Assembly: GCA_035550475.1 (NCBI GenBank) | Contig: DASZPB010000073.1 | Coordinates: 76,224 to 140,223, forward strand | Direction of reading: 5' to 3' | Length of the DNA: 64,000 nucleotides | Origin: Bryobacteraceae bacterium | GTDB taxonomy: Bacteria; Acidobacteriota; Terriglobia; Bryobacterales; Bryobacteraceae | Shown: positions 1-64,000 of the stretch, piece after piece | Position numbering within the stretch: position 1 is the first letter of the stretch | How the letters are laid out: the number at the start of each line of letters is the position of its first letter | The notes under the pieces: generated by a model | Told to the model about the DNA's origin: nothing | The model's database searches: none | Seen by the model: the letters and a program-made list of their open reading frames with translations, nothing else | Position numbers and translations under genes: made by a program

Positions 1-344
1 GGCGCGACCGCACGCGAGCCCTGCAGACACTGGATACGTTGTCTCGCGAGGGAGAATACCTGCCGCTGGCGCTGGCATTCCTTTCGACGCAAATGCGCAT
101 GGCGCTGGCTGCCCGTGAGGCGGGACTCAAGAGCGCTTCGCAGGTTCAGGGACATTTTGCCCGGATGGGTGTGCCGATGTGGGGATCGCGCGCCGATCAG
201 ATCTACCAGACCATGTCAAAGTTCAGCAAGACCCAACTCGAACAAGGGCTGCGGTTGATCTTCGACGCGGATAAAGGATTGCGTAGTGCCCGGCCGGACG
301 ACCGGATCATCATGGAACAGTTTGTGCTGCGACTGACCGCGTGA
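1..344 (+). CDS. holA: DNA polymerase III delta subunit, C-terminal fragment (5' end outside window)
   Basis: The reading frame is open from the window edge to the stop at 344. The tail ...QLEQGLRLIFDADKGLRSARPDDRIIMEQFVLRLTA resembles the C-terminal helical domain of Pol III delta. holA followed by a convergent rpsT is a common arrangement. Family call from memory. Confidence 0.55.
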   Translation, partial: RDRTRALQTLDTLSREGEYLPLALAFLSTQMRMALAAREAGLKSASQVQGHFARMGVPMWGSRADQIYQTMSKFSKTQLEQGLRLIFDADKGLRSARPDDRIIMEQFVLRLTA

Positions 345-355
345 ATGCGCCGGCC

Positions 356-622
356 TTAGCCGGCGAGGGCTTTGACGCGCAGATGCAGCCGCGATTTATA
401 GCGCGCGGCCGTATTCTTCTTAACGATGCCTCGCTGCACCGAGCGGTCAATCAAAGAAAACGTTTGCGGAAGCAGAGCTGCGGCAGCCTTGGCGTCTTTG
501 CCGGTAATGGCACGCCGCATGGCGCGGATCTGGTGACGCAGGCGGGTCTTGTTCTTCCGGTTGACTTCTGTGCGCCGTTCGGTCTGACGCCCCCGCTTCA
601 GTGCGGAATAAGTATTAGCCAT
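356..622 (-). CDS. rpsT: 30S ribosomal protein S20
   Basis: 88-aa very basic [36 protein letters not shown]... Size, N-terminal A-N-x-x-S-A-x-KR pattern and composition are typical of bacterial S20. Confidence 0.95.
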
Positions 623-1228
623 CTGTGCTTAAGTGTAATCCTTACAAAAGTATCGAGTATCCAGGATACCGCAATCGAGCGGCCCCGGGCAACCGAAGCG
701 GGCGCTACGGCTAGGGCATTCGGCCTGAAAGGCTGCGAATATGCCGTGGACGGGAGTTGGGGGGCTTACACCGGATTGTCATGCCCATGACGAATCTTTA
801 AAATGCTGCTGCCGTCATGTGGATGGGCGATGGCGGGCTCCCATCCAATGAGGTGCGAGCAACGACCCCGGATAGAGCGATGGTAGGAGCCTGCTTCGAG
901 CAGACCCGCCCCGGTTTGGTAAGGGTGAAGAAGCCGCGCCGCTTCGTTGCAGGCGAGCGCGTTTCCTGTGTCCTCCGGGAGGTCCATCCCTGAGAAGCAG
1001 AATTCTCTAAGCGTATTTAACTCGACAAGCGAAGGCTGATCTCATCGTTGTCAGGAAGGCGGTCATGATCATGCTGGGGAAGATGCTGGGCAAGAACACT
1101 CCTGGCGCACGCATCAGACCGATTGACCAGCGTCAGAGCTTTCGATTGTCGTAGCGATGCACTCGCGCGGCTCAGCCGCCTCGACTGCTGGTTCACACCG
1201 GAACCAATCACGATCGGAGGTATGCGTG

Positions 1229-2494
1229 ATGCAGAAATTTGACGATATCTACACCGAATCGAACGGTACGGCCACGTTCACGCTGGGGCTGAACGGAAAG
1301 AACGGCAAGTTGTTCCTCGAAAACGCAGCGGCTGCACAAAGCATGCTGTTCGACGGGGACACGAACACGATTACCCTGGGAGGTGACAAGGCGGGAAGTG
1401 GAACTCTCAGTCTCAACAATGGTTCCGGAAAGGACGGCGTAGTCATCCGGGCCACAACTCCCGTGGCCTTCAACCCGGCGAGTACTCCCGTGATGCGCGG
1501 GCTCACCGCAACTCCGGAGATCCCCAAAACGGGTGGCTATCTCAGCCTCCGGACAAGCGAGGGCAAGGAGAATATTCTCCTGGATGGATCGATTGGCAGT
1601 GTGACCATTGGGGGCGGTGGAGAAGACGGCGCTTTAAAGATCCTCACGGCGAGCGGCGCTGCGGCCATCGCACTAACCGGTAGCAGTTCGACGATTACCG
1701 TGGGTGTCAAAGGCGCCGGCGGCGACGTCCACCTGCAAAGCGAAGACGGACAGGAGACGCTGGTTCTGCGCGGTTCCGCCGGAATAGCGGCTGTGGGCGG
1801 CGGCGGCAAGGACGGCGTGCTCATCGTCAAGGGCGCGGGCGATAAGGAGACAGTGATCCTCAAGGGAGCGACCGGGTCGCTGATACTCGGCGGCGCGGGC
1901 GGGCACGATGGCGACATCACCATCAAGACCGCAGCCGGCAACAACACCATTACGCTCGATGGATCGGACGCCCTGCTCACACTGGGCGGAGTGGGAGCGA
2001 ACGGCGACATCATCATCAAGAACGACAATGATATTGAGACCATCAAAATCACCGGCGCGGATGGCGACATCACGTTCCTGAATGCCGACGTGGCGGAAGA
2101 GTTCGACGTTCCCGCCGGGCTGCTGGACGATGTGGCGCCCGGAGTCGTTGTGGTGCTCGATGAAGAGGGCAGAATCGTTCCGTGCGAGCGCGCCTACGAT
2201 GGCAGAGTGGCGGGCATCGTCGCCGGGGCAGGCTCGTATCGCCCGGGCATTGTGCTCGATCGCAGCGGGGCGATGAACCGCCGTCCGGTGGCGCTCGCCG
2301 GGAAAGTCTACTGCTGGGTGGACGCCGGCGCTCACTCCGTACGCGCGGGCGACCTGCTCACTACCAGTTCCAATCGGGGGCACGCCATGGCGGCCACCGA
2401 CCGCGCCCGAGCTTTCGGGAGTGTCATCGGCAAAGCACTGCGTCCTTTGACCTCCGGCTGCGCGTTGATTCCTGTATTGGTAACCCCGCGTTAG
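1229..2494 (+). CDS. Gly/Asp-rich beta-solenoid repeat protein with C-terminal phage tail-fibre-type intramolecular chaperone/autocleavage (peptidase G2-like) domain
   Basis: ORF 1157-2494 trimmed to ATG 1229 (GGAGG at 1216-1220, 8-nt spacer). It has about eight ~31-aa repeats, e.g. TIGGGGEDGALKI, AVGGGGKDGVLIV, ILGGAGGHDGDITIK, TLGGVGANGDIIIK and ITGADGDITF, alternating with x-h-x-LDG/LKG strands. The junction NADVAEEFDV follows (D at 2087-2089, E at 2096-2098). The ~135-aa C-terminal domain (GRVAGIVAGAG...RRPVALAGKVYCWVDA...GDLLTTS) matches my memory of the ADYAEYF-type junction of phi29 gp12-like IMC domains. No signal peptide or TM segment. Confidence 0.6.
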   Translation: MQKFDDIYTESNGTATFTLGLNGKNGKLFLENAAAAQSMLFDGDTNTITLGGDKAGSGTLSLNNGSGKDGVVIRATTPVAFNPASTPVMRGLTATPEIPKTGGYLSLRTSEGKENILLDGSIGSVTIGGGGEDGALKILTASGAAAIALTGSSSTITVGVKGAGGDVHLQSEDGQETLVLRGSAGIAAVGGGGKDGVLIVKGAGDKETVILKGATGSLILGGAGGHDGDITIKTAAGNNTITLDGSDALLTLGGVGANGDIIIKNDNDIETIKITGADGDITFLNADVAEEFDVPAGLLDDVAPGVVVVLDEEGRIVPCERAYDGRVAGIVAGAGSYRPGIVLDRSGAMNRRPVALAGKVYCWVDAGAHSVRAGDLLTTSSNRGHAMAATDRARAFGSVIGKALRPLTSGCALIPVLVTPR

Positions 2495-2503
2495 GAGCGA
2501 GCT

Positions 2504-4258
2504 ATGCCGATCAGCGTCAAGAAAGATATCAAACCGCACTTCGGATTCGGCGACAACTTCGCGCTCGGTGACACTCCGGTTTTCATACCACTCGATAAGC
2601 CGCCCGTTCGATACCGCGATGCCGGCGGCTCTTACTTGGGCTATATGAAGCCGGTGATTGCCCAGTACCATTGGGACCAGTTCTACCGGTCGTGGGGCGT
2701 GGGGCATATACAGAGGGATGCGGCCAAGGCCGTTTCCCGGAAGTTTGATCTCCCTTCCGGCCTGGAGGCCGCTTTCGACGAACTATGGGACTTCGTCAAG
2801 CAGGCCCGGAAGTTCGAATGCGATAAAAAGTCCGACGGCACCATCAGCGGAGACCTGAAGACGGCGTACCACCTTGCGGCCCAATTGGCGAAAGGCGATT
2901 CCACTGTTAAGGACAAGACATTCGGACGCGCGGTCCAGAGAACGGACACAAAGTTTGTCATCTTCTCTGACTTCCACATGACTGCATTCGATTCTACTTT
3001 GCCGAACTATTACTTCGATGTCTTCCACAACGACCAGTTATACCTCCAGGTGCTGGATTACTATCTCAATACGGAGGATGGCTTCTGTCTGGTGGAAAAC
3101 GGCGACGTAGAAGACTGTCTGCTGTACGTGCCCAGTCTCAGCGAGGCACAATCCCGGCGAGCTGCCGCGCCTCCAAAAGGCGGCGATCCGGAACAGAACC
3201 CCATCGATTATCCCGTCATGAACGGTGCGGATTGGGACGACTTCCTGCAGCGGCGGTACCTCAAACGCCTGGATAGCCAGAACAACATCTTCAATCGCTT
3301 TCCCGAGTACTACAGAACAGTCAAGAAGTTCATGGATAAAAAGAAGTACATTCGGCTGGCAGGCAATCACGACAGCTATCTGGATGAGGACCATGAACGC
3401 GACTTACGCGACAATCTAAAGAAGCTCCATGGAATCGACGTGTTCGATGCGCTGCAAATCAAGCCGGGAGGTGGGGCCATCAAGTATCTCGTCTTACACG
3501 GACACCAGTTCGATGGCGCATGTATGCAACATGGTCAGATTCCGTTTGCGAAGAGCTGCGGTGAGATCTACACCGAATGTCTGTCCTGGGCCAATCAGGG
3601 CGCGGACCGCGTTTGGACGGAATCCGACACAAAGCTCTGGTACAATCACGGTTCGTTTGCCAATTTACTGGCGACGGAAAAACCGTCAAATTACGTCAAC
3701 AAGAGTCACTGTCACGATGTAGTTCCTTCCGGAGCGTTCGACCTGATCTTCGATTCGGTAGAAGATGTCAAGAAAGATAGCCGCTCTTTTATAGAGACTC
3801 TGTTGGGCGCGCAGATCGGATGGGAATACTTCGAGAACTGTCAGGGCGAAAGCGCCGATGGCGGTAAGACGGACGGTTTCAACGCGTTCACTCTTGAGGT
3901 ATGGACCGGCGAGGAAATGTACAAACTGAAGCACATGAATGAAGTGGACCTGTGCGACGGATACGCCGGCGAGTTTGACGAAGGCTCCGAAATTCCAACA
4001 CTGATCGTGGGACACACGCACGAGCCGCGCCACGAAGCGATGTATAAGGATTCCAAGTCAGGACAGCTCCAGTCGCGCAAATTCTATATGAACTCGGGAT
4101 CCGCGGGACGGTACGAGAATCTGATTTGGGGCATCGAAATCGAGGGCGACAGCGCCAAGGTCATTTCCTATTCGAATATCAATGGAACTCTGACCAAGAT
4201 CGAATGGAAGCCGCAAGGCGCGCGGTTGGAACACGCGAACGTGATCCCGATCCGGTAG
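2504..4258 (+). CDS. Calcineurin-like metallophosphoesterase, atypically large (584 aa) with N-terminal extension and large insertions
   Basis: ATG 2504 lies 9 nt after the previous stop, with AGGAG at 2493-2497. All five phosphoesterase motifs are present in order: FVIFSDFHM (DxH), ENGDVED (GDxxD), LAGNHDS (GNHD), LHGHQFD (H) and VGHTHEP (GHxH). No signal peptide or TM. Confidence 0.8.
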   Translation: MPISVKKDIKPHFGFGDNFALGDTPVFIPLDKPPVRYRDAGGSYLGYMKPVIAQYHWDQFYRSWGVGHIQRDAAKAVSRKFDLPSGLEAAFDELWDFVKQARKFECDKKSDGTISGDLKTAYHLAAQLAKGDSTVKDKTFGRAVQRTDTKFVIFSDFHMTAFDSTLPNYYFDVFHNDQLYLQVLDYYLNTEDGFCLVENGDVEDCLLYVPSLSEAQSRRAAAPPKGGDPEQNPIDYPVMNGADWDDFLQRRYLKRLDSQNNIFNRFPEYYRTVKKFMDKKKYIRLAGNHDSYLDEDHERDLRDNLKKLHGIDVFDALQIKPGGGAIKYLVLHGHQFDGACMQHGQIPFAKSCGEIYTECLSWANQGADRVWTESDTKLWYNHGSFANLLATEKPSNYVNKSHCHDVVPSGAFDLIFDSVEDVKKDSRSFIETLLGAQIGWEYFENCQGESADGGKTDGFNAFTLEVWTGEEMYKLKHMNEVDLCDGYAGEFDEGSEIPTLIVGHTHEPRHEAMYKDSKSGQLQSRKFYMNSGSAGRYENLIWGIEIEGDSAKVISYSNINGTLTKIEWKPQGARLEHANVIPIR

Positions 4259-4341
4259 ACCGAACCGCATGGGTGAGAACTCGCGGTCCTCCACTAAGCC
4301 GAGTTTCCGTGACCGGGTAATAACTTTACATCGAAAAGTAC

Positions 4342-4370
4342 TTGATGCTGCACGCCAAAGCGAGTACAAT
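4342..4370 (+). promoter_or_regulatory. Sigma-70-like promoter (TTGATG-17 nt-TACAAT) placed so that transcription would start at or next to the ATG at 4377 (possible leaderless mRNA)
   Basis: TTGATG at 4342-4347, a 17-nt spacer and TACAAT at 4365-4370. Only 6 nt separate the -10 element from ATG 4377, and there is no Shine-Dalgarno in between. Pattern match only. Confidence 0.35.
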
Positions 4371-4376
4371 AGCGCT

Positions 4377-4991
4377 ATGGCGTCGATCCGCCCGATTCGC
4401 GCACCTGCGCCGCCACCGGTCGAGATGCAGGCTCATGCACTCGATCACTTGCAGTACATCCGCCGTACCATGGAGCGAGCCGGCGCGTTCACGGCCGTGC
4501 CTGGTCTGGGCGGCATCTTCATGGGATTCACAGCGTTAGCGGCCGCATGGATGGCCTCGCGGGAAGCCACCGCGGCGGCGCGCATGGGAGTGTGGCTATC
4601 GGCGGCGGCAGTGGCTTTGCTGGCCGGCATCGCCGCCGCCTCGCGGAAATCGCGCCGGGCCGGCGTTCCGCTGTTTTCAGGCCCCGGACGCAAGTTCGTG
4701 GCGGGTTTTGTTCCGCCTTTGCTGGCAGGCGCGGTACTCACGGTCGTGCTGTTTCGTGCCGAACTGGCGGCTTTCCTGCCGGGAGCGTGGCTTTTGCTCT
4801 ATGGCGCCGGCGTGGTTTCGGGCGGCGCGGCTTCGGTGCGCGTGGTGCCGCTGATGGGAATGTGCTTCATGCTGCTGGGCGCCGCGGCGCTGCTTTTCTC
4901 GCCCGGATGGAACGATTTGCTACTGGCGGCGGGGTTCGGCGGCTTGCACATCCTGTTTGGGATCGTTATTTCGGTGAAGTATGGCGGCTGA
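4377..4991 (+). CDS. Integral membrane protein, unknown function (about 5 hydrophobic segments)
   Basis: ORF 4269-4991 trimmed to ATG 4377 (MASIRPIRAP...). It has repeated long Ala/Leu/Gly-rich hydrophobic stretches and GC-rich third codon positions. No family recognised. Confidence 0.6.
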   Translation: MASIRPIRAPAPPPVEMQAHALDHLQYIRRTMERAGAFTAVPGLGGIFMGFTALAAAWMASREATAAARMGVWLSAAAVALLAGIAAASRKSRRAGVPLFSGPGRKFVAGFVPPLLAGAVLTVVLFRAELAAFLPGAWLLLYGAGVVSGGAASVRVVPLMGMCFMLLGAAALLFSPGWNDLLLAAGFGGLHILFGIVISVKYGG

Positions 4992-5033
4992 GGGCGGCAT
5001 TCCGGCCGAACCGGCGGAAAGGAAAATCTCAGA

Positions 5034-5399
5034 ATGAGTTCGAAAGCAAATACGGCCCGGCATCTCCGGGAAAAGAAGGCACAGCCGGCGGTGGTCCCCG
5101 GACAAACGTCGAAGCTTGATCGCCTGATCCATGAGCGGTTGCGGCTGGGAATCCTGAGCGCACTTTCGGTCAATGAATCGCTCACTTTCAACGAATTGAA
5201 GAAGTTACTCGACACCACGGACGGCAACCTCAGTGTTCACGCGCGGAAACTGGAAGATGCGGGCTATATTTCCTGTGCGAAGTCGTTTGAAGGCCGCATG
5301 CCGCGCACGGACTACCGTTTGTCAGCCGCCGGGCGCCGCGCCCTTGAGCGCTATCTGGATCACATGGAAGCCCTTATTCAGGCCATGCGCGAAAAATAG
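5034..5399 (+). CDS. Winged-helix transcriptional regulator (ArsR/HTH_34-like)
   Basis: 121 aa. LDRLIHERLRLGILSALSVNESLTFNELKKLLDTTDGNLSVHARKLEDAGYISCAKSFEGRMPRTDYRLSAAGRRALERYLDHM is a typical wHTH with wing and C-terminal helix. It lies 42 nt downstream of the membrane protein gene. Confidence 0.75.
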   Translation: MSSKANTARHLREKKAQPAVVPGQTSKLDRLIHERLRLGILSALSVNESLTFNELKKLLDTTDGNLSVHARKLEDAGYISCAKSFEGRMPRTDYRLSAAGRRALERYLDHMEALIQAMREK

Positions 5400-5410
5400 G
5401 AAGTTTTTTT

Positions 5411-6139
5411 ATGCCTCAGCTCTTTATTTTACAAAGTACTTTTCATACGGCCCTGATCATGGATGGCAATGGCCGCTGGGCAGCGGCGCGCGGACTGCCC
5501 CGGATTGCCGGTCACCGCGCCGGAGCCCAAACCGCGCAGCGTGTGGTCGAGGCCGCGCCGGACCTGGGAATCAGTGTGCTGACCCTATTCACTTTTTCTT
5601 CCGACAACTGGCGGCGTCCTCCGGAAGAAATCCGGACGGTAATGTCACTTCTGGCGGAGTACCTGGAAAAAGAAGCGGCGCGCTGCCGCGAACACGGCGT
5701 CCGGCTGGAAGTGATCGGCCGCCGGGATCGACTGGACCCAGCGCTGCGGGCCGGCATTGCCCGCGCCGAGCAGCGAACAGCAAGCGGCAGCAGGCTCTGG
5801 CTACGGCTGGCCGTCGATTACTCGGGTCGGGACGCGATCCTCGCTGCCGCCGGCCGTGTGCTGGAGCTCTCGCGTGACTCGATCGGCGGCGTTTTGGGTC
5901 CCCCGGTGGACCTTTTGATCCGCACTGGAGGCGAGCGGCGTCTCAGCGATTTTTTGCTCTGGGAAAGCGCCTATGCCGAACTGGTCTTTTCGCAAAGGAT
6001 GTGGCCGGACTTCGGCGCGGAAGAGTTGGCCGGGGCTGTGCGCGAGTTCCGTTTGCGGGAGCGCCGTTTCGGCGGGGTGCCCGCGCCGCCGATCCATGGG
6101 CGGCACTCGGCGACTGGCGAGACGCCTTGGCTGGAATAG
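5411..6139 (+). CDS. uppS: Undecaprenyl diphosphate synthase (cis-isoprenyl transferase)
   Basis: HTALIMDGNGRWAAARGLPRIAGHRAG near the N-terminus and RTGGERRLSDFLLWESAYAELVFSQRMWPDF near the C-terminus are hallmark UppS motifs. Confidence 0.93.
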   Translation: MPQLFILQSTFHTALIMDGNGRWAAARGLPRIAGHRAGAQTAQRVVEAAPDLGISVLTLFTFSSDNWRRPPEEIRTVMSLLAEYLEKEAARCREHGVRLEVIGRRDRLDPALRAGIARAEQRTASGSRLWLRLAVDYSGRDAILAAAGRVLELSRDSIGGVLGPPVDLLIRTGGERRLSDFLLWESAYAELVFSQRMWPDFGAEELAGAVREFRLRERRFGGVPAPPIHGRHSATGETPWLE

Positions 6140-6151
6140 AAGCCGACGCCG

Positions 6152-6877
6152 CTAAGTACCGCGCTGGTTGCCATAAAGTTCCACGTGCAGACGCGGGCTG
6201 AAGCGGTATCCTTCCCGCTTGCAGATTTCGGCCAGCCAGACGGAGCGTTCGCGCAGCACTTCGCGGTCTACCCCTTCCGGCATCAGGATGACGTGCTCGG
6301 GCCCGGTATCGAGAACACTCAGCAGCTCGCGCACTTCCTCCAAATCGACCGGGTTTGCGATGACGAACTTGAGCTGGTATTCATAGGTATCCATCAACTC
6401 CCGTAGTTTCGCGGTCTGGATGCGCAGGCGATTGTGTTGAGTGGCCCAACTGCCCTCCGGTGTCGAGTTGGAAAGCTTGGGACTGATGCTCATCAGATCG
6501 CAGGAGACCGGCTGCACCATGGTGCCCGCGGTTTCGATGGTGATATGCAAACCCAATTCGCGCAAAGCTTCGGTCAGCGGCACGATTTCCGGTGCGATCA
6601 TTGGCTCCCCGCCGGTGATCACCGCGTGATGCGCGGGATAACTCTTCACCTGCTCCAGGATTTCACCGATGCTCAGGTCTGTGCCTTCCGGGTTCCAGGA
6701 TGTATAGGGGGTGTCGCACCAGGCGCAGCGAAGGTTGCAGCCGCTGGTTCGGATGAAGACGGAAGGCATTCCCACCAGCGAGCCCTCCCCCTGAATTGAA
6801 AAGAACAGCTCAGCGATCTTCAATGCCGGCCTCTTGGAAGCCTTTGCGGCGCAGCAGACAGGAATCGCATTGCCCAC
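6152..6877 (-). CDS. queE: 7-carboxy-7-deazaguanine synthase (radical SAM)
   Basis: [39 protein letters not shown] is the QueE N-terminal signature. The start is uncertain. The longest ORF overlaps queC by 68 nt, while an in-frame TTG at 6823 (LKIAELFF...) would give a 14-nt overlap and a more typical N-terminus. Confidence 0.88.
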
Positions 6878-7481
6878 AGGGACGGCCGTCGGGCGCGGGG
6901 TCGTAGCAGCTATGCGTCAACCCGAAGGGCAGGCTCAGTTCGTGCGCCAGTTTGACAATTTGAGCTTTGCTGAGCGCGAGCAGCGGCGTGTGGATCTGCA
7001 AATGGGTTTTGCCTTCCACGCCGGCCCTGGTGGCGAGGTTGGCCATCGTCTGATAAGCCGCGATGTACTCCGGACGGCAATCGGGATAACCGGAATAATC
7101 GAGCGCGTTGACGCCGATGAAGATGTCGGAACTTTCGAGCACTTCGGCCCAGGCGAGGGCGAAGGAAAGAAAAATCGTATTGCGAGCGGGCACGTAAGTG
7201 ATGGGAATGCCATTTCCCATTTCGGCGGCGGAGCGGCCTTTAGGAACCGCAATATCGGCGGTGAGGGCGGAACCACCGAAGGCTTCCAGATCGATGCGCG
7301 CTACCATATGCCGTTCTGCTCCGAGGTGCGCGGCTATACGGGAGGCCGCCTCCAGTTCGATTCGGTGCCGCTGGCCGTAATCGAATGAAAGGGCGTAACA
7401 GGCATAGTCCTCACGCCGCGCCAGAGCCAGGCAGGTGGAAGAGTCGAGTCCTCCGCTCAATAGACAAACCGCTCGCTTCAC
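6810..7481 (-). CDS. queC: 7-cyano-7-deazaguanine synthase
   Basis: PP-loop [19 protein letters not shown], the central [13 protein letters not shown] motif and the C-terminal zinc cysteines [14 protein letters not shown]. Confidence 0.93.
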
Positions 7482-7537
7482 GTGGTTAATTTGAGCTTAA
7501 CGAATTTCCGGAGAGGCCGGTATCATAGTACGCGTAA

Positions 7538-8602
7538 GTGCGAATCCGTTTTCTGACTGCAACCCCAATGGATGTGCGACGCGGCAGTGGCACGTACGTC
7601 GGGATTCACGTTCTGGCGCGGGCGCTCACCGCGCTCGGCCATACCGTCGAATTCGAAACGCCGCACCGGCGGTTCCCGGTCTACACCGTGGAGCGATTGC
7701 TGTTCAACTATTCGCTGCGGCCTTCAGCCGATTTCGATCTCACGGTCGGCTTCGATATGGATGGCTACCGGATCGCGGGCCGCGAACGGGCGCACGCGGC
7801 ATCGCTCAAAGGCGTAATCGCCGATGAAGTGCGCTTTGAAACAGGCATGACGAAGCTCACCATGTCGCTGCAGGCACGGTGTGAAGAACAGCATGTCCAA
7901 CGCGCGGGGCTGGTGCTGGCGACCAGCCGCTACTCAGCCGGACGAGCGCGCGAATTCTACGGATTGGCAGCGGCGCCAGCGATTGTCCCGGAATTGATCG
8001 ACCTGGAAGAGTGGCGGCGATTGCTCCAACTCCATCCAGCGGCTTCCACCTCGCGCTTTCGAGTGCTCTTCGTTGGGCGGTTTTACCGAAGGAAGCGAGT
8101 CGATGTGCTATTGCGCGCGGCGGCACAATTGAACGCGCGGATTCCCGAACTCGAAGTACGCATCGTGGGCAACGGACCGTGCAGGGAGGCGCTGCATCAT
8201 CTCGCGCGGGAATTGAGGCTGGAGAAAGCCGTAACCTGGCTGGGAGACGTCTCGCGCGCGGACTTGGTCGCCGAATACAATTCATGCGGGGCCTTCTGCA
8301 TGCCGAGCGTGCAGGAAGGCTTCGGCATCGTACTGTTGGAGGCCATGGCAGCGGGGAAGGCGATTGTCGCATCCCGCGCGGCGGCAATCCCGGAAGTGGC
8401 GCCTCACGCCATCCTGGTGGAGCCGGAGAGTGCCGAAGCTCTGGCGGCCGGGATCGAAACCCTCTACCGCTCGCCGGAGGTCCGCGCGCAAGCTGCGTCG
8501 GCGGGCATGGCCCGGGTCGCCAACTTCGATGCTCCGCGGGTGGCGCGGTCGTTCCTGGAGGCGGTGAGCTGCCTCAGACCGGCCGGGACTACTTGCCCCT
8601 GA
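7538..8602 (+). CDS. Glycosyltransferase, GT4/GT-B family
   Basis: C-terminal GT-B domain with FVGRFYRRKRVDVLL..., VGNGPCREAL and the E-x7-E motif FCMPSVQEGFGIVLLEAMAAGKAIVAS. GTG start. Confidence 0.8.
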   Translation: MRIRFLTATPMDVRRGSGTYVGIHVLARALTALGHTVEFETPHRRFPVYTVERLLFNYSLRPSADFDLTVGFDMDGYRIAGRERAHAASLKGVIADEVRFETGMTKLTMSLQARCEEQHVQRAGLVLATSRYSAGRAREFYGLAAAPAIVPELIDLEEWRRLLQLHPAASTSRFRVLFVGRFYRRKRVDVLLRAAAQLNARIPELEVRIVGNGPCREALHHLARELRLEKAVTWLGDVSRADLVAEYNSCGAFCMPSVQEGFGIVLLEAMAAGKAIVASRAAAIPEVAPHAILVEPESAEALAAGIETLYRSPEVRAQAASAGMARVANFDAPRVARSFLEAVSCLRPAGTTCP

Positions 8603-8608
8603 CTTCGC

Positions 8609-10012
8609 CTACTTACAGTTGAGCCGAATGGTGAAGCCCACTTGCTGCGAAGCGCCTTCCACGGCTTTGTTCACCACGTATACTGATCCCTCCGAAGCTC
8701 CGCTCGCCAACTGGGCCGGTCTAGTCACACTCAGGATGCCTCCGGAGACGAAACCCGCGATGGGCTGCGCGGCTTCTGCCGCGCGCGACTCGGGCTGGCG
8801 GCTGAAGAGCACGGAGAACTCGGATTGCCCGGGATGTTCGAGCGTCAGCGTGCCGGATGACGGAACCAGGACAGGCACAAGCCTCTGTGCACGGACCTCC
8901 GCCAGCGGGCTCCAAGCGCCGAGCGCGGTGCGCTGCATCACATAGAGGTATCCGTTATCGTTCGGCTCCAGCCGCAGTGTGATCTGGTCGCCCACATGGA
9001 AATCGGCTGCTGGATCGGCTTCGGAGGTTGCTCCGCCGGGCGAATGCAGAAGCACCGTATAGCGCACGCCCAGATGAGGTGCATACGCGACAGTGCGCAC
9101 GGACGCACCTGCCATTCCGGGTGCGGCAGGTTGCACCTCCACACGTGCGCGTGCCGGTGCGGCTGCGGTTTTGGCCTTTCCCGCCGCATCGCTGCTCTCC
9201 GACTTCTTCAGTGACGAAATCGCTGGTCCGGCTGCCTCGTGGGCTTCAGCACTGCGGAAAGAGAAGCCGTAGTAAAGAGTGCGCGGATCTTCCGGGGAAC
9301 GCGGAGCTCCGGACGACAGATTTGCCCCGGCCACACCGCCCAGCGCCCCAAATACGGGGGAACGCGAAACGGCTTCCGATGGACCAGGCGGCGGGGCAGC
9401 GGGCGCAGCCGGAGGCGCGGGAGCCGGAACAGCGGCCGGCGGCGGAGGCGGCACGGCGTCCGCCGTCACCTCAGATTTCGCCTGGGCTTGCAGTTGACGC
9501 TCGGGCGGAGCAGATTCAAGCGCTTTGTCGCGCAAAGGCGCAGGGGCGCGACGCACCGCCCGTTTGCGTTCAACCGTCGGCGGCGTCTCGGGCTGCTCCA
9601 TCTCCACCTGCGCCCGTGGCGGTTCGGCCGGAATCACGCCGGAAGGCAACTGCCGATGATATTGAGCGACGGTGAGCGGCTCAGCCTGGTGCGCAGGATG
9701 GCGCGCTACATAGAGCACGATCAGGGCAGCACAGGCCGTCGCCGCAGCGGCGAACAGAGGCCCTCTCGCCGGTCGTCGAAACCAGCTTGCGAATCGCATC
9801 GGCCGTCGCAGCCGCCGGTTGTCCATCGTGGCGATCAACTGCGCCCGAGCCGCGGGTTCCTGCAGCAGATCGTGCAAAGCCTGCTCCCGGCTCAGCGCGT
9901 TGAATAGTTCCTGATCATCGAGCGCGGCCGCAAACAGCGCCTCGCGTTCCTCAGGCGTCAGGGTGCCGGTGGCATAACCGCCCAACAGCTTTTCGACGTC
10001 TTCCCGGTTCAT
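8609..10012 (-). CDS. Anti-sigma factor-like membrane protein with Pro/Ala-rich linker and DUF4384-like C-terminal domain
   Basis: ORF trimmed to ATG 10012, which forms an ATGA overlap with the upstream sigma gene stop. The N-terminus MNREDVEKLLGGYATGTLTPEEREALFAAALDDQELFNAL is typical of ECF anti-sigma N-domains. It has one TM (LFAAAATACAALIVLYV) and a PPPPPAAVPAPAPPAAPAAPPPGP linker. The C-terminal GDQITLRLEPNDNGYLYVMQR pattern recalls DUF4384. Confidence 0.65.
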   Translation of the reverse strand: MNREDVEKLLGGYATGTLTPEEREALFAAALDDQELFNALSREQALHDLLQEPAARAQLIATMDNRRLRRPMRFASWFRRPARGPLFAAAATACAALIVLYVARHPAHQAEPLTVAQYHRQLPSGVIPAEPPRAQVEMEQPETPPTVERKRAVRRAPAPLRDKALESAPPERQLQAQAKSEVTADAVPPPPPAAVPAPAPPAAPAAPPPGPSEAVSRSPVFGALGGVAGANLSSGAPRSPEDPRTLYYGFSFRSAEAHEAAGPAISSLKKSESSDAAGKAKTAAAPARARVEVQPAAPGMAGASVRTVAYAPHLGVRYTVLLHSPGGATSEADPAADFHVGDQITLRLEPNDNGYLYVMQRTALGAWSPLAEVRAQRLVPVLVPSSGTLTLEHPGQSEFSVLFSRQPESRAAEAAQPIAGFVSGGILSVTRPAQLASGASEGSVYVVNKAVEGASQQVGFTIRLNCK

Positions 10013-10518
10013 CGCTTCCCCGATTCCCAATCGCCGCCCATCAGCTCCAGCAGATTTTTCCGGCACCGGTGATCCCAGGTGTAGATGGTGTTGATGGCGC
10101 CCGCGCCCATCAATTTCTGAATCTCTGGAAACGTCCGGCCCTCCAGTTTGAGGCGGAACAATTCGCGGCAGCGTTCTCCCAATTGCCCGACGGCGCGTTG
10201 CAGGCGCTCAAGCATTTCCTTGCGCTCCATGGCGTCGGCGGGGTTGGAGTCCAGATCCGGCAGAGGGATATCCGAAATGGAGACTTGGTTATATTCACCG
10301 CGCCGGACCGCCTTGCGCCGTTGGGCCATAATTTTGAACCGCACGATTTGCAGGGAAAGTGGCAGGAGGTCTTCCGGACGTTCGAGGTGCGAGTATTTTT
10401 CATGCAACAGCATGAGCACCTCCTGCGCCAGATCTTCGGCGGCGTCTCTCGATAAATGAAATGCCGCGAAGGCTACGATCCTTTCACGCAGCTTCGCGAG
10501 GATCTCTTCCCGCTGCAC
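10009..10518 (-). CDS. ECF-type RNA polymerase sigma factor
   Basis: 169 aa. Region 2-like AAEDLAQEVLMLLHEKY and region 4 HTH ELFRLKLEGRTFPEIQKLMGAGAINTIYTWDHRCRKNL. Overlaps the downstream anti-sigma-like gene. Confidence 0.85.
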   Translation of the reverse strand: MQREEILAKLRERIVAFAAFHLSRDAAEDLAQEVLMLLHEKYSHLERPEDLLPLSLQIVRFKIMAQRRKAVRRGEYNQVSISDIPLPDLDSNPADAMERKEMLERLQRAVGQLGERCRELFRLKLEGRTFPEIQKLMGAGAINTIYTWDHRCRKNLLELMGGDWESGKR

Positions 10519-10650
10519 TGGTTTTACCGGCTAACGCAATGATAACAGGAACCCAAATCTGCGACCCGGCCGGCGCCGTTCCCGCGTCATGGTGCGTAAT
10601 TCCACGCAGCCCTTCTTACTTCCGGCTTTCCTTTTCCGATACAATTCGGT

Positions 10651-12069
10651 GTGTCCCGTGTCCTGATGGTTTCCTCCGAGGCCGCGCCTTTGGCCAAGAC
10701 CGGCGGGCTGGCCGATGTTGTCGGATCGCTGCCCGCCGCGCTTCAGATGTGTGGTGATGAGGCGGCGGTCGTGCTTCCGCGCTATGGCTCGATTGACCTG
10801 AAGGGCGCGCGCCGCGTCTATGACAACGTGCCGGTTTTCCTGGGTCCGGCGCGCTATGACACGGTGATTTACCAGGTTTCCGAAAAGGTTCCCTACTTCC
10901 TGGTGGATTGTCCGCCTCTGTTCGAGCGCAAAGGCTTCTACGGCGATAACGGGCGGGATTACCCGGATAATCACATTCGTTTTGCTGTTTTAGCGCGCGC
11001 CGCATTGGCCGTATCGCGGTTCCTCTTTCGCACTGACGTGTTGCACTGTCACGATTGGCAGGCCGGACTGGTGCCCGCTTATCTGCGGACTGTCTTCGCC
11101 ACTGATCCGACGTTTCTCGGCATGAAGGTGCTGTTTACTATTCACAACCTGGGCTATCAGGGGCTGTTTCCGAAGACCGCGCTGGCGCAGATCGGCCTTG
11201 ATTCCAGTGTTTTCCGGCCGGAAGGCATGGAGTTTTTTGGGCAAGTGAGCCTGATCAAAGGCGGCATTGCCTATGCGGACGCGCTCAACACGGTGAGCCC
11301 TACGTATGCCCGGGAAATTCAGACGCCGGAGTACGGTTTCGGGTTGGATGGCGCGCTGCGAGCGCGCTCGGCGGACCTGACGGGTATCCTGAATGGCGCC
11401 GATTACGGAGAATGGAGTCCGGAAATCGACCCATGGATTCCGGCCCGCTATTCGGCCGATGATCTGAGCGGAAAAGCGGTATGTAAACTGCATCTGCTAA
11501 GGGAATTCGGGTTGCCCGACGAAGCGGCCGCGCAGCCGCTGGCTGGCGTGGTTTCGCGTTTTACACGCCAGAAGGGAACCGATCTGATCGCCGAGACCGC
11601 GAGCGAGATGTTGGAAGAGGGCCTGAACCTGGTGGCCCTTGGAACCGGAGAACCGGAGTACGAAGACTTTTTCCGCCAGATCGCGGCGAAACACCCGGGT
11701 AGAATCGCTGTCCGCGTTGGATTCGACAACGCCTTAGCACACCGGATCGAAGCCGGCTCGGACCTGTTTTTGATGCCCAGCCGCTATGAACCATGTGGGC
11801 TAAATCAAATTTTCAGTTTGAGATACGGAACAGTGCCAGTGGTTCGCGCCGTCGGCGGCCTTGATGATACTATCGAAGACGGCACGGGGTTTAAATTCGC
11901 CGAATATTCCGGCGAGGCGCTTTTGGGATCTGTTCGTGCCGCTGTCCGGGCATATCGAGACCAGGACGGGTGGCGGACGATGATGCGCCGCGGAATGCAG
12001 GAGGATTTTTCCTGGAAAGTCTCGGCCGCTGAGTATTCGCGGCTGTACCGGCGGCTTCAGGAAGGATGA
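10651..12069 (+). CDS. glgA: Glycogen synthase (ADP-glucose type)
   Basis: N-terminal VLMVSSEAAPLAKTGGLADVVGSLPAAL (the KTGGL motif), HCHDWQAGL, and C-terminal LMPSRYEPCGLNQIFSLRYGTVPVVRAVGGLDDT. Confidence 0.93.
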   Translation: MSRVLMVSSEAAPLAKTGGLADVVGSLPAALQMCGDEAAVVLPRYGSIDLKGARRVYDNVPVFLGPARYDTVIYQVSEKVPYFLVDCPPLFERKGFYGDNGRDYPDNHIRFAVLARAALAVSRFLFRTDVLHCHDWQAGLVPAYLRTVFATDPTFLGMKVLFTIHNLGYQGLFPKTALAQIGLDSSVFRPEGMEFFGQVSLIKGGIAYADALNTVSPTYAREIQTPEYGFGLDGALRARSADLTGILNGADYGEWSPEIDPWIPARYSADDLSGKAVCKLHLLREFGLPDEAAAQPLAGVVSRFTRQKGTDLIAETASEMLEEGLNLVALGTGEPEYEDFFRQIAAKHPGRIAVRVGFDNALAHRIEAGSDLFLMPSRYEPCGLNQIFSLRYGTVPVVRAVGGLDDTIEDGTGFKFAEYSGEALLGSVRAAVRAYRDQDGWRTMMRRGMQEDFSWKVSAAEYSRLYRRLQEG

Positions 12070-12110
12070 ATCCCAGCCAACCGTTTAAGATCTAATAGCT
12101 AGGAGACGAC

Positions 12111-12440
12111 ATGGCAGGTCAGAACACGTTAACCTTTTCCGATACAACGTTCGATCAGGACGTACTCCGGGCGGATGTACCGGTTCTGGTGGACTTCTGG
12201 GCCGAATGGTGCGGCCCCTGCCGGCAGATGGCTCCCACGATCGACGTCGTGGCGAAGGAGTATGCCGGTAAGCTCAAGGTGGGAAAACTGGACGTCGATT
12301 CCAACAACAACACGGCAATGCGGTATAACATCCGCGGCATTCCGACGCTTCTGCTGTTCAAGGGCGGTAACATCGTGGAGCAGCGGGTGGGCGCGATCGG
12401 CAAGTCCGAAGTGCAGAAGATGATCGATCCGCACGTGTAA
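12111..12440 (+). CDS. trxA: Thioredoxin
   Basis: 109 aa with VLVDFWAEWCGPCRQMAP (WCGPC active site) and a GIPTLLLFKGG motif. Confidence 0.95.
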   Translation: MAGQNTLTFSDTTFDQDVLRADVPVLVDFWAEWCGPCRQMAPTIDVVAKEYAGKLKVGKLDVDSNNNTAMRYNIRGIPTLLLFKGGNIVEQRVGAIGKSEVQKMIDPHV

Positions 12441-12464
12441 GCTTGGAAAGACTGAAGACATTGG

Positions 12465-12497
12465 AAGCCGGGACACGGCAGCGCGTCCCGGCTTTTG
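12465..12497 (+). terminator. Rho-independent terminator downstream of trxA
   Basis: A 9-bp GC-rich stem, AGCCGGGAC (12466-12474) with GTCCCGGCT (12485-12493), followed by TTTTG. It lies 25 nt after the trxA stop. Confidence 0.7.
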
Positions 12498-12513
12498 CTT
12501 GTCACCTGCTGGT

Positions 12514-12882
12514 TCAGCCGGCGGCAGGAAGCGGGTTGGCAGCCTCATCCTGGCATTTGACGCAGTAGCGCGCCCAAGGCAGAACGCGCAGCCGCTTCGG
12601 TGGAATGGGCGTCTCACACGCGAGACAGATACCGAAGTCGCCGGAATCCAACCGGTCGAGCGCTTCGTCCACGAGCTTCAATTGTCCATAGTCGAGGCTG
12701 TTGATGCGCAGTGAAATGAATTCGTCGTGCGAAATTTGCGCCTGATCTTCCTCGGCGACGCGGCCCATGTGGGCCAGCGTGTCAAACTGAATTCCCAGGC
12801 TGGAGAGCACTTCCGCACGACGTTCCAATAGTTCCCGCCGGTAAGCCTGCATGCTGCCGGAGGCGTGCCCCTCTTTCTTCAT
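12514..12882 (-). CDS. DksA/TraR-family C4 zinc-finger protein
   Basis: ORF 12514-12963 trimmed to ATG 12882 (GGAGG 5 nt upstream). A coiled-coil N-part is followed by the C-terminal CLACETPIPPKRLRVLPWARYCVKCQ four-cysteine finger typical of DksA/TraR. Confidence 0.8.
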   Translation of the reverse strand: MKKEGHASGSMQAYRRELLERRAEVLSSLGIQFDTLAHMGRVAEEDQAQISHDEFISLRINSLDYGQLKLVDEALDRLDSGDFGICLACETPIPPKRLRVLPWARYCVKCQDEAANPLPAAG

Positions 12883-13012
12883 AAGGCCTCCCCACAATCT
12901 GTTTCGCTCATCGCGAACAGCATAGTGGTTCAAGAAGCTATCAGAATTCTCCATTTTGAACAATACGAAATTTGAAGTAATCCCTTGGATATGGGATTAC
13001 CAGCACGTGATT

Positions 13013-13594
13013 TTACTTGGGCGGGAGCATGTACTCGGAAAGGTCTCCGATCATCTTTTGCTCTTCCGGTGAGTACTTGCTTTTGAAGTCATCGCTGTTC
13101 AGCAGATTGCGCCGTTCGCTTTCCGACAGGGAACCCATATTCTGAAGCTCTCTGGCAATGGCTTGGCGGCGGCGCGGAGGCAGTTGATTCAAGCTCTGCA
13201 TCTGGCGGCGTACCAGATTCTGCTTTTCGGGGCTCAACTGGGAAAATCGCTCGTAACGCTTCAGAACGGCCGCCTGATCGTCGCTCGAGAGGTTATCGAA
13301 GCGCTGAAGCTGGCGCCGGATGCGGTTCTGCCGTTCGGGCGGCAGCTTTTCCAGGGCGCGTTCGCGCTGCTCTGGCGTCATGCGCATGAGCCGGGACGCG
13401 GCATTCCCTGGATTCATGAGCGGCCTACGCTGCCGCTTCGGTGCGTTGACCTTTGGCAGACGCGGATTTACCTGGCGTGCTGCTCGAGCGGCGGCTCGGG
13501 GCGGCGGCGCCGGAGGGCGCGCCTCACCGGATTGCAGGCAGAAAGCACCGGCCAGAGCCAGCCACATTACTCCGCGAATGCGCGGCAGGTCCAT
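13013..13594 (-). CDS. Secreted repeat protein with LTXXQ-like motifs (DUF3106 / Spy-CpxP-like)
   Basis: Signal peptide MDLPRIRGVMWLALAGAFCLQSGEA. Five helical repeats carry MTPEQRERA, LSSDDQAAV, LSPEKQNLV, LSESERRNL and YSPEEQKMI. It is the last gene of a sigma/anti-sigma cluster. Confidence 0.6.
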   Translation of the reverse strand: MDLPRIRGVMWLALAGAFCLQSGEARPPAPPPRAAARAARQVNPRLPKVNAPKRQRRPLMNPGNAASRLMRMTPEQRERALEKLPPERQNRIRRQLQRFDNLSSDDQAAVLKRYERFSQLSPEKQNLVRRQMQSLNQLPPRRRQAIARELQNMGSLSESERRNLLNSDDFKSKYSPEEQKMIGDLSEYMLPPK

Positions 13595-13604
13595 AGGCGA
13601 GCAA

Positions 13605-14108
13605 TCAGATCTTACTGGGGTCAGGCGTATCGGGAGTAACCAGGTCGTTGAATTCGCTCAGCATTTCCAGATCATCGAGAGCATGTTCCACCTGTTCCGG
13701 CTGCGTGACCTCCACCACTTGTGCTGGCGGCGGCTGAGATGGCAATACGGGCGCGGCGGGACGATCGAGCAGCACGCCCGCCATCACCACTAATCCGGCC
13801 GCGGCGGCAATAGGCAATCCCCGCCGGACCAGCATCGGGCGCAGCGGCAGGAGCACTCGATCCCACCAGCCCGTACGTTCTTCGATCCGGCGGTACAGGC
13901 GCCGGTCAAAATCAGCCGAAACAGGCGTCTCTTCCCAAAATTCAAGAGCCTGCCACACTTTCTGCTGTCCCTGCGCGAATTCGCGGCAAGCGGCACAGCC
14001 TTCCATGTGCTGCTCCAGACCGGCCGCAACATCGCGGCTGAGTCTGCCGGCGCTGTATGCGAGCAGCAACTCTGTTTGTTCCCGAGTCTCCATTGGGCAC
14101 TTCGTCAT
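13605..14108 (-). CDS. Anti-sigma factor, zf-HC2 type, single-pass membrane
   Basis: N-terminal H-x3-C-x2-C motif (HMEGCAACREF), one TM (GLPIAAAAGLVVMAGVLL), located 7 nt downstream of an ECF sigma gene. Confidence 0.8.
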   Translation of the reverse strand: MTKCPMETREQTELLLAYSAGRLSRDVAAGLEQHMEGCAACREFAQGQQKVWQALEFWEETPVSADFDRRLYRRIEERTGWWDRVLLPLRPMLVRRGLPIAAAAGLVVMAGVLLDRPAAPVLPSQPPPAQVVEVTQPEQVEHALDDLEMLSEFNDLVTPDTPDPSKI

Positions 14109-14115
14109 AAGTACC

Positions 14116-14721
14116 TCACGCCATATGTGCCAAACGGGCGCGCAGCGTTTCGTACGCCCGAAAGAGCAAAGACTTCACCGCAGATTCCGAACAATTCAGC
14201 ACCTTGGCAATCTGCGAATATTCCATTTCTTCATACTTGTGCATCAAAACGGCGGCCCGCTGTTTTTCGGGCAATCCGGCCACAGCGCGGCGAACTTCTT
14301 CCAGCCGCGCCTGATACACCATAGCCTGTTCGACGGATGGACGCGAATCCGATAATTGCCGTACCGGCAGGTCGGTAGAGTCATCATCCAGCCGTTCCTG
14401 GGACCGTTCCTTCTTCCCATCGCGCAGTGAATTCAGCGCCAGGTGAGTCGCGATCCGAAAAAGCCAAGTGGTAAACTTCGCGGTCGGTTCATATGTGCTC
14501 CGCGAGCGGTATACCCGCAGGAACACCTCCTGCGCCAACTCTTCGGCAACCGCGTGGTTCTGGATCATCCGGTAGAGGAAGTGAACGACCGACGAGCGAT
14601 GTTTATCGAGTAAGACTCCGAAGCTCGCTCCGTCCCCCTCTTTGACGCGGAGCATCAGCTCGGCATCATAGTCCAGGGCCGCCGCAGTTGCCCCCATACT
14701 CGTCTTAACCCGTTCAGACAT
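14116..14721 (-). CDS. ECF-type RNA polymerase sigma factor (RpoE-like)
   Basis: 201 aa. Region 2 VVHFLYRMIQNHAVAEELAQEVFLRVY and region 4 QRAAVLMHKYEEMEYSQIAKVLNCSESAVKSLLFRAYETLR. Confidence 0.88.
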   Translation of the reverse strand: MSERVKTSMGATAAALDYDAELMLRVKEGDGASFGVLLDKHRSSVVHFLYRMIQNHAVAEELAQEVFLRVYRSRSTYEPTAKFTTWLFRIATHLALNSLRDGKKERSQERLDDDSTDLPVRQLSDSRPSVEQAMVYQARLEEVRRAVAGLPEKQRAAVLMHKYEEMEYSQIAKVLNCSESAVKSLLFRAYETLRARLAHMA

Positions 14722-14755
14722 CCAAGGTTGCGCTGATCGCGGGAGTTTTCCGAGG

Positions 14756-15754
14756 CTATTCCCCTTTGAGCGAGCGCTCCATTAACCGCCGGATTGCCTC
14801 CGGCGGCGATATTCCGAAGTGCAGCATTTGAAACATCTGGTCAGAGATTGGCATTTCCACCCCGTAGCGAAGGGCGAGATCCACCACGGCATTGGTCGTC
14901 TTGATTCCCTCTGCGACCATTTTCATGGAATTCACGATTTCGTCCAGTTTCCGGCCGCGCGCGAGTTCGATCCCGACCCTGCGATTGCGGCTCAAGTCCC
15001 CGGTGCAAGTCAGGACCAGATCGCCTAAGCCTGCCAAGCCAGCGAGAGTTTGTGCGCGTCCTCCCATGGCAACCGCCAAGCGAGTGATCTCAGCCAGTCC
15101 CCGCGTGATCAGAGCGGCCATGACGTTATGGCCGGAACCCAACCCATGCAGGACACCAGCGCCGATGGCGATTACGTTCTTGGCTGCCCCGCCAATTTCT
15201 ACCCCGATAGTATCTGTGCTGGTATAAAGACGGAACGTGGACCCCGAAAAAGCCGTCTGGATGCAGCGAGCAATATCTTCGTTCGCTGATGCTACTACAA
15301 GTGCCGTTGGATCACCGCAGGCGACTTCGCGGGCGAACGTTGGTCCCGAAATGGCGGCTACGGACGGGCGAAAACGGGATTGAACCGATTCCGAAATAAC
15401 ATCCGACATCCGTAGTAAACTATTATTTTCCAATCCCTTAGTCGCGCTGACGAACAGCATTCGTTCGTTGAGCCAAGGCAACATCTGCTCGTAGAGGCTC
15501 CGCGCCAGATGGGACGGCATTACGCTGAGAACGATTTCCGCGCCGTCGAGAGCGTGCTCCAGAGAGTTCGTGGGGTCCACATTCGCGGGTAAGGAGAACC
15601 CGGGCAGATAGACATCGTTTTCGCGGGTCTCCCGTATGCGGTGGGCAAGATCAGCCTCGTAGATCCAGAGGCGGACTGTCTGAAAACGCGGCGCCAAGGC
15701 CAAGGCGAGCGCCGTGCCCCAGCTTCCGCCGCCGATAATGGCGAGACGCGTCAC
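14756..15754 (-). CDS. gpsA: NAD(P)H-dependent glycerol-3-phosphate dehydrogenase
   Basis: The 418-aa ORF is trimmed to GTG 15754, which forms a GTGA overlap with the plsY stop. (V)TRLAIIGGGSWGTALA is a Rossmann motif. ...AAKNVIAIGAG... and the rest match GpsA along the whole length. Confidence 0.9.
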   Translation of the reverse strand: MTRLAIIGGGSWGTALALALAPRFQTVRLWIYEADLAHRIRETRENDVYLPGFSLPANVDPTNSLEHALDGAEIVLSVMPSHLARSLYEQMLPWLNERMLFVSATKGLENNSLLRMSDVISESVQSRFRPSVAAISGPTFAREVACGDPTALVVASANEDIARCIQTAFSGSTFRLYTSTDTIGVEIGGAAKNVIAIGAGVLHGLGSGHNVMAALITRGLAEITRLAVAMGGRAQTLAGLAGLGDLVLTCTGDLSRNRRVGIELARGRKLDEIVNSMKMVAEGIKTTNAVVDLALRYGVEMPISDQMFQMLHFGISPPEAIRRLMERSLKGE

Positions 15755-16359
15755 GATTTCTTCGCCCCGAATGTAAACTGGTGCTCTGTTCCCTGGCGCA
15801 AGCGGGTGAGATTGCCGGCGTGTCGATAGATGATGAACGCGCCCGCGACCAGAGCCGCCACAAAAACCACGAGCGGCGGATGCAGAATCAGCCAAACGGC
15901 CAGCGGGAACGTTGCCGCGCCGACGATGGAGCCCATCGAGATGTGCCGTGTCCAGGCAACCACTACGACGAATACTATCAGGATCGCCACCAGCGCTAAT
16001 GGCGTGAGACACAGAAACGCTCCCACAAAACTGGCTACCGCCTTACCACCGCGGAAGCGCAGGAAGATCGGGTAAGCATGTCCGGCCATCACCGCCAGGG
16101 CGGCGGCACTCATCCACAGCGGGCTTTCGCCCGTGAGCCGTCCTGCCAGCCAGACGGCGAAGTAGCCTTTACCGATGTCGAGTAAGAGTGTCGCAATTCC
16201 GGCCGCGCGTCCGGTAGTGCGAAGCACATTGGTGGCGCCGATGTTCCCGCTGCCGGCGGCGCGCACGTCTCCTCCGGTTTTCCACTTGACCAGAACGTAT
16301 CCGAAAGGGATCGCGCCGGCGAAGTACGCGATCAGGAGGGCCAAGACCGGATTCATCAC
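15751..16359 (-). CDS. plsY: Glycerol-3-phosphate acyltransferase (acyl-phosphate dependent)
   Basis: 202-aa polytopic membrane protein with AGSGNIGATNVLRTTG, the PlsY signature. Adjacent to gpsA. The start is GTG 16359 or ATG 16356. Confidence 0.92.
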   Translation of the reverse strand: MMNPVLALLIAYFAGAIPFGYVLVKWKTGGDVRAAGSGNIGATNVLRTTGRAAGIATLLLDIGKGYFAVWLAGRLTGESPLWMSAAALAVMAGHAYPIFLRFRGGKAVASFVGAFLCLTPLALVAILIVFVVVVAWTRHISMGSIVGAATFPLAVWLILHPPLVVFVAALVAGAFIIYRHAGNLTRLRQGTEHQFTFGAKKS

Positions 16360-16904
16360 TTTGTGAACAGAAACTCCGCAAGTTTAGTGTACACGGAACT
16401 ATTCGAGCCGGGTGTGCTCTGATACAGAAAAAGCCCATTTGCTTCAAAGCTCCCGAAGTCGAGCGAATCCAGCGCGGCGATGGCTTCACGAAGGGGCTGT
16501 AGATTGGTCCGGCGCTTGATTCGCGCCAGAGTCAGGTGCGGCGAATAAGCGCGGGTTTCGGAGGCAATGCCGAGCGAGGCAGTGGCGCGGTCGGTGTCCG
16601 CGGCCAACTCCGCCAGACCGGGTGCTTCGATTCCGCACCAGAACATATGCGGGGCGTGCGGATTCGGAAAGAAGCCGACGCGGCGGACATGCACGCGAAT
16701 CGGCGGCCGGGGTGCCATTGCCGCCAGCGCGCTTCGCAATTCGTCCAGGCGCTCGCCCTGCCATTCACCAATAAACTTTGTGGTGATATGCAGGTTTTCA
16801 AGAGGAGTCCAGTGAATAGATGCCGCCGGCCGCAGGCGGTCGATCACCAGCTTCAGTTTTCCGCTGACGCCTTCGGGAAGGTCCAGGCCAGTAAACAATC
16901 GCAT
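16356..16904 (-). CDS. thpR: RNA 2',3'-cyclic phosphodiesterase (2H phosphoesterase, LigT/ThpR)
   Basis: 182 aa with two H-x-T/S-x motifs, HITTKFIG and HLTLARI, at typical spacing. Confidence 0.85.
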   Translation of the reverse strand: MRLFTGLDLPEGVSGKLKLVIDRLRPAASIHWTPLENLHITTKFIGEWQGERLDELRSALAAMAPRPPIRVHVRRVGFFPNPHAPHMFWCGIEAPGLAELAADTDRATASLGIASETRAYSPHLTLARIKRRTNLQPLREAIAALDSLDFGSFEANGLFLYQSTPGSNSSVYTKLAEFLFTK

Positions 16905-16962
16905 GGAGTCCTAACCATTCTGCGATGGATTCGCGAGCAGCGGCAATGCGAAGATAAAAGCC

Positions 16963-17613
16963 GTGCGGTTTGGGCGGATTCTCAATCGAAGCTTCTATGA
17001 ACGACGGACGATTCAGGTAGCGCGCGACCTGCTAGGCAAAGTGCTGGTGCACGGCGGCACGGCCGCGATGATCGTGGAAACCGAGGCCTATTTGGGCGGC
17101 GAGGATACGGCCTCGCACTCGGCCCGCGGCATTACCGACCGCACACGCGTGATCTTCGGCCCGCCGGGACATGCCTACGTGTACTTCATCTATGGAATGT
17201 ATGAGTGCCTCAACCTGGTGGCGGAACCGAATGGCAAACCAGGCTGCGTTCTGGTGCGCGCGGCCGAGCCGGTGGAGGGAATCGAGATCATGCAGCGCCG
17301 GCGGCCGGCGGCGCGCAAGCTGGAGGACCTGGCATCGGGACCGGGCAAGCTGACTTTAGCACTGGGAATCAGCCGTGCGCAAAACGGAGCTGATGTCACG
17401 CGCGGAGCGCTGGTGGTGAGAGAACCGGCGGTGCGACGGACCTTCGAAATCGATGTGACGCCGCGCATCGGTATCCGCGAATGCGCCGATTGGCCGCTGC
17501 GATACGTGATTCGCGGAAATCCATTTGTCAGCCGGGGAAAAATGGCATCGCCGGTTAAGCAGGTCGAGGATTCCGGCGGAAGCGCGGTAAGCGTGGAGCA
17601 ACCGCGTAGTTGA
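16963..17613 (+). CDS. mpg: DNA-3-methyladenine glycosylase (AAG/Mpg family)
   Basis: FYERRTIQVARDLLGKVLV, ETEAYLGGEDTASHS and FGPPGHAYVYFIYGMYECLNLV are characteristic of the Mpg family. Confidence 0.88.
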   Translation: MRFGRILNRSFYERRTIQVARDLLGKVLVHGGTAAMIVETEAYLGGEDTASHSARGITDRTRVIFGPPGHAYVYFIYGMYECLNLVAEPNGKPGCVLVRAAEPVEGIEIMQRRRPAARKLEDLASGPGKLTLALGISRAQNGADVTRGALVVREPAVRRTFEIDVTPRIGIRECADWPLRYVIRGNPFVSRGKMASPVKQVEDSGGSAVSVEQPRS

Positions 17614-18196
17614 GCTGCACGAGCACGATGAATGCGATGCTCCAGTAGGTATTGATGAACGAGAGCAGCGCGCCGAGTGCGTAGAGCCCCTGCGCGATCA
17701 GGATACGCCGCTTGATGGCGGAGGGAACTTCCGGCGGCAGCTCTGTCTTCACCAGGCCGGCGCCCATGGCACACACCCAGCTCAGATACAAGGCAACCCC
17801 GAGCAGCAGAATGTTCGCCCAGTAGACAAGCAGCGCTGTTCGATATCCGGTAAAGCCAGCGAGCAGCGAAGTCGAAAACGGTGTTACCGAGACTCCGAAC
17901 AGAAAGAAGATGTGAATCCAGGAGAGGCTGCGATCCGAGCGGGCCAGGTGATTGAGCTGAGTCTGCTGGCCGACCCAGAAAATGCCGAGGGTGATGAAGC
18001 TCATCATGTACATGACCAGCCGCGGGGCCAGCGGAGTAAGCGCGTGCCATAGACCCTGCTCACTATGAACCGCTTCCATGGCGGGCGCGCGGAGATCGAG
18101 CGCCAGCAAAGTCATGGCGACTGCGAAGATGCCATCGCTCAAGGCGGCCAGACGCTCCACGCTTTGCCCGGCAATGCGGTTGTAAGACGAAGTCAT
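17555..18196 (-). CDS. TMEM175/DUF1211 family potassium channel-like membrane protein
   Basis: N-terminal RLAALSDGIFAVAMTLLALDL (RxxxFSD-type motif) and six hydrophobic segments. The 3' end overlaps the convergent mpg gene by 59 nt. Confidence 0.7.
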   Translation of the reverse strand: MTSSYNRIAGQSVERLAALSDGIFAVAMTLLALDLRAPAMEAVHSEQGLWHALTPLAPRLVMYMMSFITLGIFWVGQQTQLNHLARSDRSLSWIHIFFLFGVSVTPFSTSLLAGFTGYRTALLVYWANILLLGVALYLSWVCAMGAGLVKTELPPEVPSAIKRRILIAQGLYALGALLSFINTYWSIAFIVLVQLNYAVAPRLPRFRRNPRPA

Positions 18197-18296
18197 GTCT
18201 AGTAAGCGTACCGGGCGGGCCTCGCCATTTCAAATTGGCCTGGCTGGGCAGAACATCCGCCTGGCGTCTTGCCTTACCACCAGGCGGATGGGAGCC

Positions 18297-20429
18297 TCAC
18301 TGATTCGGCAGACTATCGTTCGCGGGTTCGTAGGTGCTGGTGTTCAGGTATTCGTAGTCATTCCAGCCCGTGGATTCGTGGGCTGCTGAGGTGTTGGTGA
18401 TCTCCATACGAAGCGCGTCATACATCACGCCCTGATCGCGATTCACGGAGAGATTGACAATATTGTCCGCGCCGGCGGCGTTCAGGTCGCTGGTAGGCCA
18501 CTGGAAGACCACCCATTGATAAGTGCCGGCAAGGCCGCTGCGCACCTGCGCGTCCGCGTTCTTCAGGCCGAAACCGTGCCAGATCAGGGTGTGGCCATTC
18601 AATGAGACGATCATACTGGCTTCCGTAGCGGCGAGCCCGACCGACATGACCACGTACTGGCCCTGTGCCTGCTGCGCGGTTGTAGTGGTGAAGTGAACCT
18701 GCCAATCCGGCACGTTGGTGGTCGTGCAGTCGCCTACGTAACTTGGACAGATGTACTTGTAACCATCGGTCGTGTCGTCGGCAGGGTTGTAGATGCCGGC
18801 ATAAAGCCCGGGATGGAAACGATGCCACTGCACGTAGTTCCACTTGCTGAGGTCGTTCGTTGCCGGCGTGGATCCGACGGGCGTCGCATAGTAGATGACA
18901 GCCCCCTGGGTAGAAGCGAAATCCGCCCAATAATTCCAGTTACCCCAGTACTCGCGGTCGTCATGGCTGGGGCCGTTCAACGCGAGGATTGGATTGAAGA
19001 ACTGGTGGTCGGTATCATCGACGTTAGTCTGACCGTGGAGGAACTCGTGCGCGGAACGGTCCGGCGTGCCAATGGTCCAGATGGGCGGAGCAGAGCCGAA
19101 GTTTTCAGGAGTGAACTGGAGGGGAAGAACCGTGGGCTGGTGCGCGGCGACGGTAACGCCGTCACGGCGCAGTTCTCCCCACTGTCCCAACACATAGGTG
19201 GATAAGCGATAAGTACCGGGAGCTACGCCCAGAAAACTGGCAAGACCGAGGGGGCCGTTATCGACCCAATACTGCCGGCCCACATCCGAATACTGGAAAT
19301 TTTTCTGGCTGTCGCTCAGCACGGTCCAGGAAGTAAGCGGCTTCAACGTGCCGGCGCCCCGGATGAGAGACTCCACAACTCCGCGAGAGGTGGATGGTAC
19401 ATAGCCATTCTGCAGCAGGACAGACTCATGGTCATAGAAAGCATTGACGAAACGGGCGGAGTTGACTGCATCCCAATAAAGCGAGGCGGGTGTACGGTGA
19501 AGCAGGTCGAACGTGTTGATGTGGAAATAAAAAGGACCGTACATGCGGTTCAGCGTAGTGCCGGCGGCTACTGGGAAGGGCAATCCGTTATCCAGGTGGT
19601 TAGACTGGCATTCCATGATGATGATGTTATTCGTGAAGATCAGATCCTGCTTGGTAGGGCCGCCAACCAGCGACTCCTTACTGGGCAGCACAGCCCATGC
19701 GCCAAACGTGCTTCCATAAACGCCATGCGCCTGGTGCAGGTACTCATAACTGGAATAATCGTATTTGGTATAGAACTCCCGGCGAAATCCCTGGGGCAGC
19801 GTCAGGCCGTGTAAGTCCACCGTTGCATCCTGCACTTGCCGGCCTGGGTCTCTGGTGCCTGTAACGCTGGGATCGGGCTGTGGAACGGCGGTTGCGCCAA
19901 GATTGTTCAGGCCGCTGTTTACGGAATAGGTATTGGTGAACAGCGCCAGATTGATCCGGAATACAAACTGAATCTGGCCGATGCTTCCCGCAATATCTGA
20001 AGGCCCATGATTGACGACGAAATAGACATGAATGCCGGAGTCATTGCCTGTCAGAATGAAGTGTTGCGAATAAGTGAACGGGTTCTTGGAATTGGATGCC
20101 GTGGTGATCCACCAATCCACATATCGGTTCCCGTCCTGCTGGAACGAAGCGGTAGTGGTACCGCTGCCGAGGCCCGTATTGTCCATATACAGGCCTTTCG
20201 GCTGGCCGCCGGATGTGTTGGTCACGTCGATCAAATCATCGGGATGACCGGCCAGGTGCATGCTGAAGATATGACCGCTTAAGGAATTCCAGTCTACCGA
20301 GATGACTCCGTTGCTGATTTTCCAATCTGTAACGGTTGTTGTATCGACTGTAATGGCTGCGCTTGCGATATCTGCAACTGTGAACACAAGTAATGCCAGG
20401 AAGATACTGCGGAGGTACCCTTTTCCCAT
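18297..20429 (-). CDS. Secreted polysaccharide lyase, probably PL4 rhamnogalacturonan lyase-like
   Basis: ORF trimmed to ATG 20429 (AAGGAGAAAC upstream). Signal peptide MGKGYLRSIFLALLVFTVADIASA. GTYRLSTYVLGQWGEL, WTIGTPDRSAHEF and REYWGNWNYW resemble motifs I remember from PL4 rhamnogalacturonan lyases. Not verified. Confidence 0.55.
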   Translation of the reverse strand: MGKGYLRSIFLALLVFTVADIASAAITVDTTTVTDWKISNGVISVDWNSLSGHIFSMHLAGHPDDLIDVTNTSGGQPKGLYMDNTGLGSGTTTASFQQDGNRYVDWWITTASNSKNPFTYSQHFILTGNDSGIHVYFVVNHGPSDIAGSIGQIQFVFRINLALFTNTYSVNSGLNNLGATAVPQPDPSVTGTRDPGRQVQDATVDLHGLTLPQGFRREFYTKYDYSSYEYLHQAHGVYGSTFGAWAVLPSKESLVGGPTKQDLIFTNNIIIMECQSNHLDNGLPFPVAAGTTLNRMYGPFYFHINTFDLLHRTPASLYWDAVNSARFVNAFYDHESVLLQNGYVPSTSRGVVESLIRGAGTLKPLTSWTVLSDSQKNFQYSDVGRQYWVDNGPLGLASFLGVAPGTYRLSTYVLGQWGELRRDGVTVAAHQPTVLPLQFTPENFGSAPPIWTIGTPDRSAHEFLHGQTNVDDTDHQFFNPILALNGPSHDDREYWGNWNYWADFASTQGAVIYYATPVGSTPATNDLSKWNYVQWHRFHPGLYAGIYNPADDTTDGYKYICPSYVGDCTTTNVPDWQVHFTTTTAQQAQGQYVVMSVGLAATEASMIVSLNGHTLIWHGFGLKNADAQVRSGLAGTYQWVVFQWPTSDLNAAGADNIVNLSVNRDQGVMYDALRMEITNTSAAHESTGWNDYEYLNTSTYEPANDSLPNQ

Positions 20430-20690
20430 GGAACCCGTTTCTCCTTGTGGGCTGAGCTGACGGCCCGCTGCCTGCGGGCAAATCCCCGTCAATTGTATTT
20501 CAAGTATGCCTCAATTCCTGTTCGTAAAGTGACAACTATCGTAGAAAATTTGTAAAGAGGTAGTCACTTAGTTCCCGGATCATTACTGAAGACGCTGTTG
20601 ATTGCTCCTGATCAGGTCGTTAGACCGGCAGGCGCTGGCGTGGAGTAGAGTGATGTCATGGCACCATTTCGAGCAGGAGACCTTTCATAA

Positions 20691-21164
20691 ATGTTCCTTT
20701 GGCTTTTTGTCTTTCTCGGGCAACTCTGCCTGGCTCTCTGGTTGGGCGGGCTTGCGGTGATTGATCTGGTTGAAACCCCGATCCGCTTTCGGGCGAAGGA
20801 AATCACGCGCCAACAGGCCGTTGCTATTGGGACCCGCGTGTTCGCTGAATTCAACCGCATCGAGGTGATCCTGGGCGCGTTGTTAGTCTGCGCGTGGGCG
20901 ATCCTGCTGCTGCATGCGCCGGACGGCTACATGCGGGCCGGTTTACTGGCAGGCGCTGGGATGTGGCTCACCGCCATGACGCAGGCGTTTTACCTACGGC
21001 CGCGCATTTCCGCGCGCCGGCGGTTGCTCAATACTGGCGGGAACGGCGTCGAATCTCAGCGAGTGGAACTGCAAAGATTTCATCGGGCCTATGTGACGCT
21101 CGACTACTGCAAGATGGTGCTCGGCATCGCCGGTATCGGCTTATGGGCGGCACTGGCGTCCTGA
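20691..21164 (+). CDS. Small membrane protein (DUF4149-like, 4 TM)
   Basis: 157 aa with four hydrophobic segments. The N-terminus LCLALWLGGLAVIDLVETPIRF resembles DUF4149. Weak family call. Confidence 0.5.
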   Translation: MFLWLFVFLGQLCLALWLGGLAVIDLVETPIRFRAKEITRQQAVAIGTRVFAEFNRIEVILGALLVCAWAILLLHAPDGYMRAGLLAGAGMWLTAMTQAFYLRPRISARRRLLNTGGNGVESQRVELQRFHRAYVTLDYCKMVLGIAGIGLWAALAS

Positions 21165-21257
21165 GCCGACTGTACTTGAAGCCACAACGGACTCAGGGCA
21201 TTCGCGTTCCTATTCTTATAATGGAAATGATTACTTCCGCAGTTCTAAGGTGACCGG

Positions 21258-21911
21258 ATGCTCGAAGGAGAGTTGTTTGCCTTCCTGGAGAGGACAGCGG
21301 ACGCTGCTTTCGCAGTCACCGACAGCGGCGAGATCCGTTTTTGGAATAAGGCCGCTGAAAAGCTGTTTGGATATTCCGCGGCCGAGGTTCTGAACCGGAG
21401 CTGCCGGGAGATTCTGGATGGCCGCGGCACGCTTGGTACGCCCGCGTGCAGCGGTGACCGCAGTGTGCAGCACTGCGCAGCGCAGAACTGTGTCATTCCG
21501 GATTTCGATCTCGAAGTGAAGACCAAGTCGGGGGAACGGCTCTGGGTCAATGTATCGACCGTGCTCTTTGAAGACACCCGACGGACGCGTCAATTGGTGG
21601 TCCATATGGCGCGCGATATTTCGCGGCGCAAGAAGAACGAAGAGCTGCTATCGAGTATCCTGGATTTCTCGCGTCAGTTGGCATCTGCCGCGGGCCGCAC
21701 GAATGGAACGGTGCCAGTCTCTCCCCTCTCGGAACAGGAGCGGCGAGTCCTGCGCCTGTTCGCCAATGCCAGAAACTCGGCGGAAATTGCCCGCGAGCTG
21801 GGAATTACCTTGCCGACGCTACGCAATCATCTGCACAGCATCAATGAAAAGCTACACACACACAATCGCTTGGAAGCCGTGATGCACGCGTTAAAGCGCG
21901 GGCTAATCTGA
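21258..21911 (+). CDS. PAS domain - LuxR-type HTH transcriptional regulator
   Basis: N-terminal PAS-like segment (DAAFAVTDSGEIRFWNKAAEKLFGYSAAEVLNRSC...GERLWVNVS). C-terminal LuxR HTH LSEQERRVLRLFANARNSAEIARELGITLPTLRNHLHSINEKL. Confidence 0.8.
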   Translation: MLEGELFAFLERTADAAFAVTDSGEIRFWNKAAEKLFGYSAAEVLNRSCREILDGRGTLGTPACSGDRSVQHCAAQNCVIPDFDLEVKTKSGERLWVNVSTVLFEDTRRTRQLVVHMARDISRRKKNEELLSSILDFSRQLASAAGRTNGTVPVSPLSEQERRVLRLFANARNSAEIARELGITLPTLRNHLHSINEKLHTHNRLEAVMHALKRGLI

Positions 21912-22133
21912 AAATAGTGCCTGTTTGAGAACGCGAAACATCCGCCCGTTCTGCGCGCCTGCCCAGTTTCTGTTTTCAATCTCACAATGACAGACGAAAA
22001 AGATCGACCTCGAGTCGTCACAGGGATTCAGAAAACCTAAATGGATAGCCGCAATGGCGTGACGCTTGTTTCGCTCTCTGTGACGAACGATCTATTGTCA
22101 GCATGGCGGCGCTTCTCTCAATGATGATAGGGT

Positions 22134-23522
22134 ATGACCGCGGTTGAGCGGCTGGCGGAATTCGCGGTGAAGGTTCCGTTCGAGGAACTTTCCACGGGCG
22201 TTCGCGAGCAACTCAAGATCCGTGTGCTGGACAGTCTCGGCTGCGCGATTGGGGGATTGAGCGGCCGCCCGCTAAGACTGATCCATTCCTACAGGAGCGA
22301 GCGCCAGGGGCACGGCCGGTGCACTCTGGTGGCGGGTGGCTGCGCTGAAGTGGAGCGTGCGGCCTTTTACAATGGAGCCCTCGCCCGCTATCTCGATTTC
22401 AATGACAGCTATGTTGCGAAAGGCGAAACGTGCCACCCCAGCGACAACCTGGCGCCGCTTCTGGCGGCAGCGGAAACCGCCGGCAAAGATGGCCGCGACC
22501 TCTTGACCGCAATGGCCGTCGCCTATCAGGTGCAGTGCCGCTTGAGCGATGTAGCACCGGTTCGCGCCGCGGGTTTCGATCATACGGTGCAGGGCTCTTA
22601 TGCGGTAGCGGCGGGGATCGCCCGCGTGCTCGGTTTCGACGTGAGGGTGGCGGCGAACGCGCTAGCTCTGTGCGGCACTGCTCTGAATGCGTTGCGGGTA
22701 TCGCGCACCGGTAGACGTTCGGAGTGGCAGGCCTTGGCGTATCCGTTCATGGCATCTTGCGCGATTCGCCTGGCGTTTCTCGCGCACGCTGGAATCAGCG
22801 GGCCGGCCGAAGTGATCGAAGGCGAAAAAGGACTGATGGACGCCATCACGGGCGTCTTTGAAATTGATTGGCCGCGCGAAGAGTTAGACCGGGTACCACA
22901 CACCATCTTGAAGAAGTACAACTCCGGCATCCATGCGCAAACGGCCATTGAGGCTGCGCTGGAGTTGAAACGCCGCCATCGCTTCACGCCCGATGAGATC
23001 GAGCGCGTCGAAGTCGAGATTTTTGAGGTGGCCTACCACACCGCCGGCGGAGGCGAGGATGGCGATCGCACTGACGGGATCGATACAAGAGAACAGGCCG
23101 TCGAAAGTCTGCCCTACCTGGTTGCCGTCGCGATCCTTGATGGTCAGGTGATGCCGGAGCAGTACCAGCTCGAACGGATACGGCGCACCGACGTGCAGCA
23201 GATGCTGCGCCGCGTTTCGATTCGCCCGAATTCGGCTTATTCCGAACGCTTCCCTAAAGAAATGCCGTGCCGCGTGCAGGTGGTGTTGCGGGACGGTCAC
23301 GTGTTGGCCAAGGAAGCCTGGGAGTATTTGGGTTTCGTCAGCCAACCGATGTCCTGGGAGAGTTGCTTTCAAAAGTTCGAGCAGCTTGCCGGACCGTACA
23401 CGACGCCGCCGCAGCGGCGCGAAATCGCCGACCGCATCAGCCATCTGGAAGACACAGCAGTTCAGGGTTTGATGCGTTTGCTGGGCGAAGTACGGGCGCC
23501 TGAAGAACTGAACCCGCTATGA
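22134..23522 (+). CDS. MmgE/PrpD family protein (2-methylcitrate dehydratase-like)
   Basis: 462 aa. The N-terminal LAEFAVKVPFEELSTGVREQLKIRVLDSLGCAIGG pattern and overall length are typical of the MmgE/PrpD fold. Substrate not inferable. Confidence 0.8.
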   Translation: MTAVERLAEFAVKVPFEELSTGVREQLKIRVLDSLGCAIGGLSGRPLRLIHSYRSERQGHGRCTLVAGGCAEVERAAFYNGALARYLDFNDSYVAKGETCHPSDNLAPLLAAAETAGKDGRDLLTAMAVAYQVQCRLSDVAPVRAAGFDHTVQGSYAVAAGIARVLGFDVRVAANALALCGTALNALRVSRTGRRSEWQALAYPFMASCAIRLAFLAHAGISGPAEVIEGEKGLMDAITGVFEIDWPREELDRVPHTILKKYNSGIHAQTAIEAALELKRRHRFTPDEIERVEVEIFEVAYHTAGGGEDGDRTDGIDTREQAVESLPYLVAVAILDGQVMPEQYQLERIRRTDVQQMLRRVSIRPNSAYSERFPKEMPCRVQVVLRDGHVLAKEAWEYLGFVSQPMSWESCFQKFEQLAGPYTTPPQRREIADRISHLEDTAVQGLMRLLGEVRAPEELNPL

Positions 23523-23558
23523 GACCGACATCGACACAACTCGAAAGGAGTCTGATTC

Positions 23559-23963
23559 ATGCCTGAGCCGGAAATGCCTCATCGGGGTGCGGCGCGAATG
23601 CCGGAACCCACCGAAGGCCCCTCACTGGCCTTCGATCTAGACGCACAAATCGAGCAGTTGCGGCGCGAGAGTTACTGGCAGAGCGGCCGCAACTCCAAAA
23701 CAATCGTGAAATTCGCGGACTTCCGCATCGTGCTCATGGCTCTGAGGAAGGGCACGCATATTCTGGAGCACCGGGCGCAGGGCCGCATTTCGGTGTACAC
23801 CATCACGGGCCACGTGCGCGTAGGCGCTTCCGGTCAAGTGGTTGACTTGCCGAAGGGACATCTGTTGGCGCTCGACCGTTGTATGCCGCATGACCTCGAA
23901 GCCTTGGAAGACAGCGCCTGCCTGCTGACGCTCGCCTGGCCCGAAGAGGAGCAGGCACGCTGA
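23559..23963 (+). CDS. Cupin domain protein
   Basis: 134 aa. The beta-rich core HILEHRAQGRISVYTITGHVRVGASGQVVDLPKGHLLALDRCMPHDLEALEDS fits a small monocupin. The stop TGA (23961-23963) overlaps the nuoA ATG (23963-23965). Confidence 0.65.
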   Translation: MPEPEMPHRGAARMPEPTEGPSLAFDLDAQIEQLRRESYWQSGRNSKTIVKFADFRIVLMALRKGTHILEHRAQGRISVYTITGHVRVGASGQVVDLPKGHLLALDRCMPHDLEALEDSACLLTLAWPEEEQAR

Positions 23964-24331
23964 TGCCGATTTGGCCTCTCGGTGTCTATTTCGTGCTGGT
24001 GCTGCTGCTGGTTGCTGCCATCTTGACCATTTCTTATCTGCTCGGGCAGCGGCACAACGAACACGCCACCGGCGAGCCATACGAAGCGGGCATCGTTTCG
24101 GAGGGTTCGGCGCGCGTGCGGTTCTCCATTAAGTTCTACTTGATCGCGATGTTCTTCGTAGTCTTCGATCTGGAAGCCGTGTTTCTGTTCGCCTGGGCCG
24201 TAGCGGCGCGGCAGGCGGGATGGAGCGGGTTCTGGGAAATTGTGATGTTCATCGGTGTGCTCGTCGCGGCGCTGATTTATCTATGGCGATTGGGCGCCCT
24301 CGACTGGGCGCGGCTGCGGAAGCTGGATTGA
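23963..24331 (+). CDS. nuoA: NADH-quinone oxidoreductase subunit A
   Basis: 122 aa, 3 TM. YEAGI...RFSIKFYLIAMFFVVFDLEAVFLFAWA is the ND3/NuoA signature. Confidence 0.93.
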   Translation: MPIWPLGVYFVLVLLLVAAILTISYLLGQRHNEHATGEPYEAGIVSEGSARVRFSIKFYLIAMFFVVFDLEAVFLFAWAVAARQAGWSGFWEIVMFIGVLVAALIYLWRLGALDWARLRKLD

Positions 24332-24355
24332 GAAAAACCGAATGAGGAACACGGC

Positions 24356-24997
24356 ATGAATGTCACCATCACGCGACCACCGGTTTCGCCCTACGCGGCG
24401 GCCGTGGAAGACGCATCGACGCACGAAGCGATGCGGCGCACAGTGATCCTGTCGCGACTGCAGGACCTGTTGGCATGGGGCCGCAAGAACTCCATCTGGC
24501 CGTTCAATTTCGGCTTGTCCTGCTGCTACGTCGAGATGGCGACCAGTATCACCAGTAAGTTTGACTTGGCGCGATTCGGCGCGGAAGTGATTCGAGGCAC
24601 GCCGCGCGAAGCCGACCTGATGGTGATCGCGGGGACCGTTTTTATCAAGATGGCGCCCGTGATTCAGCGCCTGTATGAGCAGATGATGGAGCCACGCTGG
24701 GTGATTTCGATGGGCTCGTGCGCGAATTCCGGCGGCATGTACGACATCTACAGCGTCGTACAGGGCGTCGACAAATTTCTTCCCGTGGATGTGTATGTGC
24801 CTGGGTGCCCGCCGCGTCCGGACGCGTTTCTGGAAGGGCTGACGCTGCTGCGCGAAGTGGTAGGCTCCGAGCGGCGTCCGCTCAGTTGGGTTGTGGGTCC
24901 ACAAGGCGTGGAGCGGCCGGCGGTTCTTTCCATGCGTGACCGTAAGCGGCAGCAGCGGCAACAGGCCACGGATTTGCGGACGATTGACCAGGTTTGA
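24356..24997 (+). CDS. nuoB: NADH-quinone oxidoreductase subunit B
   Basis: [28 protein letters not shown] and VPGCPPRP provide the conserved N2 cluster cysteines. GAGGAA lies 6 nt upstream. Confidence 0.95.
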
Positions 24998-26748
24998 ACA
25001 TGACGGCGGCCGGAACAGTTATCGACGTGCTTCAGGAGCGATTCGGCGCAGCCGCAATCACGGCCCAAGAGACGCGTGATCAGGTGCCGACGTTCTGGTC
25101 GGCGCCCGAACAGATTCGCACGATTCTGGCGTATTTGAAAAACGAAATCGAGCGCCCGTACCCGATGCTCTACGATCTCACCGCGATCGACGAGCGTATG
25201 CGAACGCACCGTCAGGGCCAGCCTGCGGGCGATTTCACTGTGGTCTATCATTTGTTTTCCTTCGATCGCAACGAGTATCTGCGCATGAAGACGGCTCTTC
25301 CAAACGGCGCGGCTTCACTCGACAGCATCACCGGTCTCTGGCCGGCCGCCAACTGGTATGAGCGCGAGGTGTGGGACATGTTCGGCATCCGCTTTTCCGG
25401 GCATCCCCATCTGGCTCGCATTCTGATGCCGCGCACCTGGAAGGGACATCCGCTGCGCAAAGACCATCCCGCGCGCGCCACGGAAATGGAGCCGTTTCGA
25501 CTGCCGGAAGCGAAGCAGGAAGCCGAACAGGAAGCGATGCGATTCCGCCCCGAAGATTGGGGCATGCGGCGAACCCGCGACGATGCCGACCTCATCTTCC
25601 TGAACGTGGGACCCCAACACCCAGGCACGCACGGCGTGATCCGCATTGTTGTCCAGCTCGATGGCGAAGAGATTCTGGACGCCGTTCCGGAGATCGGCTT
25701 TCATCACCGCGGCGCAGAGAAGATGGGCGAGCGGCAGAGTTGGCACACCTACATCCCTTATACCGATCGCATCGATTATCTCGGCGGCGTGATGAACAAC
25801 CTGGCTTACCTGGTTGCCGTCGAGAAACTGGCCCGCATCGAAGTGCCGCCGCGCGCGCAGATGATCCGCGTAATGCTGGCTGAGTTGTTCCGCATCATTA
25901 GCCATCTGGTTTGGTACGGAACCTTCGCGCAGGACATGGGGCAGATGTCGCCTGTATTCTATGCGTTCAACGACCGCGAGCGCGCCTTCTCCATTATTGA
26001 GGCCATCTGCGGCGCGCGGATGCACCCGAATTGGTTTCGCATCGGAGGCGTGGCGCAGGACCTTCCCAAGGGTTGGGATGGAATGATTCGCGATTTCGTG
26101 AAATATCTTCCGCCGCGTCTCGCGGAGTACGACCGGACGATACTAGCGAATCGAATCTTCAAGGCGCGCACGGTGGGCGTGGGAGCGTTCACAACCGCTG
26201 AGGCGATCGAATGGGGCGCCACCGGACCGAACCTGCGCGCCTGCGGCTTCGAATGGGATTTTCGCAAAAAGCAGCCGTACTCGGGCTACGACCAGTTGGC
26301 GTTCGACATCCCTACGGGGAAACATGGGGATTGCTACGACCGCTCGCTGGTTCGCGTGGAAGAAATGCGCCAGAGCCTGCGCATCATTGAGCAGTGCGTG
26401 AACCAGATGCCGGGCGGACCGTACAAGTCCGACCACCCGCTGGCATCGCCGCCCCTGAAGGACCGCACGATGCACGACATCGAAACGCTGATCACGCACT
26501 TCCTGAGCGTGAGTTGGGGCCCCGTGCTGCCGCCCGGAGAAGCGCTGGGCGCAATTGAAGCCACGAAAGGAAACAACGGCTATTACCTCACCAGCGACGG
26601 CGCGACCTATTCCTATCGCACGCGAATCCGAACGCCGTCATTCGCGCATATGCAAATGCTGCCCATGCTCTGCCGCGGCCGCCTGGTGCCGGACTTGCTT
26701 GCCGTGCTGGGCGCTATGGACTTCGTTCTGGCGGACATTGATCGATGA
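24994..26748 (+). CDS. nuoC: NADH-quinone oxidoreductase fused subunits C and D
   Basis: A single 584-aa ORF. The N-terminal 30-kDa (NuoC) part carries [19 protein letters not shown]. The C-terminal 49-kDa (NuoD) part carries [13 protein letters not shown] and ends ...VLADIDR. The start is TTG 24994 (TTGA overlap with nuoB) or ATG 25000. Confidence 0.92.
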
Positions 26749-26761
26749 GGAACAAACACTT

Positions 26762-27226
26762 GTGTTGACAGCGGAGGAACAGAAGGAAATCGAAGCCGAG
26801 TTCCCGCACTACCCCACGCGGGAAGCGGTCTGCATCGACGCCATGCAGATTGTGCAGAGACACCGCGGCTGGGTATCGGATGATGCCCTCCACGATATTG
26901 GCGAACTTCTCGGCATGTCGCCGGCGGATCTGGATGGAGTGGCGACGTTTTACAACCTGATCTTTCGCAAACCTGTTGGCCGGCACGTCGTGTATCTCTG
27001 CGACAGTGTGAGCTGCTGGATCATGGGCGCATCGCGGCAGGCGCAGCACCTCGCCGAACGATTGGGCGTGCGGCTCGGCGAAACTACGGCCGACGGGCGG
27101 TTCACGGTGCTGCCCATCGTCTGCCTTGGTGCTTGCGACCACGCGCCCGTCCTGATGATCGACAATGACACGCATCTGGACGTGGACGTGGAGAAGATTG
27201 ACCGCATTCTGGAGGAATACAAGTAG
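26762..27226 (+). CDS. nuoE: NADH-quinone oxidoreductase subunit E
   Basis: Thioredoxin-like 2Fe-2S subunit with GVATFYNLIFRKPVGRHVVYLCDSVSCWIMG and VCLGACDHAPVLMID. The longest ORF (from 26555) runs far into nuoCD. The likely start is GTG 26762 (GAGG 11 nt upstream) or TTG 26738, so the start is uncertain. Confidence 0.85.
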   Translation: MLTAEEQKEIEAEFPHYPTREAVCIDAMQIVQRHRGWVSDDALHDIGELLGMSPADLDGVATFYNLIFRKPVGRHVVYLCDSVSCWIMGASRQAQHLAERLGVRLGETTADGRFTVLPIVCLGACDHAPVLMIDNDTHLDVDVEKIDRILEEYK

Positions 27227-28506
27227 TGGCGACGGAGAAGCCGCTCACGCAGAACATGCGTCCCGATAGGCAGCCGCTTGATCTGCCGTCGTATGAGCGG
27301 GTAGGCGGCTACACGGCGCTGCGCAAGGCGCTCGGTGGAATGTCGCCTGCGCAGGTGACCGAAGAAGTAAAGAGCTCGAACCTGCGCGGACGCGGCGGCG
27401 CGGGCTTCCCCACGGGGTTGAAGTGGACCTTCAGCCCGACGGGCAAAGACGCGCAGCGCCCGAAGTATTTGATCGCCAATGGCGACGAAATGGAGCCCGG
27501 CACATTTAAGGACCGCTTGCTGCTGGAAGCCGATCCGCACCAGTTGATCGAAGGGATGATCCTGGCAGGCTATGCCACCGAATCCGACGTCGCTTACGTT
27601 TTCTTGCGCGGGGAATACAAACTCGCCGCGCAGCGCATGGCCCGCGCCATCGGCGAAGCCTATGCCAGCGGTTATCTGGGGAAGAACATTCTGGGTTCGA
27701 GCTACAGCATGGAAATGTACATGCACTTGAGCGCCGGCCGCTATATGTGCGGCGAAGAGACGGGTCTGCTCAACGCGCTCGAGGGCAAGCGCGCCAATCC
27801 TCGGGCCAAGCCGCCGTTCCCACCCGTCTCAGGCCTGTTCGGCAAGCCGACCATCGTGAACAACATCGAAACACTTTGCAACGTGCCGCATATTGTGAAC
27901 CGTGGCGCGGCGTGGTTCAAAAGCCTGAGCCGCACGCAGGATGCCGGCACTAAGCTATATGGCGCCAGCGGCAAGGTAAAACGCCCGGGCCTGTGGGAGT
28001 TGCCGATGGGCACGACGGTTCGTGAAATCCTGGAAGAACACGCCGGAGGGATGCAGGATGGCGTGCGGTTCCGCGGATTGCTGCCAGGCGGCGCGTCCAC
28101 TGACTTTCTCACCGAAGAGCACCTGGACGTGCCGATGGACTTCACCGCGCCGCAAAAAGTAGGCAGCCGCCTGGGCACCGGCACGATGATCGTACTCGAT
28201 GACAAGACGTGCCCGGTAGGAATGCTTTGGAATCTGGAACATTTTTTTGCGCAGGAATCTTGCGGCTGGTGCACGCCGTGCTGGAGCGGGTTGGGTTGGG
28301 CAGAGCGAATCCTGCTGGCTCTCGAAGAGGGACGCGGTGAGCCGGGCGATGTCGAAAAGCTGCAGTTCCAGACATGGTTCCTGGCGCCCGGCAATACGTT
28401 TTGTGCGCTCGCACCCGGCGCGGCCGAGCCGTTGCAGAGCGGCCTCAAATACTTCCGCGAAGATTTCGACCGGCACATCCGCGAGAAGCGCTGCCCGTGG
28501 AGATAG
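27226..28506 (+). CDS. nuoF: NADH-quinone oxidoreductase subunit F
   Basis: GRGGAGFPTGLKW is the FMN/NADH site and ESCGWCTPC the N3 cluster. GTG start with GGAGGAA 8 nt upstream. Confidence 0.95.
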   Translation: MATEKPLTQNMRPDRQPLDLPSYERVGGYTALRKALGGMSPAQVTEEVKSSNLRGRGGAGFPTGLKWTFSPTGKDAQRPKYLIANGDEMEPGTFKDRLLLEADPHQLIEGMILAGYATESDVAYVFLRGEYKLAAQRMARAIGEAYASGYLGKNILGSSYSMEMYMHLSAGRYMCGEETGLLNALEGKRANPRAKPPFPPVSGLFGKPTIVNNIETLCNVPHIVNRGAAWFKSLSRTQDAGTKLYGASGKVKRPGLWELPMGTTVREILEEHAGGMQDGVRFRGLLPGGASTDFLTEEHLDVPMDFTAPQKVGSRLGTGTMIVLDDKTCPVGMLWNLEHFFAQESCGWCTPCWSGLGWAERILLALEEGRGEPGDVEKLQFQTWFLAPGNTFCALAPGAAEPLQSGLKYFREDFDRHIREKRCPWR

Positions 28507-28507
28507 C

Positions 28508-31114
28508 ATGGCGACCGTGATCGTAGACAACCGTTCGTATCAAATGGACCCGCAGCAGAACCTGCTGCACGGTTGTCTCACGCTCGGCTTCGACCTGCCA
28601 TATTTCTGCTGGCATCCGGCGCTCGGGTCGGTGGGCGCGTGCCGCCAATGCGCGGTCAAGCAGTTCAAGGACGAGCACGATCAGCACGGCAAGCTCGTGA
28701 TGGCCTGCATGACTCCGGCTTCTGACGGTACACGCATTTCGATATACGATCCGGACGCGGTGGCTTTCCGCAAAGGCATTATCGAAGGCCTGATGCTGAA
28801 TCATCCGCATGATTGCCCGGTCTGTGATGAAGGCGGCGAGTGCCATTTGCAGGATATGACGGTGATGACCGGCCATGATTATCGCCGCTACACGTATGAC
28901 AAGCGCACCTACCGCAATCAATACCTGGGACCGTTCGTCAACCATGAGATGAACCGCTGCATCCAGTGTTACCGCTGTGTGCGCTTTTATCGGGAATATG
29001 CCGGCGGCAGCGATTTGAATAACTTCTCGCTCCGGAATCTCGTCTTCTTCGGGCGCGAACGCGATGGCGTCCTGGAAAACGAATTTGCAGGAAACCTGGT
29101 GGAGATTTGCCCCACGGGCGTCTTCACCGATGCCACTCTGAAGCGGCACTACACGCGGAAATGGGACATGCGGATGGCGCCCTCGGTCTGCGTGCACTGC
29201 GGCCTCGGCTGCAACCTCACCGTCGCCGAGCGCTACGGCACGCTGCGGCGCGTGGTGAACCGCTACAACGGCGAGGTCAACGGATACTTCCTGTGTGATC
29301 GCGGCCGCTTCGGATATGAATTCGTCAACAGCGAACATCGCCTGCGCCACCCGAGGCTCCGAGGCAACGCCATCTCGCAGCAGGACGCCGCGGCACAGTT
29401 GAAGACGCTGCGGGCCCAGAGTCGCCGCACTATTGGCATCGGCTCGCCGCGAGCTTCGGTGGAGAGCAATTTCGCATTGCGCCGTTTGGTAGGCGTCGGG
29501 AATTTCTACTCCGGTATTCCAGCCGGCGAATCCAGGCTCCTGGCCGAGATGCTCCGTATTCTGCGCAGCGGGCCTGCGCGCACACCTTCGCTGCGCGAGG
29601 TGGAACAGGCCGATGCCGTACTGGTTCTCGGAGAAGACGTTACGGCCGTGGCTCCGCGGATGGCGCTTGCGCTGAGGCAATCCGTGCGCCGCCAACCGGA
29701 GCAAGCTGCCGCGGGGCTGCACATCCCGGCATGGATGGATCAGGCAGTGCGCGAAGTGGTACAAGGCGCTACGGGACCTCTGTTCCTCGCCACGGTTCAG
29801 GCAACACGCCTCGATGATATTGCCACGCGTGCTTGGCGCGCTGCGCCGGATGACATCGCGCGGCTCGGCTTCGCCGTGGCCCACGCGCTCGATGGCGGCG
29901 CGCCGGCAGTGGAACTGGCTGCGGATGTGGCCGAGTGGGCCGGGCAGATTGCGGCGGCGTTGAAATCGGCGAAGCATCCGCTGGTGATCTCCGGTCCGTC
30001 CACTGGCAGCGTCGCCGTCTTGCAGGCCGCGGCGAACATCGCGTGGGCCCTGCCCGGCGCGAGTCTCGCATTCACTGCACCCGAGCCGAACAGTCTCGGA
30101 CTGGCTCTATTTGAAGCTGAGCCGCTCGAAGCTGGGCTTGAGAGCGAAGCGGACGTTGTCATCATTCTGGAAAACGATCTCTACCGGCGTCTCCCCAAAG
30201 ACGCAGTAGACCGCTTCCTGAGTGCCTGCCCACACGTAGTGGTTGTCGACTCGCTTGAAAACACGACTGTCGCAAAGGCAGAGCTCGTACTGCCTGCCGC
30301 TACTTTCGCCGAGAGTGATGGCACGTTTGTCAGCAGCGAAGGCCGTGCGCAGCGCTTCTTTCAAGTGCTCACCGCCGATGCCTTCACTGGCGGCAGCGAC
30401 CTTCATGAAAGCTGGCGCTGGCTCGGCGACTGGGAGGATCTTGACGAGGTGACCGGCGCAGTCGGCGGCGATCTTCCGCAACTCGCGTCGATCGTCGCGG
30501 CTGCGCCCAACGCGGCTTTCCGTATGGCCGGCGCAAAGGTTCCTCGCGAGCCTCATCGCTTCAGCGGCCGCACGGCGATGACGGCGAACCTCAGCGTGCA
30601 CGAACCCGAGCCGCCCGAAGATCGCGATGCACCGCTTTCTTTTTCGATGGAAGGGAATCCTGACCAGCCGCCCTCCCCGCTGATTCCGTTCTTCTGGTCG
30701 CCCGGCTGGAATTCCATTCAATCCGTGAACAAGTTTCAGAGCGAAATCGGAGGCCCACTTCATGGAGGAGATCCAGGCGTCCGTCTGATTGAGCCCGGCT
30801 CACAGAAGCCGTTGTACTTCGGCGATGTGCCGCCTGCCTATGAGCGGCGTGCGGGTGAGTGGTTCGTGGTGCCGCTGTATCACATCTTCGGCTCTGACGA
30901 ACTGGCACGCTTTGCGCCGGCAGTAGCGCAACTTGCGCCGGAGCCTTACGTCGCGCTGCATCCGGACGATGCAGCCCGCTTCGACGGCGAAGCCGAATTA
31001 CTCGGCGTCCGGCTTGCCGTGAAGATTGTGCCGGAACTGCCGCGCGGCGTAGCGGGCATTTATCCGAGCGATGGCTTCGCACTTCCAACCTGGAGCGGGA
31101 TCACGCCGGTATGA
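28508..31114 (+). CDS. nuoG: NADH-quinone oxidoreductase subunit G
   Basis: The 955-aa ORF is trimmed to ATG 28508 ([13 protein letters not shown]), directly after the nuoF stop. Cys clusters: [43 protein letters not shown] and CPTGVF. Confidence 0.93.
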
Positions 31115-32064
31115 TCAGTCCCTATCCCATCATCAGTATTCTCGGCTATTTGTTTGTGGCGCTCACTATCGCGGCCGGATTGATCTGGGCCGAGCGGCGT
31201 CTGCTGGCGCTTTGGCAGGATCGCTACGGACCAAATCGTGTCGGCCCTTTCGGTCTGCTGCAGGTGCTGGCGGATATGATCAAGATCTTCTTCAAAGAAG
31301 ATTGGATCCCTCCCTTCGCTGACCGGCCGGTCTTTATTCTGGCGCCCGCCATCATCGTGGCGACCGTGCTGATGTCGTTCGCCGTGATTCCGGCCGCACC
31401 CGGAGTGATTGTCTCGGATCTGAACATCGGTCTGTTGTTCTTTCTGGGAATGTCTTCGCTCGGTGTCTACAGCGTGGCGCTAGCCGGCTGGGCTTCGGAC
31501 AACAAGTATTCGCTATTGGGATCGATGCGCGCTGTCGCCCAGATGTTGAGCTACGAAGTCTTCATGGGCCTTTCGCTGATGGGGGTGGTGCTGCTGGCCG
31601 GATCGTTCAATCTCACGCGCATCGTGGAGGCGCAGCGGCATCTCTGGTTCGTCGTACCGCAATTCCTTGGCTTCATTTTGTTTTTGATCGCCGGCACGGC
31701 TGAACTGCGGCGTACTCCTTTTGATTTGCCGGAGGCCGAAAGCGAACTTATCGCCGGGTACCATTCCGAGTACTCCGGCATGAAGTTCGGCATGTTCTAT
31801 GTGGGCGAGTATATGGGCGTGCTGCTGATTTCATCGCTGATCACCATTCTGTTTTTCGGAGGATGGCTGGGGCCCGTGCTGCCGCCAATCGTCTGGTTCT
31901 TTATCAAGACATTCTTCTTTATCGGGTTTTTCATCCTGGTGCGCGCCGCGTTGCCGCGGCCGCGCTTCGACCAATTGATGGCGTGGGCCTGGAAGATCAT
32001 GCTTCCGTTGGCACTGGCCAACCTGCTGGTGACCGGCGCTGTCGTGCTCGCATTCGGAAAGTGA
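31111..32064 (+). CDS. nuoH: NADH-quinone oxidoreductase subunit H
   Basis: ND1-family polytopic protein with [25 protein letters not shown] and [31 protein letters not shown] overlap with nuoG. Confidence 0.95.
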
Positions 32065-32076
32065 GGAGTATGCGGA

Positions 32077-32592
32077 GTGCTTAGCATTGCTAAAACCATT
32101 TGGGGCGTGATGCTTCACATGTTTCGCCGGCGCATCACCGTGCAGTATCCGGACGAGCAGCCGTACCTGGCGCCGCGCTATCGCGGCCGCATCATTCTTT
32201 CGCGTGATCCGGATGGCGGCGAGCGCTGCGTGGCCTGCTATCTGTGCGCGGTTGCCTGCCCGGTGGATTGCATCGCCTTGCAGGCGACGGAAGACCCCAC
32301 CGGCCGGCGCTATCCCGAATTCTTCCGCATCAACTTTTCACGTTGTATCTATTGCGGCTTCTGCGAGGATGCGTGCCCCACTTACGCGATTCAGCTCACG
32401 CCGGATTTTGAAATGGCGGAGTATCAGCGCCACAACATGGTTTACGAAAAGGAAGATTTGCTGATCAACGGTCCCGGCAAGTATCCCGGTTACAACTTCT
32501 GGCGCGTCGCCGGTGTACAGATTGGCGGAAAGGACAAGGGCGAGGCCGCGCATGAGAGCCCTCCCGCGGATGTGCGCACGCTTTTGCCTTGA
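32077..32592 (+). CDS. nuoI: NADH-quinone oxidoreductase subunit I
   Basis: Two ferredoxin-type motifs, [12 protein letters not shown] and [15 protein letters not shown] start with GAGGAG 8 nt upstream. Confidence 0.95.
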
Positions 32593-32598
32593 GCCGTT

Positions 32599-33111
32599 AT
32601 GGAAATCGTCTTCTATGTTGCCGGTATAGTCGCCATTGTGGCGACGATTCTGATGCTGACGCAACGCGTCGCCGTGCACGCGCTGTTGTACCTGGTGGTC
32701 TCGTTGCTGGCGGTGGCGGTGATCTTCTACGATCTCGGCGCGCCGTTTGTCGCGGCGCTCGAAGTCATTATCTATGCCGGCGCGATCATGGTGCTTTTTG
32801 TCTTTGTAGTCATGCTGTTGAATGTGCGCATCGAAACCGCGCGCGGCGTGCGTCTGCGCAGTCCGGCGGTATGGATCGGGCCGGGCATCCTTTCCGCCAT
32901 CCTGATAGCCGAGCTCGTTTATCTCCTGGCGACCGGCGAGCCGGGTTACGCGACTGTCTCCACCATCAACCCCGAAGAAGTCGGCGTGGCACTGTTCGGG
33001 CCGTATGTCATTGGCGTGGAACTCGCCTCAATGTTGTTGCTGGCCGGATTGGTGGGTGCGTATCACCTAGGCGTTCGTAAGATCCGCGCGGGGAGAGAAT
33101 CATGGAACTGA
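32599..33111 (+). CDS. nuoJ: NADH-quinone oxidoreductase subunit J
   Basis: 170-aa ND6-like membrane protein ([27 protein letters not shown]) in the expected operon position. Confidence 0.9.
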
Positions 33112-33404
33112 TCCGCTACGGGTTTCTGCTTGCCGGTATTCTGTTCGCTCTTGGATTGCTGGGCGTGTTAGTGCGGCGCAACATAGTGTTCACCCTGATG
33201 TCGCTCGAAGTGATGCTCAACGCGGCCGGGCTGGCCTTTATTGTGGCAGGCGCCCGATGGGGACAGGCCGATGGACAGGTGGTCTTCCTGTTCATCTTGG
33301 CGATGGCGGCCGCGGAAGTCTCGGTCGGGCTGGCACTGCTGGTTCGCCTCTATCACGAATACAAATCGCTCGACACCGACGGCGCGAGCCGCATGAAAGG
33401 TTGA
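33102..33404 (+). CDS. nuoK: NADH-quinone oxidoreductase subunit K
   Basis: 100-aa, 3-TM ND4L-like protein ([16 protein letters not shown]...[13 protein letters not shown]). Overlaps nuoJ by 10 nt. Confidence 0.93.
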
Positions 33405-33405
33405 T

Positions 33406-35274
33406 GTGTTCGATCTGCTTTGGCTGGTTCCGGCTATTCCGTTTGCCGGCGCGCTGCTGCTGGCTACCCTCGGCAGCCGCATGCCGCGCAAGGCCGTGGC
33501 CGCAGTGGGCGTCTGCACGATCGCTGCTTCTGCCATCGTATCGATACTGATCGCCGTCGCCTTCCTCGCTGCGCCACCGCCCGGCGGCGCCTACACGCAG
33601 GTACTCTGGACCTGGATTGACGTTGGAAGCTTCAACCCTCGAATCGCTTTCTATCTCGACGCGCTTTCGCTCGTCATGATGGTCGTAGTCACCTTCGTCA
33701 GTTTCCTCATCCATCTCTACTCCGCCGAATTCATGGAGGGCGATGAAGGTTACTCGCGCTTCTTCGCGTACATGAATCTGTTTGTCGCCTCCATGGTCAC
33801 GCTGCTCCTGGCGGACAATCTGCTGTTGCTCTATCTGGGATGGGAAGGCGTTGGCCTGTGCAGCTACCTGCTGATCGGTTTCTGGTATCAGGACCCGGTG
33901 AATGGCCGCGCCGCGCGCAAAGCCTTCATCGTCACGCGGGCCGGCGATACCGCCATGGCGATCGGCCTGTTTCTGATCTATCACAGCCTCGGCACACTGG
34001 GCATCCAGGATTTGATGCAGCGCGCGATCGCACAGTGGGGGGTGGGCTCTTCCTACGCTATCGCCGCGGCTGCGCTGCTGTTGGGAGGAGCGGTCGGCAA
34101 GTCCGCGCAACTGCCGCTGCAGACATGGCTGCCCGACGCCATGGCGGGGCCTACGCCCACCAGCGCATTGATTCACGCCGCCACGATGGTTACGGCAGGC
34201 GTGTACCTGATTGCGCGCACGCATGTGCTGTTCGAACTGGCTCCGCCGGTGCAACTGGCTGTGGCGATTGTCGGCGCGGCCACGCTCCTGCTAGCCGGAT
34301 GCAGCGCGCTCACTCAGTGGGATATCAAGCGTGTTCTGGCCTACTCCACCATCAGCCAGATTGGCTACATGTTCCTGGCGCTTGGTGTGGGAGCGTGGAG
34401 CGCCGCCATCTTCCACTTCATGACACATGCGTTCTTCAAGGCGCTGCTGTTTCTTTCCGCGGGCATCATCATCGAGGCGCTGCATCACGAGCACAATATC
34501 TTCCACATGGGTGGTCTGCGACGTCAATTGCCCGTCGCCTTCTGGACGTTCCTTGCCGGCGGCTGCGCGCTCGCGGGCCTTCCGCTGATCACAGCGGGTT
34601 ATTACAGCAAAGATCTCATTCTCTGGCATGCCTGGAACTCGCCCGCCGGAAGCGTGGTGTTGTGGGCCGCTGGTGTTGTCGGTGTCGTGCTGACTTCGCT
34701 CTATACGTTCCGGGTCATCTTTCTGGTGTTCTTTGGTGACGTTCGAACGCCGGTCAGCAAGCGGCCTGGCTTGCCTATACGCATCCCTGTCTGGATTCTG
34801 GCGATCCTCTCGATCATCGGCGGCTACGCCGGGCCTCCGCTGCTCACGTTTTTGAAAACCGCGCTGCCAGCGGCGCTCGAAAGCAGAGCCGGCGCATTGA
34901 CGGAAACGGGTTCAAGCGCGGTGACGGCCCTCGCCTTTCTGACCGGCTTCGGGCTGGCATGGCTCTTCTTCCTGAGCAAGCCGGCACGGGCAACGGCAGT
35001 GGCTGCGAATCCAGTGGGCAGCGTGCTGCATCGTTTCTGGTTTGCCGACTGGGGATTTGACTGGCTCTACGATCACCTGTTTGTGCAGCCGGTGCTCTGG
35101 ATCGCGCGCGTCAATCGCGGCGACTTCGTCGATGCTTTCTATACCGGGCTGTCGCGCCTCATCGAATGGACGTGGCGCATCCTGCGCCTCACCGAGAACG
35201 GGCAATTGCGCTGGTACGCCGCCGGGATCGCAGTGGGCTCAGTGGTGTTCGTGGCAATCGTGAGCTTTTTATGA
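33406..35274 (+). CDS. nuoL: NADH-quinone oxidoreductase subunit L
   Basis: 622-aa ND5-family antiporter-like subunit (LYLGWEGVGLCSYLLIGFW, GKSAQLPLQTWLPDAMAGPTP, SQIGYMFLALG). GTG start. Confidence 0.95.
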   Translation: MFDLLWLVPAIPFAGALLLATLGSRMPRKAVAAVGVCTIAASAIVSILIAVAFLAAPPPGGAYTQVLWTWIDVGSFNPRIAFYLDALSLVMMVVVTFVSFLIHLYSAEFMEGDEGYSRFFAYMNLFVASMVTLLLADNLLLLYLGWEGVGLCSYLLIGFWYQDPVNGRAARKAFIVTRAGDTAMAIGLFLIYHSLGTLGIQDLMQRAIAQWGVGSSYAIAAAALLLGGAVGKSAQLPLQTWLPDAMAGPTPTSALIHAATMVTAGVYLIARTHVLFELAPPVQLAVAIVGAATLLLAGCSALTQWDIKRVLAYSTISQIGYMFLALGVGAWSAAIFHFMTHAFFKALLFLSAGIIIEALHHEHNIFHMGGLRRQLPVAFWTFLAGGCALAGLPLITAGYYSKDLILWHAWNSPAGSVVLWAAGVVGVVLTSLYTFRVIFLVFFGDVRTPVSKRPGLPIRIPVWILAILSIIGGYAGPPLLTFLKTALPAALESRAGALTETGSSAVTALAFLTGFGLAWLFFLSKPARATAVAANPVGSVLHRFWFADWGFDWLYDHLFVQPVLWIARVNRGDFVDAFYTGLSRLIEWTWRILRLTENGQLRWYAAGIAVGSVVFVAIVSFL

Positions 35275-36743
35275 TTCTGTTCTGGCTCATCGTGATTCCG
35301 TTGGTTGCCGGCATCCTCGCCTGGGTGGCCGGACACCATCGCCCGTTAGCCGCGCGCTGGATCGCGCTGATCGCTGTCTCGCTCGACTTTGCCCTCACCC
35401 TCTCGCTCTGGGCCCGCAACTTCCACGGCGGCTGGCACACATGGTTTGAGCAATTGGACTGGGCCTGGATTCCCAGCTTCGGCATTCACTTCCATCTGGC
35501 CATCGATGGTCTCAGCCTCTTGCTACTGTTGCTCACCTTCTTCCTGGGCATTCTTTCCGTGCTGGCCTCATGGACCGAAATCACCGAAGCCACCGGTTTC
35601 TTTCATCTCAACCTGCTCTGGATTCTGGCGGGCATTGCGGGCGTTTTTTTGGCGGTCGATCTGTTCCTGTTCTACTTCGCATGGGAGCTCATGCTCGTGC
35701 CGATGTACTTTCTGATCGCCATTTGGGGCCACGAAAACCGCACGTACGCCGCCATCAAGTTTTTCATCTTCACTCAACTGAGCGGCCTGTTGATGCTGCT
35801 CGCCATTCTCGCGCTCTACTTCTTGCACCATGCCGCAACCGGCATCTACACATTCGAATATGAGCAATTGCTGAACACGCCACTCGCGCCCGGCGTCGCC
35901 ATGTGGATCATGCTCGGCTTCTTCGTCGCCTTCGCGGTGAAGCTACCGGTGGTCCTGCTGCACACCTGGCTCCCCGATGCGCATACCGAAGCGCCTACCG
36001 CTGGCAGCGTCATCCTGGCCGGGCTGCTGCTGAAGACCGGTGCGTATGGAATGCTGCGGTTCGTGCTGCCGCTGTTCCCAGATTCTGCGCATCGCTTCGC
36101 TCCCATCGCTATGGCCCTCGGCGTCGCAGGCATTCTCTACGGCGCAATCCTCGCATTCGGCCAAACCGACCTCAAACGTTTGGTGGCGTACACCAGCGTG
36201 AGTCATCTGGGATTCGTGCTGGCCGGCATCTTCGCCTGGAACGATCTCGCCTTGCAAGGCGCTGTGATGACGATGATCTGCCACGGCATCAGCACCGGAG
36301 CGCTGTTCATCCTTGTGGGTGCGCTGCAGCAACGAACGCACACCCGTGAAATGGAGCGCATGGGCGGGCTGTGGACAGTCGTTCCGCGCATGAGTGGCGC
36401 GGCCCTCTTCTTTGCTCTCGCTTCTCTCGGCCTGCCCGGCCTCGGGGATTTCGTCGGCGAGTTCCTCGTCCTGCTTGGTCTTTACCGAGTCAACATTCTA
36501 CTCGCCATCCTTGCCACGCTGGGCGTGCTGGCAGCTACTTTCTATGCGCTGCGTCTGGTGCAGCGCGCCTTCCACGGACCCGAGACGCACGGTTGGCAGA
36601 TCGCGGACCTCGTGCCGCGCGAGGGCCTGGTTATGGCAGTGATGATTCTGGCGCTCTTGTGGCTAGGCCTCTATCCCAAGCCGGTTTTGGATACGTTCCA
36701 GCCGGTGATGGCCCGCCTCGAGCAGCCGCTACCGGGGAGATGA
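35271..36743 (+). CDS. nuoM: NADH-quinone oxidoreductase subunit M
   Basis: ORF trimmed to ATG 35271 (MILFWLIVIPL), an ATGA overlap with nuoL. ND4-family motifs FFVAFAVKLPVVLLHTWLPDAHTEAPTAGSVILAG. Confidence 0.93.
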   Translation: MILFWLIVIPLVAGILAWVAGHHRPLAARWIALIAVSLDFALTLSLWARNFHGGWHTWFEQLDWAWIPSFGIHFHLAIDGLSLLLLLLTFFLGILSVLASWTEITEATGFFHLNLLWILAGIAGVFLAVDLFLFYFAWELMLVPMYFLIAIWGHENRTYAAIKFFIFTQLSGLLMLLAILALYFLHHAATGIYTFEYEQLLNTPLAPGVAMWIMLGFFVAFAVKLPVVLLHTWLPDAHTEAPTAGSVILAGLLLKTGAYGMLRFVLPLFPDSAHRFAPIAMALGVAGILYGAILAFGQTDLKRLVAYTSVSHLGFVLAGIFAWNDLALQGAVMTMICHGISTGALFILVGALQQRTHTREMERMGGLWTVVPRMSGAALFFALASLGLPGLGDFVGEFLVLLGLYRVNILLAILATLGVLAATFYALRLVQRAFHGPETHGWQIADLVPREGLVMAVMILALLWLGLYPKPVLDTFQPVMARLEQPLPGR

Positions 36744-38191
36744 TTGTGAGCGCCGCCGACCTCCTCGCCATTCTCCCGCTGCTCATCCTCGCCGCCACTG
36801 CTGTCGTTGTGATGCTGTGCACGGCCGTCAAGCGCAATCATCTGCTCGCGGTGATTCTTTCGGTAGTCGGGCTGTCGGCGGCCTTTGCTTCTTTGTGGGC
36901 GGTGATCCCGGTGACCCCGCGACAGGTCACGCCCATGCTCGTAATCGACGGCTACACCGTCTTTTATCTGGGACTGATTCTTGCGGCATCGATCGCGGTA
37001 GTGTTGCTCGCCTACGGCTATTTCGAAAAGTGCGAAAGTGATCCTGAGGAGCTTTACATCCTGCTGCTGATCGCCACACTCGGTTCGGCGGTTCTCGTGG
37101 CAAGCAGCCATTTCGTTTCCTTGTTCCTGGGCCTGGAACTCCTCAGCGTCTCGCTCTACGCAATGATCGCGTACCTTCCCGGGCGGCCGCTGCCCGTCGA
37201 AGCGGGCCTGAAGTATCTGGTGCTCGCCGCCGCTTCCGCGGCGTTTCTGCTGTTCGGCATGGCGCTGGTATATGCGGCATTGGGAACCATGAACTTCGCG
37301 CGCATCGGCACGCTTCTGGCAGGCGGCGCGATGGACCATACCCTCGTGCTGCCCGGTATGGCATTGATTGTCACCGGCTTGGGGTTCAAACTCGCCGTCG
37401 TCCCATTTCATCTCTGGACGCCCGACGTCTACCAGGGTGCGCCCGCGCCAGTCACCGCCTACATCGCCACCGTATCCAAAGGCGCAGTCTTCGCCCTGTT
37501 GCTGCGCTTCTTCTATCACACCGGAGCGCACCTGTTTGAACCGATGTTTATTGTCTTCAGCATCATTGCCATAGCCTCCATGTTTGCCGGCAACATACTC
37601 GCGCTGTTGCAATCGAACGTGAAGCGCATCCTGGCGTATTCTTCCATCGCGCATCTCGGCTATCTTCTGGTGGCATTTCAAGCCGGCGGCGATCTGGGAC
37701 CATTAGCCGTTACGTTCTACCTCGTCGCCTACTTTGTCACCACGCTTGGCGCTTTCGGTGTCGTGACCGTGCTCTCCGATGGATCAGGCGACGCGGAAGA
37801 GCTGGAAATGTATCGCGGTCTCTTCTGGCGGCGGCCCGCGCTGGCGGCGGTGTTCACCGCCATGTTGTTGTCCCTCGCCGGCATTCCGGTGACGGCAGGC
37901 TTTCTGGGCAAATTCTACATTCTCGCGGCAGGTGCCTCTTCCGCTCAATGGGCGCTCATCGTGATCCTCGTGGTCACCAGCGCGATCGGCTTGTACTACT
38001 ACTTGCGCATCGTCGTGGCTCTCTACTCGCGCCCAGCCGGTGAGCCCGCAACACCAGCCGAAGCCTCGCCTCGTCTTGCATCGCTCGCGCCCGCTGGATC
38101 GGTAGTATTGGTGATTCTTACCATCGCGCTGGTCTGGTTCGGCACCTACCCGGCGCCATTGCTGGACGTCATCCGCCGGGCCCTCGCCTGA
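36740..38191 (+). CDS. nuoN: NADH-quinone oxidoreductase subunit N
   Basis: ORF trimmed to ATG 36740 (MIVSAADLLAILP), an ATGA overlap with nuoM. ND2-family motifs GFKLAVVPFHLWTPDVYQGAPAPVTAY. Confidence 0.93.
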   Translation: MIVSAADLLAILPLLILAATAVVVMLCTAVKRNHLLAVILSVVGLSAAFASLWAVIPVTPRQVTPMLVIDGYTVFYLGLILAASIAVVLLAYGYFEKCESDPEELYILLLIATLGSAVLVASSHFVSLFLGLELLSVSLYAMIAYLPGRPLPVEAGLKYLVLAAASAAFLLFGMALVYAALGTMNFARIGTLLAGGAMDHTLVLPGMALIVTGLGFKLAVVPFHLWTPDVYQGAPAPVTAYIATVSKGAVFALLLRFFYHTGAHLFEPMFIVFSIIAIASMFAGNILALLQSNVKRILAYSSIAHLGYLLVAFQAGGDLGPLAVTFYLVAYFVTTLGAFGVVTVLSDGSGDAEELEMYRGLFWRRPALAAVFTAMLLSLAGIPVTAGFLGKFYILAAGASSAQWALIVILVVTSAIGLYYYLRIVVALYSRPAGEPATPAEASPRLASLAPAGSVVLVILTIALVWFGTYPAPLLDVIRRALA

Positions 38192-38247
38192 GCGCGGCAA
38201 CATCTATCACCGGGCCGGCGCTCGCCGCGTGAGATAATTTCAAATCT

Positions 38248-39153
38248 ATGTCATGGTTCACCGTCCGAGTGCCCGCTTCGAGCGCCAACCTGGGACCCGG
38301 GTTTGACGCGCTTGGCCTTGCCCTCGGCGTCTACCTGACCTGCCGCTTCCGCTGTCGCGAACAACTGGAGATCCACGTGGAGGGCCGCGATGCGCAATCG
38401 ATTCCCAGCGGCCCGGAAAACCTGATCTGGCAGACCGCGCTCGCTGTAGCTGAGAGCCTGCGGCTTCGCATGCCGCCGGTCGAACTGTACATTCACAACG
38501 AGATTCCGATCGGCAAGGGCATGGGATCGAGCGCTGCCGCGCTCACCGCCGGAGTCGTCATCGCCGATCAAGTGCTGGGCCTCGGATGGAAGCCGCTCCG
38601 AGTGCTCGATGAAGCCGCGCGCCTCGAAGGTCATCCTGACAATGTCGCCGCCTGTACGCTGGGCTCGATCGTCGCGAGCGCCATTGATTCCGGTGGTGTC
38701 GCGCGCGCGGTGCGGCTCGAGCTGCCGCGCCAGTTCAGCGTAGGCGTGGTAGTGCCGGATTTCCAACTGCCCACGTCGAAGGCGCGCTCGGTGCTGCCCA
38801 CCTGTTACAGCAAGGAAGATGCGATTTTCAATGTGCAGCGCGCCGCTCTGCTGGTTGCGGCATTGACCACGGGTTCGATCACAGCCTTTCCGGCCGCTCT
38901 CGAAGATCGCTTCCATCAGCCCTACCGCCTCTCTCTGGTTCCGGGCCTCGATGAGATTCTCAAACTGCGCGCCCCTGGCCTGCTCGGCTGCGCGTTGAGC
39001 GGCGCGGGACCTTCCATCGTCGTGTTCTTTGAGCGCGGCTACGAAAGCGTATGCAGCCTGGTGAGGCAGATCTTTCAACTGCACGGCCATGCATCGGAAG
39101 CGCTGGTGGCGCACATCGCCGAACGCGGATTTGAATTGACGGAAGAGCCTTAG
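38248..39153 (+). CDS. thrB: Homoserine kinase
   Basis: GHMP kinase motifs VPASSANLGPGFDALGLAL and IPIGKGMGSSAAALTAG. 301 aa. Confidence 0.9.
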   Translation: MSWFTVRVPASSANLGPGFDALGLALGVYLTCRFRCREQLEIHVEGRDAQSIPSGPENLIWQTALAVAESLRLRMPPVELYIHNEIPIGKGMGSSAAALTAGVVIADQVLGLGWKPLRVLDEAARLEGHPDNVAACTLGSIVASAIDSGGVARAVRLELPRQFSVGVVVPDFQLPTSKARSVLPTCYSKEDAIFNVQRAALLVAALTTGSITAFPAALEDRFHQPYRLSLVPGLDEILKLRAPGLLGCALSGAGPSIVVFFERGYESVCSLVRQIFQLHGHASEALVAHIAERGFELTEEP

Positions 39154-39168
39154 GTAAGAACTTGCGGC

Positions 39169-40821
39169 TTACATTCGCGGTGTGCCGGCGTACTTGGCGA
39201 TCACCAGTGTAATGTCATCCACTTGCGGCGAACCGGCGCTAAACTCCGCCAATGATTTCGTAATGATTTCCACCAAGCGCTCCGCTGGCTCCTGCCGATG
39301 CCGCTGGAGCAGTTCAATCAGCCGTTCTTCGCCGTACTCTTCCCCATCGGTGTTGGTAGCTTCCGTCAAACCGTCACTATAGAGCGCCAGCAAGTCGCCA
39401 TTCGAAAGGGCGGCGCGGCCTTCCCGATAGCAAGCGGCGGGTAAAAGTCCGAGCACCGGCCCGCCCGTTTCGAGCGTTTCCACCTCGCCTGTGGCGCGCA
39501 ACAGAATCGGCGGATTGTGGCCCGCATTGGCAAAGGCGAGTTCGCCCACCGCCGGGTCGAGCACGCAGAAAAAGAACGTGATGAATCGGCTCGGAGGAGA
39601 GTTGGCGCTGATTGCCTTATTCAGCCGTGTCACCAGCGCGCTGAGATTACGAGGATCTTCGGCCAGCACCTCGACGCGGGCCTGCAGGCCCATCATCATC
39701 AGAGAGGCCGGCATGCCCTTTCCGGAAACGTCGGCCAGCGCCAGGCCTACGCGCCCGTCGGCATATGGAAAAAAGCCGTAATAATCGCCGCCCACCGTGT
39801 GGCAAGGGGCGTTGTATCCCGCCAGGTCCGCACAAGCGACGCGTGGCGCGCTTCCCGGCAGAATGCCGCGTTGAATCTCAGCGGCCTGTGTCAATTCGCG
39901 CCGCGTGATGCGCTCGGCTTCTTCGATTTCCGCCAGGCGCACATTTTCAATTCGGATCGCCGCCACGTTGGCCATCACGGTCAGCAGGCTGAGATCGTCT
40001 TTGGTAAACTCGCGCAGCACCGAAGGCGAGTCCACGTAGATCAGTCCAATGATGCGGTCGTGGGCCTCAAGTGGCACCGCCATCATGGTGTGAATCATCT
40101 GCTGCAAAATCGTGGCGGAGCCGCGGAACGCCTCGTCGCGCTGCGCGTCGCGCACCAGCAGCGAACATTTCTCCTGAAGCACGCGGTCGCGTACTGCCGA
40201 GCTGATGCGAAATCGCTCGCCCTTGTGTACTTTGGCTATCAGCGCGCCATCTTCGAGCAGCATCAGGACTCCCCGATGCGCGTCCACCGCTTGAATCGCC
40301 AGATCCAGAATCACCAGGAACAATTCTTCGAGCGGCCGGTTCCGGGAAAGCTCCTGACCCGCGCGAATCAACGCCTGCAAAGCGCGGTTGGACGCAGGCC
40401 CTTTCACGCCGCGCGGCACGCTGATGGTTGGGTTCGAGAGCGCGCCGGCGAGGTTGGTGATCACCGCCGTCGAAGGATTCTCGCGTTCGCCTTCGAAAAC
40501 CACCACGCCGGGATCGAAGCGCTTGGTATCTGGCGCATAGACCAGCACCAGATGCCCGGCGGCAATCCGGTCGCCTGGATTTAAGCGAAGCCGCGCCTTG
40601 AGCGGGATGTTATTGACCAGCGTTCCGTTCTTGCTACCCAGATCTTGCACCATCCAGCCGTCGCCTTCGGCTTCCAGTGCGAAGTGCTGCCGGGAGAGTC
40701 CGGCGTCTTCCGGAAAACAGAGCTCGGCTGAAACCGAGCGCCCCACCGAGAGCCGTCCGCCAGTGAGCGGGACCGTTCTTGTGCGGCCGTCCGGTGTCTG
40801 GATGAGCAGTTCACGCTGCAT
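39169..40821 (-). CDS. FHA - GAF - PP2C (SpoIIE-type) serine/threonine phosphatase
   Basis: The N-terminal FHA segment is RLSVGRSVSAELCFPEDAGLSRQHFALEAEGDGWMVQDLGSKNGTLVN. The central region is GAF-like. The C-terminal PP2C/SpoIIE motifs are VGGDYYGFF, ADVSGKGMPASLMM and LALYSDGLTEA. Confidence 0.85.
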   Translation of the reverse strand: MQRELLIQTPDGRTRTVPLTGGRLSVGRSVSAELCFPEDAGLSRQHFALEAEGDGWMVQDLGSKNGTLVNNIPLKARLRLNPGDRIAAGHLVLVYAPDTKRFDPGVVVFEGERENPSTAVITNLAGALSNPTISVPRGVKGPASNRALQALIRAGQELSRNRPLEELFLVILDLAIQAVDAHRGVLMLLEDGALIAKVHKGERFRISSAVRDRVLQEKCSLLVRDAQRDEAFRGSATILQQMIHTMMAVPLEAHDRIIGLIYVDSPSVLREFTKDDLSLLTVMANVAAIRIENVRLAEIEEAERITRRELTQAAEIQRGILPGSAPRVACADLAGYNAPCHTVGGDYYGFFPYADGRVGLALADVSGKGMPASLMMMGLQARVEVLAEDPRNLSALVTRLNKAISANSPPSRFITFFFCVLDPAVGELAFANAGHNPPILLRATGEVETLETGGPVLGLLPAACYREGRAALSNGDLLALYSDGLTEATNTDGEEYGEERLIELLQRHRQEPAERLVEIITKSLAEFSAGSPQVDDITLVIAKYAGTPRM

Positions 40822-40861
40822 CGCCTCAATTATAGACCGCTCCTCTGCGGCGTCCGCCGCC

Positions 40862-42847
40862 CTAGATTCGATGAAACGCCTTCAGAATCTCGCGCGTGGA
40901 GTACCGCAAAGCGATCGGCCGGCCGTGCGGGCAGCTCATCGGGCAATCGGTTTCGGATAACGCCCGCAGCAGCCATTCCATCTTGCTCGCATCGAGTGGT
41001 GTGTTGATCTTGATCGCCGCGCGGCAGGCGATCGACGCGCAAATGCCGCGCTGCAAATCGTCGAGTGATGCGCCGCGCAATTCTCCCTCCGCAGTTTCCA
41101 GAATCTCGAAAAGCACTTTTTCCAGATCCGCGCTGCCAATTGCCGCCGGTGCGGCCTTCACCGCAATGGTCCGATTCCCAAAAGGCTCCGTTTCAAAACC
41201 GGAAGCCGCCAGTTCGTCCGCAATTCGCGCATAATCCACCTGCTGTTCCGGCGTGAGCTGCAGGATGAGCGGCATCAGCAGCCGCTGCGTCTCCACATGC
41301 CCGGCCGCGCGCTGCCGCATCACCTGCTCGAACAGGATCCGCTCATGCGCCACATGCTGGTCGATAATCCACAGCCCGTCCCGCCCGGCGGCGAGGATGA
41401 AACTCTCGTGGAGTTGCCCCAGAGGCCGCAGTTCAGAGAGCGCGCCGAGCGATGCTTCCACACCCGCCGCTACAGCGTCCGCCGGAAACACGCCGTGGGC
41501 ATCCGGTGCGCGCATCATTTTGCCGGAAGGCGTGGGGCCCGGCGCCACTTCGAGAGCCGGCCCGCTGAAATCCAGCCGCGGCGACGGCCCTGCCTGTGGG
41601 CGCAGCGTGAATTCGGGCAACTCTGGCGCGCGGCTCGCCGCCGTCGCCGCGTCCATTGCCGCCGCTGGGGAGCCCGCATCTTCCAGCATCTGGCTGAATT
41701 CCGAGTAGGGCAGTTGCGCCGCCGGCTGCACTCGGTCCATGGCTCTCGGCGCGGGTGAAAAAGAGGGCGCCGGCCGGCTTTCCATCAAACGGTCGCGCAG
41801 CGTGTCGCGCACGAAATCATGTACGAACGATTGATGCCGGAACCGCACCTCGGTCTTCGATGGATGAACGTTCACGTCCACTTCTTCCGGGTCGCATTCC
41901 AGGAAAAGCAGCGCCATCGGATACGCCGACGGCGGAATCAGGTTGTGATATGCCGAAGAGAGCGCGTGCAGCAGCAGCCGGTCGCGGATCAGCCGTCCGT
42001 TGACGAAAATAAAAATTCCGTTGCGGTTGGCCTTCTGTACTTGCGGCCGGGAGAAAAAGCCTCGCAATCCGAAGGTGCGGCTGAATGGCTCATCCGGTTC
42101 CCGCCGATACTCGGCCACGCCTTGAGCAGGCGCAACGCTCGGGGGCGTCAGCACCAGCTCTTTTTCCCGATGGCCGATCTCCACCAGATCTTCCAGCACC
42201 TGGCTGCCGAATACCTGATAGGCACGCTCCTGCAGGGATGCGGCGGGCGTTACACTCAACAGTTCGGCCGTCCCACTCGTAAGCCGGAAGGTCTTATCCG
42301 GGTGCGCCAGGCTATAGTGCGTCACCAGCGAGGCGATATGCGCCAGTTCGGTCTGTTCCGTTCGTAAGAATTTCTTGCGCGCGGGCACGTTGTAGAAGAG
42401 GTCCCGCACAGTGATCGTCGTGCCCGGCCCGAGCGCTGCTTCTTCGCATCGCAGCATCTTGCCGCCGGCAATTTCGATGCAGGTTCCGGTAGATTCTTCG
42501 GCCGCGCGCGTCTCGAGCAGGAGTCGCGAGACGGAAGCGATCGAAGGCAGCGCCTCTCCGCGAAAACCGAGTGTCGCAATCGAAAGCAGGTCCTTTACGT
42601 CGCGCAGTTTGCTGGTAGCGTGCCGCTCAAAGGCCAGCAGCGCGTCATCGCGCAGCATGCCGCAGCCATCATCCACGATCCGGATGAGCCGCCGGCCGCC
42701 CGATTCCACGTCGACGCGCACGTCGGTCGCACCGGCGTCGAGAGAATTTTCGAGTAGTTCCTTCACCACCGAAGCCGGGCGCTCCACCACCTCGCCGGCT
42801 GCGATCTTGTTGGCCACCTGGTCGGGAAGAATACGGATGCGGCCCAT
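40862..42847 (-). CDS. mutL: DNA mismatch repair protein MutL
   Basis: The N-terminal GHKL ATPase signature is IRILPDQVANKIAAGEVVERPASVVKELLENSLDAG...DDGCGM. The C-terminal dimerisation/endonuclease region has ACRAAIKINTPL and CPHGRP. Confidence 0.95.
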   Translation of the reverse strand: MGRIRILPDQVANKIAAGEVVERPASVVKELLENSLDAGATDVRVDVESGGRRLIRIVDDGCGMLRDDALLAFERHATSKLRDVKDLLSIATLGFRGEALPSIASVSRLLLETRAAEESTGTCIEIAGGKMLRCEEAALGPGTTITVRDLFYNVPARKKFLRTEQTELAHIASLVTHYSLAHPDKTFRLTSGTAELLSVTPAASLQERAYQVFGSQVLEDLVEIGHREKELVLTPPSVAPAQGVAEYRREPDEPFSRTFGLRGFFSRPQVQKANRNGIFIFVNGRLIRDRLLLHALSSAYHNLIPPSAYPMALLFLECDPEEVDVNVHPSKTEVRFRHQSFVHDFVRDTLRDRLMESRPAPSFSPAPRAMDRVQPAAQLPYSEFSQMLEDAGSPAAAMDAATAASRAPELPEFTLRPQAGPSPRLDFSGPALEVAPGPTPSGKMMRAPDAHGVFPADAVAAGVEASLGALSELRPLGQLHESFILAAGRDGLWIIDQHVAHERILFEQVMRQRAAGHVETQRLLMPLILQLTPEQQVDYARIADELAASGFETEPFGNRTIAVKAAPAAIGSADLEKVLFEILETAEGELRGASLDDLQRGICASIACRAAIKINTPLDASKMEWLLRALSETDCPMSCPHGRPIALRYSTREILKAFHRI

Positions 42848-42949
42848 GTGCGGGTGATCTCAGTCCACTATACCCCACGGTGGTGGGACGCCGCGCCCGT
42901 CCCCTGCTAAGATGGCTTCATAGCACTTGTTCGCGAAGACCTTGATTGT

Positions 42950-43300
42950 ATGTTGAAGCGCTTCATCCTGTGGGACTTCCAACGCGGCGACTGGCAATAC
43001 GACGTGATGGTCGGTATCATCCTCGCCTTTATTTTCCTGATACCGCGCGATTGGTTTCGTGATCAGCCCCGCATCCCCGATGCCAGTAGTATCGCCATGC
43101 TCCCGACCGAAAAGGGTACATCCGCCTTCTGGGTGGATACGACCCTGCTCGCCGGAATTCCCGAAAGCCAGCGCGTAGCCAAACTTACACAGGTTCTACA
43201 GGCCCGTACCAGCAACCGCCGGCTCACTGTGGTTCGGCTGCAGCCGGTCATGGGTTCGGAAAACGAACTGCAAGGGTATATGGCCTATACGCGGCCATGA
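42950..43300 (+). CDS. Hypothetical small membrane-anchored protein
   Basis: 116-aa ORF with one hydrophobic segment (YDVMVGIILAFIFLI). No family recognised. The coding call rests on ORF length and its position between genes. Confidence 0.45.
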   Translation: MLKRFILWDFQRGDWQYDVMVGIILAFIFLIPRDWFRDQPRIPDASSIAMLPTEKGTSAFWVDTTLLAGIPESQRVAKLTQVLQARTSNRRLTVVRLQPVMGSENELQGYMAYTRP

Positions 43301-43351
43301 AGTAACCACCGGTAGCCTCGCGCGCGTATTTGATGAAGGAGCCCGTGTAGA

Positions 43352-44056
43352 ATGCGATACTTCTCTGCTGCCGCTGTACTATCCAGCACATTCTTGCTGG
43401 CCGGGCCTCTGCTCGCCGGTCAGTCGGGTGGGGATAATTCGCTGGAATCCGTGTTCGCTCGCATGGACCGGGCGGCTTCTTCCTTTAAAGGCTTATCCGC
43501 CGACCTCAAGAAGGTTTCGCATACCGCCGTCATTAACGAAGATACTGTGGATATCGGGACTATCCTGGTGAAGCGGCCTAAGCCGCATCAGGTCCGCCTT
43601 CTGGTAAAGATTCAGCAGCCCGATCCAAAGGACGTCTACATCGAAGGCCACAAGGTGCAGATCTACACCCCGAAAAGTGCAACCGTGCAGGAGTATGATC
43701 TGGGGAAGAACAAAAACCTGATCGATCAGTTCCTGCTCCTGGGCTTCGGCAGTACGTCGGCGGAACTCAAAAGCGCCTATAACATTCAATTGGTTGGCGC
43801 GGACTCGATTGCCGGCCAGAGTGCCGCGCGCATTGCATTGGTTCCGAAATCTCCGGATGTGCTGGCGCATCTGTTGAAAGTAGAACTTTGGATTTCCGAC
43901 GCCACCGGCATCCCCGTGCAACAGAAGTTTTATCTGCCGAGTGGGGATTTCAATCTCGCCACATACACCAACATCAAGCTCAATCCCGACCTGCCTGATT
44001 CGGTGATGAAGCTGAACGTTTCCAAGGATGTGCACTGGGAATACCCGCAACGGTAG
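43352..44056 (+). CDS. LolA-like outer-membrane lipoprotein carrier/sorting protein
   Basis: Signal peptide MRYFSAAAVLSSTFLLAGPLLAG. It has beta-rich repeats, and the motif F.G...DLKKVSHTAVINEDTVDIGTILVKRP is typical of the LolA/LolB-fold family. Confidence 0.6.
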   Translation: MRYFSAAAVLSSTFLLAGPLLAGQSGGDNSLESVFARMDRAASSFKGLSADLKKVSHTAVINEDTVDIGTILVKRPKPHQVRLLVKIQQPDPKDVYIEGHKVQIYTPKSATVQEYDLGKNKNLIDQFLLLGFGSTSAELKSAYNIQLVGADSIAGQSAARIALVPKSPDVLAHLLKVELWISDATGIPVQQKFYLPSGDFNLATYTNIKLNPDLPDSVMKLNVSKDVHWEYPQR

Positions 44057-44071
44057 CTACGTCCGGCGATC

Positions 44072-45160
44072 ATGAAAACCAAGACCAGCACGTATAGGCT
44101 TCAGTATCTCGATTGGGTGCGCGGCATCGGCGCCCTGATCATGCTGCAGGGGCACGTTTTCGATTCGTTCCTGAAGCCGGACCTGCGTGGCGGCAGCGCG
44201 TTCGTGCTCTCGCAGTTCTTTGGTGGAATGCCGCCGGCGATCTTTCTCTTCCTGACAGGCGTCACCCTCGCGTTTCTGATGGATAGTACGGAGCGCAAAG
44301 GTCTGCGCCCGCTCGAACGCGTCAGCGCCGCCTTCCGCCGTTCCGGATATCTCTTCTTTCTGGCGTTCGCCTTCCGGACCCAAATGTGGATCACCGGCTG
44401 GCCCGCGCCGTGGAAAGATCTGCTGCGCGTCGACATCCTCAACTGCATGGGCTTTGCGATCGCGACGCTCTCCATCATGGCGCTGTTTCGCACCGTGGAG
44501 CGCGCCCGCCTCTGCGCCATGCTGGGTCTGGGGATTGCGTTTGCCTCGCCGTTGATCTCACAGATGGATTGGTCGTGGATGCCCTGGCTCATTCGCCACT
44601 ACATCGTTCCCGACTACGCATTCTTCTCTTTCTTCCCCTGGGCCGCCTATCTGGCCTTCGGCATGAGCGCCGGTAGCATCATTCGCGCCATTCCGCCGGA
44701 AGCCACCGAACGCATGATGCAATGGGCTGCGGTTGTGGGCGGGACGCTGATTCTCTCCTGCCACTACTTCAGCAACCTGCCATATTCGATCTACGCGAAG
44801 TCGGATTATTGGCTGAACAGCCCGGCGCAAGTGCTGACCAAGCAGGGCGTAACTTTGCTGCTGCTGGCGTTCGCGTTCCTGTGGACGCGCTACGCCGCCA
44901 AAGACGGCTGGAGTTGGGTGCGCCAGTTTGGAACCACGTCACTGCTCGTATACTGGGTGCACATCGAGCTGGTCTACGGCCGCTGGCTGTATTTCCTGAA
45001 GAATAATCTGACGGTGCAGCAGACGGTGATTGCGGCCGGTTCCGTGATCGCCCTGATGCTGGCGCTCTCTACCATCAAGACCTATCGCAAACGCATTGCC
45101 ACGGCCCTGGAGGATCTGGGGTGGTCCATCCGCAAGCCGGACCGCGTTCCTGGCGATTAG
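44072..45160 (+). CDS. Polytopic membrane protein, DUF1624/heparan-alpha-glucosaminide N-acetyltransferase-like acyltransferase
   Basis: 362 aa, about 10 TM. The N-terminus YRLQYLDWVRGIGALIMLQGHVFDSF resembles DUF1624/acyltransferase_3-type proteins. Confidence 0.55.
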   Translation: MKTKTSTYRLQYLDWVRGIGALIMLQGHVFDSFLKPDLRGGSAFVLSQFFGGMPPAIFLFLTGVTLAFLMDSTERKGLRPLERVSAAFRRSGYLFFLAFAFRTQMWITGWPAPWKDLLRVDILNCMGFAIATLSIMALFRTVERARLCAMLGLGIAFASPLISQMDWSWMPWLIRHYIVPDYAFFSFFPWAAYLAFGMSAGSIIRAIPPEATERMMQWAAVVGGTLILSCHYFSNLPYSIYAKSDYWLNSPAQVLTKQGVTLLLLAFAFLWTRYAAKDGWSWVRQFGTTSLLVYWVHIELVYGRWLYFLKNNLTVQQTVIAAGSVIALMLALSTIKTYRKRIATALEDLGWSIRKPDRVPGD

Positions 45161-45170
45161 CCGATTCGAG

Positions 45171-45206
45171 TTAAAAAAGAAGAGCCGGGGCGGTGTGCCC
45201 CGGCTT
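45171..45206 (-). terminator. Rho-independent terminator of rpoD (minus strand)
   Basis: A 9-bp stem, AGCCGGGGC (45183-45191) with GCCCCGGCT (45197-45205), and a 5-nt loop. On the minus strand it is followed by CTTCTTTTTT (complement of the A-run at 45173-45178). It lies 40 nt downstream of the rpoD stop. Confidence 0.7.
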
Positions 45207-45244
45207 GAATACAAGGAGTAGAAAAATCGTAATTCCGGCGCTTT

Positions 45245-46774
45245 TTAGCGCGCCGCCATCAGCGCCCGCAGGCGGCGGGCCCGTTCCGGCGCGCGCAGTT
45301 GGCGAAGCGCTTTGGCTTCGATCTGGCGAATCCGTTCGCGCGTGACATCGAACTCCTGCCCGATCTCTTCCAGTGTGTGCTCGCGCTCGCAGCCGATGCC
45401 GAACCGCATTCGGATAACCTTCTCCTCTTTCGGGGAAAGCGTTTTCAGAATGCCTGCGGTTTCGTCCCGAACATTGGATTCGATTACCGCATCTACGGGC
45501 GACCCCACCCAACGATCTTCGATCAGATCGCCCAATGCGGATTCGCCATCACGGCCCACCGGAGTTTCGAGCGAGACCGGGTCGCGAGAAATCGTCTTGA
45601 GCTTCTGAACTTTCTCGACCGGAATGTCCATGCGCCGGCCAATTTCTTCGTTTGTAGGAGTACGGCCGAGTTCCTTCTCTAGTTCGCGCGTAGCGCGGAG
45701 GAACTTGTTCATACTCTCGTTCATATGCACCGGAATGCGGATCGTGCGGGACTGGTCGGCAATCGCTCGCGTAATTGCCTGGCGAATCCACCACGTGGCG
45801 TAGGTCGAAAACTTGTAGCCGCGCCGGTATTCGAACTTGTCCGCGGCGCGCATCAGGCCGATATTGCCTTCCTGGATCAAATCCAGCAAGTGAAGTCCGC
45901 GATTCACGTATTTCTTCGCGACCGACACCACCAGACGCAGGTTGGCTTCTACCAAATCCTTCTTGGCCCGTTCGGCTTCGGCTTCACCGTGACGGATCAC
46001 CGTCATGCTGTGACGCAGTTCAGGCAGGGTGGCACCGGCCGCCAGTTCCCGCTTCTTGATTTCGCGCTTCAATTCCCGCAGCCGGGCTTGCTGTGCCGCA
46101 TTGCTGCGCGATTCGATTTTCTTCACTTCGCTGTCCAGATGATTCAGCTCATCGACAGCGCGCTCAATCTCCTTGGAAAACTCCTTCCACTTGTTGACCC
46201 GGAAGGGCACCCGGCGAATTGCCAGGGACGTTTCCACTTTGGCCCGATTGAGTTTAGCGCACAGGCGCCGGCGGGGTTTCTTGTTCGTCGCCGGGGTGCT
46301 GTCCGCTTTGTCCTGCAATTGCTGGAGCTTTCTATGCAGCGTGGTGACATCGAAGAACAACTTCAAGGCGTCCGTCCGGATTTTCACGTCAGCCGGGGTG
46401 CCTTCCTCGACATCTCCCAGATCCGCCAGGCTTTCCAGTTCGATCTGGCCCTTCCGCAACTGCTCGGCCAAATCAACCACCACGCCCTGAACCAATGCGG
46501 AACGGCTAATCGCCTTCTGCATTCGCAGCTTACCGCGTTCCATGCGGCGTGCAAGGTCTACTTCGCCCTCCCGCGTCAGCAGCGGCACCGCGCCCATTTC
46601 ACGCAGATAAACCCGGACCGGGTCGTCAGTGTAGATCGACTCTTCAACCGGCTGCGGATGCAGGAAATCTGCGTCATGCGCAGCTTCAGAGTCGAAAAAC
46701 TTGCTGTCTTCGTCAAATCCGAGGCCCAGGGATTCCGGACTTTCTGCTAGAAAATGATCTTCAAAATGATCCAC
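45245..46774 (-). CDS. rpoD: Primary RNA polymerase sigma factor (sigma-70)
   Basis: 509 aa. Region 1.2 [11 protein letters not shown], region 2 [53 protein letters not shown] and region 4.2 [31 protein letters not shown] start with GGAGG upstream. Confidence 0.96.
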
Positions 46775-47017
46775 TAAGACTCACCTCCCCCACGCAACAT
46801 ACGAAACACCGTCGAATGTTTGGGAATGGGGTACTACTTGAAAAAAGTCCGATTTGCTGTACCAGCCCGATGTGTCGAGAGTCTCGGGTGCATTCGGAGT
46901 TCGACTTCCGGCTTGATGATACCATCATTCCCCAATAAAGTTAAGTTCTATTTTTAAAGATGTCTTAAAACTGTTTAGGTTACATGGATTCTTAGGCCCT
47001 GAACTCACCCGCTCTCC

Positions 47018-47479
47018 CTATGGTAGCTTCTGCCGCATCAGGCTCTTCAGCTCGTTAAAAAACGCCTCTTCGTCCTGGAAATCGCGGTAGACCGAAGCGA
47101 ACCGCACATACGCGATCTTATCCAGTTCCTCCAGCCGCTCCATCAGGAATTCACCTATATCTGTAGTAGATATCTCCCGGTCAGGAGAATCACTCACCCG
47201 CGACTCCACCTGATTGACCAGCTCCGACAGTTTGGACATGGCGACGGGCCGTTTCTCACACGCCTTCAACAGTCCCCCTAATACCTTCTGACGGTCGAAT
47301 TTCTCGCGTCGGCCGTCTTTTTTCACGACCATGTACGGAACTTCGTCGATCCGCTCATAAGTCGTGAAACGCCGCTCACAAGCCAGGCATTCCCGTCGAC
47401 GGCGAATGGCGTCGCCCTCCTTGCTCTCTCGGGAATCCACCACCTTGTCATGCAAGTGATTGCAAAATGGGCACTTCAA
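47018..47479 (-). CDS. nrdR: Transcriptional repressor NrdR (zinc ribbon + ATP-cone)
   Basis: The 262-aa ORF is trimmed to TTG 47479, a TTGA overlap with the upstream gene stop. (L)KCPFCNHLHDKVVDSRESKEGDAIRRRRECLACERRFTTYE is the zinc ribbon, followed by the ATP-cone VVKKDGRREKFDRQKV... Confidence 0.9.
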   Translation of the reverse strand: MKCPFCNHLHDKVVDSRESKEGDAIRRRRECLACERRFTTYERIDEVPYMVVKKDGRREKFDRQKVLGGLLKACEKRPVAMSKLSELVNQVESRVSDSPDREISTTDIGEFLMERLEELDKIAYVRFASVYRDFQDEEAFFNELKSLMRQKLP

Positions 47480-48483
47480 GAGGAAGCCTCCCGTCCGATC
47501 TGGCGGAGGTTGTGCCAGTTCAGCCCGTCCTTCAGCGCCAGAGCCAACCCAATCGGCACAATTGCTACAAATGTAAAAATCCAGATCACCAAGGCAAACG
47601 TCGTTGCCAGTTCGAAACGCACGCCGAACAGTTCGGTTAGGACCAAAACCGCGACAACCTGCATTCCTCCCCCGACTCCGGGTATTTGTACAGCGGCTCC
47701 AAAGGAAACAAAGCCCATAAAGATCAGCACATCGACCAAATTCAGGTTCACTGTACCAGCAAATGCCTGCGCCAGGCACCAGTAGCAGCCCGCGATGAGC
47801 ACCCACTCAATCGCCGAATAGGCGAATACCAGGAAGAGAGAGCCGTCGCTGCGCGTCGATTCCACGCCTTGCACAAAGTTGGCGATGAGCCTTTCCATTC
47901 TAAGAAATTGATGCTCGGGGAGGAAGTGCAGAGCTGACATGAGGCGTCCCCGCATCGGTTCGGCGAAGTGGCGGAACAGCAGCAGCAGCACGAATAGCGC
48001 GATACACGTCAGCGCGACCACTTTGCCGCCAACGGCGAGGACCCAGGCGAGTGTCGGGCCCACGGTTAAACCGGATGTCCGTACCCGCGTCAGGGCGTAG
48101 GCAAACACCAACAGGGCCATGAGTATATCGAATATCCGTTCCACCACCCAGGCCGCTAATTGAGAAGGCACGGAAACCCGCTCCTTTACCGCGATCAGGT
48201 AGGGCCGCACGAATTCACCCGGGCGCCCGAACAGCGTAATGGCAGTAAAGCCGATGATCGTCGCCGAGAGCAGATTGCGGAGCGAAGGCTCGGGTTTCAC
48301 AGGTTTCAGCAGCACCGCCCAGCGCAGCGCGCGGCCGTAATAAGTTCCGAAAATCGGAACGAGCGCCACCAGCAGCCACGGCCACCGGAGCTTGGCGAGA
48401 CTGGCGCCGAACAGATGCCAATCGAAGGCTCTCGCCGACCATTCGTAACGAAACCACCACAAAATGATGGCGGCTGCCGCCAC
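47476..48483 (-). CDS. Polytopic membrane protein, LPG_synthase_TM/UPF0104 (flippase-like) family
   Basis: 335 aa, about 8 TM. The pattern ...YYGRALRWAVLLKP...GRPGEFVRPYLIA resembles the lysylphosphatidylglycerol-synthase TM-region family. Family call from memory. Confidence 0.55.
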   Translation of the reverse strand: MAAAAIILWWFRYEWSARAFDWHLFGASLAKLRWPWLLVALVPIFGTYYGRALRWAVLLKPVKPEPSLRNLLSATIIGFTAITLFGRPGEFVRPYLIAVKERVSVPSQLAAWVVERIFDILMALLVFAYALTRVRTSGLTVGPTLAWVLAVGGKVVALTCIALFVLLLLFRHFAEPMRGRLMSALHFLPEHQFLRMERLIANFVQGVESTRSDGSLFLVFAYSAIEWVLIAGCYWCLAQAFAGTVNLNLVDVLIFMGFVSFGAAVQIPGVGGGMQVVAVLVLTELFGVRFELATTFALVIWIFTFVAIVPIGLALALKDGLNWHNLRQIGREASS

Positions 48484-48621
48484 GCAGGCTGCGGCCCACT
48501 TCCACGTATGACGGTGACTCAGGCTTCCCCCGCCCGGATCTGCCTCAAAAGAACTGGCATGCCGGAAAAATTGAACCTATCATGATAAAGCCTCGTTACT
48601 TGATTTGAAAGAGCGAGTGCC

Positions 48622-49299
48622 ATGGCGAGCGCGACGCTACCCTTTGCGATATTTGGTAACAACGCGGCCGGTGAATCGTCCCTGGAACGAGGGATGGGTG
48701 TCCGCGGAGACGGCCATTTGGTAGAACGTAGCTTGGACTTCGAAATCAGTCTGGTCACGCGGTGCCTGAACGGTGACGAGACCGCCTGGGAGGAGTTGAT
48801 CCGGCGCCACTCCCGGCAGGTCTACGGTTTATGTTACCGCTTTACGGGGAGCGGTCCGGAAGCACAGGATCTTACCCAGGATGTTTTCCTGCGCGTTTTC
48901 CGCACCTTGCGCACCTTCCGCGCGAGCGATGGCTCTTTCTCCACTTGGCTGGCGCGAGTGACGCGTAACCTTTTGATCGACCACTACCGCCGCACCCGTC
49001 AGGACCGTGTGACGGATTCGATTGAGGGGCAGCTTCCCGTGCTCGAAGAGAGCGGCGGTGCGGCGCCGGCTCCCGATCACGCCGTAGCCGGTCGCGAAGC
49101 AAGCGAGATTTTGCAGACCACCTTGCAAAGGCTTTCACCGGATTTGCGCGAGGCCGTGATTTTGCGGGATTTGCAGGAAATGGAGTATCGTGAGATCGCT
49201 ACTATTCTGGGGATACCGGAAGGTACGGTGAAATCACGGATTAACCGCGGCCGCGCGGAACTGGCGCGGTTGCTGCGGAAGCAGAAGCTGGTTGTATGA
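48622..49299 (+). CDS. ECF-type RNA polymerase sigma factor
   Basis: Region 2 DETAWEELIRRHSRQVYGLCYRFTGSGPEAQDLTQDVFLRVF and region 4 REAVILRDLQEMEYREIATILGIPEGTVKSRINRGRAELA. The true start may be internal (for example the Met at 48694). Confidence 0.85.
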   Translation: MASATLPFAIFGNNAAGESSLERGMGVRGDGHLVERSLDFEISLVTRCLNGDETAWEELIRRHSRQVYGLCYRFTGSGPEAQDLTQDVFLRVFRTLRTFRASDGSFSTWLARVTRNLLIDHYRRTRQDRVTDSIEGQLPVLEESGGAAPAPDHAVAGREASEILQTTLQRLSPDLREAVILRDLQEMEYREIATILGIPEGTVKSRINRGRAELARLLRKQKLVV

Positions 49300-49898
49300 A
49301 GTGCGCGGACTTGGAAATCCGCATCTGTGATTATCTGGACGGAACGCTCGCGCCGGCCGAAAGGGCCGCGGTCGAGCAGCATCTGGCCGAATGCCCAACG
49401 TGTGCCGCGATGGCGAAAGATTGTGCCGCGGCTGTGGACTTCATGGGCCGGGCGGCCGATGTCGAACCGCCGCCCGAACTGATTACCCGCATTCTGTTCG
49501 ACGGCCCCTGGACGCATAAGAAGCCCGCGGGCGGCGCCAAAGGATGGTTCGCCTCACTGGTGAGCCCGATCCTGCGGCCCAAGTTTTCGATGGGAATGGC
49601 GATGACCATTCTCTGGTTGTCTATGTTGGCCAAGTTTGTTCTGCCCGTGCGGCAGTTGCGGCCTTCCGATTTTGAGCCCTCGCAAGTGTGGGCTTCGCTC
49701 GAGGACCGCGGCTATCGAGTGTGGGCGCGCACGCTGAAGTTTTACGACAATCTGAAGTTTGTGTACCAGATTCAAACCACGCTGAACGAATGGCAACAAC
49801 AACAAGAAGAAGAGCAGCGGACTCCCCCGCCGCCGGGAAACCCCGGCACGCAGACCGACGATCGGAAGCTGCCGGTGCAGCCGGGGACGTCCCATTAG
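49296..49898 (+). CDS. Anti-sigma factor, zf-HC2 type, membrane
   Basis: ATGA overlap with the sigma gene. HLAECPTCAAM is the H-x3-C-x2-C motif. One hydrophobic segment (MGMAMTILWLSMLAKFVL). Confidence 0.8.
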   Translation: MKCADLEIRICDYLDGTLAPAERAAVEQHLAECPTCAAMAKDCAAAVDFMGRAADVEPPPELITRILFDGPWTHKKPAGGAKGWFASLVSPILRPKFSMGMAMTILWLSMLAKFVLPVRQLRPSDFEPSQVWASLEDRGYRVWARTLKFYDNLKFVYQIQTTLNEWQQQQEEEQRTPPPPGNPGTQTDDRKLPVQPGTSH

Positions 49899-49907
49899 GG
49901 GATTGCT

Positions 49908-50597
49908 ATGAACTGCCAGAATCATCCTGACGTGCCGGCTGCGGCCTATTGCCGCACTTGTGGCAAACCGGTTTGTGAGCAGTGCCGTTACGAAGCTTCT
50001 GGAACGGTATTCTGCGCGGAGCATGCGCCGGTGCAGACCTCGCAGGCCGCGCCGCCGCCTTCCGTGCCACCGATGCCACCGCCGATGATACCGCCAATGG
50101 GACGTCCCCAATATGCGAACGTCTCTCCAGGTCTCGCGCTCATCCTGGGTTTCCTCATCCCGGGTGTGGGCGCCATTTACAACGGCCAGTACGCCAAAGG
50201 CCTGGTGCACGCAGTGGTCTTCGGTCTTTTGGTCAGCATCCTGAGTTCCGGGCACGAGGGCATGGCGCCGCTGTTCGCCTTTTTGCTGACGGCCTGGGTC
50301 TTCTATATGGGCTTTGAGGCTTATCACACCGCGCGCCGGCGGAGAGCGGGAGAGCCGGTGGATGAATTCTCGAGCCTGCTCAACTTGCACGGCGGTCGCA
50401 ATCAAGCGCCGGTAGCGGCCGTGATCCTCATCGTGCTCGGTGTTCTGCTTTTGCTTGACACGCTCGATGTGCTCAGTTTCGAATTCTTGGTGCGCTATTG
50501 GCCGGTGTTGCTGATCGCCGCGGGCGTCTACCTCTTGTACGGCCGCGTCGCCGGCCGCCAATCCCCAACGGCCGGAGTTTCTCATGAACGGCAATAA
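49908..50597 (+). CDS. Membrane protein with N-terminal B-box-type zinc finger and C-terminal LiaF-N/DUF5668-like TM hairpin
   Basis: The N-terminus has eight Zn ligands: C-x2-H-x8-C-x2-C-x4-C-x2-C-x9-C-x2-H (MNCQNHPDVPAAAYCRTCGKPVCEQCRYEASGTVFCAEH). A Pro-rich linker follows. TM segments include GVGAIYNGQYAKG (TM2-domain-like), and the tail is VAAVILIVLGVLLLLDTL...RYWPVLLIAAGVYLLY. Confidence 0.7.
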   Translation: MNCQNHPDVPAAAYCRTCGKPVCEQCRYEASGTVFCAEHAPVQTSQAAPPPSVPPMPPPMIPPMGRPQYANVSPGLALILGFLIPGVGAIYNGQYAKGLVHAVVFGLLVSILSSGHEGMAPLFAFLLTAWVFYMGFEAYHTARRRRAGEPVDEFSSLLNLHGGRNQAPVAAVILIVLGVLLLLDTLDVLSFEFLVRYWPVLLIAAGVYLLYGRVAGRQSPTAGVSHERQ

Positions 50598-50880
50598 TAC
50601 GTCGCTGGCGCGAACCATTCGCGGGCCCATCACGATCATCACGATCGGTGTGCTGTTCGCGCTGAATAATTTCACGCCTTACAGCTTCGGCAAGACCTGG
50701 CCGGTCATCCTGATTGTCTTCGGACTGCTAAGTCTGCTGGGCCGCGCCGAACCAGCCGATACGCCGCCGGTTTTTCCGCCCCCGGGATATGCGCAGCCGC
50801 CCTATCCGCCGCAAAGCGCGCCGCCGCGCCCGGATAATCCGAGCCAACCGCCCCCGCCGCCTACAGGAGGCTACCGATGA
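50584..50880 (+). CDS. Small two-TM protein (DUF5668/LiaF-N-like) with Pro-rich tail
   Basis: 98 aa. IRGPITIITIGVLFALNNF and TWPVILIVFGLLSLLG are followed by PPVFPPPGYAQPPYPPQSAPPRPDNPSQPPPPPTGGY. Overlaps both neighbours (14 nt and 4 nt). Confidence 0.6.
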   Translation: MNGNNTSLARTIRGPITIITIGVLFALNNFTPYSFGKTWPVILIVFGLLSLLGRAEPADTPPVFPPPGYAQPPYPPQSAPPRPDNPSQPPPPPTGGYR

Positions 50881-52295
50881 GGCGTCGCCCCTTCACCGGG
50901 CCGCTGATTCTGGTGTTATTGGGTCTGCTGTTTCTTTGGAACAACCTGCACCCGGAGACGCCGGTCTTCGACCTGATTTCTCAGTACTGGCCCTTCATTC
51001 TGATCGGTTGGGGGCTGTTGCGCCTCATCGAAGTTTTGATCTGGCGCGAAACGCCGTATCGCGGCAGTTTCACGGGAGGCGAAATCGCGCTCGTGGTCCT
51101 GATCTGTATCGCGGGCTCCGGCATTTGGGCGGCACATCGTCATGGCATCCGCTTCACCCCGGGCGGTCTGCAAATGTTCGGGAATGATTTCGATTTCCCG
51201 GTGGCGGCGCAGGCTCCGGCCGGCGGCGTGAAGCGCATTGTATTCGATAATCTGCGCGGCAACCTGCGCGTGACCGGAGCAGACGTTGCCAACGTGACGG
51301 TCAACGGCCACAAACTCGTGCGCGCCTACAACCGCGGCGAAGCCGAGAGCACGGACCACAAGACGCCGGTCGAAATCGTGACGCAAGGCGACCGCCTGCT
51401 GATCCGCACGAATCAGGATCATGCGCCCGGCAGCCAGCGGATTTCCGACGACCTCGAAGTGACCGTGCCGCGGGCAATGGCAATTGAAGCCCGCGGGCGG
51501 TACGGTGATTTCCAAATCAGCGACGTGTCGGGCGATGTCGATCTGACCTCTGACCGCGCGGACGTGCGGTTGGCGCGGCTTGACGGCAATGCCCGCATCC
51601 AGGTGGGCCGCAGCGATCTGATTCGCGCGGTGGCCGTGAAAGGCGCTGTTGATATCGATGGGCGCGGCTCCGACATCGATCTCCAGAACATTTCCGGGCA
51701 AGTCACCATCAACGGCGCGTTCATGGGAACACTCGCTTTCCAGAACCTCGCTAAGCCGCTGCAGTTTGAAGGCGCGCGCAATACCGAGATGCACGTGGCG
51801 GCCGTCCCCGGGCACATCAGCATGGATCTGGGGGAATTCAACGGCCGCAATCTCACCGGGCCGGTGCGGCTGGTGATGCGGTCGCGCGACGTGCGGATAC
51901 AGAACTTCACGCAATCGCTCGAACTCGAAAGCGATCGCGGCGATATCGAACTGACTCCGGCGCATATTCCCTTGCCGTCCATCGAAGTGCGCTCAGCGGC
52001 GGGAAGCATTGAACTGATGCTCCCCGAAAAATCCGAGTTCCAGTTGCAGGCTACAGCCGAACGCGGCGACGCTCTGAATGAATTCGGACCGGGCATTCAA
52101 AAAGACGTCGATGGGCGCAGCGCCACGCTGAAGGGCAAAGTGGGCGACGGGCCGATGGTTCACCTCTCGACCGAACGCGGATCGATTTCGATCCGCAAGG
52201 CCGGGGCCGCTGACCGCCCACTGGTGCCGGCCGCTCCCCTTCCACCGCATTCACCGGGAGTACCGGATCTCAAAGACAGCGAGACGGAATTGTGA
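50877..52295 (+). CDS. Membrane-anchored DUF4097 (LiaG-like putative beta-helix 'adhesin') protein
   Basis: The N-terminal TM segments are PLILVLLGLLFLWNNL, YWPFILIGWGLLRLIEV and IALVVLICIAGSGIW. Iterated units follow, e.g. GNLRVTGADVANVTVNG, GDFQISDVSGDVDLTSDRADVRL and GSDIDLQNISGQVTING, typical of DUF4097. Confidence 0.7.
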   Translation: MRRRPFTGPLILVLLGLLFLWNNLHPETPVFDLISQYWPFILIGWGLLRLIEVLIWRETPYRGSFTGGEIALVVLICIAGSGIWAAHRHGIRFTPGGLQMFGNDFDFPVAAQAPAGGVKRIVFDNLRGNLRVTGADVANVTVNGHKLVRAYNRGEAESTDHKTPVEIVTQGDRLLIRTNQDHAPGSQRISDDLEVTVPRAMAIEARGRYGDFQISDVSGDVDLTSDRADVRLARLDGNARIQVGRSDLIRAVAVKGAVDIDGRGSDIDLQNISGQVTINGAFMGTLAFQNLAKPLQFEGARNTEMHVAAVPGHISMDLGEFNGRNLTGPVRLVMRSRDVRIQNFTQSLELESDRGDIELTPAHIPLPSIEVRSAAGSIELMLPEKSEFQLQATAERGDALNEFGPGIQKDVDGRSATLKGKVGDGPMVHLSTERGSISIRKAGAADRPLVPAAPLPPHSPGVPDLKDSETEL

Positions 52296-52366
52296 TCGGG
52301 CGCGAACAGAGGCGGAGCAATCGCCCCGCGGCGTACACGCGATTTCGGATTCCGGGCGTCTGAGGA

Positions 52367-53647
52367 ATGTCGCGTGCGCTGGTTGTTCTATTCCTCATCA
52401 ACGTTCTGAATTTCTACGACCGCCAGGTGTTGGGCGCAATACTCGAGCCCTTGCGGCGTGAGTTCCACCTTTCTGACGCGCAACTCGGCGGCCTCACCAC
52501 GATTTTCACCGTCGTTTACGCGGTGGTCGGCCTGCCACTGGGTAGGCTCGCGGACACGTGGAGCCGGAAGCGTCTGCTGGCGTGGGGCGTCGCCGTGTGG
52601 GGCGGCCTCACGGGCTTAGGTGCGGCGGCGGCCAGCTATGCAGTGTTATTGGCGACGCGTTTGGGTGTGGGGATCGGCGAGGCCGTTTGTGCGCCGGTGG
52701 CCAGCAGTTGGATCGGCGATGTCGTGCCGGTGAACGGGCGCGCCAAAGCCATGGCGGGGTTCATGCTGGCCGTGCCCATCGGCGGTATGTTGAGCTTCGC
52801 CGTAAGCGGACCGGTGGCGCAGGCGTACGGATGGCGCACCGCCATGTTGCTGGCCGCGGCGCCCGCGCTGCTGCTGGTGCCCGTGGTGCTCTGGCTGCGC
52901 GAGCCACTGCGCACGGCGCCCGCCGTAACGCAGCAAACAGGCCGATGGTTTGCGCCGCTTGCCCTCTTGCGCAATCCGGCGTTTATCTGGATTGTGATTT
53001 CGGGCGCCATCGTCAACTTCAGCCTGTATTCCTTCTCTACGTTTCTGCCGGCATTCCTGACGCGTTTTCACGGGCTTTCGGTTGCGCAATCGGGCGTGTC
53101 GACGGGAATCGGTTCCGGCGTAGCGGGGCTGCTCGGCGGCGTAGCGGCGGGCATCTACGGCGACCGCGTGATCCGCGGAGGGCTGCACCGGCGGATGGCA
53201 TTGGCAGCCGGGGCCGCGTTGGTCTCCGCGCCCTTCGCCTTCGCCGCCATTCTGCTTCCCTCTGGCCACGCCGCCCAAGCTGTGCCGTTGCTCATGACGG
53301 CCTATGGCCTGCTGCAGATGTACTACGGGTTAGTCTATGCAGCCATTCAGGATATTGTGGGCCCCGACCTGCGCGGCACGGCGATGGCTGTCTACTTCAT
53401 GGCGATGTACTTGTGCGGCGCTTCATTCGGGCCGCTTGTCACCGGGCGGCTCAGCGATCACTTCGCGCAGATTGCGGCGCGCGCCGCCGGTTCGCCCGTC
53501 ATTACCGAAGCTGCCAAAGCTTCCGGCCTGCATCAGGCGATGTATGTGATCCCGGTGTTTTCCGTCGCTTTGGCTGCGGCGCTGTGGGCCGGAGCGCGCA
53601 GCTTGGCCTCCGGCAGTCCGGCTACTCCGGCACGCCATAGCGCGTGA
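52367..53647 (+). CDS. MFS transporter
   Basis: 426 aa, 12 predicted TM. The motif A-like GLPLGRLADTWSRKRLL sits between TM2 and TM3. Confidence 0.85.
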   Translation: MSRALVVLFLINVLNFYDRQVLGAILEPLRREFHLSDAQLGGLTTIFTVVYAVVGLPLGRLADTWSRKRLLAWGVAVWGGLTGLGAAAASYAVLLATRLGVGIGEAVCAPVASSWIGDVVPVNGRAKAMAGFMLAVPIGGMLSFAVSGPVAQAYGWRTAMLLAAAPALLLVPVVLWLREPLRTAPAVTQQTGRWFAPLALLRNPAFIWIVISGAIVNFSLYSFSTFLPAFLTRFHGLSVAQSGVSTGIGSGVAGLLGGVAAGIYGDRVIRGGLHRRMALAAGAALVSAPFAFAAILLPSGHAAQAVPLLMTAYGLLQMYYGLVYAAIQDIVGPDLRGTAMAVYFMAMYLCGASFGPLVTGRLSDHFAQIAARAAGSPVITEAAKASGLHQAMYVIPVFSVALAAALWAGARSLASGSPATPARHSA

Positions 53648-53966
53648 GCAGTTCCACCGCGCGCGCGTTGCCATGCAGTTCGCCCGCCCGCGCGTGCTGC
53701 CACGCTGCCCTATAATCCTCGCGCACGGCGTAGATCTCCGCCAGCGCCACGTGGGCATCGGCCAGCCCATCATCCAGGCGCACGGCTTCGAGCAGCAGTC
53801 CCAGCGCCTCATCGGGCCGGTACATCATCCGGCAGAGTTGCGCCAGGTGGTAATAGGGAAGGGGGTTGGCAGGCTCGCGCTCGATCCAGGCGCACTGTTC
53901 CTCCACGTGGCCGCGCGTTTCCTGATCGAGGGCGAAATCGATCACGTTTTTCCGCCAGAAACTCAC
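53622..53966 (-). CDS. Small helical-repeat (TPR-like) protein, hypothetical
   Basis: 114 aa, GTG start in a GTGA overlap with the upstream gene stop. Helical pairs YYHLAQLCRMMYRPDEALGLLLEAVRLDDGLADAHVALAEIYAVREDYRAAWQHA look TPR-like. The 3' end overlaps the convergent MFS gene by 26 nt. Confidence 0.45.
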   Translation of the reverse strand: MSFWRKNVIDFALDQETRGHVEEQCAWIEREPANPLPYYHLAQLCRMMYRPDEALGLLLEAVRLDDGLADAHVALAEIYAVREDYRAAWQHARAGELHGNARAVELLTRYGVPE

Positions 53967-55255
53967 GGGCGCGCTCCGATCAGCATGATCCGTACGTCCG
54001 CCACGTTCGTGTTCGTCGGGCCGGTTTTGACCAGATCGCCAAGCGACTCGAAGTAATGGTAGGAATCATTCGCGTCCAGATACTGGCGCGCATGAGGATT
54101 GCGCGCGAGAGTCGTGCCATCGGCAATCGCGCCGGCGGCATCGGTCGGGCCGTCGGTGCCATCGGTGCCGGCGCTGAACACAACGGTGCGCGGCAAGCCG
54201 GCGATATCAATCGCGGCCGCCAGCACAAATTCCTGATTGCGCCCGCCCAATCCCTCGCCCGCCAGTGTCACCGTCGTTTCGCCGCCCGTGATGATGCAGG
54301 CCGGCGGCTTGACAGGCTGTCCCGTGTGAACCACTTCGCGCGCAATGGCGGCGTGCATGCGCGCAATCTCGCGCGTCTCCCCTTCGATTTCGCTCGAGAG
54401 CACGAGCGTACGGAAGCCCAGTTCGCGGGCCCGCCGCGCCGCTGCCGCGAGCGCGAGTGCGTTGCTGCCCACAATGACATTGCGCACGCGGCGGAAGGCC
54501 GGATCGGGAGGTTTGGGCGTCTCGGCGATTGCGCCGGCCGCTCCGCTTTCGAGGCGCTCCCGCACGGAAGCGGGCACACGCGCGCGGATTCCGTACCGGT
54601 CGAGAATAGCGAGGGCTTCGCCGAATGTGGAAGCGTCCGGCGCGCTGGGCCCGGAGCCGATCACATCCAGGTTGTCGCCGACCACATCGGAGAGTAGCAG
54701 CGCTTCGACCGCCGCCGGCGCCGCCAGCCGCGCCAGTTGTCCGCCCTTGATGCGCGAGATGTGTTTGCGGATCGCGTTCATCTCGTGAATGTTCGCGCCG
54801 CTCGCCAGCAGCAGCCGCGTAGCTGCTTGTTTCTCTTCGAGAGTCACCGGCGGCGCGGGAAGCGGTAATAACGCGGAGGCTCCGCCCGAAATCAGGCAGA
54901 TCACCAGATCATCCACTCCGGCGCTTTCTGCCAGTGCGGCAATGCGTTCGGCTCCAGCGACGCCGCGCTGATCCGGCACCGGATGTCCGCATTCGTTGAG
55001 TTCGATGCGCCGCAGCTTCGCTAAGTGGCCATCCTTCACGTTGATCAGACCGGCCGTCACGTGCCGTCCCAGCACGCGTTCGGCGGCCCGTGCCATCGAA
55101 GCTCCAGCCTTTCCCGCGCCGACTACGAAGATGCGGCGGTAGCGCCCGGTATCGAGCCGTTCGAGATGGCGCGTTACAGCGCTGGCCGGGTCAGCCGCGG
55201 CCAGCGCCGCTTTGAAGATGGAGAGCGCCTGGCGGCGCAGCGCGGCTTCACTCAT
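53963..55255 (-). CDS. Glycerate 2-kinase / hydroxypyruvate reductase-like (DUF4147 + MOFRL)
   Basis: 430 aa. The N-terminal FVVGAGKAGASMARAAE and the C-terminal GGETTVTLAGEGLGGRNQEF...FSAGTDGTDGPTDAAGA are typical of MOFRL-family glycerate kinases. Confidence 0.85.
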   Translation of the reverse strand: MSEAALRRQALSIFKAALAAADPASAVTRHLERLDTGRYRRIFVVGAGKAGASMARAAERVLGRHVTAGLINVKDGHLAKLRRIELNECGHPVPDQRGVAGAERIAALAESAGVDDLVICLISGGASALLPLPAPPVTLEEKQAATRLLLASGANIHEMNAIRKHISRIKGGQLARLAAPAAVEALLLSDVVGDNLDVIGSGPSAPDASTFGEALAILDRYGIRARVPASVRERLESGAAGAIAETPKPPDPAFRRVRNVIVGSNALALAAAARRARELGFRTLVLSSEIEGETREIARMHAAIAREVVHTGQPVKPPACIITGGETTVTLAGEGLGGRNQEFVLAAAIDIAGLPRTVVFSAGTDGTDGPTDAAGAIADGTTLARNPHARQYLDANDSYHYFESLGDLVKTGPTNTNVADVRIMLIGARP

Positions 55256-55300
55256 TGCGGGCTCCGGATCATCGTCGCTTCCGTCATTCGAGCGCTCTTA

Positions 55301-55831
55301 TTATCGGAACAAGGAATGGGCGAGGATCGCCTCGACCGCCTCTTCGGCGTCATCGCAGTTAATTGGCACGTGCACGTCCGCCAGTTGATAGATCTCACGC
55401 CGCGCCCGGTAGAGTGCGGCAAACTTCACCGGATCTCGCGCCAGCGGCCGGTGCGATTCCCGCGCCACTCGCCTCTCGACAATTTCGAAAGGGCAGTCGA
55501 GCCATACCGTGACTCCATGATCCGCCAGCATCTCGCGGTTGGAGTCTTCGATGAACGCTCCGCCTCCCAGCGCTACGACGGCCGGGTGTCCACGCTCGAT
55601 CCACCGCACGTAACGGCGAATGACCCCGGTTTCGATGTCCCGGAATTCCTGTTCGCCGCGCAGCTCGAATATTTCGGAGATGGACATCTGCTCGGACTCC
55701 TCGATTTCATCGTCGGTGTCGAAGAAACTCCAACCCAGCCGGTCCGCCAAGCTTCGGCCCACGGTCGATTTGCCCGACCCCATGAACCCTACCACGTAAA
55801 CTCCAGGAGTCCGTTTCAGCCGCAGGTTCAT
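55301..55831 (-). CDS. aroK: Shikimate kinase
   Basis: ORF trimmed to ATG 55831 (an ATGA overlap with the upstream SDR stop). Walker A VVGFMGSGKSTVGRSLADRLGWSFFDTDDEIE, then GEQEFRDIE and ALGGGAF. Confidence 0.9.
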   Translation of the reverse strand: MNLRLKRTPGVYVVGFMGSGKSTVGRSLADRLGWSFFDTDDEIEESEQMSISEIFELRGEQEFRDIETGVIRRYVRWIERGHPAVVALGGGAFIEDSNREMLADHGVTVWLDCPFEIVERRVARESHRPLARDPVKFAALYRARREIYQLADVHVPINCDDAEEAVEAILAHSLFR

Positions 55832-56598
55832 GCCGTCTCGTTCATCTTCGCCATGCGCCGCTCCACCATTGAGGGGAACAGGCGCACGGCAGCCACCAGC
55901 AGCCATCCCGCACGCGGCGTCACGATCGTGCGCGCCTCCCGCTCCACGCCGCGGCGAATCGCTTGCGCGCACTGGCCGGCGGTTATGGCGAAGCGCCGGC
56001 TGCGAATCACGGCCGGCGGAGCTTTTCCGGCGCGCACGTGCTGCTGGAAGCCGGTCTTCACATAGCCGGGGCAGACCAGCATGGTTTTCACGCCGCTGCC
56101 CATCAGCTCCATGCGCATGCCATCGGTGAGCGCGCCCAGGGCATACTTGGAGGCGCTGTAGAGCGTCATCCAGGGTAGCGTGAGTTTGCCGCCGATGGAG
56201 CTCACGTTGACGATCATCCCACCCCGGCCACGCATGTGCGGCGCCACGAGCTGCGCCATGCCGAGAGCGGCGAAAAAATTCAGCTCCATCAGGTGGCGTG
56301 CGGCCTCCATCGGCATGCTCCAGGAGGGAAGATAAAGCCCCATTCCCGCGTTGTTGATGAGTACGTCGATCGCGCCGAAATGTTCTAGCGTGCGCTCCAC
56401 AACATGCCGGCGCGTCTCTTCCGAAGTCAGATCGCCGGGCGTGACTAGCGCGGATGGGCCGCCGGCGGCGATGAGCCCTGCCTCAGAACGGGCCGTCAAG
56501 GATAGGCGCGCTCCAGCGCGCGCGAATTCCGCCGCACACGCGGCTCCGATGCCTTCGGAAGCTCCCGTGATGAGCACCACTTTGCCGTCGAGTCGCAT
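55828..56598 (-). CDS. Short-chain dehydrogenase/reductase (SDR)
   Basis: VVLITGASEGIGAA is the TGxxxGxG motif, with NNAG and the catalytic YSASKYAL (YxxxK). Confidence 0.88.
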   Translation of the reverse strand: MRLDGKVVLITGASEGIGAACAAEFARAGARLSLTARSEAGLIAAGGPSALVTPGDLTSEETRRHVVERTLEHFGAIDVLINNAGMGLYLPSWSMPMEAARHLMELNFFAALGMAQLVAPHMRGRGGMIVNVSSIGGKLTLPWMTLYSASKYALGALTDGMRMELMGSGVKTMLVCPGYVKTGFQQHVRAGKAPPAVIRSRRFAITAGQCAQAIRRGVEREARTIVTPRAGWLLVAAVRLFPSMVERRMAKMNETA

Positions 56599-56702
56599 GG
56601 AGTTGAAGCGGCCACCCGCGGCGCTTGCGATTCTGTGCGTCGAGCCGCAAGCTGGGAAGCCGGCAATTGCTGCGCATTCTATTGAGACGCCATAATGGTA
56701 GC

Positions 56703-57332
56703 ATGGCTTCGCGGCTTATTCCGCTGTTCCCATTGCAGGTTGTCGTCTTCCCGCGGACGCAGTTGCCGCTTCATATTTTTGAGGAGCGCTACAAGGAAAT
56801 GGTCGGCGAAGCGATCCGCGACAATTCCGAATTCGGTGTGGTGCTGGCGCGCAAAGACGGCATCGTAAATGCGGGTTGCACGGTGGTGATTGAGAAGGTC
56901 CTGGAGATGTATCCCGATGGACGCCTGGACGTGCTGACGCGCGGCCGCCGCCGATTCGAGATTCTGACGCTGAACGAGGAGAAGGATTACCTGCAGGCCG
57001 AGGTCAACTTCTTCGATGATGACGACTTCGCGCCCGCGCCCAACGAGTTGCGCGACGAGGCGCTCTCGCATTACCGCGCGCTGCATGAGCTGGAATCCGC
57101 GCGCGAGGCGGCTGACCCCGACATGGCCGACCCGCAGCTCAGTTTCCAGTTGGCGCAGGCGCTGCCCGACCTCGATTTCCAGAGCACGCTGCTGCGCCAT
57201 CGCTCCGAAACCGGCCGCCTGAAGGAATTCAACCATTATCTTTCGGAATACATCCCACGCCAACGCACCATCGAGCGAGTCAGGGAACTGGCGCCAACCA
57301 ATGGATTCGGCGGGAAACCTTCGGGACTGTAA
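56703..57332 (+). CDS. LON N-terminal substrate-binding domain protein
   Basis: ORF trimmed to ATG 56703. IPLFPLQVVVFPRTQLPLHIFEERYKEMV is the canonical start of the Lon N-domain (PUA-like fold). No ATPase or protease part follows. Confidence 0.8.
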   Translation: MASRLIPLFPLQVVVFPRTQLPLHIFEERYKEMVGEAIRDNSEFGVVLARKDGIVNAGCTVVIEKVLEMYPDGRLDVLTRGRRRFEILTLNEEKDYLQAEVNFFDDDDFAPAPNELRDEALSHYRALHELESAREAADPDMADPQLSFQLAQALPDLDFQSTLLRHRSETGRLKEFNHYLSEYIPRQRTIERVRELAPTNGFGGKPSGL

Positions 57333-57335
57333 CTC

Positions 57336-58970
57336 ATGGTGGTGGTCATCCGCGGCACCACAGAACCGTTACGGCGTTCGTTTTCATTTAGCGTCTCGGC
57401 GTGTTGCCACGGAGCCATTCTGATCTGGGTGGCGGTAGTGCCCGCGCTGCGCGCGCCGGAGCCGTCACTTTATGACCAGGTGATTCGCCCGGAAGAGAAT
57501 CATATTGTCTGGTACAACCTGCGCGAGCGGTTGCCCGACGTCACGCCTTCGGATCGCAAAGAGGCTCGCCCGGCGCGTGCGCGGATACGGTTTGACCAGA
57601 CGCTGGTCGCGAGCGCAAAGCGGCCCACGCCGGTGCGGCAGATGATTCTTTCGCCCGCGCCCGAAATCGAAATGCGGCACGAACTGCCTTCGCCGAACAT
57701 CCTGGCGTTCGCGCCGGAACCGCGCCCCGTGCGTTCGTTTACGCCGCCGAAAACATCGCGCCCCGCGCTGGTGAGCCCGGTTCTGCCTGTTCCGCCCGAG
57801 GCCGCGCGCGTGCCGGTCACTCCTGCTGCACCGAAGGAACTGGCGATAGCTCGCCTTGCCGCGCCACTGCTGCGCACGTTCATCGCTCCCGAAGTGAAGC
57901 GGCCCGTTGCCGAGAAGACAGTCCTGGCTCCCGCGCCCGAATTGAGCACCGTCACAACGCCTGCCGGCGCGCCCGTAGACCTGAGCAAGATGGTAGCGGA
58001 GCCCAAGCCCGTGCGGTTGTTCAATCCGCCGCAACCTGCGACCGAACGCGTGCGAGTGGCGCGTCTTGCATCTCCTCCGCAAATACAGGATCGGACGTCT
58101 TCGTTGGCAGAGGCTCTGCCCGCGGTTTTGGAGACCGGGCCGCAAGCTAAGCCCGAATTCCGGCGGTTTGTGCCGCCTGCGAAATCCGCCGCTCCGCGCG
58201 CCGCGCCGACGCCGCTCCCCGCCGCGCCCGCACCCGTGGCGCAGCAGCCCACGGTGGCTTCGCTCGCGATCGTCGGTTTGAATCCGATGAAGAACGTTCG
58301 AGTGCCGAAGCCCGAAGGGTCGCATCCCGCGGAGTTTTCGGCCGCGCCCCAGGTTCGCCCGGAAGGCGGCGAGCCGGCCACGTCCGCGCGCATCGTGGTG
58401 CCGGGTTTATTGGCGCGCGGCAGCCCAAGGAACGAACCTCCGCCGCTCATCGCCGCGCTTTCACCAACCTCCCATCAGAATCTGGTAGCGGCGCTCCATC
58501 AGGCTGAACAATCGCCCACGCCGCGGCCCACGGGACCTTTGCACATCAGCCCATCGCCTGACCCGCGCATGAATGGGCGGCTGGTTTACACACTCGCCAT
58601 CCAGATGCCCAACGTCACGAGTTTCAGTGGAAGCTGGACCGTGTGGTTTGTCGAGCATGCTCCGGTTCCCGGCGCGCCCCCGCCCGATATGCGCCCGCCC
58701 AAGGCGCTCCGCAAGGTCGATCCGAAATACATTCGTTCGGCCGTCGATGAGGGCGTACAGGGAGACGTGCGTCTGGCCGCGGTGATCCGCCAGGATGGCC
58801 ACGTGGATTCCATCACGCTGCTCCAGCACCTCGACGACCGCCTCGACCGCAGTGCCGAAGAAGCACTCGGCAAGTGGATCTTCTCACCCGCGCTTCGCAA
58901 CGGCGTTCCCATCGATGTGGATGCCGTCTTCCAGATCCCTTTTCGCCTCGCCCCGCTATCGAAACAATGA
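57336..58970 (+). CDS. TonB-family protein (N-terminal TM anchor, long Pro-rich spacer, C-terminal TonB_C domain)
   Basis: The TM segment is FSVSACCHGAILIWVAVV. A Pro/Ala-rich region of about 350 aa follows. The C-terminal PKYIRSAVDEGVQGDVRLAAVIRQDGHVDSITLL...AEEALGKWIFSPALRNGVPIDV matches the TonB C-terminal fold pattern. Confidence 0.75.
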   Translation: MVVVIRGTTEPLRRSFSFSVSACCHGAILIWVAVVPALRAPEPSLYDQVIRPEENHIVWYNLRERLPDVTPSDRKEARPARARIRFDQTLVASAKRPTPVRQMILSPAPEIEMRHELPSPNILAFAPEPRPVRSFTPPKTSRPALVSPVLPVPPEAARVPVTPAAPKELAIARLAAPLLRTFIAPEVKRPVAEKTVLAPAPELSTVTTPAGAPVDLSKMVAEPKPVRLFNPPQPATERVRVARLASPPQIQDRTSSLAEALPAVLETGPQAKPEFRRFVPPAKSAAPRAAPTPLPAAPAPVAQQPTVASLAIVGLNPMKNVRVPKPEGSHPAEFSAAPQVRPEGGEPATSARIVVPGLLARGSPRNEPPPLIAALSPTSHQNLVAALHQAEQSPTPRPTGPLHISPSPDPRMNGRLVYTLAIQMPNVTSFSGSWTVWFVEHAPVPGAPPPDMRPPKALRKVDPKYIRSAVDEGVQGDVRLAAVIRQDGHVDSITLLQHLDDRLDRSAEEALGKWIFSPALRNGVPIDVDAVFQIPFRLAPLSKQ

Positions 58971-59653
58971 CGCGCCAACATTTAATCGTGGATGCCGATG
59001 ATACGCTTTGGGAGAATAATATCTACTTCGAGCGGGCCTTCGATGAGTTCGTCGAATTCCTGAACCACTCTTCGATGACGCCGCGGCAGATTCGCGACGT
59101 GCTGGATGAGATCGAAGCGGCCAATGCCAAGATCCACGGCTATGGCAGCCTGAATTTCGCGCGCAACCTGCGCCAGACGTATCAGCATTTGGTAGAGCGC
59201 GAAGTCCGCGAGGAAGATCTGGCGACTGTGATGAGCTTTGCCGAGCGCATTCTGGATTGCCCCATGGAGGTCATCGAAGGAGTCCGCGAGACGCTCGAAT
59301 ACCTCGCAGTGCGTCACGATCTCACGCTGTTTACCAAGGGTCATCCAGAAGAGCAGATTCTCAAAATCGGCCGCTCCGGTCTGGAAAGTTTTTTCCGGCA
59401 CACGGCCGTTGTGAAAGAGAAAGACGCCGGCGCGTACCGCCGTCTGGTAGGCGAGCGAGGCATGGACCCGGAACGCACATGGATGATCGGCAACAGTCCG
59501 AAATCTGACGTGAACCCGGCGATTGAGGCCGGCTTGAGCGCCGTCTTTGTGCCTCATGCGCACACCTGGGTGCTGGAGCGCGAGGAACTGAGGCCCGGCA
59601 GCGGGCGCCTCCTCGTGATCGAGCGGTTCGCCGATTTGTGTGCGCACTTTTAA
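58967..59653 (+). CDS. HAD-superfamily hydrolase
   Basis: ORF trimmed to ATG 58967 (an ATGA overlap with the TonB-like gene). Motif I LIVDADDTLWENN (DxDxT), with later LFTKG and MIGNSPKSD motifs. Confidence 0.8.
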   Translation: MTRQHLIVDADDTLWENNIYFERAFDEFVEFLNHSSMTPRQIRDVLDEIEAANAKIHGYGSLNFARNLRQTYQHLVEREVREEDLATVMSFAERILDCPMEVIEGVRETLEYLAVRHDLTLFTKGHPEEQILKIGRSGLESFFRHTAVVKEKDAGAYRRLVGERGMDPERTWMIGNSPKSDVNPAIEAGLSAVFVPHAHTWVLEREELRPGSGRLLVIERFADLCAHF

Positions 59654-59901
59654 CTCCGGGGAACGCCCTGCGCGGCGTGTACGATTTCGAACTTGAAACC
59701 AGACGTGATTTCCACACGTCCCAAGCAGCAGGTTTTTCGGTAGCGAATTCATCAGTGTCCCTCTCCGGGACGCGCAGCCTCGCGCCGCGCACAGCCGCTC
59801 TCTCACGGCCGGGTTCAGAGAGTTTCTGAGGCCGCCACGTCCAACCGCGGTCGCCGATGGGACCGATTCACTACAAACAGCAGGCGCCATAGGAGACACG
59901 C

Positions 59902-60882
59902 ATGAAGGCCACGCTCACCGCGTTGCTGGCACTCACACTTGTGGGTACCGCCAGCTTTGCAAAAGACAAAAAACTGGGTCCGGAGGATATCGGGAATTCA
60001 GATCCCGGCAAGGGCGTCGATTTCTACTCCATCGAACGTGAGATTGCGCTCGGCAAGCAGATGGCGCAGGAGGTTGAGCGCGAAGCAAAGCTCATCGATG
60101 ACCCGATGGTCACCGAGTACGTGAATCGGCTCGGCCAGAACCTGGTGCGAAATTCCGATGCTAAGGTGCCCTTCACCATCAAAGTCATCGATTCGAATGA
60201 GGTGAACGCATTCGCTCTGCCTGGCGGCTTTATGTTCGTGAATACCGGTCTCATTTTGAAAGCCGATAACGAAGCGGAACTGGCGGGTGTGCTGTCGCAC
60301 GAAATCGCGCACGTCGCCGCGCGGCACGGCACCAAGCAGGCCACTCGCGGGCAGATCATGAACATCGCCAGCATTCCGCTGATCTTTATGGGCGGTTGGG
60401 CCGGTTATGCCGTGCGCCAGGCCGCGGGTCTCGCCGTGCCTCTCGGTTTCCTGAAGTTCTCACGCGGCATGGAAGCGGAGGCGGATCACCTGGGCCTGGA
60501 GTACATGTACAAGGCGGGTTATGACCCTACGGCATTTGTCGATTTCTTCGAGCGAATCGAGACGTTGGAAAAGAAGAAGCCCGGCATGGTCGCCAAAGTT
60601 TTCTCCACACATCCAATGACCAATGACCGGATCAAAAAAGCGCAAGACGAAATTCAGAACGACCTCAAGCCGCAGCCCGAGTACGTGGTTGATACGTCCG
60701 AATTCCACGAGGTGCGCGATCGTCTTGCCATGATCGAAAATCGCCACAAAGGCGACACCGGCAAGGACGCGAATGCGCCTACGCTGAAGCGCCGCAATTC
60801 GAGCAAGATCGATGAGAACGGCAGTTCTACCAAGAGCGGTGACGATGGCGACGATCGTCCGACACTGAAACGCCGCGACTGA
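59902..60882 (+). CDS. M48-family zinc metallopeptidase (secreted/lipoprotein-like)
   Basis: Signal peptide MKATLTALLALTLVGTASFA. HEIAHVAARH is the HExxH motif, and a downstream GMEAEADHLG supplies the third ligand Glu. It has a charged C-terminal tail. Confidence 0.88.
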   Translation: MKATLTALLALTLVGTASFAKDKKLGPEDIGNSDPGKGVDFYSIEREIALGKQMAQEVEREAKLIDDPMVTEYVNRLGQNLVRNSDAKVPFTIKVIDSNEVNAFALPGGFMFVNTGLILKADNEAELAGVLSHEIAHVAARHGTKQATRGQIMNIASIPLIFMGGWAGYAVRQAAGLAVPLGFLKFSRGMEAEADHLGLEYMYKAGYDPTAFVDFFERIETLEKKKPGMVAKVFSTHPMTNDRIKKAQDEIQNDLKPQPEYVVDTSEFHEVRDRLAMIENRHKGDTGKDANAPTLKRRNSSKIDENGSSTKSGDDGDDRPTLKRRD

Positions 60883-61002
60883 GATGCATCGCGCACGGGC
60901 GCAGAATTAGAAAATTGTTCGATTGCGCGCAAGCGATGTGAGTGTTCGTCCGAAACCTTGCGGGCCGTCCGGCACTTGCCCGTTGCAACGCGGGCGTAGC
61001 CG

Positions 61003-61650
61003 TTGTCTACTGCTGGTGTGGGTCTGAAGCTATTGCCTGTGGCGCTTCTGTGCGCTTCGGCCGCGTTCGCGAGCCAGTGGGAAATCGGCGGTGCTGCCGG
61101 TTATGGTGCTTACCACGATGTCAGCGTGATCGCGCCCAACGGTACGGCTGAGGCCGGCATTCGCAACCGGTTCGTGCTCAGTGCTGTGTTCGGCGAGGAT
61201 CTCTATCAACACCTTTCCGGCGAAGTCCGCTATCTCTACCAGGATGGCGATCCATTCGTTTCGGCCGGCGGCATACGGGGCAACGTGCAAGGGCAATCGC
61301 ATGCCCTCGACTACTCCCTGCTGTTTCAGTTTCGCGACCGCGAGCGGAAGCTTCGGCCGTACGTTTCGATGGGCGTGGGCGCCAAGTATTATCGCGTTTC
61401 CGGACCTGAACCGTTTCCGCAGCCTCTGCCGGATATCGCCGCTCTCACCCGCCATAGCCAGTGGCGCGCGCTCGCGACTCCCGGCGCGGGCCTGAAGTAC
61501 CGCGCCGGCAGACGCCTGCTGATTCGCGGAGATTTTCGCGACTACATCACGGGCTTTCCCACGCGTGTGATTGCGCCCGTGCTGCACGGCACCGGGCATG
61601 GTATCTTCCAGCAATTCACGATTTTGGTGGGCGCCAGCTACTGGTTCTGA
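61003..61650 (+). CDS. Outer-membrane beta-barrel protein (OmpW/OmpA-beta-barrel-like)
   Basis: Signal peptide (V)GLKLLPVALLCASAAFASQ, with the likely start at GTG 61018. It has alternating amphipathic strands and a terminal aromatic ...LVGASYWF, typical of OM beta-barrels. Confidence 0.7.
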   Translation: MSTAGVGLKLLPVALLCASAAFASQWEIGGAAGYGAYHDVSVIAPNGTAEAGIRNRFVLSAVFGEDLYQHLSGEVRYLYQDGDPFVSAGGIRGNVQGQSHALDYSLLFQFRDRERKLRPYVSMGVGAKYYRVSGPEPFPQPLPDIAALTRHSQWRALATPGAGLKYRAGRRLLIRGDFRDYITGFPTRVIAPVLHGTGHGIFQQFTILVGASYWF

Positions 61651-62385
61651 CTACATGTACATGCCGCCATTGACGGCGAGCACGTGCCCGGTGATGTAAG
61701 CTGCGTCATCGCCGGCGAGGAAGCGAACCGCGCCCGCCACTTCTTCGGGCGAGCCGATGCGGCCGAGCGGGATCGAAGAGAGAATCTTCTGCTTTAACTC
61801 GGCGGGCAGATCTTTCGTCATGTCGGTTTCGATGTAGCCCGGCGCGACGACGTTCACGGTGATGCCGCGGCTGCCCATTTCCTGCGCCAGAGCCTTCGTC
61901 ATGCCGATCATGCCCGCTTTCGATGCCGCGTAATTCGCCTGCCCGGCGCTGCCTGCCTGCCCGACTACCGACGAAATGTTGATCACGCGGCCCCAGCGGT
62001 TGCGCATCATTCCCGGCAAAACCTGTTGGATTGCCAGAAAAGCGCCGCTCAGATTTACTTGCAGCACGGAATTCCAATCGTCCGCCTTCATGCGTACAGA
62101 CAGGCCATCGCGCGTGATGCCTGCGTTGTTCACCAGCACGTCGATGCGGTTCTTTTCTTTCAACGCGCGAGCGAAAGCGCTCTTGATGGAATCCACGTCG
62201 CGCAAATCCAGATTGAGGAAGAGCGCGCCGGGACAGACAGTCCGCAGTTCCTCCATTACCGCGCCGTTCGTTTCAATGGCCGTAGCGGCTGCCACCAGAT
62301 CATACCCCGCGCCGGCCAGCGCCAGGGCCGATGCGCGGCCGATGCCGCGGCTCGCGCCGGTAACGAACGCAACTCGGTTGAACAT
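61651..62385 (-). CDS. fabG: 3-oxoacyl-[acyl-carrier-protein] reductase
   Basis: VAFVTGASRGIGRA, NNAGITRDG, GRVINISSVVGQAGSAGQANYAASKAG and the C-terminal YITGHVLAVNGGMYM are near-canonical FabG. Confidence 0.9.
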   Translation of the reverse strand: MFNRVAFVTGASRGIGRASALALAGAGYDLVAAATAIETNGAVMEELRTVCPGALFLNLDLRDVDSIKSAFARALKEKNRIDVLVNNAGITRDGLSVRMKADDWNSVLQVNLSGAFLAIQQVLPGMMRNRWGRVINISSVVGQAGSAGQANYAASKAGMIGMTKALAQEMGSRGITVNVVAPGYIETDMTKDLPAELKQKILSSIPLGRIGSPEEVAGAVRFLAGDDAAYITGHVLAVNGGMYM

Positions 62386-62431
62386 TCCTTCTCCTTGGGA
62401 TGTACTGGTGTATTAAGCTCAATCATAACTT

Positions 62432-63877
62432 ATGGCCTATCGCGACCTGCGCGAATTCATCCGCGCGCTCGAAAAGAATCACGAACTGAAACGCATTCCG
62501 TTCGAAGTGGACCCTGTTCTCGAAATCACCGAATTCGCCGACCGCGCCGTAAAACAGGGTGGACCTGCGCTGTTGTTTGAGAAACCGAAAGGGTCCGCCG
62601 TACCGGTGCTCATCAACGCCTTCGCTTCCATGCGGAAGATGGAAATCGCGCTTGAAGTGGAATCGGTGGAGGAAATCGCCGCGCGCATTGTTGAGTTCCT
62701 CGAGATGCGCATGCCCGAAGGCCTCCTCGGAAAGATCAAGATGCTGCCGAAGCTCGCGGAGATGGGCGCTTTCTTTCCGCGTACGGTTTCGAAGGGCGGC
62801 TGCCAGGAAGTAATCCGCACGAGCGGTTTTTCCCTATTCGACTACCCTGTGCTCCAGTGTTGGCCCGACGACGGCGGCCGTTTCATCACCCTGCCGCTGG
62901 TGTTTTCGCGCAACCCCGATAGCGGCAAACGCAACTGCGGCATGTACCGCATGCAGGTCTACGACGACCGCACCGCCGGCATGCACTGGCAGACACACAA
63001 GCAGGGCGCTGAACACTACCGGCGCATGCGCCAGCATGGGCTCACGCGCATGGACGTCGCCGTCGCCATCGGCTCCGACCCCGCCACGATGTATTCGGCC
63101 ATTCTGCCGCTGCCGCCTGATCTTGACGAAATGATGATCGCAGGCTTCCTGCGGCAGAGCCCCGTCGAAATGGTGAAGTGCCAGACTTCGGACCTGGAAG
63201 TGCCGGCCAATGCCGAGATCGTGCTGGAAGGCTACGTGGAGTTGGGTGAACTGCGCACTGAAGGCCCATTCGGCGACCATACCGGCTTCTACTCGCTGGC
63301 CGACGATTACCCGGTGTTCCACGTCACGTGCGTGACGCAACGCAAGGAGCCTGTTTACGCAACGACCATTGTGGGACCACCGCCGATGGAAGACTACTAC
63401 ATGGGCAAGGCCATCGAGCGCATTTTTCTGCCCTTGATGCGGTTGCAGCTTCCCGAGGTGCGTGACATCGCCATGCCGCCGGAAGGCGTGTTTCACAACC
63501 TGATTCTGGTTTCGATACGGAAGTCATACCCCGGCCACGCGCGCAAAGTGATGCACTCGATTTGGGGCACCGGGCAAGCCATGTTTTCCAAGTGCATCAT
63601 CGTGGTGGATGAGGATGTAGACGTCCAGAATTATCGCGAGGTAGCGTGGAAGGCGCTGAACAACATCGACCCGCAGCGCGATATCGAATTCGCTCTCGGC
63701 CCCGTGGATTCGCTCGACCATTCGAGCCGCCTGCCAAACTTCGGTTCGAAAATGGGCGTCGACGCCACTCGCAAATGGCCCGGCGAAGGCTTCACGCGTC
63801 CGTGGCCCGAGGTCATCGAGATGAGCGTCGAAGTGAAGCAGCGCGTCGACGATCTTTGGAAAAAGGCCGGGCTGTAA
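62432..63877 (+). CDS. UbiD-family (prenylated-FMN dependent) decarboxylase
   Basis: 481 aa. The N-terminal YRDLREFIRALEKNHELKRI, with NCGMYRMQV, EGPFGDHTGFY and PPEGVFHNLILVSI, matches the UbiD family. Ubiquinone versus menaquinone role not decidable. Confidence 0.88.
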   Translation: MAYRDLREFIRALEKNHELKRIPFEVDPVLEITEFADRAVKQGGPALLFEKPKGSAVPVLINAFASMRKMEIALEVESVEEIAARIVEFLEMRMPEGLLGKIKMLPKLAEMGAFFPRTVSKGGCQEVIRTSGFSLFDYPVLQCWPDDGGRFITLPLVFSRNPDSGKRNCGMYRMQVYDDRTAGMHWQTHKQGAEHYRRMRQHGLTRMDVAVAIGSDPATMYSAILPLPPDLDEMMIAGFLRQSPVEMVKCQTSDLEVPANAEIVLEGYVELGELRTEGPFGDHTGFYSLADDYPVFHVTCVTQRKEPVYATTIVGPPPMEDYYMGKAIERIFLPLMRLQLPEVRDIAMPPEGVFHNLILVSIRKSYPGHARKVMHSIWGTGQAMFSKCIIVVDEDVDVQNYREVAWKALNNIDPQRDIEFALGPVDSLDHSSRLPNFGSKMGVDATRKWPGEGFTRPWPEVIEMSVEVKQRVDDLWKKAGL

Positions 63878-63880
63878 CTT

Positions 63881-64000
63881 ATGCGCCCGCCGCTCGTCTA
63901 TGCGCTGCTCGGCTGCGCGGTGGCGCTGGGCTGGCAGGCGCTCACGGTCACTTACAACTACCGCGGCGATTGGTCTTCGCTCTTCGATACCGGCGCGGCG
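63881..64000 (+). CDS. Start of a hydrophobic (membrane/secreted) protein, truncated by window end
   Basis: ATG 63881 lies 3 nt after the UbiD-family stop. The translation MRPPLVYALLGCAVALGWQALTVTYNYRGDWSSLFDTGA stays open to the window edge. Only 40 codons are visible. Confidence 0.3.
   Translation, partial: MRPPLVYALLGCAVALGWQALTVTYNYRGDWSSLFDTGAA

Follow-up and report, generated by a model that had tools for sequence, protein, structure and literature searches.

Two genes in a housekeeping neighbourhood

The window, that is, the whole stretch of 64,000 nucleotides of Bryobacteraceae DNA that was analysed, carries two genes that follow each other on the same strand. Gene 1 (1229..2494, +) is an open reading frame of 421 codons for a fibre-like carrier protein, identical to protein VG675_23430 of the metagenome-assembled genome of a Bryobacteraceae bacterium at NCBI, and gene 2 (2504..4258, +) codes for a divergent metallophosphoesterase of 584 residues, which would be the effector, or payload, of the cassette. 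The layout is as first described: the stop codon of gene 1 (TAG) occupies 2492-2494, the ATG of gene 2 begins at 2504 after an intergenic gap of 9 nt, and an AGGAG Shine-Dalgarno sequence (2493..2497, +), read from the sequence, overlaps the stop and leaves a spacer of 6 nt before the ATG. Both proteins were said to be devoid of signal peptides and transmembrane segments, which agrees with Kyte-Doolittle scores over 19 residues that peak at 1.50 in gene 1 and at 0.86 in gene 2.

The pair is surrounded by rpsT (356-622, minus strand), genes for a membrane protein and an HTH_34 regulator, uppS, and two radical-SAM/queuosine-like genes that were named by eye. The flanks had been described as free of phage features, and the neighbour, tRNA and repeat scans bear this out: there is no phage gene among the neighbours of the cassette in the window, no tRNA in 1-12000, no match to an Rfam family in 1-6000 and no flanking direct or att-like repeat, the sole repeats being those internal to gene 1. 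Upstream, the non-coding region (623..1228, +), which may be a long 5′ leader of the operon, contains neither an Rfam family nor a tRNA, and its longest open reading frame does not exceed 73 codons, as expected from the earlier remark that some 0.6 kb there held no convincing frame. Part of it can be aligned with the corresponding upstream DNA of L141, the closest relative. A sigma-70-like candidate, TTGTCA-17-TAAAAT (776..804, +), scores 10/12 in a consensus scan, and its hexamers and part of its spacer are conserved in L141 (TTGACA...TAAAAT), so that we tentatively consider it, from these two sequences, as the promoter.

The original prediction also held that gene 2 was rich in A and T at third codon positions. 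This could not be upheld, as GC3 stands at 0.684 in gene 2 and averages 0.710 over the window (sd 0.049, z = -0.5), and a recent transfer, hinted at by codon usage, is unsupported for the same reason. The overall GC content of gene 2 is indeed low (0.537), with a deficit that falls on the first and second codon positions and therefore reflects the amino acid composition of the protein.

A carrier derived from a phage tail fibre

Gene 1, with at least 657 homologues, codes for a protein in two parts. The first, variable "fibre" part (1286..2083, +) is made of about eight beta-strand repeats with a period of 31 residues, as witnessed by autocorrelation peaks at offsets 31 and 63, by internal DNA repeats spaced by 93-96 nt and by the AlphaFold2 model (mean pLDDT 79.8), where each repeat makes three strands, one for every ten residues or so. 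Across the family the number and type of the repeats vary, with carriers of 171 to 688 residues. The monomer model matches extended beta-sheet proteins such as Rhs and OspA at low TM-score only, and Toastrack/DUF4097 (PF13349) is matched by 5 of 43 homologues (best E = 1.7e-7) and not by the window protein. Of the tail-fibre-like beta-solenoid that had been announced, the phage-type end stands, while the 31-residue period and these low-scoring matches do not establish a solenoid.

The second part is a conserved C-terminal domain of the G2 intramolecular-chaperone type (residues 272-421; 2042..2491, +), identified by fold match and modelled with a pLDDT above 90. Foldseek matches it to gp12 of phage phi29 (3suc, 3gqh_A) with a probability of 1.00; among the viral models of BFVD, preneck appendage proteins superimpose with an rmsd of 2.2-2.3 Å over 144 residues, and pre-neck-appendage, Peptidase-G2-IMC and tail-fibre proteins taken together with 1.9-2.3 Å over 139-144 residues, the structure matches of gene 1 reaching an overall E of 5e-11. 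Mean column identity in the domain is 66% (28 sequences). The corresponding Pfam family, PF11962, is not matched by the window protein and is matched by 1 of 43 homologues (E = 1e-4). At the junction between fibre and chaperone lies the motif N-A-D-V-A-E-E-F (2081..2104, +), of the D-x-A-E type that is reportedly catalytic in phi29 gp12. It had been noticed at the outset and is real: N285, A286, D287, A289, E290 and F292 vary little or not at all in an alignment of 43 homologues, with no change in D287, A289 and E290, and we regard it as a putative autocleavage site.

The product of gene 1 derives from a phage tail-fibre protein and ends in a G2-like intramolecular-chaperone domain, and by analogy we propose that this domain is a hub for trimerisation and docking. 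It resembles the fibres of the phi29 gp12/PF11962 (MEROPS G2) class by its beta-rich N-terminal part, the common fold of its C-terminal domain and the D-x-A-E junction. It departs from them in that it is found outside phages, lacks a recognisable N-terminal domain for attachment to a virion, shows a sequence similarity below the PF11962 threshold, has the chaperone domain as its most conserved part and is always followed by a gene for a tagged enzyme, which phage fibres are not.

A divergent phosphoesterase that begins with a tag

The catalytic core of gene 2 (2969..4021, +) displays the motifs SDFH (residues 155-158), GD (200-201), GNHD (287-290), HGH (332-334) and GHTH (503-506). All five blocks of the calcineurin-like set recognised earlier are present, and D156/H158, G200 D201, G287 N288 H289 D290, H332/H334 and G503 H504 H506 are invariant in 52 homologues. 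Judged by these motifs, gene 2 is a very divergent calcineurin-like phosphoesterase. Its score against Pfam Metallophos (PF00149) is 18.4 bits, below the cut-off of 21.5 (E = 0.003), and a precomputed PF00149 match exists for 2 of 120 homologues, among the matches listed. A profile search of PDB sequences returned nothing significant. The AlphaFold2 model has a pLDDT of 91.9, and its best PDB fold matches, weak as they are (E of 0.03 or above, probability of 0.63 or below), fall for the most part on metallophosphoesterases: Vps29, purple acid phosphatase, Lmo2642, 5′-nucleotidase and Mre11.

The protein begins with a tag, MPISVKKDIKPHFGFGDNFALGD (2504..2575, +), which starts here as MPISVKKDI and is an instance of a partner tag of the form phi-S-phi-K/R-x-x-phi. 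Homologues of gene 2 that are linked to gene 1 keep the pattern MPISxK.D[IV]K...FSL[KR]D, while those without gene 1 have unrelated sequence in its place. In the monomer model the N-terminus packs onto the protein's own helical domain (pLDDT 85-93), hence the tag may not be a free peptide.

A pair conserved across phyla

A survey of homologues, of the kind suggested with the original prediction, found the pair to be kept: every full-length homologue of gene 2 (16 of 16 loci) has a homologue of gene 1 that ends 8-12 nt upstream of it, the spacing being counted where both genes are intact. These loci span at least six phyla, with hosts in Verrucomicrobia, Actinomycetes, Bacteroidota, Alpha- and other Pseudomonadota, and Acidobacteriota. 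None of the 24 distant homologues of gene 2 that lack the first 70 residues or so has a homologue of gene 1. The distribution is patchy, flanking genes differ in every locus, and cassettes of the phosphoesterase type have no conserved third gene. Adjacency conserved across phyla supports the view that the two genes probably work together.

We may ask whether the pair is what is left of a decaying prophage or tailocin, a tail-fibre gene stranded beside an unrelated moron gene. The C-terminal domain is of phage origin, and a few members of the family lie in predicted proviruses. Both reading frames are intact, however, their motifs are invariant, and the invariable association just described is kept among differing flanks. 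Relatives do not show it embedded in an ordinary prophage or tailocin cluster, there being no phage gene around it in loci L001-L016. Moreover, tblastn against 50,697 phage genomes gave no match, the 2.9 million contigs of IMG/VR yielded only 6 loci, and members of the carrier family match no PHROG whereas a distant relative that is truly borne by a phage does. The data contradict such an origin, which we find scarcely credible.

One carrier, many tagged partners

The profile of the gene 1 C-terminal domain retrieves 26,040, 17,861 and 6,334 representatives (clusters at 50% identity) at E values of at most 1e-3, 1e-10 and 1e-30, respectively, and in all of the top 150 matches the domain ends at the last residue of the carrier. 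Members of this protein family occur in six phyla or more, their hosts ranging from Bacillus and Streptomyces to Acidobacteriota and cyanobacteria. What lies downstream of the carrier is hypervariable: about 90 loci gave at least 24 partner families that are unrelated to each other, and carriers that are about 90% identical in the hub are followed by unrelated partners. Metzincins, a tyrosinase (PF00264), a PLC-like phosphoesterase (PF04185), an EEP hydrolase and glycine-zipper or transmembrane proteins are found there, together with GDSL-like and BNR proteins and one weak Nakanori-like match; typical effectors of abortive infection (TIR, SIR2, HNH, REase) were not seen among the partners. The two ideas first offered for the pair were a phage-sensing or decoy defence and a trimeric scaffold that positions an enzyme. 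The second comes closest to this pattern of variable enzymes encoded behind one kind of carrier, in which the single phosphoesterase then imagined is only one type of partner.

The partners have a tag in common, present in 20 of 24 families, at either terminus and in one to three copies. The strict motif occurs in 31 of 61 partners against 45 of 634 control open reading frames (p = 7e-17) and the N-terminal form M-x-S/T-phi-K/R in 30 of 61 against 17 of 634 (p = 8e-24), values to be read with the shortness of the regular expression and the non-independence of the partner sequences in mind.

This exchange bears on a role in housekeeping, where a cytoplasmic fibre would position a phosphoesterase that serves metabolism (of envelope lipids or nucleotides, for instance), in agreement with a site between rpsT and uppS. 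In the window the pair has housekeeping genes on either side and a codon usage like that of the host, an observation that also counts against a function in conflict, and JGI pipelines label some homologues of gene 2 "LpxH" or "predicted phosphodiesterase". Yet these labels are automatic and NCBIfam gives no LpxH-type match for gene 2, the spread across phyla is patchy with flanks that change at every locus, the enzyme is swapped among nearly identical carriers, and cassettes are often carried by plasmids, located in proviruses or placed beside transposases. We therefore hold a housekeeping scaffold to be very unlikely.

Mobile contexts and the question of export

Some cassettes lie near integrases, transposases or, on plasmids, a RelE/ParE toxin-antitoxin pair. 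One adjoins an AAA_15 and DUF4435 (PARIS-like) pair and AimR in an arbitrium provirus, another an nSTAND1 NTPase, and a third sits after the lysis genes of another provirus. These are hints from few loci, with which a defence or decoy role is possible. At E values of 0.1 or below, gene 1, gene 2 and the next open reading frame have no match in PADLOC-DB v2, and the pair matches nothing in Pfam (above threshold), NCBIfam or PHROGs; nor is the cassette family described in the databases, literature, and defence or toxin catalogues that were searched. Among 135 flanking open reading frames there is no T6SS, eCIS or phage structural gene, and signal peptides and transmembrane segments are likewise absent from the N-termini listed for the loci of the family.

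Tail fibres bind cell surfaces, which brings to mind an AB-like toxin, exported or released by lysis, where the fibre would bind a target cell (a bacterial competitor or a eukaryotic grazer) and the tagged enzyme would be the cargo. The partners include many enzymes directed at membranes, matrix or phenolics (metzincins, tyrosinase, PLC-like, EEP and GDSL-like proteins), to which the weak Nakanori-like match may be added. In 9 loci a small metzincin partner is followed by a HEAT_2 protein, which would be its immunity protein or inhibitor, and one locus has two metzincin and HEAT pairs behind a single carrier, in the manner of effector-immunity arrays; immunity proteins of the HEAT type are among those catalogued for polymorphic toxins (PMC3482391). 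The eCIS_core/DUF4157 proteins found near one locus, and the cassette beside prophage lysis genes, fit as well. Against this, in no phylum does the cassette co-encode a signal peptide, a secretion system or a lysis gene, monoderms and diderms have it in the same two-gene layout, a conserved immunity-like gene is missing from the phosphoesterase type and from most others, and the HEAT proteins themselves start with the tag (MSLRVV or MSFKVV), which suggests co-cargo rather than immunity. A toxin of this kind seems to us rather unlikely, without being far-fetched.

A proposed carrier with tagged effectors

A hub paired with dozens of unrelated tagged enzymes is the signature of a module involved in conflicts between organisms. 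We can understand the pair, with a probability of roughly 55%, as a single representative of an extensive polymorphic system, apparently undescribed, that combines a carrier with a tagged effector. Gene 2 would be translationally coupled to gene 1; the conserved C-terminal domain would drive the assembly of a trimer, by analogy with phage fibres; the tag would dock the enzyme onto this hub; the variable fibre would sense an invader, and the docked enzyme would then be released or activated, possibly through autoproteolysis of the domain. As nothing in or around the cassette provides for export, we infer that an intracellular immune role, akin to abortive infection, is to be preferred over that of a toxin. 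Some partners, those of the tyrosinase, PLC-like, GDSL-like and BNR kinds, nevertheless have the look of extracellular enzymes, and the cognate third gene of some partner families, such as that of the HEAT protein, resembles what is found in toxin-immunity pairs. A more ambitious proposal, for which the odds are somewhat unfavourable, is that the domesticated phage chaperone domain, as a trimer, is a universal hub that binds an "S-phi-R/K" tag of about 7-15 residues (one to three copies per enzyme), while the hypervariable fibre recognises the target, in a self-contained two-gene immune or weapon system that spans phyla and would be of a novel kind, as well as a natural device for plug-and-play recruitment of proteins.

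There are several precedents for parts of such a device. MyRF, a eukaryotic membrane transcription factor with a domesticated ICA domain (S74-type) of phage tailspikes, likewise shows the cellular reuse of a phage module of triple beta-helix and chaperone autocleavage, there for trimerisation-dependent processing (PMC8326128); it differs in its single polypeptide and S74 domain, the carrier having a G2 domain, a bacterial host and a separate, swappable partner. Polymorphic toxin systems, some of which have tail-fibre repeats (Zhang, Aravind et al. 2012, PMC3482391), share with the cassettes a conserved carrier, an enzymatic module exchanged by recombination between close relatives, cognate downstream genes in some types and a wide, patchy spread. 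Here, in contrast, the effector is a separate tagged polypeptide, with no fusion of toxin and carrier, no trafficking domain or secretion genes, and no immunity gene in most types. Short common N-terminal adaptor modules that couple effectors to a core are known as effector-associated domains (Kaur et al. 2020, PMC7159879). The logic of sensor, hub and variable effector is also that of CBASS and Avs/STAND, and modular anti-phage systems use calcineurin-type phosphoesterases, metallopeptidases and membrane-disrupting effectors as payloads; the cassette differs from them by having no NTPase, cyclase or nucleotide signalling, a phage chaperone domain as its hub and no counterpart in PADLOC. Finally, in encapsulin systems a short terminal cargo-loading peptide is present on unrelated enzymes encoded beside a phage-derived shell gene of the HK97 fold. 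The resemblance to the tagged enzymes beside the phage-derived carrier goes no further than function: the structural partner here is a fibre and chaperone domain, the tag differs in sequence and position, and no compartment is implied.

What looked like an odd pair thus becomes a question about a polymorphic carrier-effector system, where at least 24 partners, the phosphoesterase among them, are interchangeable. The partner list supplies more than 20 families of candidate effectors, most of them uncharacterised. The cassette is carried by several hosts in culture (Bacillus sp. JAS24-2, Streptomyces spp., Paraburkholderia sp. 22B1P, Hymenobacter sp. GOD-10R and Rhodobacter sp. TJ_12), which makes it directly testable. 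If our interpretation is correct, a protein family that counts its sequence clusters in tens of thousands and spans six phyla or more would be a modular conflict system, with a new architecture of sensor, hub and effector that dispenses with NTPases and nucleotide signalling. It would be a second, independent cellular domestication of a phage intramolecular chaperone, after MyRF, and it would provide a short natural docking tag, usable for recruiting arbitrary enzymes to a trimeric scaffold.

Organization of the gene pair

Two forward-strand genes, one encoding a carrier protein with fibre-like repeats (gene 1, 1229-2494, 421 aa) and the other its phosphoesterase partner (gene 2, 2504-4258, 584 aa), form a conserved, translationally coupled cassette in a Bryobacteraceae (Acidobacteriota) MAG, where both are annotated as 'hypothetical' (VG675_23430 and VG675_23435). 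The arrangement described in the original prediction, two same-strand ORFs 9 nt apart, is borne out to the nucleotide: the TAG stop of gene 1 (2492-2494) runs into the AGGAG Shine-Dalgarno sequence of gene 2 (2493-2497), which lies 6 nt ahead of the ATG at 2504. As anticipated, neither product has a TM segment, 19-residue Kyte-Doolittle scores peaking at 1.50 (gene 1) and 0.86 (gene 2). The neighbours are rpsT, a membrane protein, an HTH_34 regulator and uppS, and the reported absence of phage genes from these surroundings is upheld, with no tRNA, Rfam family or flanking direct repeat either. A promoter-like element, TTGTCA-17-TAAAAT (776-804), lies about 425 nt upstream of gene 1 and is kept in the closest relative, L141, which implies a long untranslated leader; the 0.6-kb leader (623-1228) has no Rfam match to a regulatory RNA.

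Gene 2 had also been perceived as A/T-rich at third codon positions. This impression did not survive computation: at 0.684, its GC3 is close to the mean of the window (0.710, sd 0.049; z = -0.5), and the deficit behind its overall GC of 0.537 sits in codon positions 1 and 2. Codon usage therefore gives no sign of recent transfer, and recent horizontal acquisition was discarded on that count. Directly 3' of the pair (4269-5399) come a basic protein with several TM segments (240 aa in the ORF list, 204 aa according to a gene caller) and an HTH_34 winged-helix regulator; as they are not kept beside the pair at other loci, they are probably a separate unit.

Conservation of the pair

A profile scan of gene 2 over one genome per GTDB species gave 41 loci, to which loci from an exact protein look-up were added. 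The combined set holds 16 loci with a homologue matching gene 2 from residue 1, and the expectation that the two genes would co-occur in other genomes was confirmed in every one of them (16/16): a gene 1 homologue stands directly ahead in the same orientation, and wherever neither gene is broken the two are 8-12 nt apart. These loci belong to Verrucomicrobiae, Actinomycetes, Flavobacteriales, Bacteroidia, Cytophagales, Rhodobacter sp. TJ_12, other Pseudomonadota and Acidobacteriota; their flanks are ordinary cellular genes that differ from locus to locus, and the closest relative (80% identity) keeps the 9-nt spacer. No conserved third, immunity-type gene was found after the phosphoesterase-type cassettes among the loci compared. 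Another 24 gene 2 homologues, more distant at 26-32% identity, align only from residue ~70 onwards, and none of them (0/24) has a gene 1 homologue nearby, so that the N-terminal 70 residues or so of the enzyme co-vary with the presence of gene 1.

In a distant phosphoesterase subfamily without gene 1 (L020 9489-9887; also L039, L024, L040, L028 and L023), N-termini resemble MPISINCLKAALDPFIPGP, and a different conserved protein of about 130 aa precedes the enzyme, ending some 8 nt upstream. This phosphoesterase clade may thus invariably take second place in a two-gene module whose first gene can differ.

A phage-derived domain and a divergent enzyme

Sequence searches with both proteins against Pfam, NCBIfam, PHROGs, PADLOC and PDB returned sub-threshold matches or noise, among which Cupin_2, parvalbumin and ribosomal S20 were dismissed, and curated protein libraries gave no match above threshold for either. 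The AF2 model of gene 1 has a pLDDT of 79.8 overall, exceeding 90 for residues 290-420, and its C-terminal domain is matched by Foldseek to the pre-neck appendage fibre of phi29 (gp12, 3suc) and to its C-terminal fragment (3gqh_A), both with probability 1.00. Against a viral structure library the whole model reached E = 5e-11 at best; matches that align this domain alone include 'Preneck appendage protein' (rmsd 2.2-2.3 A over 144 residues), 'Peptidase G2 IMC autoproteolytic cleavage domain-containing protein' and tail fibre proteins. The C-terminal domain is phage-derived and G2-like. The original prediction of a G2-type intramolecular chaperone (IMC) is supported by this fold and by a D-x-A-E-type motif, the junction N-A-D-x-A-E-x-F being invariant in 43 homologues; the Pfam model does not follow, PF11962 matching only 1/43 of them.

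About eight repeats, one every 31 residues and each of three short strands, make up residues ~20-285; a solenoid, a Toastrack-like helix (DUF4097 is matched by 5/43 homologues) and one strand-set of a trimeric triple helix are candidates for their fold. Rhs, teneurin and OspA, the top whole-model matches in PDB, have TM-scores of about 0.1 and were rejected as generic beta-hairpin repeats, not homology.

For gene 2, the AF2 model (pLDDT 91.9) has no close solved relative; its best fold matches are mostly metallophosphoesterases, every one of them weak, and its Pfam Metallophos score stays under threshold. All five catalytic motif blocks are present, with key residues invariant across 52 homologues. 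By its motifs, gene 2 is a calcineurin-like phosphoesterase, deeply divergent and enlarged by sizeable helical additions, whose catalytic residues are intact.

A large family with exchangeable partners

The pair belongs to a very large family that combines a conserved hub, a variable fibre and a variable, tagged partner. The hub, the C-terminal domain of the carrier, is by far its most conserved part (mean column identity of 66% in a 28-sequence domain alignment vs 22% in a 43-sequence full-length alignment), and its profile retrieved 26,040 proteins among 1.84 billion 50%-identity representatives, 17,861 of them at E <= 1e-10 and 6,334 at E <= 1e-30; in the best 150 of the 26,040 matches the domain runs to the very C-terminus (150/150). 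Plasmid-borne members, always annotated as hypothetical protein, occur in cultured Bacillus, Streptomyces, Rhodococcus, Paraburkholderia, Hymenobacter, Runella, Acaryochloris and a Rhodobacteraceae strain. Carriers span 171-688 aa, their N-terminal parts varying in repeat type and length. At L073 (4918-6429) the carrier begins, by eye, with a beta/gamma-crystallin-type motif (MADVQVFEHANFQGRS...) instead of glycine-rich repeats, which indicates that this module can be swapped wholesale.

A housekeeping role for such cassettes is unlikely. Among 80 metagenomic loci fetched via the hub, the gene that follows on the same strand is hypervariable and falls into at least 24 families unrelated to one another: the phosphoesterase of gene 2 type, metzincins of several sorts, a tyrosinase (PF00264, E = 2.8e-22), a PLC-like phosphoesterase (PF04185, E = 8e-65), an EEP-like hydrolase (scoring under the Pfam cut-off), an enzyme judged GDSL-like by eye, proteins bearing glycine-zipper or TM segments and many without assigned function. 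Carriers with ~90% identical C-terminal domains have unrelated partners (L064 vs L100, L049 vs L052), hence partner exchange is rapid in evolutionary terms. In nine loci a HEAT-repeat protein comes after a small metzincin partner, and two other partner families bring a conserved third gene of their own. At one locus (L047, 7473-13443) a single carrier precedes two metzincin and HEAT_2 pairs in a row; next come another HEAT_2 protein and an nSTAND1 NTPase on the opposite strand.

These unrelated partners share a short motif, phi-[ST]-phi-[RK]-x-x-phi (P-I-S-L-R-x-L in its typical form), of which there are one to three copies, mostly at the extreme N-terminus (M-x-S-L-R...) and sometimes at the C-terminus, as in the tyrosinase tail ...PFSLRRFF..GIRS..GSLRSF. 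Gene 2 begins with MPISVKKDIKP and its gene-1-linked relatives with MPIS[VI]K.D[VI]K...FSL[KR]D; beyond this short tag, BLASTP finds no homology between the phosphoesterase N-terminus and metzincin partners. The motif is strongly enriched relative to other ORFs of the same loci: its strict form lies within the terminal 60 residues of 31/61 partners vs 45/634 controls (Fisher p = 7e-17), and its N-terminal form occurs in 30/61 vs 17/634 (p = 8e-24). Because the partner sequences are non-independent, these values overstate the evidence; a stronger argument is how widely the tag is distributed over unrelated families (20 of 24). Loci apparently without a partner have tagged genes slightly further downstream, at times two in a row. 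The HEAT proteins after metzincin partners at L076 and L101 have tag-like starts (MSLRVV and MSFKVV). At L077 (3404-6765) two consecutive, different partners share a near-identical C-terminal tag of ~35 residues (...P-Y-[SP]-L-R-R-F-L-R-x-K-G-I-D-P-S-K-G-L-R-S-I-R-P-P-L-T-S-V-R-A-F-M-G-I), which suggests that the tag moves between genes as a cassette.

Genomic setting

The carrier family itself is cellular, as tblastn found no match in 50,697 phage genomes, IMG/VR yielded only 6 loci and family members match no PHROG. With phage genes and direct repeats absent around the pair as well, its being the remnant of a prophage was rejected as unlikely. A distant phage-borne relative (~31% identity) does match tail-fibre and virion PHROG families and adjoins a tail-fibre-like gene. 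None of the 135 flanking ORFs of carrier-family loci belongs to a phage structural, T6SS or eCIS family; among the commonest families are HEAT_2 (5), ABC_tran (3), AAA_21 (3), phage-type integrases (3) and GerE/LuxR regulators (3), together with resolvases (2) and transposases. Individual contexts point to conflict or mobile regions. At L052 (3828-8103), in a provirus with AimR (arbitrium), an AAA_15 and DUF4435 (PARIS-like) pair directly adjoins a carrier and its 444-aa partner, in what looks like a defence hotspot; another cassette lies between prophage lysis genes and an IS110 element, one adjoins an nSTAND1 NTPase, one stands near eCIS_core proteins and one sits beside a RelE/ParE toxin-antitoxin pair.

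A possible role in conflict

Phage IMC domains trimerise, and by analogy the carrier hub should form a trimer. The tag may dock the partner on this hub, one to three copies being, speculatively, suited to its three-fold symmetry, and the D-x-A-E motif may still mediate autoprocessing of the carrier. Combining a variable part for recognition with a conserved hub and exchangeable enzymatic payloads is the logic of a conflict system. The main rival to an intracellular immune role is a toxin released by lysis and targeted by its fibre, in keeping with the extracellular look of some partner enzymes and with metzincin-HEAT arrays that resemble effector-immunity pairs (PMC3482391). No export function accompanies the cassettes in any phylum compared. 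Abortive-infection effectors include calcineurin-type phosphoesterases, metallopeptidases and membrane disruptors (PMC7159879). This overlap with the payload classes, the lack of export and the few cassettes beside defence genes lead us to favour an intracellular immune role.

A search of full-text literature found no description of the system; subscription papers are thinly covered there, so that an earlier one is possible. Of the closest precedents, phage G2-IMC fibres have the same domain in a different context, and MyRF has a domesticated chaperone domain, of the S74 type in its case; the others are polymorphic toxin systems and modular defence systems whose effectors are coupled through adaptors. 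The carrier-partner system is best placed among polymorphic conflict modules, and there is a real chance that its architecture is new.
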